Assembly: GCA_951406725.2 (NCBI GenBank)
Contig: OX597816.1
Location: forward strand, 112,096,001 to 112,160,000
Origin: Octopus vulgaris
Lineage: Eukaryota
Direction: 5' to 3'
Length of the DNA: 64,000 nt
Shown: positions 1 to 64,000 of the stretch, in pieces
Numbering within the stretch: position 1 is the first letter of the stretch
Layout: each line of letters starts with the position of its first letter
Position numbers and translations under genes: made by a program
The notes under the pieces: model-generated
What the model was told of the DNA's origin: nothing
Database searches by the model: none
What the model saw: only the letters and a program-made list of their open reading frames with translations

Positions 1-779
1 TTCCCTTTAGTATTTGTTTAGCTTTATTTTCATATGTTTAGTTTTAAACATATTTATCTCCCAACCACCTCCAAAATAACAACAACAATGTCAATGATGA
101 TGATAATGATGATGATGATGATGATGATGATGATAAAAATGTGTGAAACTTCTTGTGATCTGACTTAACCTTTGTAGTGTATGTTACATGCATTTCTTTT
201 TTGTTAAAATTCTTTAAATTTTATTTAGTTATTCATTTGTTTGTTTTGGTCAAGTTGTAAACTTTTTAAAGACCAAGTCATCAAGAATTTGTATTGCTTA
301 ATTTTTCCTGCTGTTTGTTCCCCACTCCACCAACCACCCAGTCACCAGTCAAATTCATAATCATATATTTAAATAATTAAGCTGCTCTTTTGAGAATAGA
401 AATAACTTCAGTTGACAGCTTTGGTTTATTATTTGTTTAGTTTTAAATAAATTAATTAAAGTCATTGAAATGATCTTAACTTTGAAAATTGCTAAATTGT
501 AAATTGTTTTCTATTTTTAATTCTATAGAAAATTATTTAAAAAGGGGGAAAAAAACTAAAAATTCTTCAATATTGAATACAGTAGCAACATTTAGTTTCT
601 TCATTAAAATAAACAGATAGTAACTTTACATTAAGATATTTAGAGCTAATACTTTAGAATTTGTTTTAAAGTTCCTCTTCTTTTTCTTTCTTGAATCAAA
701 TTGTTTCATGATTTTGATAGGAAGTTGCATTCTTTTCTATTTATGTTGATAGTTTTAATTTCGATTAAATTGAGTTTAT

Positions 780-812
<33 letters not shown>

Positions 813-1054
813 TGTTCATTCACATTGAGATGTATGACTTCATTGTCTGTCACTACTTTGCTTGCTCTTAGCTTATCATCTAAAAGAATTCAGATCTGAC
901 CCTTCTCATGTAATTTTATGCAGCAATGTGATAAATCTTACAAGGAATCTTCTATTTACCTACAGACAAATCTTCCCTTGATTATCTCTCAAATGTTTGA
1001 TTTTTTTTTTTAATGTTTGATTAATCAATTGTCTGTTCTGTTTTGTTTTTTTAG

Positions 1055-1078
1055 TCACTAGAAGCTGTTACGTTCAAG
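1055..1078 (+). CDS. Candidate 24-nt microexon (xTRSCYVQ or SLEAVTFK)
   Basis: Strong T-rich acceptor ttttgtttttttag, donor AAG|gtcagc, length a multiple of 3, two open phases; no homology recognised. Confidence 0.3.
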
Positions 1079-2484
1079 GTCAGCTTGCATGCAGTATACC
1101 TAAGGTCAAAGACATTTCATCTATCATCATCATCACCACCACCCCCACCACTAGCACCATCACCCCCACCACCATCATCATCACCATCACCACCACCACT
1201 AGCACCATCACTATCATCATCATCATCATCATCACCATCATTATCATCATTATTGTCGTCATTATTATCATGGTTTTATATTTGCTTTTTATGTTGGCAT
1301 GTGTCATAGCTGCTCTCCTAGATGGATCAAACAACTACATCTAGCTCATAAGTTTCTGGCTTGGTTTCTTATGATTGGATGCTCTTCCTAACACCAACCA
1401 TTTTCATAACTCCATTTTCATAACACCAACCATTTTATAAAGTGGCACCAGCACTAGAGAAACAGATGTGTCTTTGACAAGACTAAAAGGACCTCTCATA
1501 GTATATTTAAAACTAAATAATTTAATGAGTGCTTTCTCTTTTCTTTTATAATGTTGCTGCATGATATGAGGTAGATTTGGCAGCTATTTTTGACAAGTTG
1601 AGGCTGCACAGAGGCTTCTTAACTGGCCAGAGAAACTACTATTATTGTTGTCATATATCAACATATCCAGAAAGCTGCCCATATGGTTTCCTCATGCTGG
1701 CTTTATCTAGCTGTAATTTCTAATTTTTAGTTCAGCTTACATTATTTACAAGCCTACAAGGGAGCCTCTATATGGATAGTTAAGCTGCTAAATATGGCAG
1801 CTAAATGCCCTTCAAATATATCCAACCATCTTAGAAATAAAGGAAGAACACATTAGATACTGAAATATTAAATATACAAAAAATATACAAAAAATCCTAA
1901 ATATACAAAGTAAAAGAGCTAGGACTGTCACAGTTGCAACAACTTTGATTATAGATATGCTCAAACAAAGCTAATCTGAGATTAAACAACAGCAATTTTC
2001 TCAAATGACAGAAGAGCTCATTATTCAATTAAATCTCTTTCTTGATGTATGGTTGTATTTCCCATTTAATCCAGACAAACAAAACTCTCTAAGCAATGCT
2101 AATTAATTACCTTACTATTGGATTCAAATATGTAACAATAGATTCATTAGTTACGGGTCCCCATTGGACCAGTTGGTAATTTATTACCTATATTATGGTG
2201 GAATGGACAAGGGATTGTTTGAGCAACTTGGACAGAAAAAAAATCACTTAAAATATATGTATTAGTTTATCAGTTTTATGATTGATTTTTACTTCCTTGG
2301 CTGATATACATATAAAATGATCTTCTCACTAGTTTTTCTTTATCAAATTCCATTTACGAGGCACTGGTCAATTGAAGCTGTAGTAGAAAACACTTGCCCA
2401 GTGTATCACAAAACAAAACCAAACTTAGAATTACATGGTTTGGAAGCAAACTTCTTAACTACACACTTATCCCTGGGATATAGT

Positions 2485-2881
2485 TACTCTTTTACCCTTT
2501 TACTTGTTTCAGTCATTTGACTGCAGCCATCCTGGAGTACCACCTTTAATCGAGCAAATCAACTCCAGAACTTATTCTTTGTAAGCCTAGTACTTATTTT
2601 ATCAGTCTCTTTTGCCAAACCGCTATGTTACAAGGATGTAAACACACCAGCATCGGTTGTCAAGCGATGTTGAGGGGACAAACGCAGACACACAAACACA
2701 CAAATATTTACATATACATATACGACAGGCTTCTTTCAGTTTCCGTCTACCAAATCCACTCACAAGGCTTTGGTTGGCCCAAGGCTATAGTAGAAGACAC
2801 TTGCCCAAGGTGCCATGCAGTGGGACTGAACCCAGAACCATGTGGTTGGTAAGCAAGCTACTTACCACACAGCCACTCCTG
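2485..2881 (-). mobile_element. SINE family A (tRNA-derived head, internal TA/GT microsatellite, tail ...gactgaaacaagtaaaagag)
   Basis: Head with A/B-box-like tggctgtgtggtaag / ggttc.gggttcagtccc; >10 near-complete copies in the window; a degenerate copy is adjacent at ~2310-2470. Confidence 0.88.
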
Positions 2882-3420
2882 AACCTAGTTGTATAAAAAG
2901 AAAGAACATGTCTTCTAGAACCAAAAGTTTCTCTTTGATTCTTGAGAGTAGTTTGTTGCATCAGTTAATTAAGTTTAACCATCATTTTAAAAACTTCTTT
3001 GGAGAGTTCTGAACCAATCAGGCAATATAGTTTATGGACCTACTACAGATATCAGTCAAGTATCTCTTAAACTACACTTTACTGTCTACAAAAAGAAAAA
3101 AGGACACATTGGGTAATGTACTCCAGAGTACACCATGCCTGGAAATAATACAATAAGTCAGCTCAGTCAGGGCTGATCTGGAGTTAAACAACTATTTTAG
3201 TGAAGTTATGATTGAAGTTTTCAAGAGATGTGGATTAGACTAAGTGAAATGTTTAGTTTAAGTCTGTGAAGTTCATGTTTTAAAGAAAAGTGATTTGCTT
3301 TTTCAATCCTAGTTAAACCTTGGTTAAGTCAATTTATGACGAAAATCATTTCATTTGAAGCCTTTTCAAACTTTTCAGAACATCTGATATTGTATTCAAG
3401 ATTGACTATGGGGAGATATT

Positions 3421-3634
3421 GATTTCAAATTTTATCACAAGGCTAGTAATACCAGAGGGAGGGGGTAAGTTGATTACATTGACCCAGTGCTCAACTGGTG
3501 TTTATTTTATCGATCCTGAAAGGATGAAAGGCCAAGTCAACCTTGGCAGAGTTTGAACTCAGAACATAAAGACTGATGAAATGCCACTAAGCATTTCGCC
3601 AGGTCTGCTAATGATTCTGCCAGCTCACTGCCTT
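3421..3634 (-). mobile_element. SINE family C (tRNA-like head; central gtcgactttgcctttcatcctttcggggtcgataaa..aagtaccag domain)
   Basis: B-box gagttcaaattcc on the minus strand; further copies at 4328-4511, 4529-4748, 6806-7014, 10709-10855, 42044-42245, 42626-42840, 50115-50285 and 58370-58520. Confidence 0.8.
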
Positions 3635-4091
3635 ATATTATGGGAAAATATTACTTGAAACAAAAAGAAAAAGGCGAGGATTGGCAATTGGAGGAACATC
3701 CATCTGTAAAAAAACTGCCTTAACATATTCCATCTGACCCACATGGTGGTGGTGCTGGTGCTGGTGGAGGAGGTGGAGGAGGGATGAGGGGGAGGGAAAG
3801 AAGGTTGTGGTTCGTGTAAGCTATCTTTGATATTTCTAAAAGTTTGAAAACTTTCCTTCTGTTTCATGACAAGTAAGTTTGATAGCTGATAAAGCACACT
3901 CAGAGTAGTAGCAAATACAATTATAATTATCATAGAAGTTTGAGAATGTATCATAAAAAATAACAGTGATAATCTAATAAATGGAAAGAGGGGAAGAAGC
4001 TGTTTCCATTCTTTCTTTTTTTTTTCTATCACTAGTACAGTGGCTTTGCTTCCTCACAGTTAGCTGATCCTATGCCGCCTGCAATCAAGCT

Positions 4092-4198
<107 letters not shown>

Positions 4199-5126
4199 CT
4201 CATATTTCGTCCACACTCATTGGCACTACACTGCCTACTATATTCAATCCTTCCTTCCCAGAATACCAGTTCTCTGAAGTTTTAACCTTCCATATTAGTC
4301 AACTTGCAGTTATTCCAAATAAGTATTGGTTTCAAATTTTGGCACAAAGCCAGCAATTTCGTGAGAGTTGGGTAAAGTCAATTACATTGACCCCAAAATG
4401 ATAGAAGGCAAAGTGGACTGTGGTGGCGTTTGAATTCAGAACATAAATTTGGAAGAAATACAACTAAGCATTTTTTCCAAAGCGGTGACAGTTCTGCTAG
4501 CTTACTACCTTACATTCCAAATACACACTGATTTCAAATTTTGGCACTAGGCCAGTAATTTTGGTGGGAGGGGATAAGTTGATTACATTGACCCCCCAGC
4601 ATTCAACTGCTACTTATTTTTATCAACTCCAAAAGGGTGAAAGGCGAAGTTGCTCTCAACAGAATTTGAACTCAGAACGTAAAGACAGACAAAATACTTC
4701 CAAGCATTTCACCTGGCAAATTAATGATTCTGCAAGTTTACTGCATTGTCCCAAATAAATATTAACCAAAACAATCTCTCTGAGAAGGCCATGAACACAA
4801 GCCATTCATTCAAATACAAGCCAATGCCAAAGATAATAGAATGTTTTCTGAAGTAACACTTCAATGGGGGAACTGAAGTATACTGGAAGTATACTGCCAG
4901 AGAGTTGAAGCTAAGAAATGGACTGAACCAACAGGTTGGCAACTTAAAAGATTTGCATACCATATGTGTGAATGTGTGTATATGTCTGAATGGTGTGGAG
5001 GAGATATGCATGCATGTGTGTATATTGTAATATTGGTATCTGTTTTGAGAAGCACATTAGGACACAATATATTTTGTCGTTCTTACTCTGTTTATATCTA
5101 TATAACTGGGATTAACGACTGCCATG

Positions 5127-5206
5127 TCTAGCAGATATGTGTCCAGTACTGAGGAAGGGTAAGACCCTGAAACCAGTTCTGGTCTACTGGTCCTGTTACT
5201 GCTGGA
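5127..5206 (+). ncRNA. Type I hammerhead ribozyme (extended, structurally complete)
   Basis: Stem I CCAGTA(5143-48)/TACTGG(5185-90); core CTGAGGA (5149-55); stem II AGGG/CCCT with TAAGA loop; GAAA (5169-72); stem III ACCA(G)/(C)TGGT; GUC cleavage triplet ending at C5184. A distal stem I helix TCTAGCAG(5127-34)/CTGCTGGA(5199-5206) follows an 8x8 internal loop. Confidence 0.85.
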
Positions 5207-5349
5207 TGGGAGTTGTTCACTCCCTTATTTGCAATATAATGGACACATATTGTGTTATTAACCAGCTGGAGGAGGTGCCCTTCTGAGGTTAATAAGCATA
5301 GTAGCATTGTTCTGTACAGAACAACCATGTTGAGGTGGCAACAACCGTT

Positions 5350-5429
<80 letters not shown>

Positions 5430-7036
5430 TATTTATATATATATATATATATGCACATATTATATATATATATATATATATGCACATATTTATATATGTG
5501 TGTGTTGGTGTCTGCATTGGTATGTGAGGTGGTGGTGTGTGTATCGTGAACTAGTACAATATTTAGACTTACTGAGGCAGTACGTGAAGCCCTAAGCAGT
5601 AGGTTGTTTAGCTTCTGCCTAAATCTGACATAGCTGACAACGTATGGATCTGGCCATATATATAACTCAAGCACATACATTTCTTTATGTATGTTCTAGG
5701 GTGATGTTAGTAGTAGACAGTAGAGTATATAGATAGTAAAAGTTCACATTGTGATGCCCTGGAGCTACAGGATAGTCTAGAATGGCAAAGAAATGTTTCT
5801 ATAGTTACGAAAGATTTCCTGCTTTCAAATTTTGACCTGTGATTATTAAGTCAAATATTTTCACCAAGTTATCTAATGTCAGCTTTCAGAATAAATTCTC
5901 AATCATCTTTCGACGAATTCTATAGACATAATTTTCCTTTAGAATTTAACCCTCCATATTTAGAAAAGTTTACATAACCAATGGACATGTAAATAACTGA
6001 TGATAAATCATAGTTTTCAAAGATATAAAGCTCAACTGCAATAACAAGGAAATCTTATAGACAATGTAAAGGATAGAAATAAACCCATATGTGTATATGT
6101 ATACACACATACACACACACACACTCACATACATATATATATACATATATATACATATATATATATAGATATATATATACATATATATTTCTATATATAT
6201 ATATAAATGTATATGCATATATATATATCTATATATATTGACACACACATATATATACATATATATATACACATCCACATACACACATATATATACATAT
6301 ATATATACACATCCACATACACACATATACATACATACATAAATACGCATGTGCATGCATGTCAAGCAATGCACACACACGCACACACACACACATTCAA
6401 ATAATTATGCATGCATATTTATGATTTGGCAATCAAATGATGATAACCATTATGTACATATAATTCAAGTAGAAGTATTAACACATTTTTAGTTCAGGGA
6501 GGGTATCAGAATAGCAATTGTAGAAGTGACAGTATAATTTCATAATCTATTAATGGCCTGATGTTTGGAGAAGTATATTAAATGTGGGATTTCTGTTAAC
6601 GTACACTGCTTGATTTCAGACATGTTTTGGTGTGAAGAGAATAACTTTCCAGTGTTCAGTGTATTATTGTTCAGTAAATGTTTGACACCTATTTAAAGTT
6701 AACCTTGTTTAGAAGTAAAATATTATGGTTTTTCACTGTGTTGTTGTCAGAGACTTATCAAATGTGTAGTTTGCGATTTGCAATGCTTTGACATATCTAT
6801 TGGATTAGATTGGCAGAATTGTTAAAGCATCTGACAAAATGATTTATAGTTTCAGTTCTAGATATTTTTACATTCTGAGTGCTAATTCTGCAAAGGCCAA
6901 CTTTACAGTTCATCTTCCTAAAACTGATGAAATAAGTACCAGTCATGTATTGAAGAAAACAGCAGATTGTTACCTTCAACTCAAAATTTCAGGCTTTGTT
7001 CCTTTGTAAGAAACACTTATTTTTTAGTATTGGAGG

Positions 7037-7738
7037 CAGTGGCTGCTCATGTATAGGAACTACGGAACTGCAGCACCCACTATTTTTACTCAATATTATC
7101 GATAACATTCAATATAATGAGTCCTTTTTTCTTTAATTCTTACTTTATATTTGTACATTATATAATCTTTAAGTTTAAGGTCAGTAGCCATCCCCTAGCT
7201 AATGATAAAAATACAAAAATCCTTGTATAGAACTGTGGGCTTCACAGTTCCAGCAACGTGGTGCTTGGCTATTGTGTGCATGCTCATACGATCAAGATAG
7301 AAAGCTTCACACTAGGGAGAGAGAGCACTGCATGAACGACAGTGCTGGATGAAAGGTGGTGTTTCTTTATGACTCCACGTGTGTTGTGCTTAAAAACGTG
7401 CTTATATTCTTGAATGTGATAAAGTGTAGAATTAGGTTATTATCCTACTTCCAACTTCAGTGTTGCTGCCAGGATTTGAAAAATAGGACACATTTACTCC
7501 ACTTCTCTTGTGATTTAGGGCTGATATTTGGAAAACAAGGGGGAATTCGTGGGGAAGTCCAGTGAACAAATCAAACACACTACCTAGCAGTAGCTAGCAG
7601 TAGCTAAAATGTGAACCAATCAAGTTTATGCACAAATTTTCTTTTTATATGTTTGTTTCCTTTTCCACAATATTAAAACAATGGCTAAAAATTTTCCGAT
7701 GCAGCAGCCCCACTAATTTTATCTATGAGCCACCCCTG
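7037..7738. mobile_element. Non-autonomous hAT-type DNA transposon, ~700 bp
   Basis: Ends CAGTGGCTGCTCAT / ATGAGCCACCCCTG (imperfect TIR). The 8-bp flanks attggagg and atcagggg are reconcilable with one TSD by CpG decay plus one substitution. Confidence 0.65.
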
Positions 7739-8667
7739 ATCAGGGGTGTATTACAGTTGGACTATTAGATTAATATTTATAGCAATTGTATTTTAATAGT
7801 TCTAACCAGAGTATCTGGAAGTTTTTCATGTTATTTTGATGTGTGAATTTTTTTTTTATATTGTTGTAACAATGCTTGCTTCTTTACTGTAATTTTTTCC
7901 TCATGGGAAAAATTTAGTTCAGTGCTTCAAAATAACAATACACTTAACTGCAGTCCACCAGATAGCTTTTATATTCATCTAACTTACTAGCTTCAAATTT
8001 TCATGCAAAAATATCAATAAATTAAAATGTATCAACAAAACAAAATAAAATCTCTTATCTAAATCTTCATATCTAAATGTGATGAGATGTTTAAATCTGT
8101 TTGAATGATTGTGATTTTATACTTGTAATATTATTTATCCTAGGGAGCCTCTTCCACAAATGTTTCTCTGAAGTGAAGTTTATTATTTCAACAAATAACT
8201 TTGCAATAATCCTTATAAATTACAACTGACTTACAAATTCTGACTTCTTTACAAATCGTTACAGTAGACGACAAAATTTCAATGTAATATTCTATCTAAT
8301 TTTATTTCTGATGAAGTTAATGACCATATACTTAATTTGCTTTCATTTCCAAGGAATCAGTCAACTACTCAGCTCAGTCAAAGTATTGATCAAAGATGAT
8401 TAACAAATTATTGAAAGATTCAATGAGCTGCTATATAATGATGCAGCTAGATAATGATAGGATCAATATACCCATATTTTGGGTAATATTATTAGAATTG
8501 TGAATTTTAGTTAAGGTCATATCAAAAGATTTATATTATTGAAAATACCATTAGGAAAATTCAGATACATTCACTTGGTTTCCCAAAAAATAATAAAAAT
8601 CATTACAGTTTTGAAACTTTCTTCAAACAGCATTTGATCTTTCTCATTTTGTAATGCAGTATATATT

Positions 8668-9052
8668 CTTTTCTAACATAGGCACAAGGCTCAAAATTTT
8701 GGGGCAGGGTGCCAGTTGATTAGATCGACCCAGTACACAACTGGTTCATAATTTATCAACCCGAAAGGATTAAAGGCAAAGTCAACCTTGGCAGAACATA
8801 AAAACAAATGAAATACCTATTTCTTTACTACCCACAAGGGGCTAAACACAGAGAGAACAAACAAGGACAGACAAACGGATTAAGTTGATTATATCAACTC
8901 CAGTGCATAACTAGTACTTATTTAATCGACCCCCGAAAGGATGAAAGGCAAAGTCGACCTTGGTGGAATTTGAACTCAGAACATAGCAGCAGACGAAATA
9001 CCACTAAGCATTTTGCCCAGCATGCTAATGTTTCTGCCAGCTCGCTGCCTTT
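8668..9052 (-). mobile_element. Dimeric SINE family C with 16-bp TSD
   Basis: Perfect direct repeat taatgcagtatatatt at 8652-8667 and 9053-9068; the central domain is present twice. Confidence 0.88.
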
Positions 9053-9451
9053 TAATGCAGTATATATTGATATAACTGGCTGTATGACTTCCATTTTTCT
9101 CTGTTTATCCACCTTAAAAGGGAGATAACATTGACCTCCCTTAGTTTTTAAAAAACTTACTTGAATGATACTTGTTGTACGATATTTAATGTTAGGAACC
9201 TACTTTTGTCACTGTTGGTTGTGTCAGTGAATATTATATTTGTAATTCATTGATTGTTAAACTGTATTATTGTTACTAATGACAAATTTATTGCAGGACT
9301 GACAGTGTGGTTAAGAATTTCTCTTCTCAGCAACATGGTCTCAGATTAAGTCCTACTGAATGGCACTTTGGGCAGATATGTACAGCTTCAGTTTAACCAA
9401 AGCCTTGTGAGTGAATTTCACACTTGGAAACTGAAAGAAGACTGTGATATA

Positions 9452-10326
9452 CGAGGTGGAATCAAAAAGTTCCTGTACTGATTCTGTAGCATGCCAACAG
9501 ATAGCAGCACATGGTTGCTTGCACAGTAAGAGCTAGCAGTGACCTTCATGAGGCAGTGCACCAAGTGACATTGCTATGTTTACTTTGCAAGTTGTGAAAT
9601 TTGTGTTTTTGTGATCACGTGTATGCTGTAGTCTGCGATTTTGTCATGGACAGGAGCAAAGAGCCAATGTTAAATTTTGCACTAAACTTAGGAAGTCTGC
9701 TACAGAGACACTGAACATGCTTCAGCAAGCTTGTGGCAGCAAAACAATGGGTCTTACACAATGTTTTGAGTGGTGTAGGTGTTTCAAAAGCAGAAGAATG
9801 TCTCTGGAAGAGAATGGGTGATCTGGAAGACCTACCACAAGCATCAACCCTGGAAATGTGGCATTGTGCATCGAGAATTTGTTCCCCAAGGTCAAACCAT
9901 CAATTGAGAGTTCTACTGTAATGTTTTGAAGTATTTGAGGGAGGGCATTCATTGAAAGCAACCAGATTTGTGAAGCGTGAAGAATTGGATTCTTCACTGA
10001 GCTCACCTCACTAGTGAGTTTCTCACCAAAAATAACATGGCACTGCTTCTTCCGTACCCACCCTATTTGCAAGATTTAGCAACTGCAGACTTCCATCTCT
10101 TCCTCCAAGTTGAAAATGCTGCTCAAAGATCACTGTTTTAACACTGATGTTAAGATCAAGAGCGAATTGCAAAAGGTCCTTGACTAGCTTACAGAAAACA
10201 ACTTCCAGGCCAGATTCCAAAAGTGGCTGGGATGGTATATTGCTGTGCAAGGTGACTACTTCAAAGGAGATGATGTCAAAACTTAAGTTAACATAACTAG
10301 TCTGGGAACCTTTTGATACCACCTCA
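9452..10326 (+). mobile_element. Internally deleted mariner (non-autonomous), ~875 bp
   Basis: TA-flanked imperfect ~28-bp TIRs (cgaggtggaatcaaaaagttcc / ggaaccttttgataccacctca). Decayed transposase: EQRANVKFC...SGRPTTS joined directly to GIVHREFVPQGQTIN...HPPYLQDLATADFHLF. Confidence 0.88.
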
Positions 10327-11578
10327 TATAATATATTTATGTATGACTGTATGTGTGCATATGTGTATGTTTGTGACCCCTTCTCTTGATATGTAATAGT
10401 TATCAACTAGATTTAGCATACATGCAGTGTTGAAAATAAGTCTGGCCATGGGAAAATACTACCTTGCTTCAAAACAGGTGAGTGTTGTGGCAGAAGGGAC
10501 ATCTGACCTTAGAAAATCCATCTCAAGAGATTTTTTCTCTTCCATGGACATTAAAATGACGAAGGGGATGGGAAAATACAAAGGAGAAATATATTTTCAT
10601 TCTATTTTAATTCAAGAAATGTTTTTATTTTGAAAATTAGTATTAGTTCAATTAATTCACTGTAAAATTTGTAGAAGTCAATATCATAATTATGATACTT
10701 ATGAAGATGTTCTGAGTTCAAATTTCACTGAGGTCAATTTTGACTTTCCTTCTTTCAGGAGTCAATGAAATAAATGATAGTTGAGTATTGGGGGTTGATA
10801 TAACTGACAAGCCTTATCCTCTAAAGTTTCAGGCCCTGTGCCTGTAGAAGAAAGTAATATTATAATTATTGTACCTATGTAACATTAACTGATATGATCC
10901 AATAACAGAATATATATTTCCAAAATAACCTGCCAGATAACAGTGAGCATTTTAGTTAATATATATATATATATTGTGCAAATGATTTAAAGATGATTTT
11001 TAAGAAACTGTTACATTAGATGTTTTCAAATTATCACTTTCATCTACCTTTAAAGTAGGCCACTTCTCAAGTAGGCTTTCTTAAGATATCTTCAGTTGTT
11101 CTATTAATTCATATATGTTTATACTGCTGTTTACAGCTTAGATATAAATTTCCAAGTAAGAATTTTATTCTATGCCTCTAATAATGATTCATTCATCAGG
11201 CATGTAAGTTTTTAAAAAGTAGAATCTAGCAATGCTCTCATATACAACTCATGATGAGTCCTTTGTTAATTAAAACCACTCAGTGTAAACTGACATATAA
11301 TGAATATACAGCACTTTTATATTCCTGAGTTTCTGTTTAATGCTCTTAAGTGTGTCATCATTCACAAAATATTGCATATACATAATGGGTTTGGAGACAA
11401 GTTAATCATGTAGTTTAGAAGTTCACTTTCCAAGCACATGCTTTCAGTTTCAGTTCCACTGCATAACACCTCAGGCAAGTATCTTCTACCTTCAATTGCA
11501 GCTTGGGTCAACCAAAGCCTGGTGAGTGAATTTGATAGATGGAAATTGAAAGAAACTTTTGGCATTTGTGTGTGTGTG

Positions 11579-11656
<78 letters not shown>

Positions 11657-11664
11657 ATATATAT

Positions 11665-11978
11665 GTGGAGGTGCAATGACCCAGTGGTTAGGGCAGCGGA
11701 CTCGCAGACGTAGGATCACGGTTTCGATTCTCAGACTGAGCATTGTGAGTGTTTATTGAGCAAAAACACCTAAAGCTCCATGAGGCTCTGGCAGTGGGGA
11801 GGTGGCGATCCCTGCTGTACTCTTTCGCCACAACTTTCTCTCACTCTTTCTTCTGTTGGCCTGCTCACTTAGCCAACGGGGTGGCGTCATTTGAAGGCTA
11901 AAACAATGTGAAATGCATTGTGACCAGCGATGTGAAACCAACATCTGATAGCCTGGTCGGTCACGGTGATCACAGTGA
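11665..11978 (+). mobile_element. SINE family D (tRNA-derived head), tail type 1
   Basis: A box tgacccagtggttag, B box ggtttcgattc; embedded in (TA)n. Confidence 0.8.
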
Positions 11979-13167
11979 TATATATATATATAAATTAGAA
12001 AAAAACACCCTTTATCAACTCAATGAAAAATTAAATTATACCATTTAGAAAAATTACATCTTATAGAAAGATTAAATACATAATAATGTAAACACATAAT
12101 AATGATTAAGTAATGTGCAAAATAATAAATAAAACGTATATATTTGGTAGAATAAGGACACATGTTTCCTGGTTATATTTAAGAAATGATAATAGCAATA
12201 ATAATAGTAGTAAAATCATTTCAATATAAATATAGTCACTCTTCAGATTAAAGATAAAAACAATAAAATAATTAATTAGATAAATTAATGAATACATATA
12301 TATATTTATATATATATATAATACACATAAGGTCCTGGTAGGGTAGAAAGATAAGGTATTTCCGATACAGTATTCAACCTGAGCTTTAGGCTATCTACAT
12401 TCTCAGATTCCAGACTAGTATCAAAATATCAAAATTCTTCCAGTGTAGAAATCCTGGTCTCACAAGCTTTACTCTTGTGTTGGTTTAGTGAAGAGTAAAA
12501 AATAATTCAAATAAGAAAAAGAAAAAATTTAAATCATCTTTGATGAGCAGTTACAATAGTTCCTGTAGCAACTTTGCTTTCAATACCTCTTGACACAAGG
12601 TTTCTAACTGAAAATATGCATATTTGCAGTTTTAAACATAGGAGTGGTACTTTCTCAGACCTGCATCAAAGGTGCACTCTTACAGTGTGCATCTACCAGA
12701 TTTTCTAATTTACTTACACTGGGAGGAAAGGAGAAATGGCCACTCCGATGTTTAAGACCACGAATATTATGCAAATTTTCACTTGGAACTTTCATGTGAA
12801 CAGGCATTGAAAGCGGAGGTGTACAGAAACAATTGTTACTGATCATTAAAGCCTTTCTTTATCTTTTTATTTGGATTACTTCCCCACATATTAGTTTCCT
12901 AACATTTGGTTTCTCTGATGAAGCCTTGGGGCACAACCATTGTCCAACCCCTGCCCAATGTTTGTTCCTCCCTGTATATCACTGGCGCGATGTGGAAAAC
13001 TTGAAAGATTTGGCCACCCCATGGTAGAAACAGCTGCATGAGTTTAGTATTTGTACGCTCATTTATTCTTATTTGTTTATATTTATTTATATATTTATCT
13101 ACTTATTTATTTGCTTATTTCATTCATTTATTTGGATCACTTACACATATGATTGTAATCAATTGAT

Positions 13168-13168
<1 letters not shown>

Positions 13169-13204
<36 letters not shown>

Positions 13205-13483
13205 GTTTAGCGTCTGCTTTCCATGCTAGCATGGGTTGGACGGTTCAACTGGGGTCTGGGAAGCCAGAAGACTGCACCAGACTCAGTCTGATCTGGCAAT
13301 GCTTCTACGGCTGGATGCCCTTCCTAACGCCAACCACTCTGTGAGTGTAGTGGGTGCTTTTTACGTGCCACTGGCACAGGTGCCAGAGAAGGCTGGCAAA
13401 TGGTCATGATCGGATGGTGCTTTTTTCGTGCCACCAGCACGGAGGCAAGGTGAGCAACAGCCACGATCGGATGGTGCTTGTTT
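13169..13483 (-). mobile_element. Family B non-autonomous retroelement with (GAT)n tail
   Basis: Shared 3' module gttggcgttaggaagggcatccagc...ccgtccaacccatgctagcatggaaa..gacg..aaacgatgatgat; internal ~60-bp tandem units. Confidence 0.8.
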
Positions 13484-13693
13484 ATAGGCTGATGTTTATC
13501 AATTGTTTATCCTCTTCATTTTCTTATTTGCCTTATAAATCCTGGGTAAATTTCTGATTTACCCCCACCCATACCTAGTATTCAATTGCGATATTGCACT
13601 TGGATATAAATACATAGGTATACATCTAGTTGTATATTGGATATTTACTATCCTTTAGATGGTTCCTTAACCTCTAACTCATATAGACATGTG

Positions 13694-13726
<33 letters not shown>

Positions 13727-13931
13727 ATGGATCTGCATATTGATGGAAAGATGACTATACATATAGATATATGTATTATTTATGTATATATATTTGTACA
13801 TATTTATATGTATTTATATGCATGTGTTTGTGTCTTCTTGTCTTGGAATTATGCCATAGTTATAAATGAGTATCACTATCACAGAAGCTGTGTCCTTTGA
13901 TAGTAATCTAGCTATAGAAAATTTGCATATA

Positions 13932-15223
13932 CGAGGGGCGTTCAATAAGTAATGCCCCTGACCCACTTCCCAAAGCAGTAGAGCAACGAAACTTGGCACA
14001 GTTATTAGTCTTTTTCTACATAGGAACCACCCAGAGTTACGCATTTCTCCCATCGTTTGATGCGGCTCTGGAGACCGTTTTTGTAGAAGAACCCAACTTG
14101 GTCCTCCAACCTGAACATGACTTCAGAAATCAAGGCTGCATCATCTGGGAAACGCATTCCTTTCAAAAACAACTTCATGATTGGGAAGAGGTGAAAATCA
14201 GAGGGTGCAAGGTCAGAAAAGTAGGGGGGGATGGGGAGGAGTTCATAGCCATACGCCTGTGCTTCTGATCTGGCGACAAGCGAGTTGTGGACCGGAGCGT
14301 TGTCCTGCAGGAGGAGGATGCCTTTGCTGATCTTGCCCCGCCTCTTGATTTTGATAACTTCTCTTAATTTCCTCAAAAGTGAAGCATAATAGGCTCCTGC
14401 AATTGTGGTACCCTTTGCCAGGAAATCTGTCATCACTACTCCGTCCTGGTCCCAGAAGACTGTGAGCATGACCTTGCCAGCAGAGGGCTGCACCCTTGCC
14501 TTCTTTGGAGGGGGTGAGTCACGGTGCTTCCACTGCATTGACTGGGCTTTGGTCTCTGGATCATCGTGATGGACCCAGGTTTCATCCTGTGTAATCAGTC
14601 TTTTGAAAAATTTTGACTCATCTTCTTGGCACATCTCCAAATTCACCCTCGAGCACTCGATGCGTTCTTGCTTCTGGAAAGGCATGAGCGACCTGGGAAT
14701 CCATCTGGCAGACACCTTTTGCATATGCAAATGGTCATGAATGATAGTTTCCAAAGACCCGGTACTAATCTTGACCTCATGGACTATTTGGCGAATAATT
14801 ATGCGTCGATCTTCCAAAATGGCAGCCTCAACTTGACGGACAGATGCCTCATCAATGTCAAAAGGGGGCGACCAGATCTGGGAGCTGTTTCCACAGAGTT
14901 CCGACCATGTTTGAATTCACGATGCCAGCGTTTTACAAGGTCATATGATGGGGCATCATCACCATAAGTTACTTTAATTTCATCAAAAGTTTCCCGTGGT
15001 GTGCGTCCTTTCAAATACAAAAACCGGATCACTGCTCGACACTCAACAGGCTCCATTTCACACTTGACTCGGTTCAAACACCTGTAAATCAGAAACCACA
15101 ATTAGTTCAGAGCTGTAATTTGCCACTTACTCTATAGAGATATACATAATTGCACAAGCAAAATTTCAGCTAGATCAAACAAATGCAAGTGGGTCAGAGG
15201 CATTACTTATTGAACGTCCCTCG
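13932..15223 (-). mobile_element. Full-length mariner transposon (DD34D, irritans-like), 1,292 bp
   Basis: 37-bp TIRs (13932-13968 / 15187-15223, 2 mismatches) flanked by TA on both sides; encloses a transposase reading frame. Confidence 0.95.
14005..15056 (-). pseudogene. Mariner transposase with a single frameshift
   Basis: Starts MEPVECRAVIRFLYLKG... (ATG at 15056), with an HTH to GRP and a frameshift near 14860. It continues WIPRSL, TQDETWVHH, LLQDNAPVH...YFSDLAPSDFHLF (34 residues between the 2nd and 3rd Asp) to the stop at 14005. Confidence 0.92.
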
Positions 15224-15504
15224 TATATATATATATGCACACCAAATACATATTTTTTTCAAAAATGTGTATATGCATGTACACACACACACACACACAA
15301 TGGAGTGAGTGGAGCAAGAACACACATAGAAATGAAGAGTGTTGTTGAAGAGGTCACAGATATGTGACAAAGAATTTCTGGACAATGGACAGGCGTTAAA
15401 ATAATAAAATAACAGTAATATACGAGCGAAGAAAAATATATATAGTGTGTGTGTTTATTTGGCAAAAAAAAAATGACCATCCCGAAGTACAACAATATAT
15501 ATAT

Positions 15505-16776
15505 ATTGAAGGTCGTCAAGTATGAAATTTGTAACAAGGTATATGGTAAACTTTGACAGCTACTCATTTTGTGCCATTATTATATTTTGACAATCTTTAT
15601 TTTTTGTTAGAAAGCTGACACATCTATTTCTTTATTCTAACTCAGTTTGTGCTTTATAAAGTATTCGTAAATCGTTTTTTGCTAGTTTTGTTTAGAGATG
15701 GATAGGTCAGAAATTTGTACAGTTTTGAAATATGAGTTCTTTCTTGGAAATACAGCATTACAGACAGCTCGGAATATTAATAGAGTATTTCATTCTAATG
15801 TTATTGCACAACAGACAGTATCAAATTAGTTTGCAAAATTTCATCCTGGTGACTTTAACCTCACAAATGAGCAATAGGGTTGACCAGAAACAAAGGTGGA
15901 TAATGACAAACTGAAAGCCACCATCAAGTCAGCTCCATCTCAAAGTGCCCGTGAATAATCGTTGTTGTTTGGTGTTTGCAAGCAATCACTATTGACTCAC
16001 CTAGTTCAAATCAGTAAAATGAAAAAGTTAGATAAGTGGGTTCGACATGAACTCAATGAAAATCAGAAACAGCAATGTTTGGAAGCCTGCATTATGCTTC
16101 TTGCTCATCACAAAAATGAATCATTTTTTAATTGAATTATAACATGTGATGAGAAATTGATCTAATACAACAACCATAAACATTCAGCATAATGGTTGGA
16201 CAAAGATGAGCCACCAAAATACAGTCCAAAAAACAAAATTCATCAAAAGAAGCTGATGATGTGTGTTTGGTGGTCTGGCGCAGGTATGATCTATTATGAT
16301 TTCATTAAACCTGGCTCATCAATCACGGCTGAAGTATACTGCAGCCAGCTAGACCAGAAACTTACAAAAAAAAAACCCAGCCTAGATTAGTAAACATCAA
16401 TTCCTATTTTATTGCAAGACAATGTCAGACCATATATCCCAAAAATGACAGTGGAGAAACCACATGAGTTGGAGTTGGAAGTTATCCATCATCCACCATA
16501 CTCACCTGATCTTGTCCCCACTGACTACCACTTCTAAAATTTGGATAACTTTTTGATAGGAAAAAACTAATTCTGACGATGTTGTAAAACAGGCCTACCA
16601 AGATTTTATTGATTGTAGATAGCCAGGCTTTTACAGTTTCAGGCTGAACAAGCCACTGCTGAAATGGCAAAAAAAAAGTGTTGACAATATGGGGTATATT
16701 TTGATGAATAAAGCTATTCATTGTATTTATAAAACATTAGCAAACTTTTTTCTTTTCTGCAAATTTCCTACTTGAT
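15505..16776 (+). mobile_element. Decayed full-length mariner (cecropia/Hsmar1-like)
   Basis: Remnant TIR tcaagta(t/g)gaaatttg at both ends. Decayed ORF from ATG 15698 to 16711 with KLDKWVRHEL, ITCDEK, LQDNVRP and HPPYSPDLVPTDYHF; many stops. Confidence 0.85.
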
Positions 16777-16785
16777 ATATGTATA

Positions 16786-16788
<3 letters not shown>

Positions 16789-16863
<75 letters not shown>
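16789..16863. repeat. (GT)n microsatellite
   Basis: Perfect dinucleotide run. Confidence 0.97.
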
Positions 16864-16864
<1 letters not shown>

Positions 16865-17207
16865 AGGTGCAATGGCTCAGTGGTTAGGGCAGCAGATTCG
16901 CAGTCGTGGGATCGTGGTTTTGATTCCTAGACTGGGCGTTGTGAGTGTTTATTAAGCGAAAACACCTAAAGCTCGATGAGGCTCTGGCAGGGTCGGGGGT
17001 GGACCACGCTGTACTCTTTCTTCCTGTTTCTGTTGTACCTGTATTTCAAAGAGTCAACCTTGTCATGCTGAATCTCTCTGAGAATTACTTTAAGGGTACA
17101 CGTGTCTGTGGAGTGCTCAGCCACTTATAAGTTAATTTCATGAGCAGGTTGTTCTGTTGATCAGATGAACTGGAACCCTTGTCATCGTAACTGATAGAGT
17201 ACCACGA
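16861..17207 (+). mobile_element. SINE family D, tail type 2
   Basis: First ~160 bp shared with 11665-11825, different 3' half; follows (GT)n; head-only fragment at 42843-42890. Confidence 0.8.
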
Positions 17208-17849
17208 TGTATATATATATATGTATGTATGCATGTATTATATACACACATACAACAAGCTTCTACACAATTTCTGCCAACTGAATTCAGTCATAAGACA
17301 CTGGTTACCCAAGTACTATTAGAAGACACTTGTCCAAGGCTCTCCACAGTGGAACTGAAACCAAAATTACACAAGTACAAAGAGAATTTCTTATCTTGAC
17401 AACCAAGCCAATATTTGTTCTTTGTTTTGTTTTAGTCATTATAACTAAGGCCATGCTGGAGCACTATATATCAGAACTGTACCAATAACATAAGAATAAG
17501 ATAAATGTAATGGCTTGTGATCTTTATGAAAATAATCTTCTTTGTACTATTTATTATAGTTTTTAGTTATTTACATATCTCCAGCTATACAATATTGTAA
17601 GTAAGTAATTGTAGCTGATGAAAAGCCAGTAGAATATGAGGTAATATAATAGTTATGGATATTTCTTTTATTGTCTCTACTTAGACAAGAAAATAATGAG
17701 GTTCTTCTCAATAATGTAGATTTAGAATTCTTTTTAAGTAGATGTTTTCTGGTTACTGTAAAACAATTTCCAAGCAATTCTTATTGCATCGTCTTCAGTG
17801 AATGATTAGAGTTTAAACTTTGTAGAAATAACTAAAAACTATGGTGTAC

Positions 17850-19057
17850 TTTCTAGCCACACAGGCTGAGTCTATCTTGAATATTTTCTCTTGAAAATAT
17901 TACCTACTAGATATGGTTACCGAAATGAACCAGCAATTATATTTTAGATATTAATCAGAAGTGTGGACAGCACCCAAGACTTTTGCAGACCCTTTCAGGC
18001 TAATGAAATTCATGTAGTTGGTATGGTAATCTACACTGACAGGAAAAAACATGGATAAAGGGGAGAATTGCAGAGATCTATATATTCATCCATAAAGAAT
18101 GCTTATTCACTAAAGATCCTAAGAGAAAGTAGTTAAGAATTTTATGAATCCCTATCACTTAGAATAGGATGGTCAACTGGCTGAAAATTCTCCAGATCAA
18201 ATGTCCACCCCTATGGAGGATCTGATAGTTGAGACAGAGCGAAGATAATGAGATTATATGAGGGAGAGAACTTCTTCAAAAGAACCAAATATGGGGTCGT
18301 GTAACACTTGCTAATTCGGAAAAGCAGAGATTTTACATTGACTGTGAAAGATGCAAGAAAAAAGACATCATGTCTATAAGCTAGGGATTTTAGTGTCTTC
18401 TGTAAATTGAGGTTTTGCCAGTCAGCTAAAAGACCTTTTTAGATGTACTTTTGAATGTTTAACAATAATACAGCAGTGGCACCACCACAGATATGTGACC
18501 AATACTTCTTTGAGGGTTCCACTTGCACTTTGCAGAGAATTAAAAACCGGTCAGAGCCAAAGTAATTTATAGCCCTAAAGAGAGGTAAAAATGGTTTAAT
18601 GAGGAAATTTTAGCAGGGCCATTAATGTGAAGTCATCCTAAAAGATTATTAATGCTTCTCAGACCTAGTATTTGCAGGGAGAATCTTCTATGGTTTGTTC
18701 ATGTGTAAGAGTGGTGAACATTGTTTCTTAGATTGACATCATAATCATCTCTTCGAATTTGTGACTAAAGAATGTCTTCAAGAGTCTGTTATGGAATCAG
18801 TGCAAGTTTGTTTTGAGATCTAGATTGTATACTCTTACTCTATTTACTCTTTTACTTGTTTCAGTCATTTGACTGTGGCCATGCTGGAGCACCGCCTTTA
18901 GTCGAGCAAATCGACCCCAGGACTTATCCTTTGGATGCCTAGTACTTATTCTATCGTTCTCTTTTGTTGAACTGCTAAGTTACAGGGACGTAAGCACACC
19001 ACCATTGGTTGTCAAGCGATGTTGGGGGAACAAACAGACACACAAGCATATACACAC

Positions 19058-19134
<77 letters not shown>

Positions 19135-19930
19135 CATATATACGATGGGCTTCTTTCAGTTTCCGTCTACCAAAACCACTCACAAGGCTTTGGTTGGCTC
19201 AAGGCTATAGTAGAAGACACTTGCCCAAGGTGCCATGCAGTGGGACTGAACCTGGAACCATGTGGTTGGTAAGCAAGCTACTTTCCACACAGCCACTCCT
19301 ATGCCTATGTGGATAATATATGTATAAAGAATAGTTTCAGGAGTAATGGGAAGGGCATGGTCTGCATAATAGTTGGAATAGTTAGAAGTGTATAAAATAG
19401 GATACAGAAAACAATATTAAACAACAGTTGATAGACTGTGGGTTGGAGAAAGCTATTACCATATAGCATGATATATAACAAGAAATATCCAGTCTATGAG
19501 ATGAGCAATGAATGGCTGAGCCCATAACTTAGGAGTTTTCATGACAGACATTGATGAAGGTTTTATTGATGGCAGGGTCAATAATTTCTTAATAATTTCT
19601 TAAGAGTTGAAAACAATTAGAGAGAGACAAGCACAAGTCTTCAGTAGATCTGACTCAATGGAAACTATATTGACAGTCACTAAGAAGAGAAAAAAATTAA
19701 CATGATTAAGAAATGTTTTTTTATGTATAAGAATGAAGGAATATTGGTTTGTAGTTGGCAATACCACAACTATTGCCCTGTTTTGTGTGAATAGAGCACA
19801 CTGAACAGCGTTTTCATAGATGAGGATACATTGCTGAATGAGAGTTAAGCTTTGATGTTTTGCAAGCTCTCAAGCCCATTGATAAATAATAATGGAAGGT
19901 TCACCATTAGGAGTGAATGCCATGTGGAAT
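17850..19930 (-). mobile_element. Decayed Jockey/CR1-type LINE (RT and C-terminus), interrupted by a SINE
   Basis: Minus-strand remnants LLSDCQYSF..RST, SYGL..L and ILCKVQVEPSKKYWSHICGGA (LYKAQVRPxMEYCSHIWGGA-like). Confidence 0.6.
18830..19305 (-). mobile_element. SINE family A
   Basis: Full-length colinear copy with expanded internal (TA)n, inserted in a decayed LINE. Confidence 0.88.
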
Positions 19931-20951
19931 TGATACCAAATATTAAACATCTTTGACACAAAAAAGTTCTTTACATAAAAAGTTACTCCTTGATCTTATT
20001 TATATTATTGTCATCTAATCACAAAAGCTTATCTCTTGGAATCATTGACAATCTTAAGCAAATTTGGTATGTTATTGAAAGTAGCTTTGAGTCTTCTTTT
20101 AGCAACAACCTTCAAGATCCAATTCATCAATGTTTCATACTTCCTTCACATTTTCTGCTACTCCTAAAATTTCTTGGATAAATTAAAATTCCAATGAAAA
20201 TGCATTTTTATTCAAAAAGTTTTGAATTTTTTTCCTTCCTCCCACAAATCTATCACCCTTCAAAAGATCTATTCTGAAGAATAAGTACTAGGCTTACAGA
20301 GAATAAGTCCTGGAGTCAATTTGTTCGACTAAAGGGCGGTGCTCCAGCATAGTCACAGTCAGATGACTGAATCAAGTAAAAGTATAAAAGAATGCAAACC
20401 CTTCAAGGAACTGCCCCCAACTTGGTTCAGAGTTCAGTGGCTGAGACAAATAAAGGAATAAAATAAAATAAAGAAAGTGCAAATATAATACTAACAACAG
20501 CAATGATGAAACAACAAAGATAGCAGCTATAACAGTTGCCTTAAACTTTTGTGATTAAATATGAAAAATATTTCCAACAAATCCAGCTTGCATTTTACTG
20601 GAAAAATTATTTTTGTGAATCACCAGGGAATAGGAAATAAAAACAAATTGTAAAAATACTAATAAAATTATCAAAGAATATCTTCTGGACTAAATAATGA
20701 AAGGGATTTTTTTTAATATTTGCCTTAAACTGAAAGTGTTTTGCATGTGAGTGGTGGAGGGAGAAAGTAGATGTTCATGATCTGGATCATTAAAATACAT
20801 AATTTATAGTTTGTGGGCTATAGACACCTGAAGCAGTTTTACTACCAGAAACCCCACTGCAGGAACATACATGTGCACGTGTATGTGTGTGCATGTATAT
20901 GTATGCGTGTGGGCATATGAATGTTTATGAGCGAGTGTGAGTGTGTGTGTG

Positions 20952-20982
<31 letters not shown>

Positions 20983-21038
20983 ATTTATATACATATATAT
21001 ATACATATATATGTATATATATAGAGAGAGATGCATAT

Positions 21039-21083
<45 letters not shown>

Positions 21084-22389
21084 CTTATACATACAGAGAT
21101 ACATGTATAAATACATAGATAGATATATATATATACACAAACATACATATATATACACACATACATATATAAACATAAAATATACATATACATACATGCA
21201 TACATACCTACATGCATATATGCATGTATATATACAGATTTATTTAGTTATATATATATATATATATATATATACATGCATACATACATGCATACATTCA
21301 TACATCCCTACATATATATATATATATGTGCACGTGTATGTGTGTGTGTATTGCAATGAATCAGAAATTAGGAATAAAATTGACTTTAATGTTCAAATTT
21401 GTTGCATTTTAGCAATATAATATGGAAATATGTTCAATTTACTTAGATTTTAGCAATGAAATATGTAACGAAAATAAATAAATAAAAAAAAGACACTTTT
21501 GTAACAGATCGAACTTTTCAAAGCACTTTTGTAAGAAAAAAAAGTTCTGATGATCCAATACACACATAAAATTTTCCTAAAGGTAAACATATGACTAATT
21601 CAAAAATACATATAAATACGATTTTTATAACAAATTTTCTTTTAATTCTTAACTTATGGAAAATTCTTTACTTATGGAAAAAATTCTTTACTTATGGTAA
21701 GATATTTACCATGGATTGCTAATCATTTTCGAAAAAAAATTTATTTTTCTCTCCTCCGCAATTTTGTTTCAGTATTCTGATCTTCGGAAGAGAAATTATC
21801 TCAAAGATAATCTTTGGCAGTTTCAAAAAGCTTCCTTGTGAGGTTTGCTTCATATCTTTTACATACAAATAATTAAAGAGATCTTTTTCTTTATATTGCA
21901 TCCATTTTGTCTTTATATATTCCTTTATTATTTTTTTACTAATTTCATTCATTGGACAACATCCATGCTGGAACTCTTGTTTTTAAGAGTTTTACTTAAT
22001 AATATCAAGACTGAGTCTTTATCTTTCATTTTTTATCTGTCATTACACTATAGCCATGTTGGGGCACTGCCTTGAAGAGTTTTAGTCAGCACGAATCAAC
22101 CCCAGTACATATTTTTTTTAAAGTCTGGTATTTATTTCATTGGTCTCTTTTGCTAAATCACTAGGTTACAGGATTGTAAACACACCAACATCAATTGTAA
22201 AGTTTAGGGGACAAACACACATACATGTCCAACCCATGCTAGCATTGAAGGTGAACATTAACAATGATGATGTCCAACCCATGCCAGAATGGAAGGTGGA
22301 CATTAAATGATGATGATGATGATGGTACACACACACACACACACACACATAATGAGCTTCTTTCAGTTTCTATCTACCACCCTGACACT

Positions 22390-23620
22390 TGCCATTGTGT
22401 AAATTCACTTATCAAGCTATCCAACTATTAAAACTGGTAGAATTGACATCATGAAATGTTCATCTTATGATAATGCTGATTTAGAAATGAAGGCAGTGAT
22501 GAACAATTTATAGTCAACAATTTTTTTTACCTTCCTTGCAATATCATATTGAAATCATTTACGTTGGTAAATATGTCACTAAGGAAAAAATATCACATTT
22601 TGTAGCAATCAGTGAAGTAGACAGTAAAGTATTTTGAAGATAAAATTATATTGTATCAAGAAGTTCAACAAATGGATCACAGAGTTGCCTTCTGACAACC
22701 ATTCTACTTTAGTGTCATACAAAAGCCTCACATAGTCATCATCATTATCAAGGCACAGTTGACAGAAAATTTGCTCAAAGAATTTAATTTTAGCTTGTTC
22801 ACAGTTTTAGTAGCTAACATCACGAGGCCTATCATAGATATTTTAGACACTAAATGATACCAGTGAGCCACACAGTGAACTCTTAAATCAGGATGCAAAA
22901 GTTCAAGTTTTAACACAGAAGAGACATGTCTGTATCAACCTACTATAGCAGGTGCTTCCTCAGATGCACAGGTAACAATGTCATTCAATGCAATGTTATG
23001 ATCACTAAAAAATAGATTCAATAAATTTTAAATAGATATACCTTTTCAGTCAAGCAACAATTGATCAGTGAACAGTATCTCTTCACAAAGGTGAACATTT
23101 TCATTAAAAAGCAAACATACACCATCATCGTTCATCAACTTGTATGGAAAATTCAGGACTCTGAAGATTGTAGATGAGTTAATGTTTGACATCAGTGGCT
23201 ATTTCATTTATACAGCAAGAAATTGTGTTATTACAAAGTGGAATTATCTTGATAATTGTGTCAGGCTTCTTATGCAATACAGTTAGGTCAAAGTAATGTT
23301 TGATACTTACTGACCTTTGCAACCAGTAACACAATGTTGTACAATACAATCATCCTATTATCTTGTGGTGTAGTTGCTTTCTGAAATTCTGAGATCGATG
23401 TTTCTGCTTTATAAATGAGGTCTTAAGTTGTAAGAAATATGACAAAGGTTTTTCCCTCCGGTCAGCATGCTTAGAATATAAATGCTGCTTTAGGCGTCAT
23501 GGCTTCATTGCTTAAATTCTGGTTGAACATAAAACATTGAGGTAATTGACAGCTCTGAAGAGAAGTGATTAAGCCATAAGATAAATAATCAATACTGAAT
23601 TGATGACAATTTTTTTTTTT
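22390..23620 (-). pseudogene. Highly decayed hAT (Charlie/Buster-type) transposase
   Basis: Minus-strand remnants LPQC...LSNEAM.P (BED finger), IPLCNNTISCCINEIA, CASEEAPAI (CTDGAPAM-like), HCVAHWYHLVSK and LLYDTKVEWLSEG (LLxHTEVRWLSRG-like). Confidence 0.75.
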
Positions 23621-24549
23621 AAATGAAGACATTGGAATGTTTAAAAATCATACAATAGAAACAACAGTTAACAAAATTTTTGTTCGTCAATGTTTGTCAA
23701 GTTCTAAGTTCATTTTCAATAATCCACAACTATAAGATCTCAAGACTTGTAATCACTTGGCAATCAATGCAATCCAACTACTTCAAGTGGCTGTGCTTTG
23801 AACTGTGAACAGGTTTCTCAGATTTTGTTGGACATTATCGTCCATACTCCCTTTTTGACAGCCTGTTGGCTGAGTCCTAAGAGGTCACTGCTTCTGTCTA
23901 TATATGTGTGATCTCTTGGTGCTGGCAGTATTGGTGTGTTTATCCTAATATCACTTCTTAATGCTAATAGTAAAATTGTTCTTCATTTGCCCATACTTGA
24001 TTTTATTTCCAAAACAATGTTATTTCATTCAAAGAACTATCTGAACGTTATTGCCCCTTCTCGAAATTATAGAAAAAACCAAAACGTCCCTTGTTTGAAG
24101 GTATTTTTATATCTTATCTAGTTATGTGGCCCAGTTATTTCCATTTAGCCTCATGTTTTTTATGTTGTTTTTTTTTTAAACATGTTCTTTGAATATTTTT
24201 CCGGTAAACAGGTGTTGAAATACTTTCTTGATACTCAAACTCCTATCACCCACCAAAATTTCCAATCACCTACCATTTTCTGATCACCCAACAAACAGTG
24301 GAAATTGTCCACTGGTAGGTAATATCACCAAGGCTGGGAGAACCTTGGGATTGAGGAACAGAAAAGTAGATAGGTCAGCAAGTGTGCATGAGTGAAAAAT
24401 GAGACTGAAGATTAAAGATTGAGATTGAGTTGAACACAGTGAATATCATTTTGGGAAAGAGGAAGTGAAGGAAAATAAGTTGGACAGTGAAGAAGAGGTG
24501 ACAAGGGGCAGTAGTAAAAATAGACAGGTCCTTGGATGGATGGCTCCTT

Positions 24550-25080
24550 GGATAGGTGTTCTCAAGCACAGCATATCACCATTCATCTCAGTCTCCCATC
24601 ATCTTCTTCAAGAGGTTTTACATATTGAGGTCATTCTTCAATCCATCCCACATTTTCCTGAGTTTTCTTCTTCCACAGGTTTCTTCACATTTGAGCAATT
24701 GGCACTTCTTTACACAGCTGTTCTCATCTATCTGCATCACATGACCATACTAGCACAGTCTTCTGTCTTGAACACATCAAATGCCTCTTAGGCCCACTTT
24801 TTTCTTTCAACACATTTGTACTTTATCATACATGTACATTCGTACTTTATCAAGCACAGAGAGTACATGTGAGTTTCATTTCTTTCTAATATTCACATAT
24901 GCTTTGCAGCCACAACCTAAGTTTCACAACCATGTTGCATTGGTGGTCATGTGCAAGCATTGTATGATCTGTTTTTCTCTCTGCGAGAAAAGCCTTTTGT
25001 TACAAGCAGACGTAATAGTTCTCTGAACTTTCTTCAGTCAGTTCTTATTCTAGCAACTATACTTTCAGACCATCTTCTTC
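24550..25080 (-). mobile_element. Decayed RTE LINE 3' fragment
   Basis: Minus strand shows RRLC*YGHVM..D..CVKKC..CGRRKLRKMWD, similar to the RTE C-terminus at 28974-29260. Confidence 0.55.
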
Positions 25081-25537
25081 CATATATATATTTACGCACA
25101 GAGTATCCCATACTTTTTATCATTTACTTGTATTAGTCATTGGATAGCAGCCATACTGAGACATAACCTTGAAGGATTTAGTCTAACAAAACAATCTTAG
25201 TGCTTATTTTTTAAAGTCTGATATTTATGTTGCTGGCCTCATTTGCCAAACCATTAGGTTTCAGGTATGTAAACAAACCAACAACAGTTGTCAAGCATGG
25301 TGGAAGGCAATTACAACACAAAGACAAAAGAACACTTGCATGCACATGCACACATATATGTATAGTGAGATTTGGCAATGCAAACAGGAAAAATAGAGAG
25401 AGAGATAGAAGTCAAAATATGACTATATTTTACTTATTTCGATCATTAGACTGTGGCCATGCTGGAGCACTGCCTCGAAGGAATTTTAGCCAAATGACTC
25501 AAACCCAGTACTTTTTGTTTTAAGCCTGGTACTTATT

Positions 25538-25754
25538 GTTTTCTAACCTAGGCACAAGGCCCAAAATTTTGGGGCAGGGTGGGGGCAGTCGATTAGATCG
25601 ACCCCAGTGCGTAACTGGTACTTAATTTATCGACCCCAAAAGGATGAAAGGCAAAGTCAACCTCGGCAGAATTTGAACTCAGAACATAAAGACAGATGAA
25701 ATACCGCTAAGCATTTCGCCCGATGTGCTAACGTGTCTGCCAGCTCACTGCCTT
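25538..25754 (-). mobile_element. SINE family C nested in a decayed family A copy
   Basis: TSD tacttatt at 25530-25537 and 25755-25762; family A sequence continues on both sides. Confidence 0.85.
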
Positions 25755-26914
25755 TACTTATTCTCTTGGTGTCTATACTGAATTGCATTAGTTGTCAGGT
25801 GCAGGAGCAACAGAATGACTCAAAAGCCAAGGTACACCTATGCATCTAAATGAATATAATCTTGTTTCACTTTATATATATATATATCTATAGATGTATG
25901 TATAAGTATATGTGTGTGTTTGTATGTGTGTATGTGCATACACAATCATACATGTACAAGTGCAAATGTATGCACGTATGCTTATATATATATATACTGT
26001 ATTTATATACATTACCACTCTCATTTATGTGTCATCATCATCATCGTCATCATCATCATTGTTTAACGTCTGTTTTTCATGCTGGCATGGGTTGGACAGT
26101 TTGACTGAGGTCTGGAAAGCCAGCAGCTGCACCAGGCTCCAATTTGATCTGGCAATGTTTCTACAGCTGGATGCCAGGTTAAAGGGTAAAGAACCCCTTC
26201 AGTAATGAATGACCATGGGATTGCACCTAGAAAGTTACCCACCAAGCACAAGTCCAAGCATGGTTGTTTATTGTCGACTAGCAGTCACCCATGCATACCA
26301 GCCTCCCCTCTCCACTCCACTGATGTTATTCAAGGGACAGGCTAGTATAGCTTGACACCAGTGACATCACAACTCATTTCTACAGAGATGCTCTCTTACC
26401 CTTTATGTGTGTGCAAGTATGCACAAAGTTTGCATAACAGCATAACAGGTAAACTATTTGAAAAATATGAATTATCCACATGATATTTCATTTGTTTTAT
26501 AATTTGTTGCAGAACTATCCAGGGATATACTATTATCACCAGTATATAAATCTACAAATCCTCAATCTGTTACTAGTTTGATAAGCACTAACATGAAACT
26601 CTCAGCCCTTGAATCAGTCAATTGCTTCTACTAAATATTAATATACATATATATTTTAAAAATTATTATAAGCAGTTACAAGTTATCTCTCCTGTCACTA
26701 TGTGTAAATGTGGGCTTATGCAGCTTCAAGGGTTTTAACTCCTATTTCTAGTAGTATAAATGCTATTCTGCACCCTCTTTCACAATTAGTGACATTGAAA
26801 TTTTCCCTTTATGGATTTATATTGCGTATAGCTGCTTATATCAATCTTTAGTATATATATATATTAGCAGTTCACTAAATCAGCCACAAATTTATATGGT
26901 AAATATATATAATA

Positions 26915-27312
26915 GGCACAGGAGTGGCTGTGTGGTAAGTAGCTTGCTAACCAACCACATGGTTCCGGGTTCAGTCCCACTGTGTGGCATCTTAGGCAAG
27001 TGTCTTCTGCTATAGCCCCAGGCCGACCAATGCCTTGTGAGTGGATTTGGTAGATGGAAACTGAAAGAAGCCTGTCGTATATATGTATATATATATATAT
27101 GCATATGTGTGTGTATGTTTGTGCTTGTCCCCCTAGCATTGCTTGACAACCGATGCTGGTGTGTTTACGTCCCCATCACTTAGCAGTTCTCAAAAGAGAC
27201 CGATAGAATAAGTACTGGGCTTACAAAGAATAAGTCCCGGGGTCGATTTGCTCGACTAAAGGCAGTGCTCCAGCATGGCTGCAGTCAAATGACTGAAACA
27301 AGTAAAAGAGTA
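26915..27312 (+). mobile_element. SINE family A
   Basis: Full-length, little-diverged copy. Confidence 0.9.
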
Positions 27313-27355
27313 ATGACAGAGGGTTTTAGCAAATCATCAAAGCAATAGGGACAGA

Positions 27356-27399
27356 CACTGCTGATGAATCTGCAATTAACAGAAGAAATTAATCTAGTG
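27356..27399 (+). ncRNA. Minimal type I hammerhead ribozyme with palindromic stem III (Penelope/retrozyme type)
   Basis: CACTG-CTGATGA-a-TCTG-caattaa-CAGA-a-GAAA-TTAA-TC-TAGTG. Stem I CACTG/TAGTG has one G.U pair; stem II is TCTG/CAGA; stem III is the palindrome ATTAAT; predicted cleavage after AUC (C27394). Confidence 0.7.
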
Positions 27400-27561
27400 G
27401 TTTTCCAACTTTGTTCATAGGACAGTTATCTCCCCTGTCAGTGTATATAAATTTATGCTTATGCAGTTTTAAGAGTTTTAGCTAATATTTCTAGCAGTAT
27501 AAATGCTATTCAGTATCCTCAATCACAATTAGTGACGTTTAATTTTCTTCTGATACATATG

Positions 27562-27925
27562 GGTGCAGGCATGGTTGTGTGGTAAGAAGCTTGCTTCCCA
27601 GCCACATGGTTCTGAGTTCAGTTCCATTGCATGACATCTTGGACAAAAGCCTTGTGAGTGGATTTAGTAGATGGAAATTGAAAGAAGTTCATCGTATATA
27701 TGTATATATTTGTGTGTCCGTGTTTGTCCCTGGCCCCGCACCATTGCTTGACAACTGATATTGGTGTGTTTACATCCCCCTTACGTAGGGATTCACCAAA
27801 AGAGACCAATAGAATAAGTACTAGGCTTACAAAGAATAAGTCCTGGGGTCAATTTGTTTGACTAAAAGTGGTGCTCCAGCATGGCCACAGTCAAATGAAG
27901 GAAACAAGTAAAGGAATAAAAGAAT
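27562..27925 (+). mobile_element. SINE family A
   Basis: Near full-length copy with a small internal deletion. Confidence 0.85.
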
Positions 27926-28429
27926 ACATATATATATATACACACACACACACACAAACTTACAATGGGCTTCTTTCACTCACAAAGCATCTTTCAGCCC
28001 TCTTGGGTTATAGTTGGGTTATATCTCAGTCAAGATGCTACACAGTGAAGCACAGAGAATCCAACATCGCATAGGTAGGAAGTATGCTTCTTAACCTCAC
28101 AGCCATGCCTGTTCAGAAGATTTTAGTAAAAATTAGTGACCAGTCAGCATAATGAAATCAAAATTATATATTCAGTTTTTCCCTATCACAATATTCTTTT
28201 AGTATAATAAACAGTATATTTACAATTTTAACACCAATTAATTCACAAGTTGCTCAATCTATTCAAATCTTCTTCATGATAAACTCACTGCAACATACTT
28301 CTTAAATGATCAAGTAACTCAGACAAAAATATGCATTTACACTGTACATACACGTTGTGTGTATACATATATATACAGATACACACACACACATGAGCAC
28401 ACACATACACATATGTACTCACACATATA

Positions 28430-28973
28430 TTGGGTTGTCCAGAAAGTACATGCCAATTTATAGTAGCTTACTTTTGAATTAGGATTTGATTGCACCTCCA
28501 TTTAGAGCACAGTTTAAGCTATCTTTTCATGGAAGAAGGTTTATGTTCCTATAACCTGTGTTAATTCTGTAACCTTTAAAATGGAAGATAAGAAAGTTCA
28601 TTTTCAGCACTTGATGCTTTTCGTTTTGCGTAAAGGAAAAATGCCTCACAAGCAACCAAAGAAATATGCACAATTTGCGGTGATGTTTCTTTATCTGAAA
28701 GAACTGTACGGAAGTGGTTCGCAAGGTTCCAAGCTGGAGATTGTAGCCTTATTGATAAAGAGCGATCAGGCAGACCATCCACTACAGATGATGACCAAAT
28801 CAAGTCATTAATAGAGAATAACCCACATTGCACAACCGAGAATTGGCAGAAAGCCTCAACCTGTCAAAAAAAGTTGTTCATGAGTACCTGGTAAAGCTTG
28901 GGTACACAAATCGCTACGATGTTTGGGTACCACATGAGTTGAGTGAGAAGAGCCTTTTGGATTGCATTTCCAT
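28430..28973 (+). mobile_element. 5' half of a mariner (mellifera-like)
   Basis: TA + ttgggttgtcc TIR start; MEDKKVHFQHLMLF..RKGKNASQA..KWFARF..RSGRP..RYDVWVPHELSEK; breaks off at the junction with an RTE LINE. Confidence 0.88.
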
Positions 28974-30522
28974 CTGTCTTCCTAGGTCTACCTCTACCCC
29001 GGATTCCTTCAACTATTTGGGAGTGGCACTTCTTCACACATCTTTCCTCATCCATCCATAGTACATGACCATACCAGTGTAAACGTCTCTCTTGCACGCC
29101 ACATCTGATACTTCTTAGGTCCAGCATTTCTCTCAGGGCACTTACACTCTGTCGTGTGTGCACACTGACATTACACATCCAGTGGATCATGCTAGTTTCA
29201 TTTCTTTCAAGCCTACGCATGTCCTCTGCAGTCACAGCCCATGTTTCACTACCGTGAAGCATGGCAGTTCACACACATGCATCAGACAATCTACCTTTCA
29301 CCCTGAGTGAGAGACCCCTTGTCACCAGTAGGGGTAGAAGCTTTCTAAACTTTGCCTAGGCTATTCGTATTCTAGTGGTGACACTCTCTGAGAATCCACC
29401 TCCACTACTAACTTGGTCACCTAGGTAGCGGAAACTATCAACTACTTCTAGTTTCTCCCACTAGAGTGTGATGGAATCTCTTTTCTGAGTATCCGTGGTG
29501 TCTATTGCCCCTGTGCATCTGCCGCACATGAAAGCTATCTTCTCGGTTAATTTTCCTTTGATGTTGCTGCACCTCTTATGTTTCCATAGCTTACACTGGG
29601 TACATCTTATGAAGTTTCTACCTACACCTTTTCTACAGATCAAGCAGGGCCACCTACCTGAAGGGGTGTGTGATGAGTTCGCCTTCCTACTTACTATAAC
29701 TTTGGTCTTTGCTACATTGATACTAAGGCCTTTTGATTCTAAACACCCGAAATTTCTTTTCGAGTTCCAGTAGGAATTCTTCTATGAGGGCCAGGTCATC
29801 AGCACAGAGGAGCTCCCAGGGGCAACCCGTCTTGAGTTCCTCTGTTATTGCCTGGAGGACTATGATGAATAAAAGGGGACTGAGGGCTAAACCTTGGTGG
29901 ACTCCTACTTCTACCCGGAATTCTTCACTATACTCGTTGCCAATCCTAACCTTACTACCGGCCTCTCTGTATAGGGCCTGTACAGCCATTATTAACCATT
30001 CATCAATCTCCAGTTTGCACATCGCCCACCAGATAAGGGATCAGGGGACCCTGTTAAAGGCTTTCTCCAAGTCCACGAAAACTAAGTAGAGGGATTTATC
30101 TTTAGCTAGGTATTTCTCCTGCAGTTGTTGAGCCAGGAATATGGCATTAGTGGTGCTTCTATCCGGCACAAAACCGAACTGCATCTCATCTAAGCAAACT
30201 CTCTCCCTAATGAGATGGGCTATGACCTTCTCTGTGACCTTCATCACCTGATCCAGCAGTTTAATACCCCTGTAGTTATTTCTATCTAGAGCATCACATT
30301 TACCCTTGTAGCAGTTGACTATGGTGCTGCTACCCCAGTCACTGGATATGACTCCATTATGAACTACCTGGTTTACAATGCGGGTGACTAGGCCATAGCC
30401 CACGCCACCAGATGTTTTAAACATCTCAGCAGTGATTCCTGATGGACCGGGGGCTTTTCCTGGCTTCATACCCTTAATTGCTTTATCTACTAGGGAGCTG
30501 TCTATTGGGATAGCTGGTCCTT
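28974..30522 (-). mobile_element. RTE-clade LINE fragment (reverse transcriptase region, decayed)
   Basis: KPGKAPGPSGITAEM, NYRGIKLL, QFGF, FVDLEKAFNRVP, GVHQG..LSPLLF, LCADDLAL, a Cys-rich module, LHGSETW, RRLHWYGHV, GRGRPRKT; frameshifted. Confidence 0.92.
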
Positions 30523-30739
30523 GGCAAGATAAACTGTAATGAATATATAATACTGTATACTATGCAAGTGTATATAGTTCATATTTTTATAAACTAAATG
30601 TGAAATTTCTGTCTTATAATATTTACTAATGCTGATTCTATTTACATTACTTGAATTTAATTCCTCTCTATTTAATGCAGTATGTAAGATAGTTGGGTGT
30701 AAATATATTCAATTATCATCATGAAATTCTCTCTCAATC

Positions 30740-30809
<70 letters not shown>

Positions 30810-30861
30810 TAAATATATATATATATAAATATATGTATATGTACATATATATATATATATG

Positions 30862-30896
<35 letters not shown>

Positions 30897-31392
30897 CTGC
30901 AAATATACATATATGCATATATATGCGTGTGTGTATGTATATTTATTCTTTCTGAATATTATCACTAGAATCAGTTCTATCTCTTCTATTTTACTTATGT
31001 CTTTCAACCTGTGAAAGTACTTGGGGCTTCTCTTTGAATCTGATAAAGTTATCAGCTAGTAATCAATTGTTCTCTTTCAAAGAGATAATTCCTCATATAC
31101 TTCACGATAAACTGTAGTCTACATTGCTAATAGATAAAAATCTTTTCCTCCACCCAAGATGTTACTTGAAAACCAGTCAGACGTTTCTTTCATTATAAAA
31201 GTGCCAAATTGAATTGGAAGTATCCCTATAGACAATGTGGGTTTAATTTACTCTCCAAGATATAACTTACACTGGCAAATCTTCCTGGTCAATATTTATG
31301 TAACAAAACTATTTCTAAAATTTAACTTCACTTACACCATTATACAAATCTGAATACTTTTTCACGCACACACACACAGACACATATATGTA

Positions 31393-31430
<38 letters not shown>

Positions 31431-31746
31431 ATAGATCGTTAGCTCCTACACGCATTTTTTTCTCTCCTTGTTTTTTTCTGTGTACCTTTCTGTAGAAGAG
31501 CGTAGGACCGAAACATAAAAGACTTTTACTGTTCCTGAGCGCTATACTAATATATCTGTTTGTTTGTACACCACCTGCCTTCGTCTTTTGTTTATTTTCC
31601 TAAACTTTCCCTTTATACATATATATACATATATACATATGTATATACATATACATATATACATATACATATATACATATACATATATACATATACATAT
31701 ATACATATACATATATACATATACATATATACATATATACATATAC

Positions 31747-32062
31747 ATCATCATCATCATCATTTAACGTCCGTTTTCCATGCTAGCATGGGTTGGACGG
31801 TTCAACTGGGGTCTGGGAAGCCAGAAGGCTGCGCCAGGCCCAGTCTGATCTGGCAGTGTTTCTACAGCTTGATGCCCTTCCTAACGCCAACCACTCCGTA
31901 AGTGTAGTGGGTGCTTTCTACGTGCCACCTGCACAGGTGCCAGATAAGGCTGGCAAATGGCCACGATCGGATGGTGCTTTTTTACGTGCCACCGGCACGG
32001 GGGGCCAGAGGAAGCTGGCAACAGCCACAATTGGATGGTGCTTTTTACGTGCCACCAGCACA
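31747..32062 (-). mobile_element. Family B element
   Basis: Colinear with 13169-13483, with three ggtgctttttacgtgccacc units. Confidence 0.8.
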
Positions 32063-32087
32063 TATGTATATATACATATACATATAT

Positions 32088-32125
<38 letters not shown>

Positions 32126-32148
32126 GTATATATACATATATATATACA

Positions 32149-33021
32149 CAGAGTGCAATGGGTAAATAGTTTTATATATCTATTTTCATGCATGCACATT
32201 GTTTCTTTTTGATTTTGTTGACTACACAGTGTAGTTGGGCACCGTCTGTGAGAAAAACAGCACCATGAGACAATTCACTCTACCAGAAATTTGGAAATGA
32301 CATGCTGTACTGCTTGGCATTCGCACTGGAAGCTCCAATACTAACAGATGGTGAGCACCTTGAACAGCCATTGGCTTGTTATGTCCCCAAAACATGGACT
32401 GAGAGAGATAAAAATCAAACATCCAGTCAACATCATGGTGTTTGGTGTGATCACTAGTGATGGCAACATTAGGCGTCCATTCATCTTCCAATATGGCCTC
32501 AGACTCAACACAAAGGCCTACATCAAGTGCCTGGAGGAGGTAGTGCTGCCTTGGGTCAAGAGGGTGGCTGCTTGAAGACTCTATATCTGGTAACAGGTCT
32601 CTGTACCATGCCACACAAGCAGGAGAACCTAGTCATGGCTGTCAGATAATTTCTGCGACCATATTTCTCCTAACATATGGCCATCTAACTCCCCGTACTG
32701 CAACCCACTTGATAATTATGTGTGGGTGCAGTTGAGTGAGAGACCAACAAAACTCCTTGTAGCACCAAAGATGAACTGAAGGCAAGGATTATGGCAGCAT
32801 TCTCCAGGTTAAACAAGGCAACTGTCCAGAAGAGTTGCAGGAGATTCCGAAGTCGTCTGGAGGCCGTGGTTGAAGCCAATGGCAATTTTATTGAATAAAT
32901 TTATTCTTTAGTATTTCAAGATATTTTAATGTAATTTTGATAAATATAGCTGTTAAAATCAGATGTCAGTGTTATTTTCTTTTCTGCGTAATTTAGATGA
33001 TATTGTATTCGCCACACCCTG
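32149..33021 (+). mobile_element. Internally deleted Tc1/mariner DD37D (maT-type) element
   Basis: HPVNIMVFGVITSDG...W*QVSVPCHTSRRT*SWLSDNF...WPSNSPYCNPLDNYVW; reconstructed spacing is 37 residues between the (mutated) 2nd Asp and the 3rd Asp. Ends cagagtgc.../...cacaccctg followed by TA. Confidence 0.8.
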
Positions 33022-33072
33022 TATATATCATGTGTGTGGGTGTGTGTGTATGTGTGCATGTGTGTATGTATA

Positions 33073-33115
<43 letters not shown>

Positions 33116-33800
33116 TATACATATATGATATATACATATATTTGATGTGTGTGTGTGTCACACTTTGAGTTCAACCTGTTAGTGTTGAGATTACCTTTTT
33201 TCTCTTTCTGATGCTGATGAAATATGCATCAATTTATGCAAATATTGCAGAGGAGGATTGTTGTATTTAATTGATGATATCTTTGATGAAAGTCCCCACA
33301 ATCCAACATGGCAACAATCTAACAACTGAATCCAGAAAATGAAGGCAAAAGTAACTTAAAGGAAAGAAGACCAACAAGAAACAAAATTAGATATTTAATA
33401 TTTATTAATCAATTTTCAATTCATTCCAACAAATTTAATTCCAGAAATGGTGTTGATGAAGAAAATTTGTAATTAAGAATTGCAAAGAAAATATTAAATT
33501 CATAAAAAATAAAGATGCTCTTCTTTATATTCATTATAAAGAATTTTAAATCTACTTCCAATGTATCAGACACTTGATATTTTCTAGTTCTTCATGAGAG
33601 AATGTAGAGAAAACTCACAATCAATAGCAGATTCAATTTATTGAATCAAACTTGGCAGCTAGTTGGTACAGAATCTATATTTTATTCCTTGTAATGAATG
33701 CCATGACAATAGCGATTTTAAAATATGTCATAACATTAGAAATTTTCTCTACCTCACCATGGTAAAGCATCTTTATCTCTACGTGATATATATGTGTGTG

Positions 33801-33834
<34 letters not shown>

Positions 33835-33854
33835 TATATATATATATATACGCA

Positions 33855-33885
<31 letters not shown>

Positions 33886-34064
33886 ACACACATGCAGATA
33901 TATAATATATATGTGCATGCATGTGCATATGTGTGCATGTGGCTGTGTGCTGTTAAGAAGCTTCCTTCCAATTAAAAGGCTTTGAGTTCAGTCCCACTGA
34001 ATGGCACTTTGGTCAAGTGTCTTCAAATACAGCCCTGCACAAAACACCATTTGGTAATGGATTT

Positions 34065-34113
<49 letters not shown>

Positions 34114-34189
34114 GTATGTATCGAAAAGGAGAGAAAAAAAAAAGAGGAGAAAAAAAGAGACATATATGCATATACATACTGTGCTTAAG

Positions 34190-34638
34190 AAGACACAAGC
34201 CAAGTGAAATCATTGTTATGGTTGCTACAAGTGTCATGTAAAAAGTACCTGTGAAATTGTAATCGTGACCATTGTAAGTAGTATGATCATCAAATGTTAG
34301 GTCTTGCAAAGGCGTGGGACGATCTTTGAATGTTGGGCCTCGTGGATGTGATGACAATTGATGGCAACCTTTGGCAATATGTAGTGCTCGGAAAGACTCA
34401 TCAAGCCAAGTAAAATCATGGTTGTGGCCATTGCTAGTGTCATGTAAATAGTATCACATAAAAAGCACCCATTCCACTCCTGGACTGATTGATGTTAAGA
34501 AGGGCATACAGCCATAGAAACCATGGCAAATCAGACTGGAACCTGGTGCAATCCTCTGGCTTACCACTCCCAGTCAAACCATATAACCCATGCCAGCATG
34601 GAAAGCAAATATTAAATGATGATTATGATGATGATGAT
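34190..34638 (+). mobile_element. Family B element (older, longer 5' part)
   Basis: caagccaagtgaaatc repeats followed by the family B 3' module and (GAT)n. Confidence 0.65.
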
Positions 34639-34901
34639 ATTTTTTTAATAGTGACACTTTTGGGAAAATTTTGTAGTTTTAATAAAAGCATATTATTCTA
34701 CCTTTGGTATTCGAGTACTCTTTCTTCTGCCTTGTTTTGTACTAATGTGCTCACCTGTGTGTGTATATATGTGTGTAGATACATATATATATATATATTA
34801 ATATTTTGCATAAGCATAACAAGACTAATAACCTGGCGTAGAACTCAATGTATGTATGGTCCAGAACACAACGTTAGATGAGTATAAAGAGCTAATGAGA
34901 A

Positions 34902-35317
34902 CAAAGAGATGACACTGGAAAAAACAAGTGTTATGTAATGAACTTCATTAGCTTACTACTGTTTCTGCTATGAGAGATGTTGGACATTGAGTTGATTACC
35001 AACATAACATCATATAGTTTCATTGGAGCCTTCAATATGAAATGCACTTTATTTGGGAAAATTACATTTTTGGAACATACAGACATTCTGAGTGAGAAAG
35101 TCTATGTTGACGTCTATGGAAGATTCTGTCCAAAATTCTGTGCCAAAAATGTAATTTTCGCGAATAAAGTGCACTTCATATTCAACGTTCGAATGAAGCT
35201 ACAAGATGTTATCCAGGTACCCAATTAAGAGTCCACTACACCTTATAGCAGAAACAGGTGTAAGCTAATGGAGTTTGTTACATAACCTTGTCTTTTCTCG
35301 TGTCATCAATTTCTTTG
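34902..35317. repeat. ~400-bp imperfect palindrome (foldback)
   Basis: Arms pair, e.g. gatgacac/gtgtcatc, cattagcttac/gtaagctaatg, tgtttctgctat/atagcagaaaca, aatatgaa.tgcactttatt/aataaagtgca.ttcatatt, aaaattacatttttgg/ccaaaaatgtaatttt. Confidence 0.85.
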
Positions 35318-35804
35318 AAGATAAGACCTGTTAGGGGCTTTAAAACTTTAAGTAGCACGGAATTTGAATCAAACTGTTCTGATCCATGTGTTGAGTGCCC
35401 TTCTTTCATTCATTCACTCACTCGTATATATGTGTGTGTATACACACACATATATGTATAATATGTATGTATGATATATGTATGTCACATATATATATAT
35501 ATATATTGTATGTTTGTAATCCATAAATCAAACTTCACAAAAAACAGTCTATGTAAAGAGAATGGGCTAGGTATATTTTTATACCATCAAAAAACATTAT
35601 TAGTGTTTGTGACATGTCTGATCACCAGTTTTGCATCAAATATTGCAATTAGGACGTCAATATCGTCTACAGGCAATATTTGATTCAAAACAAATGGAGA
35701 CATTGTGATTACACTCTGTACTCAATACTTTATTCTGAAGAGCATATGTATATAGATAAAGTTCTAACACCAGGCTATAAGAATCACTATGTCTAAGTGT
35801 TCAC

Positions 35805-36228
35805 GTTTTTCTATCTGTTGTTATTTATCTATCTAACTATTGTATCTAATTTCTCCTCTATTAATTCTGCCCGACCAAGTCTCGCTCTATCATCTATTTT
35901 CAACCCTCGCGTATTTGTCTATCGATCTCCGCCATCTTTGAAGCCTGTTCCCTTAATACACTTCCGCCTTGTCCAAAAATTCCTGTTCCGGTCAATTTCT
36001 TTACTTAAGGCAGCAACATGTGCTCTCTCACTCATTCACTTAGCAGCTATAATCTCGAGCACAGCTAAGTTTGAATGCTTATTTTATTTTCACTTCACTT
36101 CTCGACCAATCATACATGTTTTTCTATCTGTTGTTATTTATCTATCTAACTATTGTATCTAATTTCTCCTCTATTAATTCTGCCCGACCAAGTCTCGCTC
36201 TATCATCTATTTTCAACCTTCGCGTATT
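35805..36228. repeat. 111-bp direct repeat, period 313 bp
   Basis: 35805-35915 and 36118-36228 are identical except for one base. Confidence 0.92.
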
Positions 36229-36481
36229 CGCGGTGCACCCACCCTGCCCACCCCCACCACCAATACCGGATATCTCTATATTTTTGCTCCATCTATACCG
36301 GATGTTGTTTCTCCCACCACCATTATAGGTGTCTACTCTTGAACCCCCCTCCTCAATACGCTATTTCACCATGCATTACCCTCTTGATATCCTACGTTCT
36401 ACTTGCCTAAGAACCTGTCATCATTTCTCTGAACCACCCCTCCCCACTGGTGCTCCCCCATATTTCTGCCCCCCCCCCCAC

Positions 36482-36727
36482 ATAAAAAGCACCATCCGAA
36501 CGTGGCCGATGCCAGACCCCTCTGGCACCTGTGCAGGTGGCACGTAAAAACACCCACTACACTCGCGGAGTGGTTGGCGTTAGGAAGGGCATCCAGCTGT
36601 AGAAACACTGCCAGACTAGACTGGAGCCTGGGGCAGTCCCTAGCTCCCCAGACCCCGGTCGAAACCGTCCAACCTGTGCTAGCACGGAAAACGGACGTTA
36701 AACGATGATGATGATGATGATGATGAT
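36482..36727 (+). mobile_element. Family B element
   Basis: Young copy ending ggacgttaaacgatgatgatg. Confidence 0.8.
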
Positions 36728-36840
36728 ATATATATGTATACCGGAGTAAACACATAAATGTGAAACAAGGTGGAAAAAAGAGTACTCAAATACCAGTGGT
36801 AGAGTAATATGCTTTATTTAAAGCAGCAGAAAATTCAACA

Positions 36841-36885
36841 AAACCTGTTACTCTGAGTTTCACGTTCCTGTTCATCAGACAGTTT
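36841..36885 (-). ncRNA. Minimal type I hammerhead ribozyme motif (left arm of inverted repeat)
   Basis: Minus strand reads AAACTGT-CTGATGA-ACAGGAACGT-GAAA-CTCAGAG-TA-ACAGGTTT. The core is intact, stem III is near-palindromic ACTC(A)GAGT, stem I is CTGT/ACAG, and stem II carries one mismatch. Confidence 0.65.
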
Positions 36886-36909
36886 AAGCAACAAACCATC
36901 ATATAGCAA

Positions 36910-36954
36910 AAACTGTCCAATGAACGGGAACGTGAAACTCAGAGTAACAGGTTT
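36910..36954 (+). ncRNA. Hammerhead motif, core-mutated copy (right arm of inverted repeat)
   Basis: AAACTGT-CCAATGA-ACG-GGAA-CGT-GAAA-CTCAGAG-TA-ACAGGTTT. Stem II is perfect with a GNRA loop, but the core reads CCAATGA instead of CTGANGA. Confidence 0.5.
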
Positions 36955-37123
36955 TGTTGAATTTTCTACTGCTTTAAATAAAGTATATATATGTATATGT
37001 ATATATAATATGAGTAGCTTAGTGAAATACTTTCTTACAGGTTCGGATATACCTCAAGCAAATTGGAACTGGTAACAAGTTTTATTCATATACATCACTG
37101 CTTAGCAGTGTTACCCCATATAT

Positions 37124-37297
37124 ACGAAGGGCTATCCTAAAGAAACCAGAATTTTGCAATATTATCTTATTCACTTAGTTTTACATCTTTACATGTTTAT
37201 CGCCTTCAAAGAATTCTCTATTTGAAGCAATGGATCAGTCCAGGCACATTTTACTCTGTTGGAAGCAGTACTGGAACTCTTGTGAAGTGATGCTTTT
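37124..37297 (-). mobile_element. Mariner 3' end fragment
   Basis: Minus strand encodes KSITSQEFQYCFQQ..IASNREFFEGDK followed by a TIR-like end ...cccttcg-TA. Confidence 0.6.
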
Positions 37298-39188
37298 AAT
37301 GTCTTGCTATCATGAAAGAAAAAGTAAAAAGGCGTGCTATAGAAGAATAAGACTTATAATGAAAACTGAAAACTGAACATAACTTTAAAAATTGCTTAGA
37401 AGTCATTAACACCCAGGCACTTCCAGTAGCCCAGTACAGTTTTAATATCATTAATTGGAATCCTTTGGAACTCCAACACATAGACAGGAGACAAGGAAAC
37501 TATTAGCATCTAATAAAATGCACCATCATAAGGCAGACGCTGACCATCAGGACCTATCTAGAAGCATTAGGGGAAGAGGAATGATGCAATTAAAACTTTG
37601 CTATAGGAATGAACAAGTACTTATCTAATACAAAGGACTGGGTGCTGCAGCTTTTATGCAAATATGAAAACAGCAAGAAGTCACATTCTATTGTCAAGGG
37701 AGCTAGTAAATTTACAAGGAAACTTGATGTGAACCCTGAATTAGATGAAGAATCCTATATCACTGCTACCAAACAAGCAAAACAAATCAAATTGAATGCT
37801 AAAAAGAATGGACAGAAGTAACATGAGGAATGGTGGTGCCATAGGTCCTAGCATCATCATCATCATCATCATCATCATGAATAATATATTCTTCAAAGTC
37901 AAAATATCTATGATAACCAAGCAACAAACCATCAGTGGCTGAGGAGCTTAGGATTGAAGCAAGAAATTGAAGGCACAAGATCAGAGCTTGTCACCAGAAA
38001 TTACCAAGCTAATGTCCTAAAAAATGGTGCTGACCCAAAATGCAGATTCTGTCACATTTGATGAAACAATTGACCATCCTGTTTCAGACTGTCCAAATGA
38101 ATATAAAAATTGCTACGATAGAGTTGGACCGTATTTACATTGAAAAATATGTAAACACTATCAAACCAACACTCCTGCTAAGTGGTATGAACACCACCCA
38201 GAGCCAGTGGTTGAAGGTAAAAACGTTGCCACCAACTGGGATTTTCTTGTGAACATTGATAGAACAGTCAAAATTAATCAATTTTGCTCAGTACCACTGA
38301 TTTGCTTGTTAGTTACTTGACCTTAACCAGTTGTGCTTGTCCCTTAGTAGCTGCTTATGGATAGACACTGCAGTCCCTGCTGACAAGAATATTACCCAAA
38401 AACGAAGTGGAGAAACTGTCGAAGTACAAAGATCTTGAAATTGAAGAATTCAAGATGTGAAGTATGAAGATAAAAGCAATACCAATAATAATTGGAGCAT
38501 TGGGTATGATAAAAAATGTATGAACAAAAATAGAGGCAGCCATACCTGGATCTGCAATATTACACACTCTCCAAAAAGTAGCCGTACTAGGAACAGAACA
38601 CATTCTATGCAAGACACTATAATTTCAATAGTACAATGGGGTGCCAAAAAGTTCCTGACTTTGGGTTAAAGAATATACAGGAATGATCAATCAATTCTGA
38701 TTTTATTCAACATATTCCCCTCTCAGATTCACACACTTATTGCAGCAATCTTTCAGTTTTTCTAAGCCTTGTAAAAGAACACAGAAGGTTGGGTCTCCAA
38801 CCAGGCCTTTCATGATACTCTAAAATCCAGGAACTTTTCAGCACCTCCTCATACAATCCAGATAAAAAAAAAAACCACAAATGCAAGACACTCTATACTG
38901 TAAATACCCAATAAAATAAACAACCCCAACAACATGTACTCTACAGGTGGGATACCCAACCAGAGAACACAATTCACATTATGCACACAACACACATTAC
39001 AAACACTAATACAACAAGCGATTCAAGCAAAACCCCATAACAAAACAGACATGCAAGAGAGTACCAAGAAGAGTTTGCACTCCCCCAATACTAACAAAAA
39101 CAAGAATAAACAGCACTACATACATCTCAACATGGAAATGTAGCAGTTGATGCTGCAGAAATTTGCCTGAAGCTATCAAATATCAAAC

Positions 39189-39190
<2 letters not shown>
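37298..39190 (+). mobile_element. R4/Dong-like RLE non-LTR retrotransposon, 5' truncated, decayed, ending in (TAA)n
   Basis: INTQALPVAQYSFNII, MHHHKAD, RGRGMMQL, TRNYQANVLKNGADPKCRFC..ETIDH..DCP (CCHC knuckle), KWYEH, WDF, IDTAVP, EKLSKYKDLEIE, PIIIGALG; non-coding tail to a (TAA)n run. Confidence 0.8.
38634..38851. mobile_element. Mariner-derived MITE (~220 bp) inserted in a LINE 3' region
   Basis: TA-flanked imperfect TIRs ggggtgccaaaaagttcctg / ccaggaacttttcagcacctcc; no ORF. Confidence 0.7.
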
Positions 39191-39247
<57 letters not shown>

Positions 39248-39276
39248 TAGTAATAATAATAATAATAATGATAGTA

Positions 39277-39322
<46 letters not shown>

Positions 39323-39342
39323 TAGTAATAATAATAATAATA
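39188..39342. repeat. (TAA)n microsatellite
   Basis: Run with periodic gatag interruptions; a second run lies at 39899-40000. Confidence 0.97.
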
Positions 39343-39899
39343 AATGCCCTGATGCAGTACCAGGCAGTGGCTCTCATGGCTTCTGATCTTAACTGATTGG
39401 AAGTGTTATCATGTACATTGTTTTGTCTTGGTATAAAAGATGGGCTACAGCAAATATTCTGCTCAATACCACAGATTTGCTTGTCAGTTGTTTGACCTTA
39501 ACCAGTTGAGCATGTCCCTTAGTGGCTGACGATATGTGCATCTCTGATCACAAGCAGAAGTAGTGGGGGAGCATCATAGCCATGTGTTGAGAGGGATTCT
39601 TTGGGGTTTGAATAGATCACCTCTGGAAACATGGGTGGTTCTTTCAACATCCTTAAACAACCCTTATTCAGGGACCTTTTGAGCGGGATGGGCTACTCAA
39701 CCTGAAGAAAATTCTAACTGGGCTCCACCTGCAAGGTCATGTGCTGTTTATCTTGATATGAGATCACCATGTCGCGCACATATGGTTGTGATGCATGTGC
39801 CTGGTGTACCCTTATCAGACGGGTAGTCATGATGGGTATATTGGGCTTCGTATATTTTACCCCAGTGTCACTTTGATGGCATACACTGCTCTCTCACTC
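39343..39899. mobile_element. ~557-bp non-coding element embedded in (TAA)n, copy 1
   Basis: Begins aatgccctgatgcagtaccaggcag and ends ctctctcactc; TAA arrays on both sides; a diverged copy lies immediately downstream. Confidence 0.75.
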
Positions 39900-40557
<658 letters not shown>

Positions 40558-40569
40558 ATAATAATAATA

Positions 40570-41385
40570 CAGAGCAAAATGAAGTCCAGTTTTCTGTGGA
40601 GAAAATGCAGAAGCAATAAAAGTTGTTAAACAACTAAAATCCAAACGAAAACTACAACAAAATACCATGATAAAACCATGGCAAGTACTGGAATAAGCTA
40701 AACAGAAAAGAAATAGACAAAGCAAAATCCCAACAAAAGTTGAGAAGCTCAGGATTCAAAGCAGTGAATGAAGAATTTTTATGTGCAGCATATGATCAAA
40801 GCCTCCCCACCAGAAACCATTAAAAACACATAATGAAGATAGAATCAATAAATTCTTGCAGAATATGTGGTGATGAGGAAGAAACAAATTAATCATATTA
40901 TCTCTAACTTCCCGGTCATAGCTAAGAAGTAGTATATCTACAGACATAATAGAATTAGGATCTACATACACAGGAAGCCATGTCAGCACTATGGAATGGC
41001 AGCAGAAAAAATGGTGTAAACATTCCCAGAAAAGGTCTCAGAAAATGACAAACCAACCATATTCTGGGATATGCCAATACACACAGATAGATAGATAGAT
41101 CAAGGTTAATAGACCAGATATTGTCATCAGAGACCTTCAAGTAAGAAAATGCCTTCTAATTGACATATGAGCCCCAACAGATTCTTTTATTCTTTTATTT
41201 GTTTCAGTTATTTTACTGTGGCCATGCTGGGGCACCTCCTTTAGTTGAACAAATCAACCCCAGGACTTATTCTTTGTAAACCTAGTACTTATTCTATCGG
41301 GCTCTTTGCTGAACCACTAGGTTATGGGGATGCAAACACACCAACATCAGTTGTCAAGCAATGGTGGGGGACAAATACACACATG

Positions 41386-41420
<35 letters not shown>

Positions 41421-41965
41421 CACACACACAACACACACACACACACACACACATACGATGGGCTTCTTTCAGTTTCCATCTACCAAAACCACTCACAAGG
41501 TTTTGGTCTGCCTGAGGCTATAGTTGACGACACTTTCGCAAGGTGCCATGAAGTGGGACTGAACCTGTAACCATGAGGTTGGTAAGCAAGCTATTTACCA
41601 CGCAGCTATTCCTGCATCTGACAAAATTTATCTATAAAAAAAGACAGAGAAACTCTCGAAATACAGATGTCTGGAAATACAGATAACCCAAATGAGGAGC
41701 CTGGAAATAGAAATAATCCCCATAATAATTGGTGCATTAAGTATAGTAAAAAAACATGCAGACAAATACATAACCAAAACACCAGGACAAACATATATAA
41801 CATACAGAAAATAACGCTGCTAGCCACTGTAAACATCCTACATAAAGTACTTTCAATAAAGTAAAAATAATAAAAACTAAAACAGCATAAATCCAAGGCA
41901 CACAGAGCTGTGCTCAGTAGTGCAGTAAAAGCACATGATAAAAATAAGACTACTGAATAATAATA
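40570..41965 (+). mobile_element. Second R4/Dong-like RLE LINE 3' fragment ending in (TAA)n, interrupted by a SINE
   Basis: LRSSGFK, CRICGDEEET.NHIIS, WDMPIHTDR..NRPDIVI, EKLSKY, IPIIIGAL; preceded and followed by TAA repeats. Confidence 0.78.
41181..41615 (-). mobile_element. SINE family A (inserted in R4-like LINE)
   Basis: Full-length copy with internal (CA)n; LINE sequence resumes after it. Confidence 0.85.
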
Positions 41966-42243
41966 ATAATGATGATTATGATGACAAAAACAACAGCAAT
42001 AATAATAATAATAATAATAATGATAATAATAATAATAATAATCGTTTCTACTATAGGCACAAGACCTGAAATTTAGGGGAGGGGATAGTCAATTACAAAA
42101 CTCATCTGGTACTTATTTTATCGACACCAAAAGGATGAAAACCAAAGCCAAGCATGGCAGAATTTCAGCTCAGAACGAGGAGATGGACGAAATGCTGCTA
42201 ATCATTTTGCCTAGTGTGCCAATGATTCTGCCAGCTCACCACC

Positions 42244-42626
<383 letters not shown>

Positions 42627-43070
42627 CCCTTCTACTAAAAGCACAAGGCCTGAAATTTGTGGGGAGGAGACTAGTCGATTACATCAACCCCAATGTTTCA
42701 CTGGTTCTTAATTTATCGGCCATGAAAGAATGAAAGGTAAATTTGACCTTGGTGGAATTTGAACTCAGAATGTAAAGACAGACAAAATGCTGCAAAACAT
42801 TTTGCCCAGAGCAGAAACAATTCTACCAGCTTACCATCTTATGTGGAGGCATATAGCCTAGTGGTTAGAGCAGTGGACTCGCAGTCCCAGCTTGTAACAT
42901 GGATATTAAATCATGATGACAATAATGATTATATACATACATATGTATGTATATATGTATGTCATTGTTTAGTTTTATTTCAAGATTTCTTGCCAATGGA
43001 GAAAAAGCTGGTTTCTAACCTAGATCCAAGGCTCTTTCATTGGAATTTCAACATCAATAGGATAGTTTTG

Positions 43071-43140
43071 CATGTATGTATGTATGTATGTATGTATGTA
43101 TGTATGTATGTATGTATGTATGTATGTATGTATGTGTAGG

Positions 43141-43174
<34 letters not shown>

Positions 43175-43244
43175 TGTATGTATGTATGTATGTATGTATG
43201 TATGTATGTATGTATGTATGTATGTATGTATGTATGTATGTATG
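43071..43244. repeat. (TATG)n microsatellite
   Basis: Long tetranucleotide run with one interruption. Confidence 0.97.
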
Positions 43245-44410
43245 TTTTGTTTTATGTATATATTCTCATGCATATATTTGCATATCTAGACATGCTCATA
43301 TATGTTTTAATGACAAACTTCTGGAAAATTTTACAGATTTTTACAGTTCCAGTGATGGATTGGATCTGTAGTCTTCGAATTAGCTTTCTTCTTTCTGGTT
43401 TTAAGTAGCATAATTTCTCAAGAATGGTATTTAGGCAGTGTGTTACATATCCCAGGGCCCTAATAATTACAGGTACAAACCTGAACTTGTAATCTGGACA
43501 GAGTAACTGCAGATTTCTAAATAGTTCAGCTAAGGTATTCTCTTTTTCATTGATCTTCAGCTTTATGTTAACATCCACTTGACAGCTAATTTCCACAACT
43601 GTGCATAGTTTCTCTTCTCTATCCCAAACCATTATATCAGATCTGTTGTGCCTACATTTTATTGAGGTCTTCCCTGGGACATTCCACCAGTACTCCTTTT
43701 CATTATGAGTGGCTATGGCTGTGTATATATGTATGTCTCTTCTATTGTTTAATTATAATAAATGTTCCACTGAGGAGGGAGCCAGTTTCCAACAACGATA
43801 CAAAGATCCATCTTTGGTAGTTAACACAGACAAATTCACACTTGGAACTTTGAGAAAAGTTTTGCATATTTTTGCTTTCACTCATAGATTGTACTTGTAA
43901 TGTACGAATTAGTCAGTTGGTTTCTCTCTCTGAAAATCCTAGTTTATCCAGATTCTCCCTTAAGCATTTACTAACAAAGTGCTTCAATTATTATTGGTAT
44001 GTATATGAATTCATAATCAGAATATAGAAGCTGAAGGTTTCGAAGCAGTTGTCAATAAATATCCTCTTTTTCCTTGATTTTCAATGGGATGCTTATATCT
44101 ACAGGGCTGCTGACCTCTATGATGGTATATACCTTTGCCCCTCTGTCCCAAACAGCAATATCTAGCCTGTTATGTTTACATTTGACAGAAATTTTGATAG
44201 TAAGTTTATTTCAGGACAGTATTTTTTGTGGATAGCATTGTAAATTGTTTTAGCGACATCATACCGCATTGGGAGGTAGTACCATGACAACACTTTAGGG
44301 CATCTGCTAATCACATGCACGATGTCTTCCACAGAGACATGACATAGCCTCCACATGCAGTTGCACCTTTGGATTACAAGAGTGTCACTATCTCTCTTGT
44401 TCACCAGGTG
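43245..44410 (-). mobile_element. RLE-type (CRE/NeSL/R4-like) LINE 3' fragment abutting (CATA)n
   Basis: RLCHVSVEDIVHVISRCP knuckle at 44160-44400; WWNVP...HNRSDIMVWD..VVEISC..KENT..FVPVIIRALG at 43300-43700; ~440 bp of unrelated sequence between them. Confidence 0.72.
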
Positions 44411-44746
44411 TATATGTATATATATGTGTGTTTTTCTTCATTATTCACCCTTTCATGAGAAAGGTTACTAAATCTGTGATTATTTCTAATATTTCCGCGC
44501 AAGTTTATATCAGTATCTTAAACAATGCTTTAGTTTGTTACCTCAAATCCTAATACTTTTCATAACATCTATAACATGTTACCACAATTACAAAAATAAT
44601 TTTTTCTAAAAAAACTTTATTGCATTTTTACTGTTTCTTTTACATGTTCTTTTGCAATGTTTGAGAAGTTTTATTGTTGTTTTTCAATGAAATAGTTTTA
44701 TTTTATTTTATTTTATTTTATTTTATTTTTGTTGTTGTTATTGCAG

Positions 44747-44772
44747 ACTTGGACAACTGTATATTTGAATAG
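44747..44772 (+). CDS. Candidate terminal coding exon (xLDNCIFE*) followed by possible 3' UTR
   Basis: Long T-rich tract ending ttgcag; stop codons soon in all frames; ~2.4 kb downstream lacks recognisable SINEs and has AATAAA motifs. Confidence 0.3.
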
Positions 44773-46511
44773 CAATTGTTTTTATGGATGATAACCCTTT
44801 CTTATTGTTAAGCACTCAGCCATAAATCAGATGAGGAACCTGTTTTGTCAGCCAGGCAGTTTGAGGAAAGCAGAGCGCAAAGTATTGTGCAATGCCCGGA
44901 AGCATATAACACAATGAGTTTCAGTAGGTTTACAATTCCTGACCATGTGATTTACTGTCTTAATCTTGTAGTCATTGTTCCTATTATAAATACAGAAACT
45001 TTGTATGGGTTTTTCTTACATTTTTCTTTCTTAAAAAAAAAAAAATTTAAAAATAAATAATTAAAAACTTTTAGTCATACCTAAGAAAAATGTACATCTC
45101 CAAATCAAAGAACTTTTTCTGTCCATTAAAACAAAATATATATACATATATAAAATGAAAATAGTTACAAAAAATACCATAGAATTATTGTATTAATGGC
45201 CTATTTCTCACCTTTCAAGATGTTTAGACGTTATAAACATGAATGGATGTATTTGATATTGATTAAGCAATGATAAAATGTGACAGCTAACTAAAATCCT
45301 TTTAGGCATTGAGATTTCACTTAAAGTATGCCATCCTTTCTATCTTTTTTACATAGTCATCTAGAAGAAAAGAAGAAGAGAACAAGCACTCATGCACAAA
45401 CTGTCTTGTATGTATGCCCATTTGTGTATATACGTCTGTGTTTGTACATGTGTATATGTATGGATGTATGTATGTATATGTGCGCATATATATATGTGTA
45501 TGTATATATGTATTTGCATGTGTATGTATCTATGCATAGACGCATAAAACATACACATGCATATTAACACATAGACACATACACAAATACATACATGCAC
45601 ATGTTATGGGTATGGCATCTTTACAGTGAAATGTGGTTTGTTTTACTCTTTTCCTCTTTCTCTATTAGAATGTTTCAAATATGATTTAGAAATTATTATT
45701 GAGAATATTTGAATAAAAGTACAAAAACTACTGAATTTTATCGATTCTTTTCAGGTTAACTTCCACAAATATGCTCATTCTTTTATCAAAATATGCTCAT
45801 GTGTGAATGTGTGTATTTGTGTATGTACATATATGCATATAAGCATGTTTGTGTGTGTGTGTGTGTGTATGTGTGTGTATTTATATGACATGTTTTCATA
45901 TATGTATATACATATGTTTATATGTAATATACTGAAATATGAAGAGGAAGGCTAACAGAGAAATGGGTGAGAGACAAAGAAAGTGTTAAACAGATCAAGA
46001 AATAGGTACACTAATGTACTTTTGCTCATTTTAATGTGTGAAATTGCACACAAACACACACACACACACACACACATCCTTATGATTTTCTGAATAGATC
46101 TACATATATACATCATTTTCTAGATTTACATGTTAGTTAAAAATAAAATAACTTTTATAAAATACAAGTTGTAAATAGATGGTACACCCATATACCTACC
46201 TGCATACACATACGCAACTATAACCACTATTATTTATTTTGATTGCATTTTTTTTCTGACTTATAGGTGCGTAACTGATAAAGTATACACACACATGCAC
46301 ACACACACACACACATATATATATATTATTGATAATTGGCATAAGTTACAGAGTGACTCAAGGGCCAAGAGTTTCGTGTGTTGGCACTTATAGACACATG
46401 AAACAATTGGCCCTTGAGTTAGTCTGTAACTTCAACCAATTATTAATAAAGAAACACACATATACTCATGTTGTGAATTCTGTTTTCCTGCCTGCATCAT
46501 CAAACCTATAA

Positions 46512-46552
<41 letters not shown>

Positions 46553-47844
46553 TGTGTGTGTATTTGGGTGTGGATGTGTGTGTATCATATTTATTTATAA
46601 ATTGAAGTCAAAAATTTCAATTTCAAATGACTTCCTTTTAGCATAATGTTTGATGATAATTATCTTTATTTAATCTTTGAATGCTAAAATCAAGGTTGGG
46701 CATCTCCTTTTGCTTTATAAACACACTTGTTCTTCCTATACCTACCTACCTATCTACCTACCTACCTTCCTTCCTGCATACACGCATACATACATATTTA
46801 CATTCACACACAAACTTATACACAAATATATAATATAGGTTTAGGTGTGTGTATGTAAATATAAATATATATATATGTATACATATATAGTAAGAATTGT
46901 AAAATATATTAAAACTGATGTTTTACATAATGCAAACAGTATCTAATGTAGAACTCAATAGACTAGGTAGAGCAGATAAGTACATTTAATATAAAAATGT
47001 TGACAGCTTACTCCGAATTCCATCTTGAGCTCAAACTAAGCTAGAACAAAACTCAAAGTAGATGATCAATTGTTGATATAATAAGCACATAGACACACAC
47101 ACTGACTAACACATGCACACAAGCATGAACACACACACACACACATGCATACACACATATACAGACATATATATACACACAAATAAAAGAACATAAGTCA
47201 TTATTGTTGTTTGAAATAACATTAATGAAGCAATGTTTACATCATTATCTTAGTCTTAGTTTCTCCCACATCCATGAAGCATGAGAGATCTCAATCCAGC
47301 ATAATCACATGCCCTGTGAAGAGCCTGCTCTGAGGTCAAAAAGTCCTTCACAGTCCTCAACCAAGTCTTGATTGTCTGCCTTACCCATCTGGCTTCCACT
47401 CTCACTGCTTTTTTTTTCCATAACACTGGTTTTTGCATAACACATGGATGAGAATCCCACAACATTTCATCATGATGGTATCCCAAAGGTTACTCAGACC
47501 AACTCTTTCGGCCATTACTTCATTCCTGGTGTGGTTGTACCTTGAATTTTTTAGAATGGACCAAAGGCACTTTCTTAGGAATATGTCACTAGTTTTATAG
47601 AATTTGCTTCACTTTTCTTACATCTCATAAGCATAAATCCCCATCTGCATAATTATGGATGAATACAAATGGAGTTTGGTGCCTTGATTGGGTGCCATGA
47701 TGGGTCACATAGGTTTCAGGTGTTAAGAACTGCTGCATCTCTGCTGAATTTCATCACCTCATCACTTTCTGAGTTTCTATCATAAGCTATTGTCTAAATA
47801 AGCCACTCCACTTAACACTTCACTCCCCAGTCCAAGGAACTTTG

Positions 47845-48056
47845 TTTTGCAACTTACTTGGTGACCCCACCGGTGCTGGTGACATGAAAAATGCACCCAG
47901 TACACTCTGTAAAGTGGTTAGCATTGGGAAAAATATCCAGCAGTAGAAATCAGGTCAAAACAGACAAGAAAGCTTATCACAGTCCTCTAGACTGCCAGCT
48001 TTTGTCAAACCACCCTACCCATGCCAACATGGAAAAACAGACGTTAGAAAACAGAC

Positions 48057-48092
<36 letters not shown>

Positions 48093-48137
48093 AATGTTGA
48101 TGATAATGACGACGACAATAATAATGATGATGATTTG
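47845..48137 (+). mobile_element. Family B element (diverged)
   Basis: gcacccagtacactc...gggaaaaatatccagc...acccatgccaacatggaaaaacagacgtt + (GAT)n. Confidence 0.65.
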
Positions 48138-48453
48138 ATGAGCTCCTGAGTCTGTATACATAGTACAGGTATTTGTTGACTTAAGTGTAAGATGACTATC
48201 AGTGAATATAAAGAGCTTTATTAGCAACACAACATACAGATGTACATACATATTGAAGATATAGGGAGTAGACAATGTATTGATATTTCATATATTGATA
48301 TTTCATCTCCATGTAGGCCATACAGAAACAGATTATACAGATGTTGTACAGATAATTATTATTGTGATCTAGAAGAACAAATGATAAAAATAATAACATT
48401 GTTGATGTAACATTAAGCCTTGCCATTATATTGCTATTGTTGTTGATAGTGAT

Positions 48454-48454
48454 G

Positions 48455-48526
<72 letters not shown>

Positions 48527-48545
48527 CTGGTGGTGGTGGTGATGT
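48454..48545. repeat. (TAG)n/(TGG)n microsatellite
   Basis: Trinucleotide run. Confidence 0.95.
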
Positions 48546-48639
48546 TTAGCCCTGTGTTGACCTCTGATCCAGTAAACCTATGATTAAAGACAATCAAGCT
48601 GTGACTATCCTCATCCTGTTTATTTTTTAAATATTATAT

Positions 48640-49123
48640 AAGGCAAAGTGGCTGAGCTCCTGGGCCTCATGGAGGCCAAATGACTGAGTTCCTTTCAAGT
48701 GTTGGGTTTAACAGAGGCTAGGTGGCTGAGTTCCTTTTGAATGGGCCTCGCAGAAGCAAGGTGAATGCGTTCCTTTCAAGTGTTTGGGCCACATGGAGAC
48801 AAAGTGGCCAAGCTCCCTTCGAGTGTTGGGCCTCATGGAGGCAATGATCAAGACCTTTGGCATTATGTCATGCTTGAGGAGAAGACCCATCAAGCCAAGC
48901 AAAATTATAGTCATGGTGGATACCAGTGTCACATAAATGATATCCATGCCGGTGGCACGTAAAAGCACCCATTACTCTCTCAGAGTGGTTGGCATTAGGA
49001 AGGGCATCCAGCTGTAAAAAACCATGCCAAATCAGACTGGATCCTGGCACAGGCTTTCAGCGTGCCAGCCCAGCCAAACCGTCCAATCCATGCCAGCATA
49101 GACAACGGACATTAAATGATGAT
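48640..49123 (+). mobile_element. Family B element with ~40-bp internal minisatellite
   Basis: Five to six units like g(c/a)caaagtggctgagttcctttcaagtgttgggcctcatggag, then the family B 3' module. Confidence 0.75.
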
Positions 49124-49604
49124 ATAGCATACCTATAATATATTATGAAATTTTGCTTTCCATTTTTTATGATTGTAGAGTATGATTTGAAGGAGATTTA
49201 GTTGTTATTTTAGCAGCTCAAACCACTTCATAAAAGTTCCTTGTCAGCTCAAATATGAGTGATACTGTATATTATTTATGTAACACAGAACATTAAAAGA
49301 GATGGTTTTTGGCTCTCTCTCTCACAAGTAGCAAACTGTTAGATTTCTTATGAAGCAGAGAAGTTACTACAAGCAGGCAAGACAATTTTTATGTCGATAA
49401 ACATCAGCTGTGATAAAACTAGTTGGAAAATGTTGTGCAACATTTATTAGAGCATAGAAGCTTACAAGTGTTTATATTTTGGGTGGGTCTTGTTGAAATG
49501 CTTACTTTTTTTTATCTTACATCTCATATGATATTTAGATAACATTTTCTGAGATGTACTGAAAATAGTGTTCTGAATTTTCTGCTGTTGTATGAAGTAT
49601 AAAT

Positions 49605-49675
<71 letters not shown>

Positions 49676-50384
49676 ATGTATGTATGTATGTATGTATGTA
49701 TGTATGTATGTATGCATGCATGCAAGTATATATAAATGTGTGTATGCATGCATGCATGCAAGTATATATAAATGTATATGTGTGTGTGTGTAAATACATA
49801 CACATACACACACACACCCATGTATATATATAAAATCATTATTTCAGATATGTTATTTTGGCCCTTATCTCTACATTCACCTACATTATACACATGCTCT
49901 GTCACCAACATTTTGGATAGTATATTCTAAAGAATTAATTTCATTTTTCATTCTATATACAAATGCATGAGCGGTCTTTTACTGAAAAGGAGAGTATTAA
50001 CTTCTACTTTTTATTCTTGCTAAGATTGTAATAAATCTAATATTAAATTTTCCCATTTTATTATTTATCAAAGAGAAAGTTGTGAACAGACTGTATTGTT
50101 AACATGCCACACAAAACGTTTAGCAGCATTTCATCCGTCTTTAAATTCTGAGATCAAATTCCACTGAAGTCAGCTTTGCCTTTATTCATGTGGGGCTCGG
50201 TAAAATAGGTAACAGTCAAGTACTGGGGTCAATGTAATCGACTTGCCCCGTCCCTCAAAATCTTTCACCTTGAGCCAAAATTAGAAAAAAATGTTTACTG
50301 AAGAGAAAACAATTAACTACAACTTTGTATACTTGCTAACATTGTGATAATTTTAAATTTTATTGTTTTATTATTTGTCTTATT

Positions 50385-50692
50385 TAAGTTAGAGCATCAA
50401 GCTTATGATCATGAGGCTGTGAGTTCGATTCCCAGACCAGGCTGTGTGTTGTGCTCTCGAGCAAGACACTTTATTTCATGTTGCTCCAGTTCACTTAGCT
50501 GTAGAAATGAGTTGCAGCATCACTGGTGCCAAGCTGTATCAGCCTTTGCCTTTTCCTTGGATAACATGGAGTGGGGAGGCTGGTATGCATGGGTGACTGC
50601 TTGTCTTCCATAAACAACCTTGCCTGGACTTGTGCCTCAGAGGGTAACTTTCTAGGGGCAATCCCATGGTCATTCATGACTGAAGGGGGTCA
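50385..50692 (+). mobile_element. SINE family E (tRNA head + CORE-like domain)
   Basis: gagttcgattccc B box, then gagcaagacactttatttc...cagttcacttagctgtagaaatgag, resembling the CORE-SINE domain. The 3' half recurs at 26183-26385 (-) and the head plus core at 57765-57960 (+). Confidence 0.72.
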
Positions 50693-53600
50693 CCCAGGTT
50701 AGTCATATTCTAAACATGTTTGCTTCCTAGTCAAGGAGCAAAGTGTAGAATCTGTAACTTTGCATTTCTTTTTTTCATTTTCAAGGCTGATAGAAGAATG
50801 GAGAAAGTTATTCTAGGGCTGGAGATCTAGCCAAAATGCCTCTACCAGAGTGAGATCCTTCGAGATGTTCCAGGATCAAATGGTGAGGTTAAGCTACATG
50901 ATAAAGGGTATCTACTTTCCAAGACCTTATAAGGGAGAGACCCAGAACACATATAGCCAGGCCTCTCATCAGGTTCTTTAACAATTCTGATAATCTCTAG
51001 CCATGGAGATAATCCAGCCAAGAATAAAAAATGATGATAACCTGTGTGGAAACTGAACTCAAGTAGCAGAGAACCAGAACAAATATCACAAACCATTTTG
51101 CTATAAAGTGTTATCACCTATGCCACTTCAGTACCCAGCAGCTTCATTCTGAATTTACTTTGTTGTAGAAAGTTGTCGTTTATCGGTTTGTTAATGATGT
51201 GTAAGTTTTTCTGGCACAGTTCAAATAAAAAGAAAAGAACCTAATGAGGGAATTGCAACATTGTCATCACTTAATCTGCTAAAAATAGTAACTAAATTTC
51301 ATTCAGACAGCATCCTGCCATTTTAAAGAAAGGACAAATTGGATAATATAATCTTTAGACAAAACCCTGAAATGATGGGTGTTCACGCCTGGAATGCCTT
51401 TAGACAAAGATCTGCTCAATCAGGATTGATCTGGAACTAAACAGCAATATGATATAATTTACTGCAACCAATTAAGCTTATATTGAATGCTCATAATAGA
51501 TTCACTTTTATTCTACTTTTACATCTTCCCAACAAACATCATCATCATCATTGTCATCATTGTCGTAGTCATCATCGTCATTGCCATTGTCATCGTCATT
51601 GTCATCATCATCATCACCACTATCAATCTACTTTTTTTGATGCTCATACTTTCTACATAATATAGAAGGCTCCATATATGTGAATTGAGTTTTGTTCCTC
51701 CCGGCAAAATCCTTAGAACATTAGAAAACATGTTAGCAGCATTTTGTTATGTACCTCTATATACTTCCAAGGTCAATAAAAGGAAATACCAGTGAAGTAC
51801 TAATGCTGGTTATATATTCCTATAAAAAATCCTAGATGCAAATAATATTTTAAAAGCAGAACACTATCACCAATATTCTGTAAGAGCTTAGATTTATTTT
51901 CATGTAAATGGTCAGAAATCTTATTCACTATCCTGATTATATTTTTTAAAATTTTCCTGCTTTAATACTTCTGTCTTTCCTGTTTTGAAGAATAATAGGT
52001 GACAGCAAAACGTGAGCAAAAACAAAGCACCATAGAGATGTAATTCTGTAGAGGAAAAACAGGACAAACTATTTTGTCTGAGATTGAGAAAGCATTTTTT
52101 CATATTAGTGACTCTGCTGCTGACCAGTTGCTTTGGGAGATTCTTCATCATATAATTACACAATTCCATACTGAGTGTTATATGTGCAAAGTTATTAGAT
52201 ATCCTAAGCAACAATGCATCTCAAGTGGGCATTAAAAATTCCTGTCCACATAGCTGAATAGATTTTGATCTCAAAAAATTAATTAATCTTGCTAACATCA
52301 GGAACTACTGTCACAAGAATGCAAACGATTGCAATGATCTAAAACTGAATAGGCTCAGATCAATTTGGTCACAGAACAATGCAAAGGAGAAAAGTTAATG
52401 CAAAATTAGTGTCACAGATATATGAAAAGGAGAAAGTTAATGCAAAATTAGTGTCACAGATATATGAAAACAATAAACACAAGTGAGATTGAGGAAAATC
52501 ATTCATTATCCTGCATATATGAAAGTCTAGAGCTTATTTTATTAGAATTATTAGAATTTTATTACAATTATTAAACTTTCATTACATTTTTATTACGGTT
52601 ATTACAATTGTTGTTGTCTAGAAATATTATGTTCCTTATAATTTTAATTCATTAACTGTTAGCATGAATATGAAGTGAAATAAAATTACATACCAGCTTT
52701 CAACAGACATTGACTACAACAGACATTGACTGCAATCATTTCACTTGCATTGTATTTATTGTTTTCCTATATCTGTTACACTAATTTTGCATTAACATTC
52801 TTCTATCCTTTGTTCTATGGCCAAATTAATCTGGAAGCCTACTGCACAGATTATAATTATAATGCTGTTCACAGAAATAGATCTAATCTATTCCTTTTAA
52901 CAAAGGGAAAACTTATAAGGGTTAAGGGAAATTGAATGGATAAAATATTTTAACATGTGATTGCATACGGTTTGCAAACAATTATTGCAAAACCTATGAT
53001 GGAACCTGTATTTGTCATATGAACAATTAGAAATAAAAGCAGCAGTCAAATCTCCCTCAACTCACACTCTACTGATTTATGAGTAGCTTTGGTCAGCCTT
53101 GGGCTATATTTAAAGACACTTGCCCAAGATGCCATATAGCATAACTGAACCCAAAACCTATAAAATTTCAAAGTGAACATTCTCCATATGAAAGACCCCT
53201 CAGAAGTGCTCAAAAGGGTAATAAGTTATAAAAAGAAAAGGTGTTTTTTCCAATCACATATTGTTCTTTTGCATAAATTTTATTTCAGGCAGATATTCAT
53301 TCAAACAATATAAAAAGCTTTTTATCAACACCTATGGCCTTCTTTCTGTTTTCTAAGACAAAAAAAACGAAAAAAAAAAAAAAGAAAAAGAAAATTAGAA
53401 TGTGAAGAATATGTCTAAATTGATTATTTTTTGGTTGAAAACCCAATGCCATCAGAGTTTATTTCTGGTTGTTCTTTTTTTTTTAAATAATGTGATATTG
53501 ATTTGGGCATGTAATTAGTGATTCTGTCTAATAGATTAGAGAACTCTCATGTTTGTTCAGTGAGAACTTGCTTATTAACATTTCATTAACAAACAGATTT

Positions 53601-53787
53601 CCAAAATGAGCTCTTCAACCATGAACAGAGATATAGAAAATTTGAATTATTTATTAAGTCACTGAGGATAAGCCACTTGACTGGAAATATTTACATTACT
53701 TCTTCACTTGCACACAAAAAAGCATTTTGTTTGATATACAGAATATCATATATGTGCATGTATATTTACATATAAATATATATATAT

Positions 53788-53826
<39 letters not shown>

Positions 53827-54150
53827 GGCTCACATATGATATGTAAATGCATATACATACACACACATATAAATGAGAAGCAGAGAGAAAAAGAATGACG
53901 AAAGTAGAGGATGATAGAAAAATATATATGTACAGAGGAGATTCACAGCATTGTAAACAATCCAGAAGTGTAAATAATTTAATACAATGATGTAGAAAAG
54001 ATTATGAATTTAATTTTAAACTGAAGTTGCATAGTTTTGGCTATAAGTTAATATTTTACCAGATCTCGAGCAAGTGATGGAATAAATGAAACAGTCAAGT
54101 ATCTATTTATTATATGGGATATAAGATATGAAAATGACTGAACAGGCATA

Positions 54151-54362
54151 TACTCTCTCTTTACTTGTTTCAGTCATTTGAATGTGGCCATGCTGGAGCA
54201 CCGCCTTTAGTCGAGCAAATCAACCCCAGGACCTATTCTTTGTAAGCTTAGTACTTATTCTATCGGACTCTTTTGCCAAACCGCTAAGTTACAGGGACGT
54301 AAATACACCAGCATCGGTTGTCAAGCAATGTTGGGGGGACAAGCATAGACACACAAACATAT

Positions 54363-54393
<31 letters not shown>

Positions 54394-54555
54394 CGACAGG
54401 CTTCTTTCAGTTTCCGTCTACCAAATCCACTCACAATGCTTTGGTCGGCCTGAGGCTATAGTAGAAGACACTTGCCCAAGGTGCCATGCAGTCAGACTGA
54501 ACCTAGAATCATGTGGTTGGTAAGCAAGCTACTTACCACACAGCCACTCCTGCAC
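54151..54555 (-). mobile_element. SINE family A
   Basis: Full-length colinear copy. Confidence 0.88.
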
Positions 54556-56123
54556 TTATATATATTAGCAATATAAATCTTTTTGATGTCACAGGAACAT
54601 ATGTTGATACCAAACACATATTAGTCCATTCTCAAATATTAAATGAAAATTCCCTATCTCTTTGGTAACCTATATCCAACACCTCAAAGATGATGGTATA
54701 CCTTATCAATTCCTTGGTTTATCATTAATACTGTAATACTGTATCTAGGAAGCCAACTAGCATTTAATTTATTCTGCCAAGAATCTTTAGATGTATTTCA
54801 TAAGAATTAAGAATTCCTCCTTAGTAGGTTCTGTGATGTAAATATCTTCTTTTGTCACAACTATTACAAAACTTACTCGTATTACCATAAATCATTCTGC
54901 TCTACCAAACTAGATAACTAACATGGAGTTCAACTCCTAATTACTTGACCATCCTTCCACTTCCAGCATAACACTTGTTGTTTACTGAACGTTGGTTCAG
55001 AGATTTTTATTCTGCCTCCTGTGCATGGTGACATCACTATGATGACCATCCCACTTTTCTCAAACTCTATTATTCTTTCATGTTACACTTTGGTCTGTTC
55101 TCTGTCTTGAGAGAAGGCTCTTCCATTGCACATTCCTACTTGTTCTTCCTTCTCTTACCATTAGTTAGTAATTCACACTCACTCTCCAGTCTCATCTTCC
55201 TTTCCCTTGTATGTGATACTTACACTTCACACTGTGTCCACGCTATACAAAGCAAGTCTTTATACTTTGATAGAGTTCAGTTTTATTTCTTATCCATTCC
55301 TGTATATGATTAATGAGGTTCTTTTGAACTGGCCAGCTACCCCATATCTCTCACTACTTACCAATATATTCATGTTTATAACTCTTGTGCCAGTAGCAGA
55401 CAATTTTTATTGACTGACTCATCAATAGTTGCTCTACCTTCTCCCTCTTCTCCTTTCTCCAGCCTGGGTCCTTCTATCTTTCTCCTCTCTCTTTGTACTC
55501 TGCAGCATTCCTTTGACCTCTCAGTCCCTCTCCCTTTATCACTCCTAACTAATTCACCCACTTTGCTTCACCCCACCTACCTTCCTTTTTACCTCTCACT
55601 ACAACCTTTCCTTATGTCTCTATGTCAATTAATTTTTTTGATTCAATATATATTTTCAAACACTATCCCTATCATACAATTTCCCATTCAACCACTGAAA
55701 AGAATGCCATTGACTCTGCTGCATGAAACCATCAGCATCCATGTTAGTTGATACTTTACTTTCATGTATACTAACAATGTTGCCTCAGTATTGCACCTTC
55801 TTGCATAACATGCATTGTTCCAATCACTGGCTATTTGAAACAGCTGGTAAGATACAAACTAATTACATAAAAATCTTATATGCGACTTTCTCATGCTTGT
55901 TATCATTTGTCTTTCTGCCTTCATATCCACTTGCTTTTGATCATTCTTTTAGCTGACTGTTCTACGTCTAGACTACCTCATCGAGATGAAGAAAGTAGAC
56001 TCTAGGAGTTTGATCTATCTGAGCACTATTTGATGACTATCTATAAAATGCATATACTACCATTTTATGACCCATTGTATGCACACACACACATATATAC
56101 ATCCATGTGCGTGTGTGTGTGTG

Positions 56124-56334
56124 TATTCTTTTGTTCTTTTACTTGTTTCAGTCATTTGACTGTGACCATGCTGGAACTCCACCTTTAGTCAAACAAATTG
56201 AGCCCAGGACTTATTCTCTGTGAGCCTAGTACTTATTCTATCAGCACTTTTGCCAAACTGCTAAGTTACGAGGATGTAAACACACCAACATATATATTAT
56301 TGGCTAAACTGGCAAAATGACCATTCCAAAATAT

Positions 56335-56383
<49 letters not shown>

Positions 56384-56525
56384 ACAGGCTTCTTTCAGTT
56401 TCTGCCTACTTACCTACTAAATCCACTCACAAGGCTTTGGTCGGCCTGAGGCTATAGTAGAAATCACTTACCCAAGTTGCCACATAGTGGGATTGAACCC
56501 AGAACTATGTGATTGGGAAGCAAGC
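56124..56525 (-). mobile_element. SINE family A (head clipped, middle replaced)
   Basis: Colinear 3' and 5' halves; the internal segment is replaced by ttggctaaactggcaaaatgaccattcc. Confidence 0.8.
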
Positions 56526-56535
56526 ATATATATAG

Positions 56536-57016
56536 ATCATCATTATCATCATCGTTTAACGTCCGCTTTCCATGCTGACATGGGTTGGACAGTTTAACTG
56601 AAGGCTGGCAAGCCAGAAGGCTGCACCAAGCTCTAATCTGATCTGGCAAAGTTTCTACAACCAGATGCCTTTCCTAATGCCAACCACTCCGAGAGTGTAG
56701 TGGGTGCTTTTTACCTGCCACCGGCATGAGGGCCAGTCAGGTGGTACTGGCATCGACCACGCTTGAATGGTGCTTTTTATATGCCACCAGCACAGGAACC
56801 AGTCAGACAATACTGTCATCAGCTATGACAAAGACTTCACTTGTGTCAACAGGTCTTCGTAAGTGCAGTTGATTGCCCAATGATTGAAAGGTACTCTTAA
56901 ATGGGCTGGCTATGCTGCACTGGCATAGGCCAGGGTTATGGTCTCACTTGGCTTTCCTGGTCTTCTCAAACACAGCACATCTCCAAAGGTCTCGATCAGT
57001 TGTCATCACCTCCATG
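56536..57016 (-). mobile_element. Family B element
   Basis: (CAT)n + cgtttaacgtccgctttccatgc... colinear with other copies. Confidence 0.78.
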
Positions 57017-57017
57017 A

Positions 57018-57401
57018 TCATTGGCATTATGCAAAAGTTTCCTAAGTCCAAAATGTTGCTTTTGCAGAAAACGAAAAAATAGTTTTACCATTCCATTTCT
57101 TTGTACACTAGCAACAGTTTCAGCTGAACAATAATATTTTGTTGGGTGCATAAAGTCATAAACTCCATGCATGTATGGTATTTTCGGTCAGAAATATTTT
57201 TGCAAAACTGTCGTATGTGGGACTTACCACACTTTTGAGAAAATGCTAAACCGTTGTACTACACTTTGACAATTTTCATGTCTTGGTATCTGAAGCAGAT
57301 GGAGATATGATAGTTTGCCCAAAAGAACAGCAAAATTAAATACTGAGAAAAATGCTTTGGGCCAAATTTGGACATACGACAGTTTAACATAAAAGCAACG
57401 G
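57018..57401. mobile_element. Putative non-autonomous DNA transposon with ~34-bp imperfect TIRs
   Basis: Left cattggcattatgcaaaagtttcctaagtccaaa versus reverse-complemented right cgttgcttttatgttaaactgtcgtatgtccaaa; internal copy of aaactgtcgtatgt near 57205. Confidence 0.45.
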
Positions 57402-60400
57402 TATTATTACACAGATATCGGTTTTGTTTATACTGGTATTGATGTAGTGGATATTTTAAAATTTTGCCTTTGGTAAACCCAGCTGAAGAAGACTAACCAA
57501 ATTTACGATAACAAGCATATTTTGGAAAGTCCAAAACTCAATTACTAGGTTATCTATTTTAGTTTGTCCATTTATCCGGCGTTCTTCCTAGAGGTAAAAC
57601 GAAAATTTTTTATGTTCGCCACCCATGCACGTTTGCTTTTACATAGCGTCATATGGTTACCTTCTGCTATTTCCAGCAAACATTGGTGCCTTGTTGTACC
57701 ACTATTTCCTATTTATTGATATATGTGTGGGGGGGGGGAGTGTGTGTGTGAGTGTGTGTATGTGTAGGAGCATGGCTTATTGGTTAGGATGTTGGACTCA
57801 CGATGATAAGTTGTGATTTTGATTCCTGAGCCAGACGATGCATTACGTTCTTGAACAAAACACTTCATTTCATGTTGCTCTAGTTCATTCAGCTGATAAA
57901 AATGAGTAATCTTGCAATGGACTGGCATCCTGTCCAGAGAAACCAGGAAATTAGCAGGTCTGATATTGGGGCTGATGAAGCCATATAAATTCTCTAACAA
58001 CCACTCCTAACCCTTTCCAGAGGTATGGCAAGAAGGCAAATCCTGCTGCCACACATATGTCCTTCCAGCAGCAACCCTCACCAACTAGAGTTTGACCATA
58101 GTCTCCAGCTGCTTCACAGAGCCATCACAATTGAGCTTAACGTTCTGTTCAAAGAAGAGAGGAGGAATTCCCCAGCATGTGGATACAGTCAGAACACCTA
58201 CTGCATCTCTTCCTGCTGGCCACAACTTTGTAGTCTCTATTACAGCAGTTGTCCTTGTCACATCTTACTGCCTTTATGGTGTTTATAGAGCATTGAGCAG
58301 TAGTCAGGATTTCTATATTTTGATGCTCGTTGCAAATTATTATGATATAGGTAACTCTCTCACCCATCTTTATGTTCTGAATTCAAATTCTGCCAAAGTC
58401 AACTTTGCCTGTCATCCTTTTGGGACTGATAAAATAAGTACCAGTTGAGCACTGGTGTCGATGTAATCGACTTAACCCCACCCCTAAAATTGCAGGCCTT
58501 GTGGCAAACTTTAAAATCAATATCTAGATGGCTCCCAGTCATCCATTTCAGCTAAATTTTATCAACTACAACTTCAATGTTTGTGTTTTCCAATGCCATT
58601 GACTGTTCACCAATATATCAAGTTGTTCCTGAGAAAAAGAAGACGTAAAAAAAATTATCAAATTTAGCCTGAACACTCTGTATGTATGTGTACACACACA
58701 TACATGCATGTGTGTGTGTGTATGTGTGTGTGTGTATGTGTGTGTTATGTGTGTGTGTGTATGTATGTATATGTCTCACTCTCTATGTGTGTGTGTATGT
58801 GTGTTTGTTTCTTCCTGTTTGTGTCTATTGTTTATGTGCTGTGTAATATAAAATAAATTTAACTCTTCATGCACATATGTTGCCTTTCACAGCAAGATTA
58901 CATACATTCCATGCTTCAAACATGTAGGGACTTGTTATGAAAAGAAACTTAGAAAGAAACTTAGAGAATATACTCCATCCTATTAAATACAAAGTCTCTT
59001 TGTGAAATAAAATCTAGAGGATATACATACCCCCTGTTAGTGGGTTCATGATACATGTATTAAATTGATGTCTCAGACATGGACTTTCAGCAGACCTCAT
59101 CAAATCTTGTTCACTGTTGGTGTAATAGATTTAAGAAAACGAACTCATAGGCATTTAGATAGTGTGCCTTAATTTACACAGTTATAACCTGTTAGATTTA
59201 ATTCAATAATGTTAATGTAAGGCTTGATAATATAGAAAATAAAAACACAATTAGCTCAATTAAAATAAATTCTGTAGTATTATCAACTCACATCTTGCAT
59301 TAGTGTTTGTGATTAACCTTCATTAAACACCTAGAGTGAAATATTGCTTACTCTTTGAACTCAGATTAATCTCAGCTTCTAATCACACATTTCTCAGGTT
59401 CATGTTGTAATATATATCCAGGGATCACACTCTTTCCAGTTGTTTCCAAACTCTTGCAAACATTGGAAATGAATATATCACTTCTAATGCACATGTGGAA
59501 AGAAAACATTTATCTCAGCATCAAGTGTTGATGTGCTGGATAAAAGATTAAAAGACTTCTTCCAGGCATTTATTTTTCCTTTTTATCTTGAAATTTTAAA
59601 ACAAGTGCATCGAAAGCTAACGGTGTGAATTTTGGTACAAAAAAGAAAAAAAGAAGAAGTAACATTACAAATTGAAATGAAGATAGAACTGGGTTAGATA
59701 GAATCAGATTCAGCTTGAACACATCGATTTCAAGTCTGTGGGGGCTTGCAAAGGTCATAGGTACAACCCTTGCTCTTGAATAACCCACAAAGTGAAATAC
59801 AGAACTTCAGATGTAAACATCTTGGCAGCTTCAAGAGAAGACACAGTTGTATCTTTTCTTTTTTAACTTGAAACAGGTTTTACTTAACTTTCTATAACTC
59901 AATGAATGTACACAATTTATTGAGTAAAGAGCATTTTGTAAATAACTTAAGAGGATTCTATGTAGTTTTGCATAAAAAGAGAATTTGAAGAATTATAGCT
60001 GTAATGAGGAGACTAAATGCTGCAACCTAAGTAACAAGTTTGCAGTAAAAGTAGAAATCAAAATATTGATATCAACTCTCTTCATGATAATCATTAAGCT
60101 TCTATCTACTACCACCATCAGCAACAACAGCCGTCCAAGAATTTGGACCTGGAGATTTCCATTTCCGGTGACTTCGAGGGCCACCTCCCACTGGTGTCGG
60201 GCATTAACAAAGAGCCCTCAACTACAAGACAACCAAGGTTTTTTTTTCCAAGGTCTGGGGTCTCCCGCCCCTAAGCCCTAGACCATCACCTAATCACCCT
60301 TATCCATCTTGTTGCTTAACAACAACAACAACCAGCAACAACAATAACAATGAAGAACTCTTGATTGAATGCACATTGGAATCTCTGGACTCCAAACCTT

Positions 60401-61337
60401 ATTTTCTAGCAAAAATATTAAATAACAAAAGATGAAAACATGGGAAAAAAAAATCCAGCTAGGTAGTAGAAAAATGCCAAATGATGGTCAAAAAGTGTAC
60501 CAGTTATTTGCAAGGGTCACAGACGCTAATTAGCATTGGAGTAACAGCTGTGTTCTTTAGTCATGAAGGATGGAGACAAGAACTGAAATTTCTTACAGAT
60601 TGATAGGTAAGCAAACTTTAGTCATACCAGATTCACTGGAATATATGATAGCATGAATAACAATTTATTGAATAGCATGTTGAGATGCTTGATGTGAGCA
60701 AGTGATAAGTTCTGTCAACTTAGTAACGTAATTTGTAAAGGAAGCATGGTTAGTTATTGCAAAGTGGCTAAGATCTAAGAAAAATAAAAATTATGTTTAG
60801 AACTGCCACATCTGTTGGCATCAAAGGAATTTATTTCTATAGAAAAAAAAAGAAGACTATGATATTTGTCTAAGATACACAACGTTGTGTGGTAGTGAAA
60901 ACGTCAGTTTATAAGATTTATAGTGACTGGGTAAAAACAAGTTGAATGTAGTGTGTGTTGAATATACAACTAGCTTACAAGAAAGATTAAGCGTAAGTGA
61001 ATTGAGAAAGTAAACAGACACCAAAGGTATTAGATGATGTAAACAAGATAATATTTTTTAAAAAATAATTAGAAAACATTGTGTCGATATGGTCATGTAA
61101 TTCAAATGGATTATTTTTTTTAAATTCTTTTACTAGTTTTAGTCATTGGAATGCAGCCATACTGGAGCACTGCCCTCAGTAGTTTTAGTTGGTTTTTATT
61201 AACCTCAGTATTTATTTCCATTTAGTACTTGTTTTATCAATCTATATTTTTATTGAGGAGCTAAGCAAACTTTTGTGAAACTTGCTTGTTTTTAACCACT
61301 GGTGCTGTGTCAAATGGTTAAACATGTTTGACACAGT

Positions 61338-61740
61338 AGGAGTGGCTGTGTGGTAAGTAGCTTGCTTACTAACCACATGGTTCCAAGTTCAGTCCCACTG
61401 CGTAGCACCTTGGGCAAGTGTCTTCTACTATAGCCTCAGGCCGACTAAAGCCTTGTGAGTGGATCTGGTAGACGGAAACTGAAAGAAGCCTGTCGTATAT
61501 ATGTATATGTATATATATGTGTGTGTGTGTTTCTGTGTCTGTGTTTGTCCCCCTAGCATCGCTTGACAACCAATGCTGGTGTGTTTACATCCCCATATCT
61601 TAGCGATTTGGCAAAAAAGACTGATAGAATAAGTACTAGGCTCACAAAGAATAAGTCCTGGAGTCGATTTTCTCGACTAAAGGCGGTGCTCCAGCATGGC
61701 TGCAGTCAATTGACTGAAACAAGTAAAAGAGTAAGAGAGT
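61338..61740 (+). mobile_element. SINE family A
   Basis: Full-length colinear copy. Confidence 0.88.
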
Positions 61741-61879
61741 ATGTAAAAACACAAGCACAAACAGATATGAGGATCAGCTGAAAAGTTCATAGGTTGGCTA
61801 AGATACTCTCATAGAATGTGACCAAATGAGCTTTAGTTTTCAACATAGTCCCCTTTGGTGTTGCAGTATTTTGATCCCA

Positions 61880-62310
61880 TTCTTTTCTTTTATTCTTTTA
61901 TTTGTTTCAGTCATTTGACTGCAGCCATGTTGGAGCACCACCTTCAGTCGAGCAAATCGACTCCGGGACTTATTCTTTGTAAGCCTAGTACTTATTTTAT
62001 CGGTTTCTCTGCTGAACCACTAAGTGATGGGGAGGTAAACACACCAGCATTGGTTGTCAAGCGATGTTGGTGGACAAACACAGACACACAAACATATACA
62101 TACATACCTATATATATATGTATATATATATATATATATATACATACAATGGGCTTCTTTTCAGTTTCCATCAACCAAATCCACTCACAAGGCTTTGGTT
62201 GGTCTGAGGCTATAGTAGAAGACACTTGCCCAAGGTGCCACACAGTGGGACTGAACCCGGAACCATGTGGTTGGTAAGCAAGCTACTTACCACACAGTCA
62301 CTCCTGCACC
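61880..62310 (-). mobile_element. SINE family A (inverted relative to 61338-61740)
   Basis: Full-length colinear copy inserted in a mariner-like end fragment (61768-62362). Confidence 0.88.
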
Positions 62311-62439
62311 GTTGATGAAGAAGCTTCCATCCAGTTGGTCGAAAAGTCATCAACAACAGATATAATATTACTGCAATACTGGTTCCCAGCCACTCACATG
62401 GCTTTGGTAAGTCTGCTACAGGGACATTTAGCATATTTT

Positions 62440-63012
62440 GGCAATCTTATGGTGATGAGGCAATGGGTCATACACAATGCTTTGAGTGGCGTGAGCACTT
62501 CAAAAGTGGAAGAATGTACCTAGAAGACAATGAGGGATCTGGAAGACATACCACAAAGTCACCCCTAGAAATGTGGTATCACATATCGAAAAATTTGACC
62601 CCTAAGACCAGACCATAAATTGAGAGTTCTACTGCAACGTTTCAAAGCATTTGAGGAAGAACATTCAGTGAAAGTGACCAGATCTGTGGAGCATGAAGAA
62701 ATGGATTCTTCACTCTTGAGGTTCTCACAAAAAACAACATGGTATCATTTCCACACCCATCCTATTCACCAGATTTAGCACCAGCTGACTTCCATCCCTT
62801 CCCAAAGATGAAAATGCAGTTCAAAGGTAACTGTTTTAACACCATTGTCGAGATCCAGAGTGAATTGTAAAAGGTCCTCAACTTGCTTACAGCAAACAAC
62901 TTCAAGGCTGGATTCCAAAAGTGGCAGGAATGCTGGTACTGGTGTATTGCTGCACAAGGTGACTGTTTCAAAGATGATGTTAAAACATAACTAGTCCTGG
63001 AATTTTTATATA
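62440..63012 (+). mobile_element. Second copy of the internally deleted mariner family (5' truncated)
   Basis: Aligns by eye to 9720-10320, including the same HTH-to-catalytic-domain deletion junction; contains HPSYSPDLAPADFHPF. Confidence 0.85.
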
Positions 63013-63013
63013 T

Positions 63014-63318
63014 CACCATCATTATCGTCGTTGTTTAACGTCCACTTTCCATGCTGGCATGGGTTGGATGGTTTGACTGAGGACTGGCGAGCCAGGAGGC
63101 TTCACCAGGCTCCAATCTGATCTGGCAAAGTTTCTACAGCTGGATGCCCTTCCTAATGCCAACCCCTCTGAGAGTGTAGTGGGTGCTTTTACGTACCACT
63201 GGCATGAGGGCCAGTCAGGCGGTACTGGCAACGACCACACTCAAAAGGTATTTTTTACATACCACCTGCATGGGAGCCAGTCTGGCAGCACTGACAACAA
63301 CCACACTCAAATGGCATC
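63014..63318 (-). mobile_element. Family B element
   Basis: Colinear copy with internal tandem units. Confidence 0.78.
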
Positions 63319-63324
63319 ACAGTA

Positions 63325-63559
63325 GTCATAAAATCGTAAAAAATAGGGATTTTCATAGAAAAAAAGCACCTTTTTGATGTAAATAATTTTTGGTGTTAAC
63401 ATGGTCTGATTTGAATTTTTTCTTCTACAGAAGGAAGAGCAAGCCTTCTTCTATCATACTCTCAATTTTGGCCAACTTGCGTCGCAGGGTCTCGGAGGAG
63501 ATAGTGTGAGTTGAAGGCTACCAAACCTGCCATACACAGACAACTTCAGCTTTATATAT

Positions 63560-63560
<1 letters not shown>
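63325..63560 (+). mobile_element. Possible non-autonomous Helitron-like (Lep1/HINE-type) 3' end
   Basis: ctcaattttggccaacttgcgtcgcagggtctcggaggagatag...cagacaacttcagctttatatata resembles, from memory, the 3' layout of such elements. Confidence 0.35.
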
Positions 63561-63604
<44 letters not shown>

Positions 63605-63869
63605 TAAAGTAGTTGTATGCTGTCAACTTTATGTGACAGTCCCATGAAGGGAATAATACAACAGCTATTTAGCCCTAGGAAGCAGCACTGCTTCTTGTCA
63701 GCCTTAACACATTTCCTGTGTCCTTACGTTTAGAAATGTATTATTTCTATTTTTGAAAACATCAAAGACTTTTCTACTCTTCTTGAGCATCAAACTAATA
63801 CACGTGCTTGTTGTTCCCTCACCTGTCTTCATTTTTTATTTTCTGTAAATTTGAACCATATATATCTCT

Positions 63870-64000
63870 CTTTTCTTTTTTTCTCTTTTACTTGTTTCAG
63901 TCATTTGACTGCGGCCATGCTGGAGCATCGCCTTTAGTCGAGCAGATCGACCCCGGGACTTATTCTTTGTAAGCCCAGTACTTATTCTATCGGTCTCTTT
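63870..64000 (-). mobile_element. SINE family A 3' end (cut by window edge)
   Basis: tacttgtttcagtcatttgactgcggccatgctggagc..., CpG-rich young copy. Confidence 0.85.

Follow-up and report, generated by a model that had tools for sequence, protein, structure and literature searches.

An intact type I hammerhead in a truncated copy of a dispersed octopus repeat, likely a non-LTR retrozyme with Penelope-type insertion scars

The window, the whole 64,000-nucleotide stretch of Octopus vulgaris DNA analysed here, encodes one complete canonical type I hammerhead ribozyme on the forward strand, identified by reading the sequence and by a descriptor scan (Table 1). The scan of both strands of the 64 kb returned this single match at loose and strict settings alike, and 150 block-wise dinucleotide shuffles returned no match at either setting. 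All conserved core positions (C3 U4 G5 A6 N7 G8 A9, G12 A13 A14, the A15.1–U16.1 pair and H17) are present together with the three helices, of which stem I is open-ended, confirming the complete core reported in a preliminary description of this DNA that was made from the sequence alone. The same description gave stem I 6 bp and stem II 4 bp, which we also find, and stem III 4–5 bp; stem III has 4 bp closed by a GUUC loop and not 5, because a fifth pair would leave a 2-nt loop. Pair 10.1–11.1, a G–C pair in the conserved hammerhead consensus (PMC4209133), is A–U in this hammerhead and in 48 of 60 rows family-wide.

The motif lies in a 5'-truncated copy of a repeat, the only match of the repeat profile in the window. 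This copy covers model positions 89–357 of 357 (0.74 unit) and ends at the first fixed 3' end of the family. Open reading frames (ORFs) overlapping the repeat had no Pfam match, and the proposal of an extended type I hammerhead in a non-coding repeat is supported. The repeat had also been placed between microsatellites, with a start at 4990; it begins at 5089, and only its 3' end adjoins a microsatellite. Pieces of a very high-copy SINE-like repeat lie upstream at 4312–4747 and 3540–3634, and in all four sequencing runs, the presumed RNA run included, contig depth peaked far above the rest at positions 4668–4706.

Table 1. Coordinates in the window of the hammerhead, its structural extensions and the repeat copy that carries it
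Feature	Position	Strand	Basis or remark
Type I hammerhead, whole motif	5143..5190	+	Sequence and descriptor scan; exact 48-mer once in genome
Stem I	5143-5148 with 5185-5190	+	6 bp
Core CUGAGGA	5149-5155	+	Sequence
Stem II	5156-5159 with 5165-5168	+	4 bp, loop UAAGA
GAAA	5169-5172	+	Sequence
Stem III	5172-5175 with 5180-5183	+	4 bp, loop GUUC
GUC triplet	5182-5184	+	Sequence
Predicted cut, following C17 (C5184) in the GUC triplet	5184..5185	+	Hammerhead numbering on sequence
Predicted tertiary contact, last loop II A (5164) and unpaired U1.7 (5191)	5164..5191	+	Family conservation; PMC11875169
Family helix closing the stem I bulge	5134-5139/5192-5197	+	Weakened in window copy: C5136T, G5138T, C5197T
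Distal stem (8 bp in the preliminary description)	5127-5134/5199-5206	+	Folding
Predicted rod-like long stem I extension	5108-5126 with 5207-5224	+	Folding; competes with local 5208-5224 hairpin
5'-truncated copy of the hammerhead-bearing non-coding repeat	5089..5352	+	Profile match 237.5 bits, only one in window
(TA)n microsatellite directly behind the 3' end of the copy	5354..5497	.	Likely insertion target

The folding of the element was evaluated in several sequence contexts. The region 5100–5230 folds at z = −2.85, and in the context of the element the active fold lies within 0.1 kcal/mol of the minimum-energy fold. In models without tertiary contacts and Mg2+, the share of the ensemble taken up by the active fold is 4–9% in four of the five transcripts modelled and 0.4% when the 48-mer is folded alone; it is low because the CUG of the core can mispair with the 5' strand of stem III. 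U1.7 and the last A of loop II are the residues of a conserved Hoogsteen contact (PMC11875169). Both are present in the window copy (U5191 and A5164) and are kept across the family (A in 56 and U in 57 of 61 subfamily-assigned rows), but the 6-bp helix next to the stem I bulge has decayed in the window copy by three changes, so that the closing of the bulge is weakened. With the contact residues present and family-conserved, the window hammerhead is plausibly active in vitro, and we hold such activity to be moderately probable. It resembles the Schistosoma Sm-alpha hammerhead in its 6-bp stem I, 4-bp stem II, bulged stem I extension and U1.7 and last-loop-A contact residues, and differs from it in the A10.1–U11.1 pair in place of G–C, the 5-nt loop II and the 4-bp stem III with its GUUC loop.

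Beyond the bulge, the 8-bp distal part of stem I that had been described is real, with two of its pairs resting on a private change of this copy (C5200T). The hairpin placed at 5208–5224, in turn, is outcompeted by the long stem I extension in two of three sequence contexts: the pair probabilities of hairpin and extension were 0.00 versus 0.99 in 5100–5236, 0.18 versus 0.81 in 5089–5354, and 0.50 versus 0.49 in 5000–5354. The subfamilies of the repeat differ by pair-keeping changes further out in this extension, including one pair that turns from A–U to G–C between subfamilies (14 rows).

Eighteen full units, drawn from 67 distinct loci, gave a profile that defines a repeat unit of 357 nt with about 42% GC. 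When the 2.8-Gb genome (227 contigs) was searched with the window copy, the best 40 of 565 candidates gave 46 matches, and the non-self matches were 72–87% identical to the query; other family members as queries gave 1,141, 1,383 and 685 candidates. These numbers (565–1,383) are lower bounds and not copy numbers, and they show the repeat to be multi-copy. The copies sampled are the best matches of longer lists and are biased toward long, well-kept copies. A segmental duplicate locus (L024) was dropped, as were antisense self-matches of the hairpin region before segments were counted, two chimeric rows from the decay count and six of 68 candidate rows. Natural units folded as circles at z between −1.3 and −7.6 (six tested). 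The genome contains the exact 48-mer of the hammerhead a single time and a 28-mer three times; therefore the 357-nt family is not in a young burst, and such a burst was ruled out. In a small subfamily (L014, L038 and L055), each strand of stem I has one extra base, a compensatory insertion, and the base of stem II has an A–A mismatch.

The dispersed copies decay neutrally. Among 70 copies spanning the ribozyme, the core was kept in 24 and the core with all stems in 5, and the core columns departed from the majority in 89 of 772 cells (11.5%) compared with 1,408 of 13,780 cells (10.2%) in comparable outside columns (p = 0.25). RNAalifold predicted no pair on 62 copies and pair-level covariation was not above the shuffle control (310/500), both of which fit neutral decay. 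The preliminary description had looked to homologous copies for conservation of core and stems and for covariation; the former is found only as constraint between subfamilies, and the latter stayed at shuffle level. Pair counting gave 85.1% of cells pairing versus 30–41% in slid controls, a weak control because the structure was drawn from the same sequences.

A different pattern emerged when three subfamilies (12, 23 and 26 rows) were compared. Of the 12 free positions (N7, those in loops II and III, and H17), 7 carried subfamily-diagnostic changes, compared with none of the 37 positions in the core, the stems and the tertiary contact. When the two group-defining positions are set aside, the counts become 5 of 10 free versus 0 of 37 constrained positions (p = 1.6e-4). 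Since the subfamily changes spare the core and stems, the source elements were under selection and needed the ribozyme.

The ends of the copies were then considered as insertion scars. Two fixed ends accounted for 83 of 105 segments: 47 stopped where the unit ends, and 36 ran on for about 60 nt of the following unit. The 5' ends were scattered. Head-to-tail wrapping across the unit end was seen in 46 of the 105 segments, and 26 were longer than one unit. A head-to-head inverted partner was present at 20 of 67 loci, and a microsatellite followed 47 of the 83 fixed ends, compared with a background of 20%. Inverted loci had one of each end in 9 of 13 cases and the first end on both arms in 4 of 13, which is not significant (p = 0.13). 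Three segments of 550–591 nt (L054, L109 and L123) run through two cleavage sites, which a cleaved linear monomer could not have templated; the template was therefore either circular or a multimer left uncut. Among the 67 loci, no array reached two full units, the longest segment being 591 nt (1.65 units). Truncation on the 5' side, an upstream copy in inverted orientation, a tail confined to one end and a microsatellite bias are hallmarks of Penelope elements (PMC8557442), and the scars suggest that the family was copied by Penelope-type retrotransposons.

The 357-nt profile also matched an array of three units in L091, which belongs to a young 362-nt retrozyme-like family (L091:139-1078, minus strand; L230:1501-1862; L231) with 987 candidates. 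Homology between the two families scored 27 bits, versus 0.6 for the best of 200 shuffles, and the 362-nt family is 63% identical to the window copy over 169 nt. Across 26 loci, its long matches average 99.6% identity; at least two units were present in 15 of 48 segments, with a maximum of 4.4 units. Of 48 ends, 45 fell on one of two points separated by 63 nt, almost always running into a TA tract, and the first of these points aligns with the first end of the 357-nt family. Inverted loci had one arm per end in 18 of 20 cases by hand count (p = 2e-4). The hammerhead of the 362-nt family keeps the fold with different stems, a 3-bp palindromic stem III and U3–A8 in place of C3–G8, a core swap that has been reported (PMC4209133). 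An older variant of the family, 81% identical, is present in L215.

Young elements coding for a reverse transcriptase (RT) and a GIY-YIG domain, with intact frames and a CX4CX2C linker of the Neptune/Nematis type, are present in the same genome. One Neptune-type family of 1,312 aa has 5,466 candidates, many of them identical; a second RT/GIY-YIG family has 781 aa. The two end points of the 1,312-aa element are separated by 56 nt and again run into TA tracts; by hand count, the element had one of each end in 7 of 7 fully visible inverted loci. For neither retrozyme unit, of 357 or 362 nt, did we find a link by sequence to a Penelope terminal repeat, and a profile match of the unit to such repeats was found at 0 of 99 loci, sister-family copies aside; it is therefore from the scars only that we infer the mobilising partner. 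On this basis a Neptune-type element is the likely helper, and both the 1,312-aa family, whose ends were mapped, and the 781-aa family are candidates.

Several further observations concern these elements. The intact 1,312-aa Neptune-type ORF at L097:1263-5198 (plus strand) has an asparagine-rich insert, with no Pfam match. A terminal repeat motif of this element is found at L097:1131 and 5719, and the terminal repeat carries a hammerhead-like motif in which G8 is followed by an atypical base. The 781-aa family (L203, L208 and L222, about 1750-2400; L204, L206, L207, L210, L215 and L221) has a 3' region with tandem repeats of about 90 nt carrying ATTGG and TGACGTC motifs, which we take to be CCAAT-box and CRE-like, and elements related to it have a hammerhead-like motif with a U3–A8 core. 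About 9–11 kb to the right of the window lies a broken older Penelope-like element with RT and GIY-YIG pieces (L104:9440-10000 and L105:917-1378), which has 17,331 candidates genome-wide; a hammerhead-like motif with a long stem II at L104:6391 (minus strand) is unrelated to the 357-nt unit. The locus L028, considered as a link between the unit and Penelope, was ruled out because it is a distinct young element that carries a terminal repeat of its own.

Taken together, the intact type I hammerhead of the window sits in a truncated copy that decays neutrally and belongs to an old dispersed repeat of 357 nt. This repeat is probably a non-LTR retrozyme, predicted to have spread via self-cleaved circular RNA that Penelope-like enzymes copied. 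The cited basis for such a mechanism is PMC7229834 (sections 14 and 17). In the proposed cycle, tandem source arrays would be transcribed, the hammerheads would cut the array transcript into monomers, and a host ligase would close the monomers into highly paired circles. A Neptune-type RT/GIY-YIG protein would then nick (TA)n DNA, prime at either of two sites, which lie about 170 and 230 nt beyond the cleavage junction, and go round the circle for 0.2 to more than 1.6 units. The window copy has one hammerhead and thus cannot make a circle, which renders it a dead-end product that would only cut RNA happening to be transcribed through it on the plus strand. We give about even chances to a more specific version, in which the genome documents successive waves of one retrozyme lineage. 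A Neptune-type Penelope protein would here prime synthesis on the retrozyme circles from two fixed sites separated by about 60 nt, with each arm of an inversion using a different site, and the RNA of the autonomous element itself would be handled in the same way. If this is true, the 362-nt family and the intact 1,312-aa element would form a live parasite-host pair for reconstituting rolling-circle retrotransposition.

The family shares several features with metazoan non-LTR retrozymes: a 357-nt non-coding unit (about 170–400 nt in the class) with under 45% GC, a canonical type I hammerhead, head-to-tail organisation, a stable circular fold and Penelope elements in the same genome. Units of mussel non-LTR retrozymes measure 350–390 bp (Cervera and de la Pena 2020, PMC7229834). 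Unlike them, however, the 357-nt family survives as dispersed fragments of 0.2–1.65 units. The sections of PMC7229834 on which we draw name Penelope elements only as strong candidates for retrozyme mobilisation, and Li, Clavereau and Pollet (2026, 10.64898/2026.07.22.740005) base their case for a Penelope origin of retrozymes on co-occurrence and on trees from Xenopus. In Xenopus, 24 of 57 retrozyme families match known elements (10.64898/2026.07.22.740005), whereas for the octopus unit we found no such link to a Penelope terminal repeat. The two fixed priming ends, one per inversion arm, also set it apart from the retrozymes in the parts of these two papers that we cite.

The same mobile family could have been copied from linear read-through transcripts of tandem arrays, as a SINE-like passenger of Penelope with no circle. 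An uncleaved linear multimer would also yield wrapped copies longer than one unit, linear RNA easily gives fixed 3' ends, the low predicted occupancy of the active fold is in keeping with such a template, and only one of nine tested retrozyme dimers cleaved in the experiments of 10.64898/2026.07.22.740005. However, selection on the source hammerhead implies that cleavage mattered, and cleavage would destroy the multimers; the circular folds are strongly stable, and circles have been shown for mussel, coral and axolotl retrozymes (PMC7229834). Copying from a linear template is therefore unlikely.

The repeat might also be the terminal repeat (pLTR) of an autonomous Penelope-like element, with the window copy as its truncated tail. 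Every insertion scar is of Penelope type, hammerheads occur in Penelope tails, and the minimal hammerheads of animal Penelope-like terminal repeats share with the octopus motif the type I topology and the Penelope-type scars (PMC4209133); in one subfamily of the 357-nt family (subfamily B), a palindromic AGCU loop III suited to dimers adds to this likeness. Those minimal hammerheads, though, have a stem II of 7–8 bp, a stem I of 4–5 bp and little or no stem III (PMC4209133), whereas the window hammerhead is canonical, with its 6-bp stem I, 4-bp stem II and tertiary residues, and has no ORF attached. Upstream of long copies there is more of the unit and never a shared ORF. The unit was preceded by an RT/GIY-YIG ORF at 0 of 67 loci, and any Penelope coding piece was found at only 2 of the 67, in neither case joined in sense to the 5' side of the unit. 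An origin as a terminal repeat is accordingly very unlikely, and a retrozyme remains the preferred reading.

A host role was evaluated as well. The preliminary description had suggested that the hammerhead could lie sense within an intron and cut the pre-mRNA, as would be the case if the host had co-opted the copy in the manner of amniote intronic hammerheads. No host exon was recognised by Pfam in 131 long and 109 short ORFs of the window or in 138 flanking ORFs drawn from 40 kb to its left and 30 kb to its right, a search that short or unannotated exons would escape. Fifty of 181 long window ORFs had been left out by hand as repeat-derived or overlapping, and the short ORFs were filtered for repeats and low GC. 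The only matches were to mariner and RTE-type reverse transcriptase, plus one sub-threshold match, and the 70 kb of flank yielded no protein family, which leaves the intronic role unsupported. Pieces of mariner transposase, along with a broken reverse transcriptase of RTE type that has a PHD-like finger, occupy 14008-15101 (minus), 16193-16387 (plus), 9615-9818 (plus) and 28867-30559 (minus) of the window. The ribozyme belongs to a mobile-element life cycle and not demonstrably to the host. Three short contigs listed from one presumed RNA run differ from the window copy by 7–11%; they are paralogues and speak neither for nor against its expression.

Some data are nevertheless in line with co-option. 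The window copy has 0 changes in the 48-mer compared with 12 of 170 comparable positions outside it (p = 0.034), and it is predicted to fold best among the five intact copies. A contig labelled as from a second organism spans 4670-5168 with 2 substitutions in 493 positions (99.6%) and a 6-base gap, so the insertion is shared by both. Against this, the p value is unremarkable because the window copy was selected for its intact hammerhead. Intact copies number 5 of 70 in any case, and across its sequence as a whole this one has diverged less than the average copy (rank 13 of 72). The helix closing its tertiary bulge has decayed, and the second organism is too close for a test of selection. Amniote intronic hammerheads such as that of RECK are likewise isolated canonical type I motifs in non-coding DNA, but they are conserved across deep lineages in known introns (PMC6155905), whereas the window copy is known without a host gene or locus-level conservation. 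We regard co-option as highly improbable and the window hammerhead as a likely chance survivor, because the core decays like the rest of the repeat and 5 of 70 copies stay intact.

That the motif resembles a hammerhead by chance has next to no probability: the search with Rfam hammerhead models that had been proposed as a check gave no match at the gathering threshold or at E ≤ 10 (only microsatellite-driven microRNA noise was returned), but none of 150 shuffled windows matched the descriptor, the subfamily changes avoid exactly the constrained positions, and the sister family keeps the fold with a swapped 3–8 core pair and different stems. The Rfam hammerhead models are presumably lineage-biased, and an Rfam match would be no defining feature of the ribozyme class.

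Animal genomes hold thousands of hammerheads, and the hammerhead itself is ordinary. The repeat family of the window is likely an additional non-LTR retrozyme, and its new and testable point is the Penelope-type scar. Two retrozyme families and a young Neptune-type element share this scar, with two 3' ends 56–63 nt apart, one per inverted arm, into TA tracts, which gives junction-level support on how animal retrozymes are reverse-transcribed and inserted. Together with the young sister family, the shared scar provides a concrete protein–RNA pair that makes the question of mobilisation testable. We found no description of this family or of a two-end retrozyme scar in the literature searched on octopus and cephalopod hammerheads and on retrozymes in connection with Neptune elements or with tails and inversions; paper supplements, Repbase and Dfam may list the family.

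Another family copy, in L012 at about 1230-1500, has its core and stems intact and lies in sense about 60 nt behind an exon with a tyrosine-kinase catalytic motif and a GT donor. Compared with the window copy, it would be the stronger candidate for cutting within an intron.

Follow-up and report, generated by a model that had tools for sequence, protein, structure and literature searches.

What left a lone hammerhead ribozyme motif between two diverged direct repeats in the octopus genome, and did the ribozyme and the repeats ever belong to one mobile unit? The locus lies in a 64,000-nt stretch of Octopus vulgaris DNA, hereafter the window, which is AT-rich animal DNA dense in microsatellites and SINEs; its SINE resembles one that is abundant in octopus. 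A first-pass annotation of the same stretch had proposed that the hammerhead and its surrounding repeats are the remains of a small element related to retrozymes and to the terminal repeats (pLTRs) of Penelope-like elements (PLEs).

Inspection of the motif (27356-27399, forward strand) by structural descriptor, by pattern search and against Fig. S3 of PMC4209133 identifies a type I hammerhead whose helix III is short and palindromic. Helix I joins 27356-60 to 27395-99 through five pairs, where the core-adjacent pair is G.U. The first box, CUGAUGA (27361-67), is followed by an A at 27368 that stands unpaired between positions 9 and 10.1. Helix II (27369-72/27380-83) comprises four pairs and a 7-nt loop with a spare A on each side, such that A 27384 precedes the GAAA box at 27385-88. 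The palindrome AUUAAU (27388-93) runs into C17 at 27394 to complete an AUC triplet, and cleavage is predicted after 27394. The core boxes CUGANGA and GAAA and the UH cleavage site are all present. The hammerhead reported in the first-pass annotation is confirmed as a type I motif, and its palindrome stands, but the description of the third stem as loop-less needs slight correction, as helix III consists of two pairs and a 2-nt palindromic loop. The base of helix II, on whose off-consensus state the first-pass annotation is silent, can be read as a U-A pair plus an extra A or, alternatively, as an A.A mismatch at 10.1-11.1; the motif has no G10.1-C11.1 pair stacked directly on GAAA, a feature that is consensus (>80%) and not universal. 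To judge from its sequence, the motif looks like a PLE-type hammerhead that would depend on dimers for cleavage.

The motif is far beyond chance. Across the 64-kb window the type I descriptor finds two sites, 27356-27399 and 5144-5189. Among 1000 dinucleotide block shuffles, type I sites of any kind turn up in 16 windows, and sites whose helix III is short and palindromic in one. With permuted cores run on the real window, tight hits number 0 for 539 decoys versus 1 for the true core, and loose hits number 6 in total over the 539 decoys versus 2 for the true core. A pattern search gives one match in the window versus 0/100 shuffles, and allowing one core mismatch in the hammerhead scan adds one further site only, a poor one. 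The descriptors were fitted after the motif had been seen, such that the chance figures are flattered, where the decoy control is less exposed to this effect. Rfam reports no hammerhead for the focal motif, whether the gathering threshold is applied or E is relaxed to 10. Rfam also misses the well-formed hammerhead at 5144, and its silence therefore does not discriminate here. An Rfam match to HAR1A scored 19.8 bits with E 3.5, where the cut-off is 40 bits, and was set aside as chance.

The second type I hammerhead (5144-5189, forward strand, within a context of 4720-5352) is better formed than the focal one. Its helices I and II have 5 bp each, its helix III is near-palindromic and its GUC site lies at 5184. 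The distal part of helix I is beyond chance (6/1000), and the dimer is predicted at -30.0 kcal/mol versus -32.5 kcal/mol for the best fold. The motif is solo and unrelated in sequence to the focal motif, with a (TA)n run 168 nt after its cleavage site, and it would be better suited to a test of activity. Within a frame at 4857-5027 lies an NGLN stretch of the sort found at the end of PLE GIY-YIG domains; searches for such a GIY-YIG end upstream of this ribozyme gave no hit.

The predicted folding of the focal motif was evaluated with energy models, which leave out the tertiary contacts of the core. The best fold of the isolated 44-nt motif is a non-ribozyme hairpin at -5.7 kcal/mol, which 44/200 shuffles equal (z -0.74), and the monomeric ribozyme fold is predicted at +2.3 kcal/mol. 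For the dimer, the double hammerhead reaches -7.6 kcal/mol versus -15.4 kcal/mol for the best fold. Extension of helix I into a distal helix is not beyond chance, as 346/1000 flank shuffles match it. On these models the focal ribozyme is probably inactive now. The first-pass annotation had called the element decayed, a view that both the helix II defect and the energy models support; the deviations in helix II each have natural precedent, but decay would be the simpler reading.

The folding results are also among the points in favor of a chance resemblance to a hammerhead that happens to lie within an unrelated local duplication. The minimum-energy fold is not a ribozyme and is unexceptional among shuffles, the distal helix I is matched by shuffled flanks, Rfam finds no hammerhead, and the descriptor was fitted to a motif already seen. 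We nevertheless consider such a coincidence very unlikely, given a single shuffled window in 1000, none of the 539 decoy cores and none of the 100 pattern-search shuffles. That the window contains another, independent hammerhead, also missed by Rfam, shows that such motifs are common in this genome.

Comparison with published PLE hammerheads points to the origin of the motif. Four features recur in PLE hammerheads according to PMC4209133: positions 9 and 10.1 are separated by a base, 10.1 and 11.1 form a G-C pair, helix III is palindromic, and the motifs occur in covarying families. The focal motif has the first and third of these and lacks the second. In Fig. S3 of that paper, the helix III architecture of the focal motif is that of the six Drosophila Penelope rows; the Drosophila Penelope hammerheads have the same small helix III, with two pairs and a 2-nt palindromic loop, for which a second copy is needed. 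As described there, metazoan PLE hammerheads are likewise type I with one additional base separating the first box from helix II, and PLE hammerheads likewise have a 5-bp helix I without a significant distal helix. In contrast, the focal helix II opens with U-A, where the rows of Fig. S3, by our count, have G in 51/56, U-A in 2/56 and A-U in 3/56. The extra A before GAAA has a counterpart in 1/56 entries of the corresponding column, whose row is not assignable. The focal helix II, at four pairs, is also shorter than in many PLE motifs, and no PLE ORF is attached. Because of this ribozyme architecture together with the chance controls, we hold a PLE or retrozyme ribozyme to be the very probable ancestor of the motif, irrespective of the unit that carried it; in this respect the earlier assignment to a PLE- or retrozyme-like ribozyme is well supported.

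We next consider the repeats. Copy R1 (26681-26803, forward strand) has a sharp left edge, with homology fading within ~10 nt on its right. It is followed by spacer X (26804-26914), which is 76% AT with (TA)n runs and single copy in the window, and by a secondary SINE insertion of 398 bp (26915-27312, forward strand) that has 8 long relatives in the window. The sequence immediately 5' of the ribozyme (27313-27355, forward strand) is non-coding and likewise single copy in the window. After the hammerhead, a linker (27400-27423, forward strand) leads to copy R2 (27424-27546, forward strand), which begins 29 nt past the predicted cleavage site and ends 15 nt before an independent, older SINE at 27562-27925. 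The pre-ribozyme sequence, hammerhead and linker together (27313-27423) are termed Y. R1 and R2 align over 123 nt, ungapped, with 81% identity (23/123 differences, 19%) and a spacing of 743 (BLAST E 1.5e-29; 0/500 shuffles reach it), in agreement with the diverged direct repeats of ~125 bp, 743 bp apart, that had first been noticed. No homology is found to the left of R1, and extending the alignment to its right gains at most 3.6 bits.

The inner SINE interrupts an older arrangement. Compared with the majority sequence of 8 other copies, it has differences at 14/313 sites (4.5%), and the SINE at 27562-27925 departs from the majority at 33/289 sites (11.4%). The two SINEs share just 2 derived sites and lie at different offsets; they are independent insertions. 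At 4.5% versus 19% for R1/R2, the inner SINE is younger than the split of the repeats if rates are similar, and its removal is therefore legitimate. Removal gives a period of 345 bp, or 342 bp if a doubtful 4-bp target duplication is counted, which bears out the earlier claim of a 398-bp SINE between the repeats and a period of ~345 bp without it. A joint duplication of R with a SINE was ruled out by the 2 shared derived sites, the ages of 4.5% and 11.4% and the offsets. R was also considered as a duplicated exon and rejected, as it shows no synonymous bias in any frame, no Pfam hit and no homologue. R has no convincing conserved fold (two-sided changes in 1/26 and 1/19 pairs), and a 26-nt stretch of it, searched as an exact pattern in prokaryotic genomes, gave 0 matches, an expected and uninformative outcome. 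Further features adjoin these elements. A 36-nt inverted repeat (26643-26678/26829-26864; 81%, partly (TA)n) flanks R1 and may be chance; this match links X to sequence outside the putative unit and is reached by 9/6332 real-sequence controls and by 6/1176 AT-matched ones. To the right, the 5' half of an old reversed SINE (27926-28114, reverse strand) has a microsatellite tail that abuts the SINE at 27562.

The divergence of the repeats bears on whether the ribozyme could have been recruited by the host and still function in a host transcript. CUGANGA, GAAA and UH are all intact though the neighboring repeats differ by 19%, but an intact core would be expected about one time in five for 15 positions at ~10% decay, by a rough estimate. 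The off-consensus base of helix II, the predicted deficit of the double hammerhead relative to its competing dimer fold and the lack of any recognized host exon in the window also speak against host recruitment, which we judge highly improbable.

Whether R, X and Y constitute a 345-bp unit is a separate matter. The first-pass annotation had described a decayed 1.4-mer, and here the geometry fits, where the element spans 1.36 periods with one ribozyme; the second ribozyme, the further copies and the pairing of a circle do not follow. The repeat accounts for just 123 of the 345 bp and does not include the ribozyme, which ends 24 nt short of R2 and lacks a counterpart to the left of R1. A pair-HMM applied to a possible ribozyme remnant left of R1 returns -18/-9 bits, no different from the median of the null (354/685 and 382/688 real-sequence controls score as well), compared to +58 and +52 bits for the R1/R2 pair. 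A decayed second ribozyme at this position looked plausible when aligned and was rejected, given 793/2000 controls in free local alignment, 23/300 in anchored alignment and the negative pair-HMM odds. The window contains no other copy of R, X or Y and no continuation of the unit to the right of the right-hand SINEs, and Tandem Repeats Finder detects no tandem array at the focal locus. The putative 345-nt unit is non-coding with 32% GC, and X resembles AT-rich flank. When the monomer envisaged in the first-pass annotation was built with the SINE removed, the modeled 345-nt circle folded no better than shuffles (-61.6 kcal/mol versus a shuffle mean of -63.4; z +0.36; 126/200 as good), and its opposite strand was equaled in only 4/100 shuffles. 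Decay could have erased the self-pairing of such a circle.

We also considered whether the flank left of R1 contains a decayed copy of X+Y in inverted orientation, as would be characteristic of PLEs, and did not adopt this reading. The whole alignment is reached by 2/581 controls. Beyond its first AT-rich arm the log-odds are at most 0, and 19-67/1500 controls match from the ribozyme end onward. Part of this flank belongs to a separate foldback repeat. The foldback family is represented at 46315-46448 by a MITE-like foldback of ~135 bp with arms of ~60 bp, and 26580-26654, just left of R1, is a decayed arm of this family (E 2e-6; 0/600 controls). Another foldback with long arms, at 36820-36990, is related to 34678-34737.

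Self-comparison of the window reveals four local direct pairs without other matches, of which the other three (periods 313, 316 and 660) have no hammerhead. Such partial repeats therefore arise in this window without ribozymes. As the three other repeat spans make up ~3% of the window, a chance ribozyme inside one of them is unlikely, though not negligible. The pair at 35802-36228 is a young partial repeat of 114 bp (98%, period 313, no hammerhead) that overlaps a 121-aa frame without a Pfam match. At 49978-50379, a 92-bp direct repeat (75%, period 316) surrounds an apparent SINE fragment and is possibly an old long target-site duplication. A tandem at 38281-40569 has a period of 660 and is 89% identical; a 66-73-nt piece occurs in it three times. 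The focal region has no homology to these other local repeats or to the 5144 region.

These observations bring in a different account of the geometry, in which X and Y form a 222-bp insert with the ribozyme near its 3' end, and R is host DNA that target-site duplication over a long stretch, or repair, left on both sides of it. The window does contain other ribozyme-free direct repeats of 92-114 bp around spacers of 200-225 bp (35802-36228 and 49978-50379), and R has neither another copy in the window nor a convincing conserved fold. X, however, does not look element-like, and target-site duplications exceeding 120 bp are unusual. On balance, we regard a long duplication of host DNA as unlikely.

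Coding sequence was sought as a further indication of the parent element. Pfam finds no GIY-YIG or PLE-like domain in 266 complexity-filtered frames of at least 60 aa, a comparison in which Pfam is weak on short decayed fragments, nor in 117 frames of at least 25-30 aa around both ribozymes (the two sets overlap). The 222-bp spacer left after SINE removal contains no reverse transcriptase (RT) or GIY-YIG frame. Protein searches with the frames over the ribozyme and R identified no family, a result of small weight, since the best library matches to the RT of the window are themselves just 48-73% identical. A cystatin exon on the strand opposite the ribozyme was considered and rejected. Among 1.84 billion proteins a single hit emerged, a multi-cystatin at E 2.9e-6 summed over 6 stretches. 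This hit is ascribed to chance, as it shrinks to a 16-21-residue match (E 0.02-0.7 relative to the window), Pfam lends it no support and no further cystatin exon was found. Credible Pfam hits in the window are confined to pieces of mariner-type transposase and one RT region. The mariner-type sequences comprise a 303-aa DDE-domain frame and several fragments (14005-15101, reverse strand; 16193-16387; 28634-28891; 9615-9818; 62319-62615), and the RT region (28867-30559, reverse strand) is a broken non-LTR retrotransposon with RT pieces followed by a PHD-finger-like segment.

The coding search and the boundaries of Y bear directly on a simpler origin, in which an autonomous PLE left only its 3' end, truncated on the 5' side, as ~27313-27555. 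R1 would then be either another fragment or a local duplicate of the tail of this end, X would be host sequence, and there would never have been a 345-nt unit. PMC4209133 describes most genomic PLE ribozymes as single motifs on truncated copies. The segment 27313-27561 abuts TA-rich, SINE-bearing sequence at both ends, and X is flank-like. The 5144 ribozyme is solo too, and the distance from its cleavage site to (TA)n, 168 nt, compares with 167 nt at the focal locus, although these are two cases only. A solo PLE end would nevertheless need a second event to insert, 345 bp upstream and with unchanged orientation, a copy of precisely the tail that follows the ribozyme, and Y and its neighborhood contain no PLE coding remnant. 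We treat this origin as possible but doubtful.

As to known classes, the locus has features of two. Animal retrozymes of ~170-400 nt, and of 350-390 nt in mussel, are given in PMC7229834; the 345 period falls within this reported range, which counts for a 345-bp unit. As PMC7229834 and the preprint 10.64898/2026.07.22.740005 describe them, non-LTR retrozymes are non-coding and low in GC (below 45-50%) with a similar period, values that the putative focal unit would fit, and the preprint reports retrozymes as derived from PLE terminal repeats. Axolotl retrozymes, by the same accounts, have type I hammerheads with a weak palindromic helix III that cleave as dimers, and the focal motif is alike in architecture. 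In contrast, retrozymes occur as dimers to multimers with a ribozyme per unit and give highly self-paired circles, none of which is found here. The active element of the 2026 preprint, by definition, consists of two consecutive units with complete ribozymes, unlike the focal locus. The locus should not be filed as a retrozyme, because a tandem of ribozyme-bearing units was sought and is absent. The second class is that of PLE pLTR tandems. According to PMC8557442, 5'-truncated partial tandems are typical of PLEs and, as here, place a 5'-truncated direct repeat before a ribozyme-bearing copy in a TA-rich setting. Unlike these tandems, the focal locus has no RT/GIY-YIG ORF separating its repeats, its upstream repeat contains no ribozyme, and an inverted 5' copy is not supported. 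Nor should it be filed as an autonomous PLE, as an ORF is missing and the repeat does not include the ribozyme.

Our tentative preference, held at somewhat less than even confidence, is that the locus is a fossil 1.4-mer of a ~345-nt unit, derived from a pLTR and preserved in partial-tandem form. With the solo PLE end and the long host duplication it has in common the premise that the ribozyme is of PLE or retrozyme descent. For such a fossil, the transcript of a tandem source locus would have been cut by paired hammerheads acting through the palindromic helix III, leaving a unit-length RNA of ~345 nt that circularized or stayed multimeric. A PLE reverse transcriptase acting in trans may then have copied from the R2 end through the ribozyme and spacer and into a second round. 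Had copying stopped 29 nt short of the next cleavage site, the product would carry one ribozyme and a duplicated 123-bp tail. The copy would subsequently have decayed (~10% per repeat), taken up a SINE in the spacer and probably lost cleavage. That R, X and Y formed one unit is something we infer, as we do every step of RNA processing and mobilization. A more specific proposal is that the locus is the fossil of an undescribed family of ~345-nt non-LTR retrozymes in a cephalopod, whose younger members would be tandem, give rise to circular RNAs and be mobilized by one among many Penelope families. We consider this family possible though rather unlikely. No description of an octopus retrozyme was found in the literature searched, which consisted largely of papers outside subscription.

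The genomic setting places the find in proportion. In the supplement of PMC13282606, PLEs account for 6.83% of the O. vulgaris genome in 190 families, and PMC8967140 lists Penelope among the most enriched ancient coleoid repeats. PLE hammerheads number thousands per animal genome according to PMC4209133, and PMC6962438 gives 235 annotated hammerhead loci for the giant squid. For an octopus, a density of one or two such motifs in 64 kb is nothing unusual, and a single decayed copy matters little. The focal element most likely represents a fossil piece from a jumping-gene family that is common in animals, an ordinary find and not a new type of element.

The value of the locus is as a probe, with which to ask whether this lineage has a retrozyme family and whether that family derived from a particular Penelope terminal repeat. 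The derivation of retrozymes from Penelope terminal repeats is examined by sequence only in Xenopus in 10.64898/2026.07.22.740005. If true, the retrozyme-family reading would add cephalopods to the animals (coral, mussel and axolotl) in which the pathway has been shown, and would provide an invertebrate test of the model in which retrozymes originate from pLTRs.
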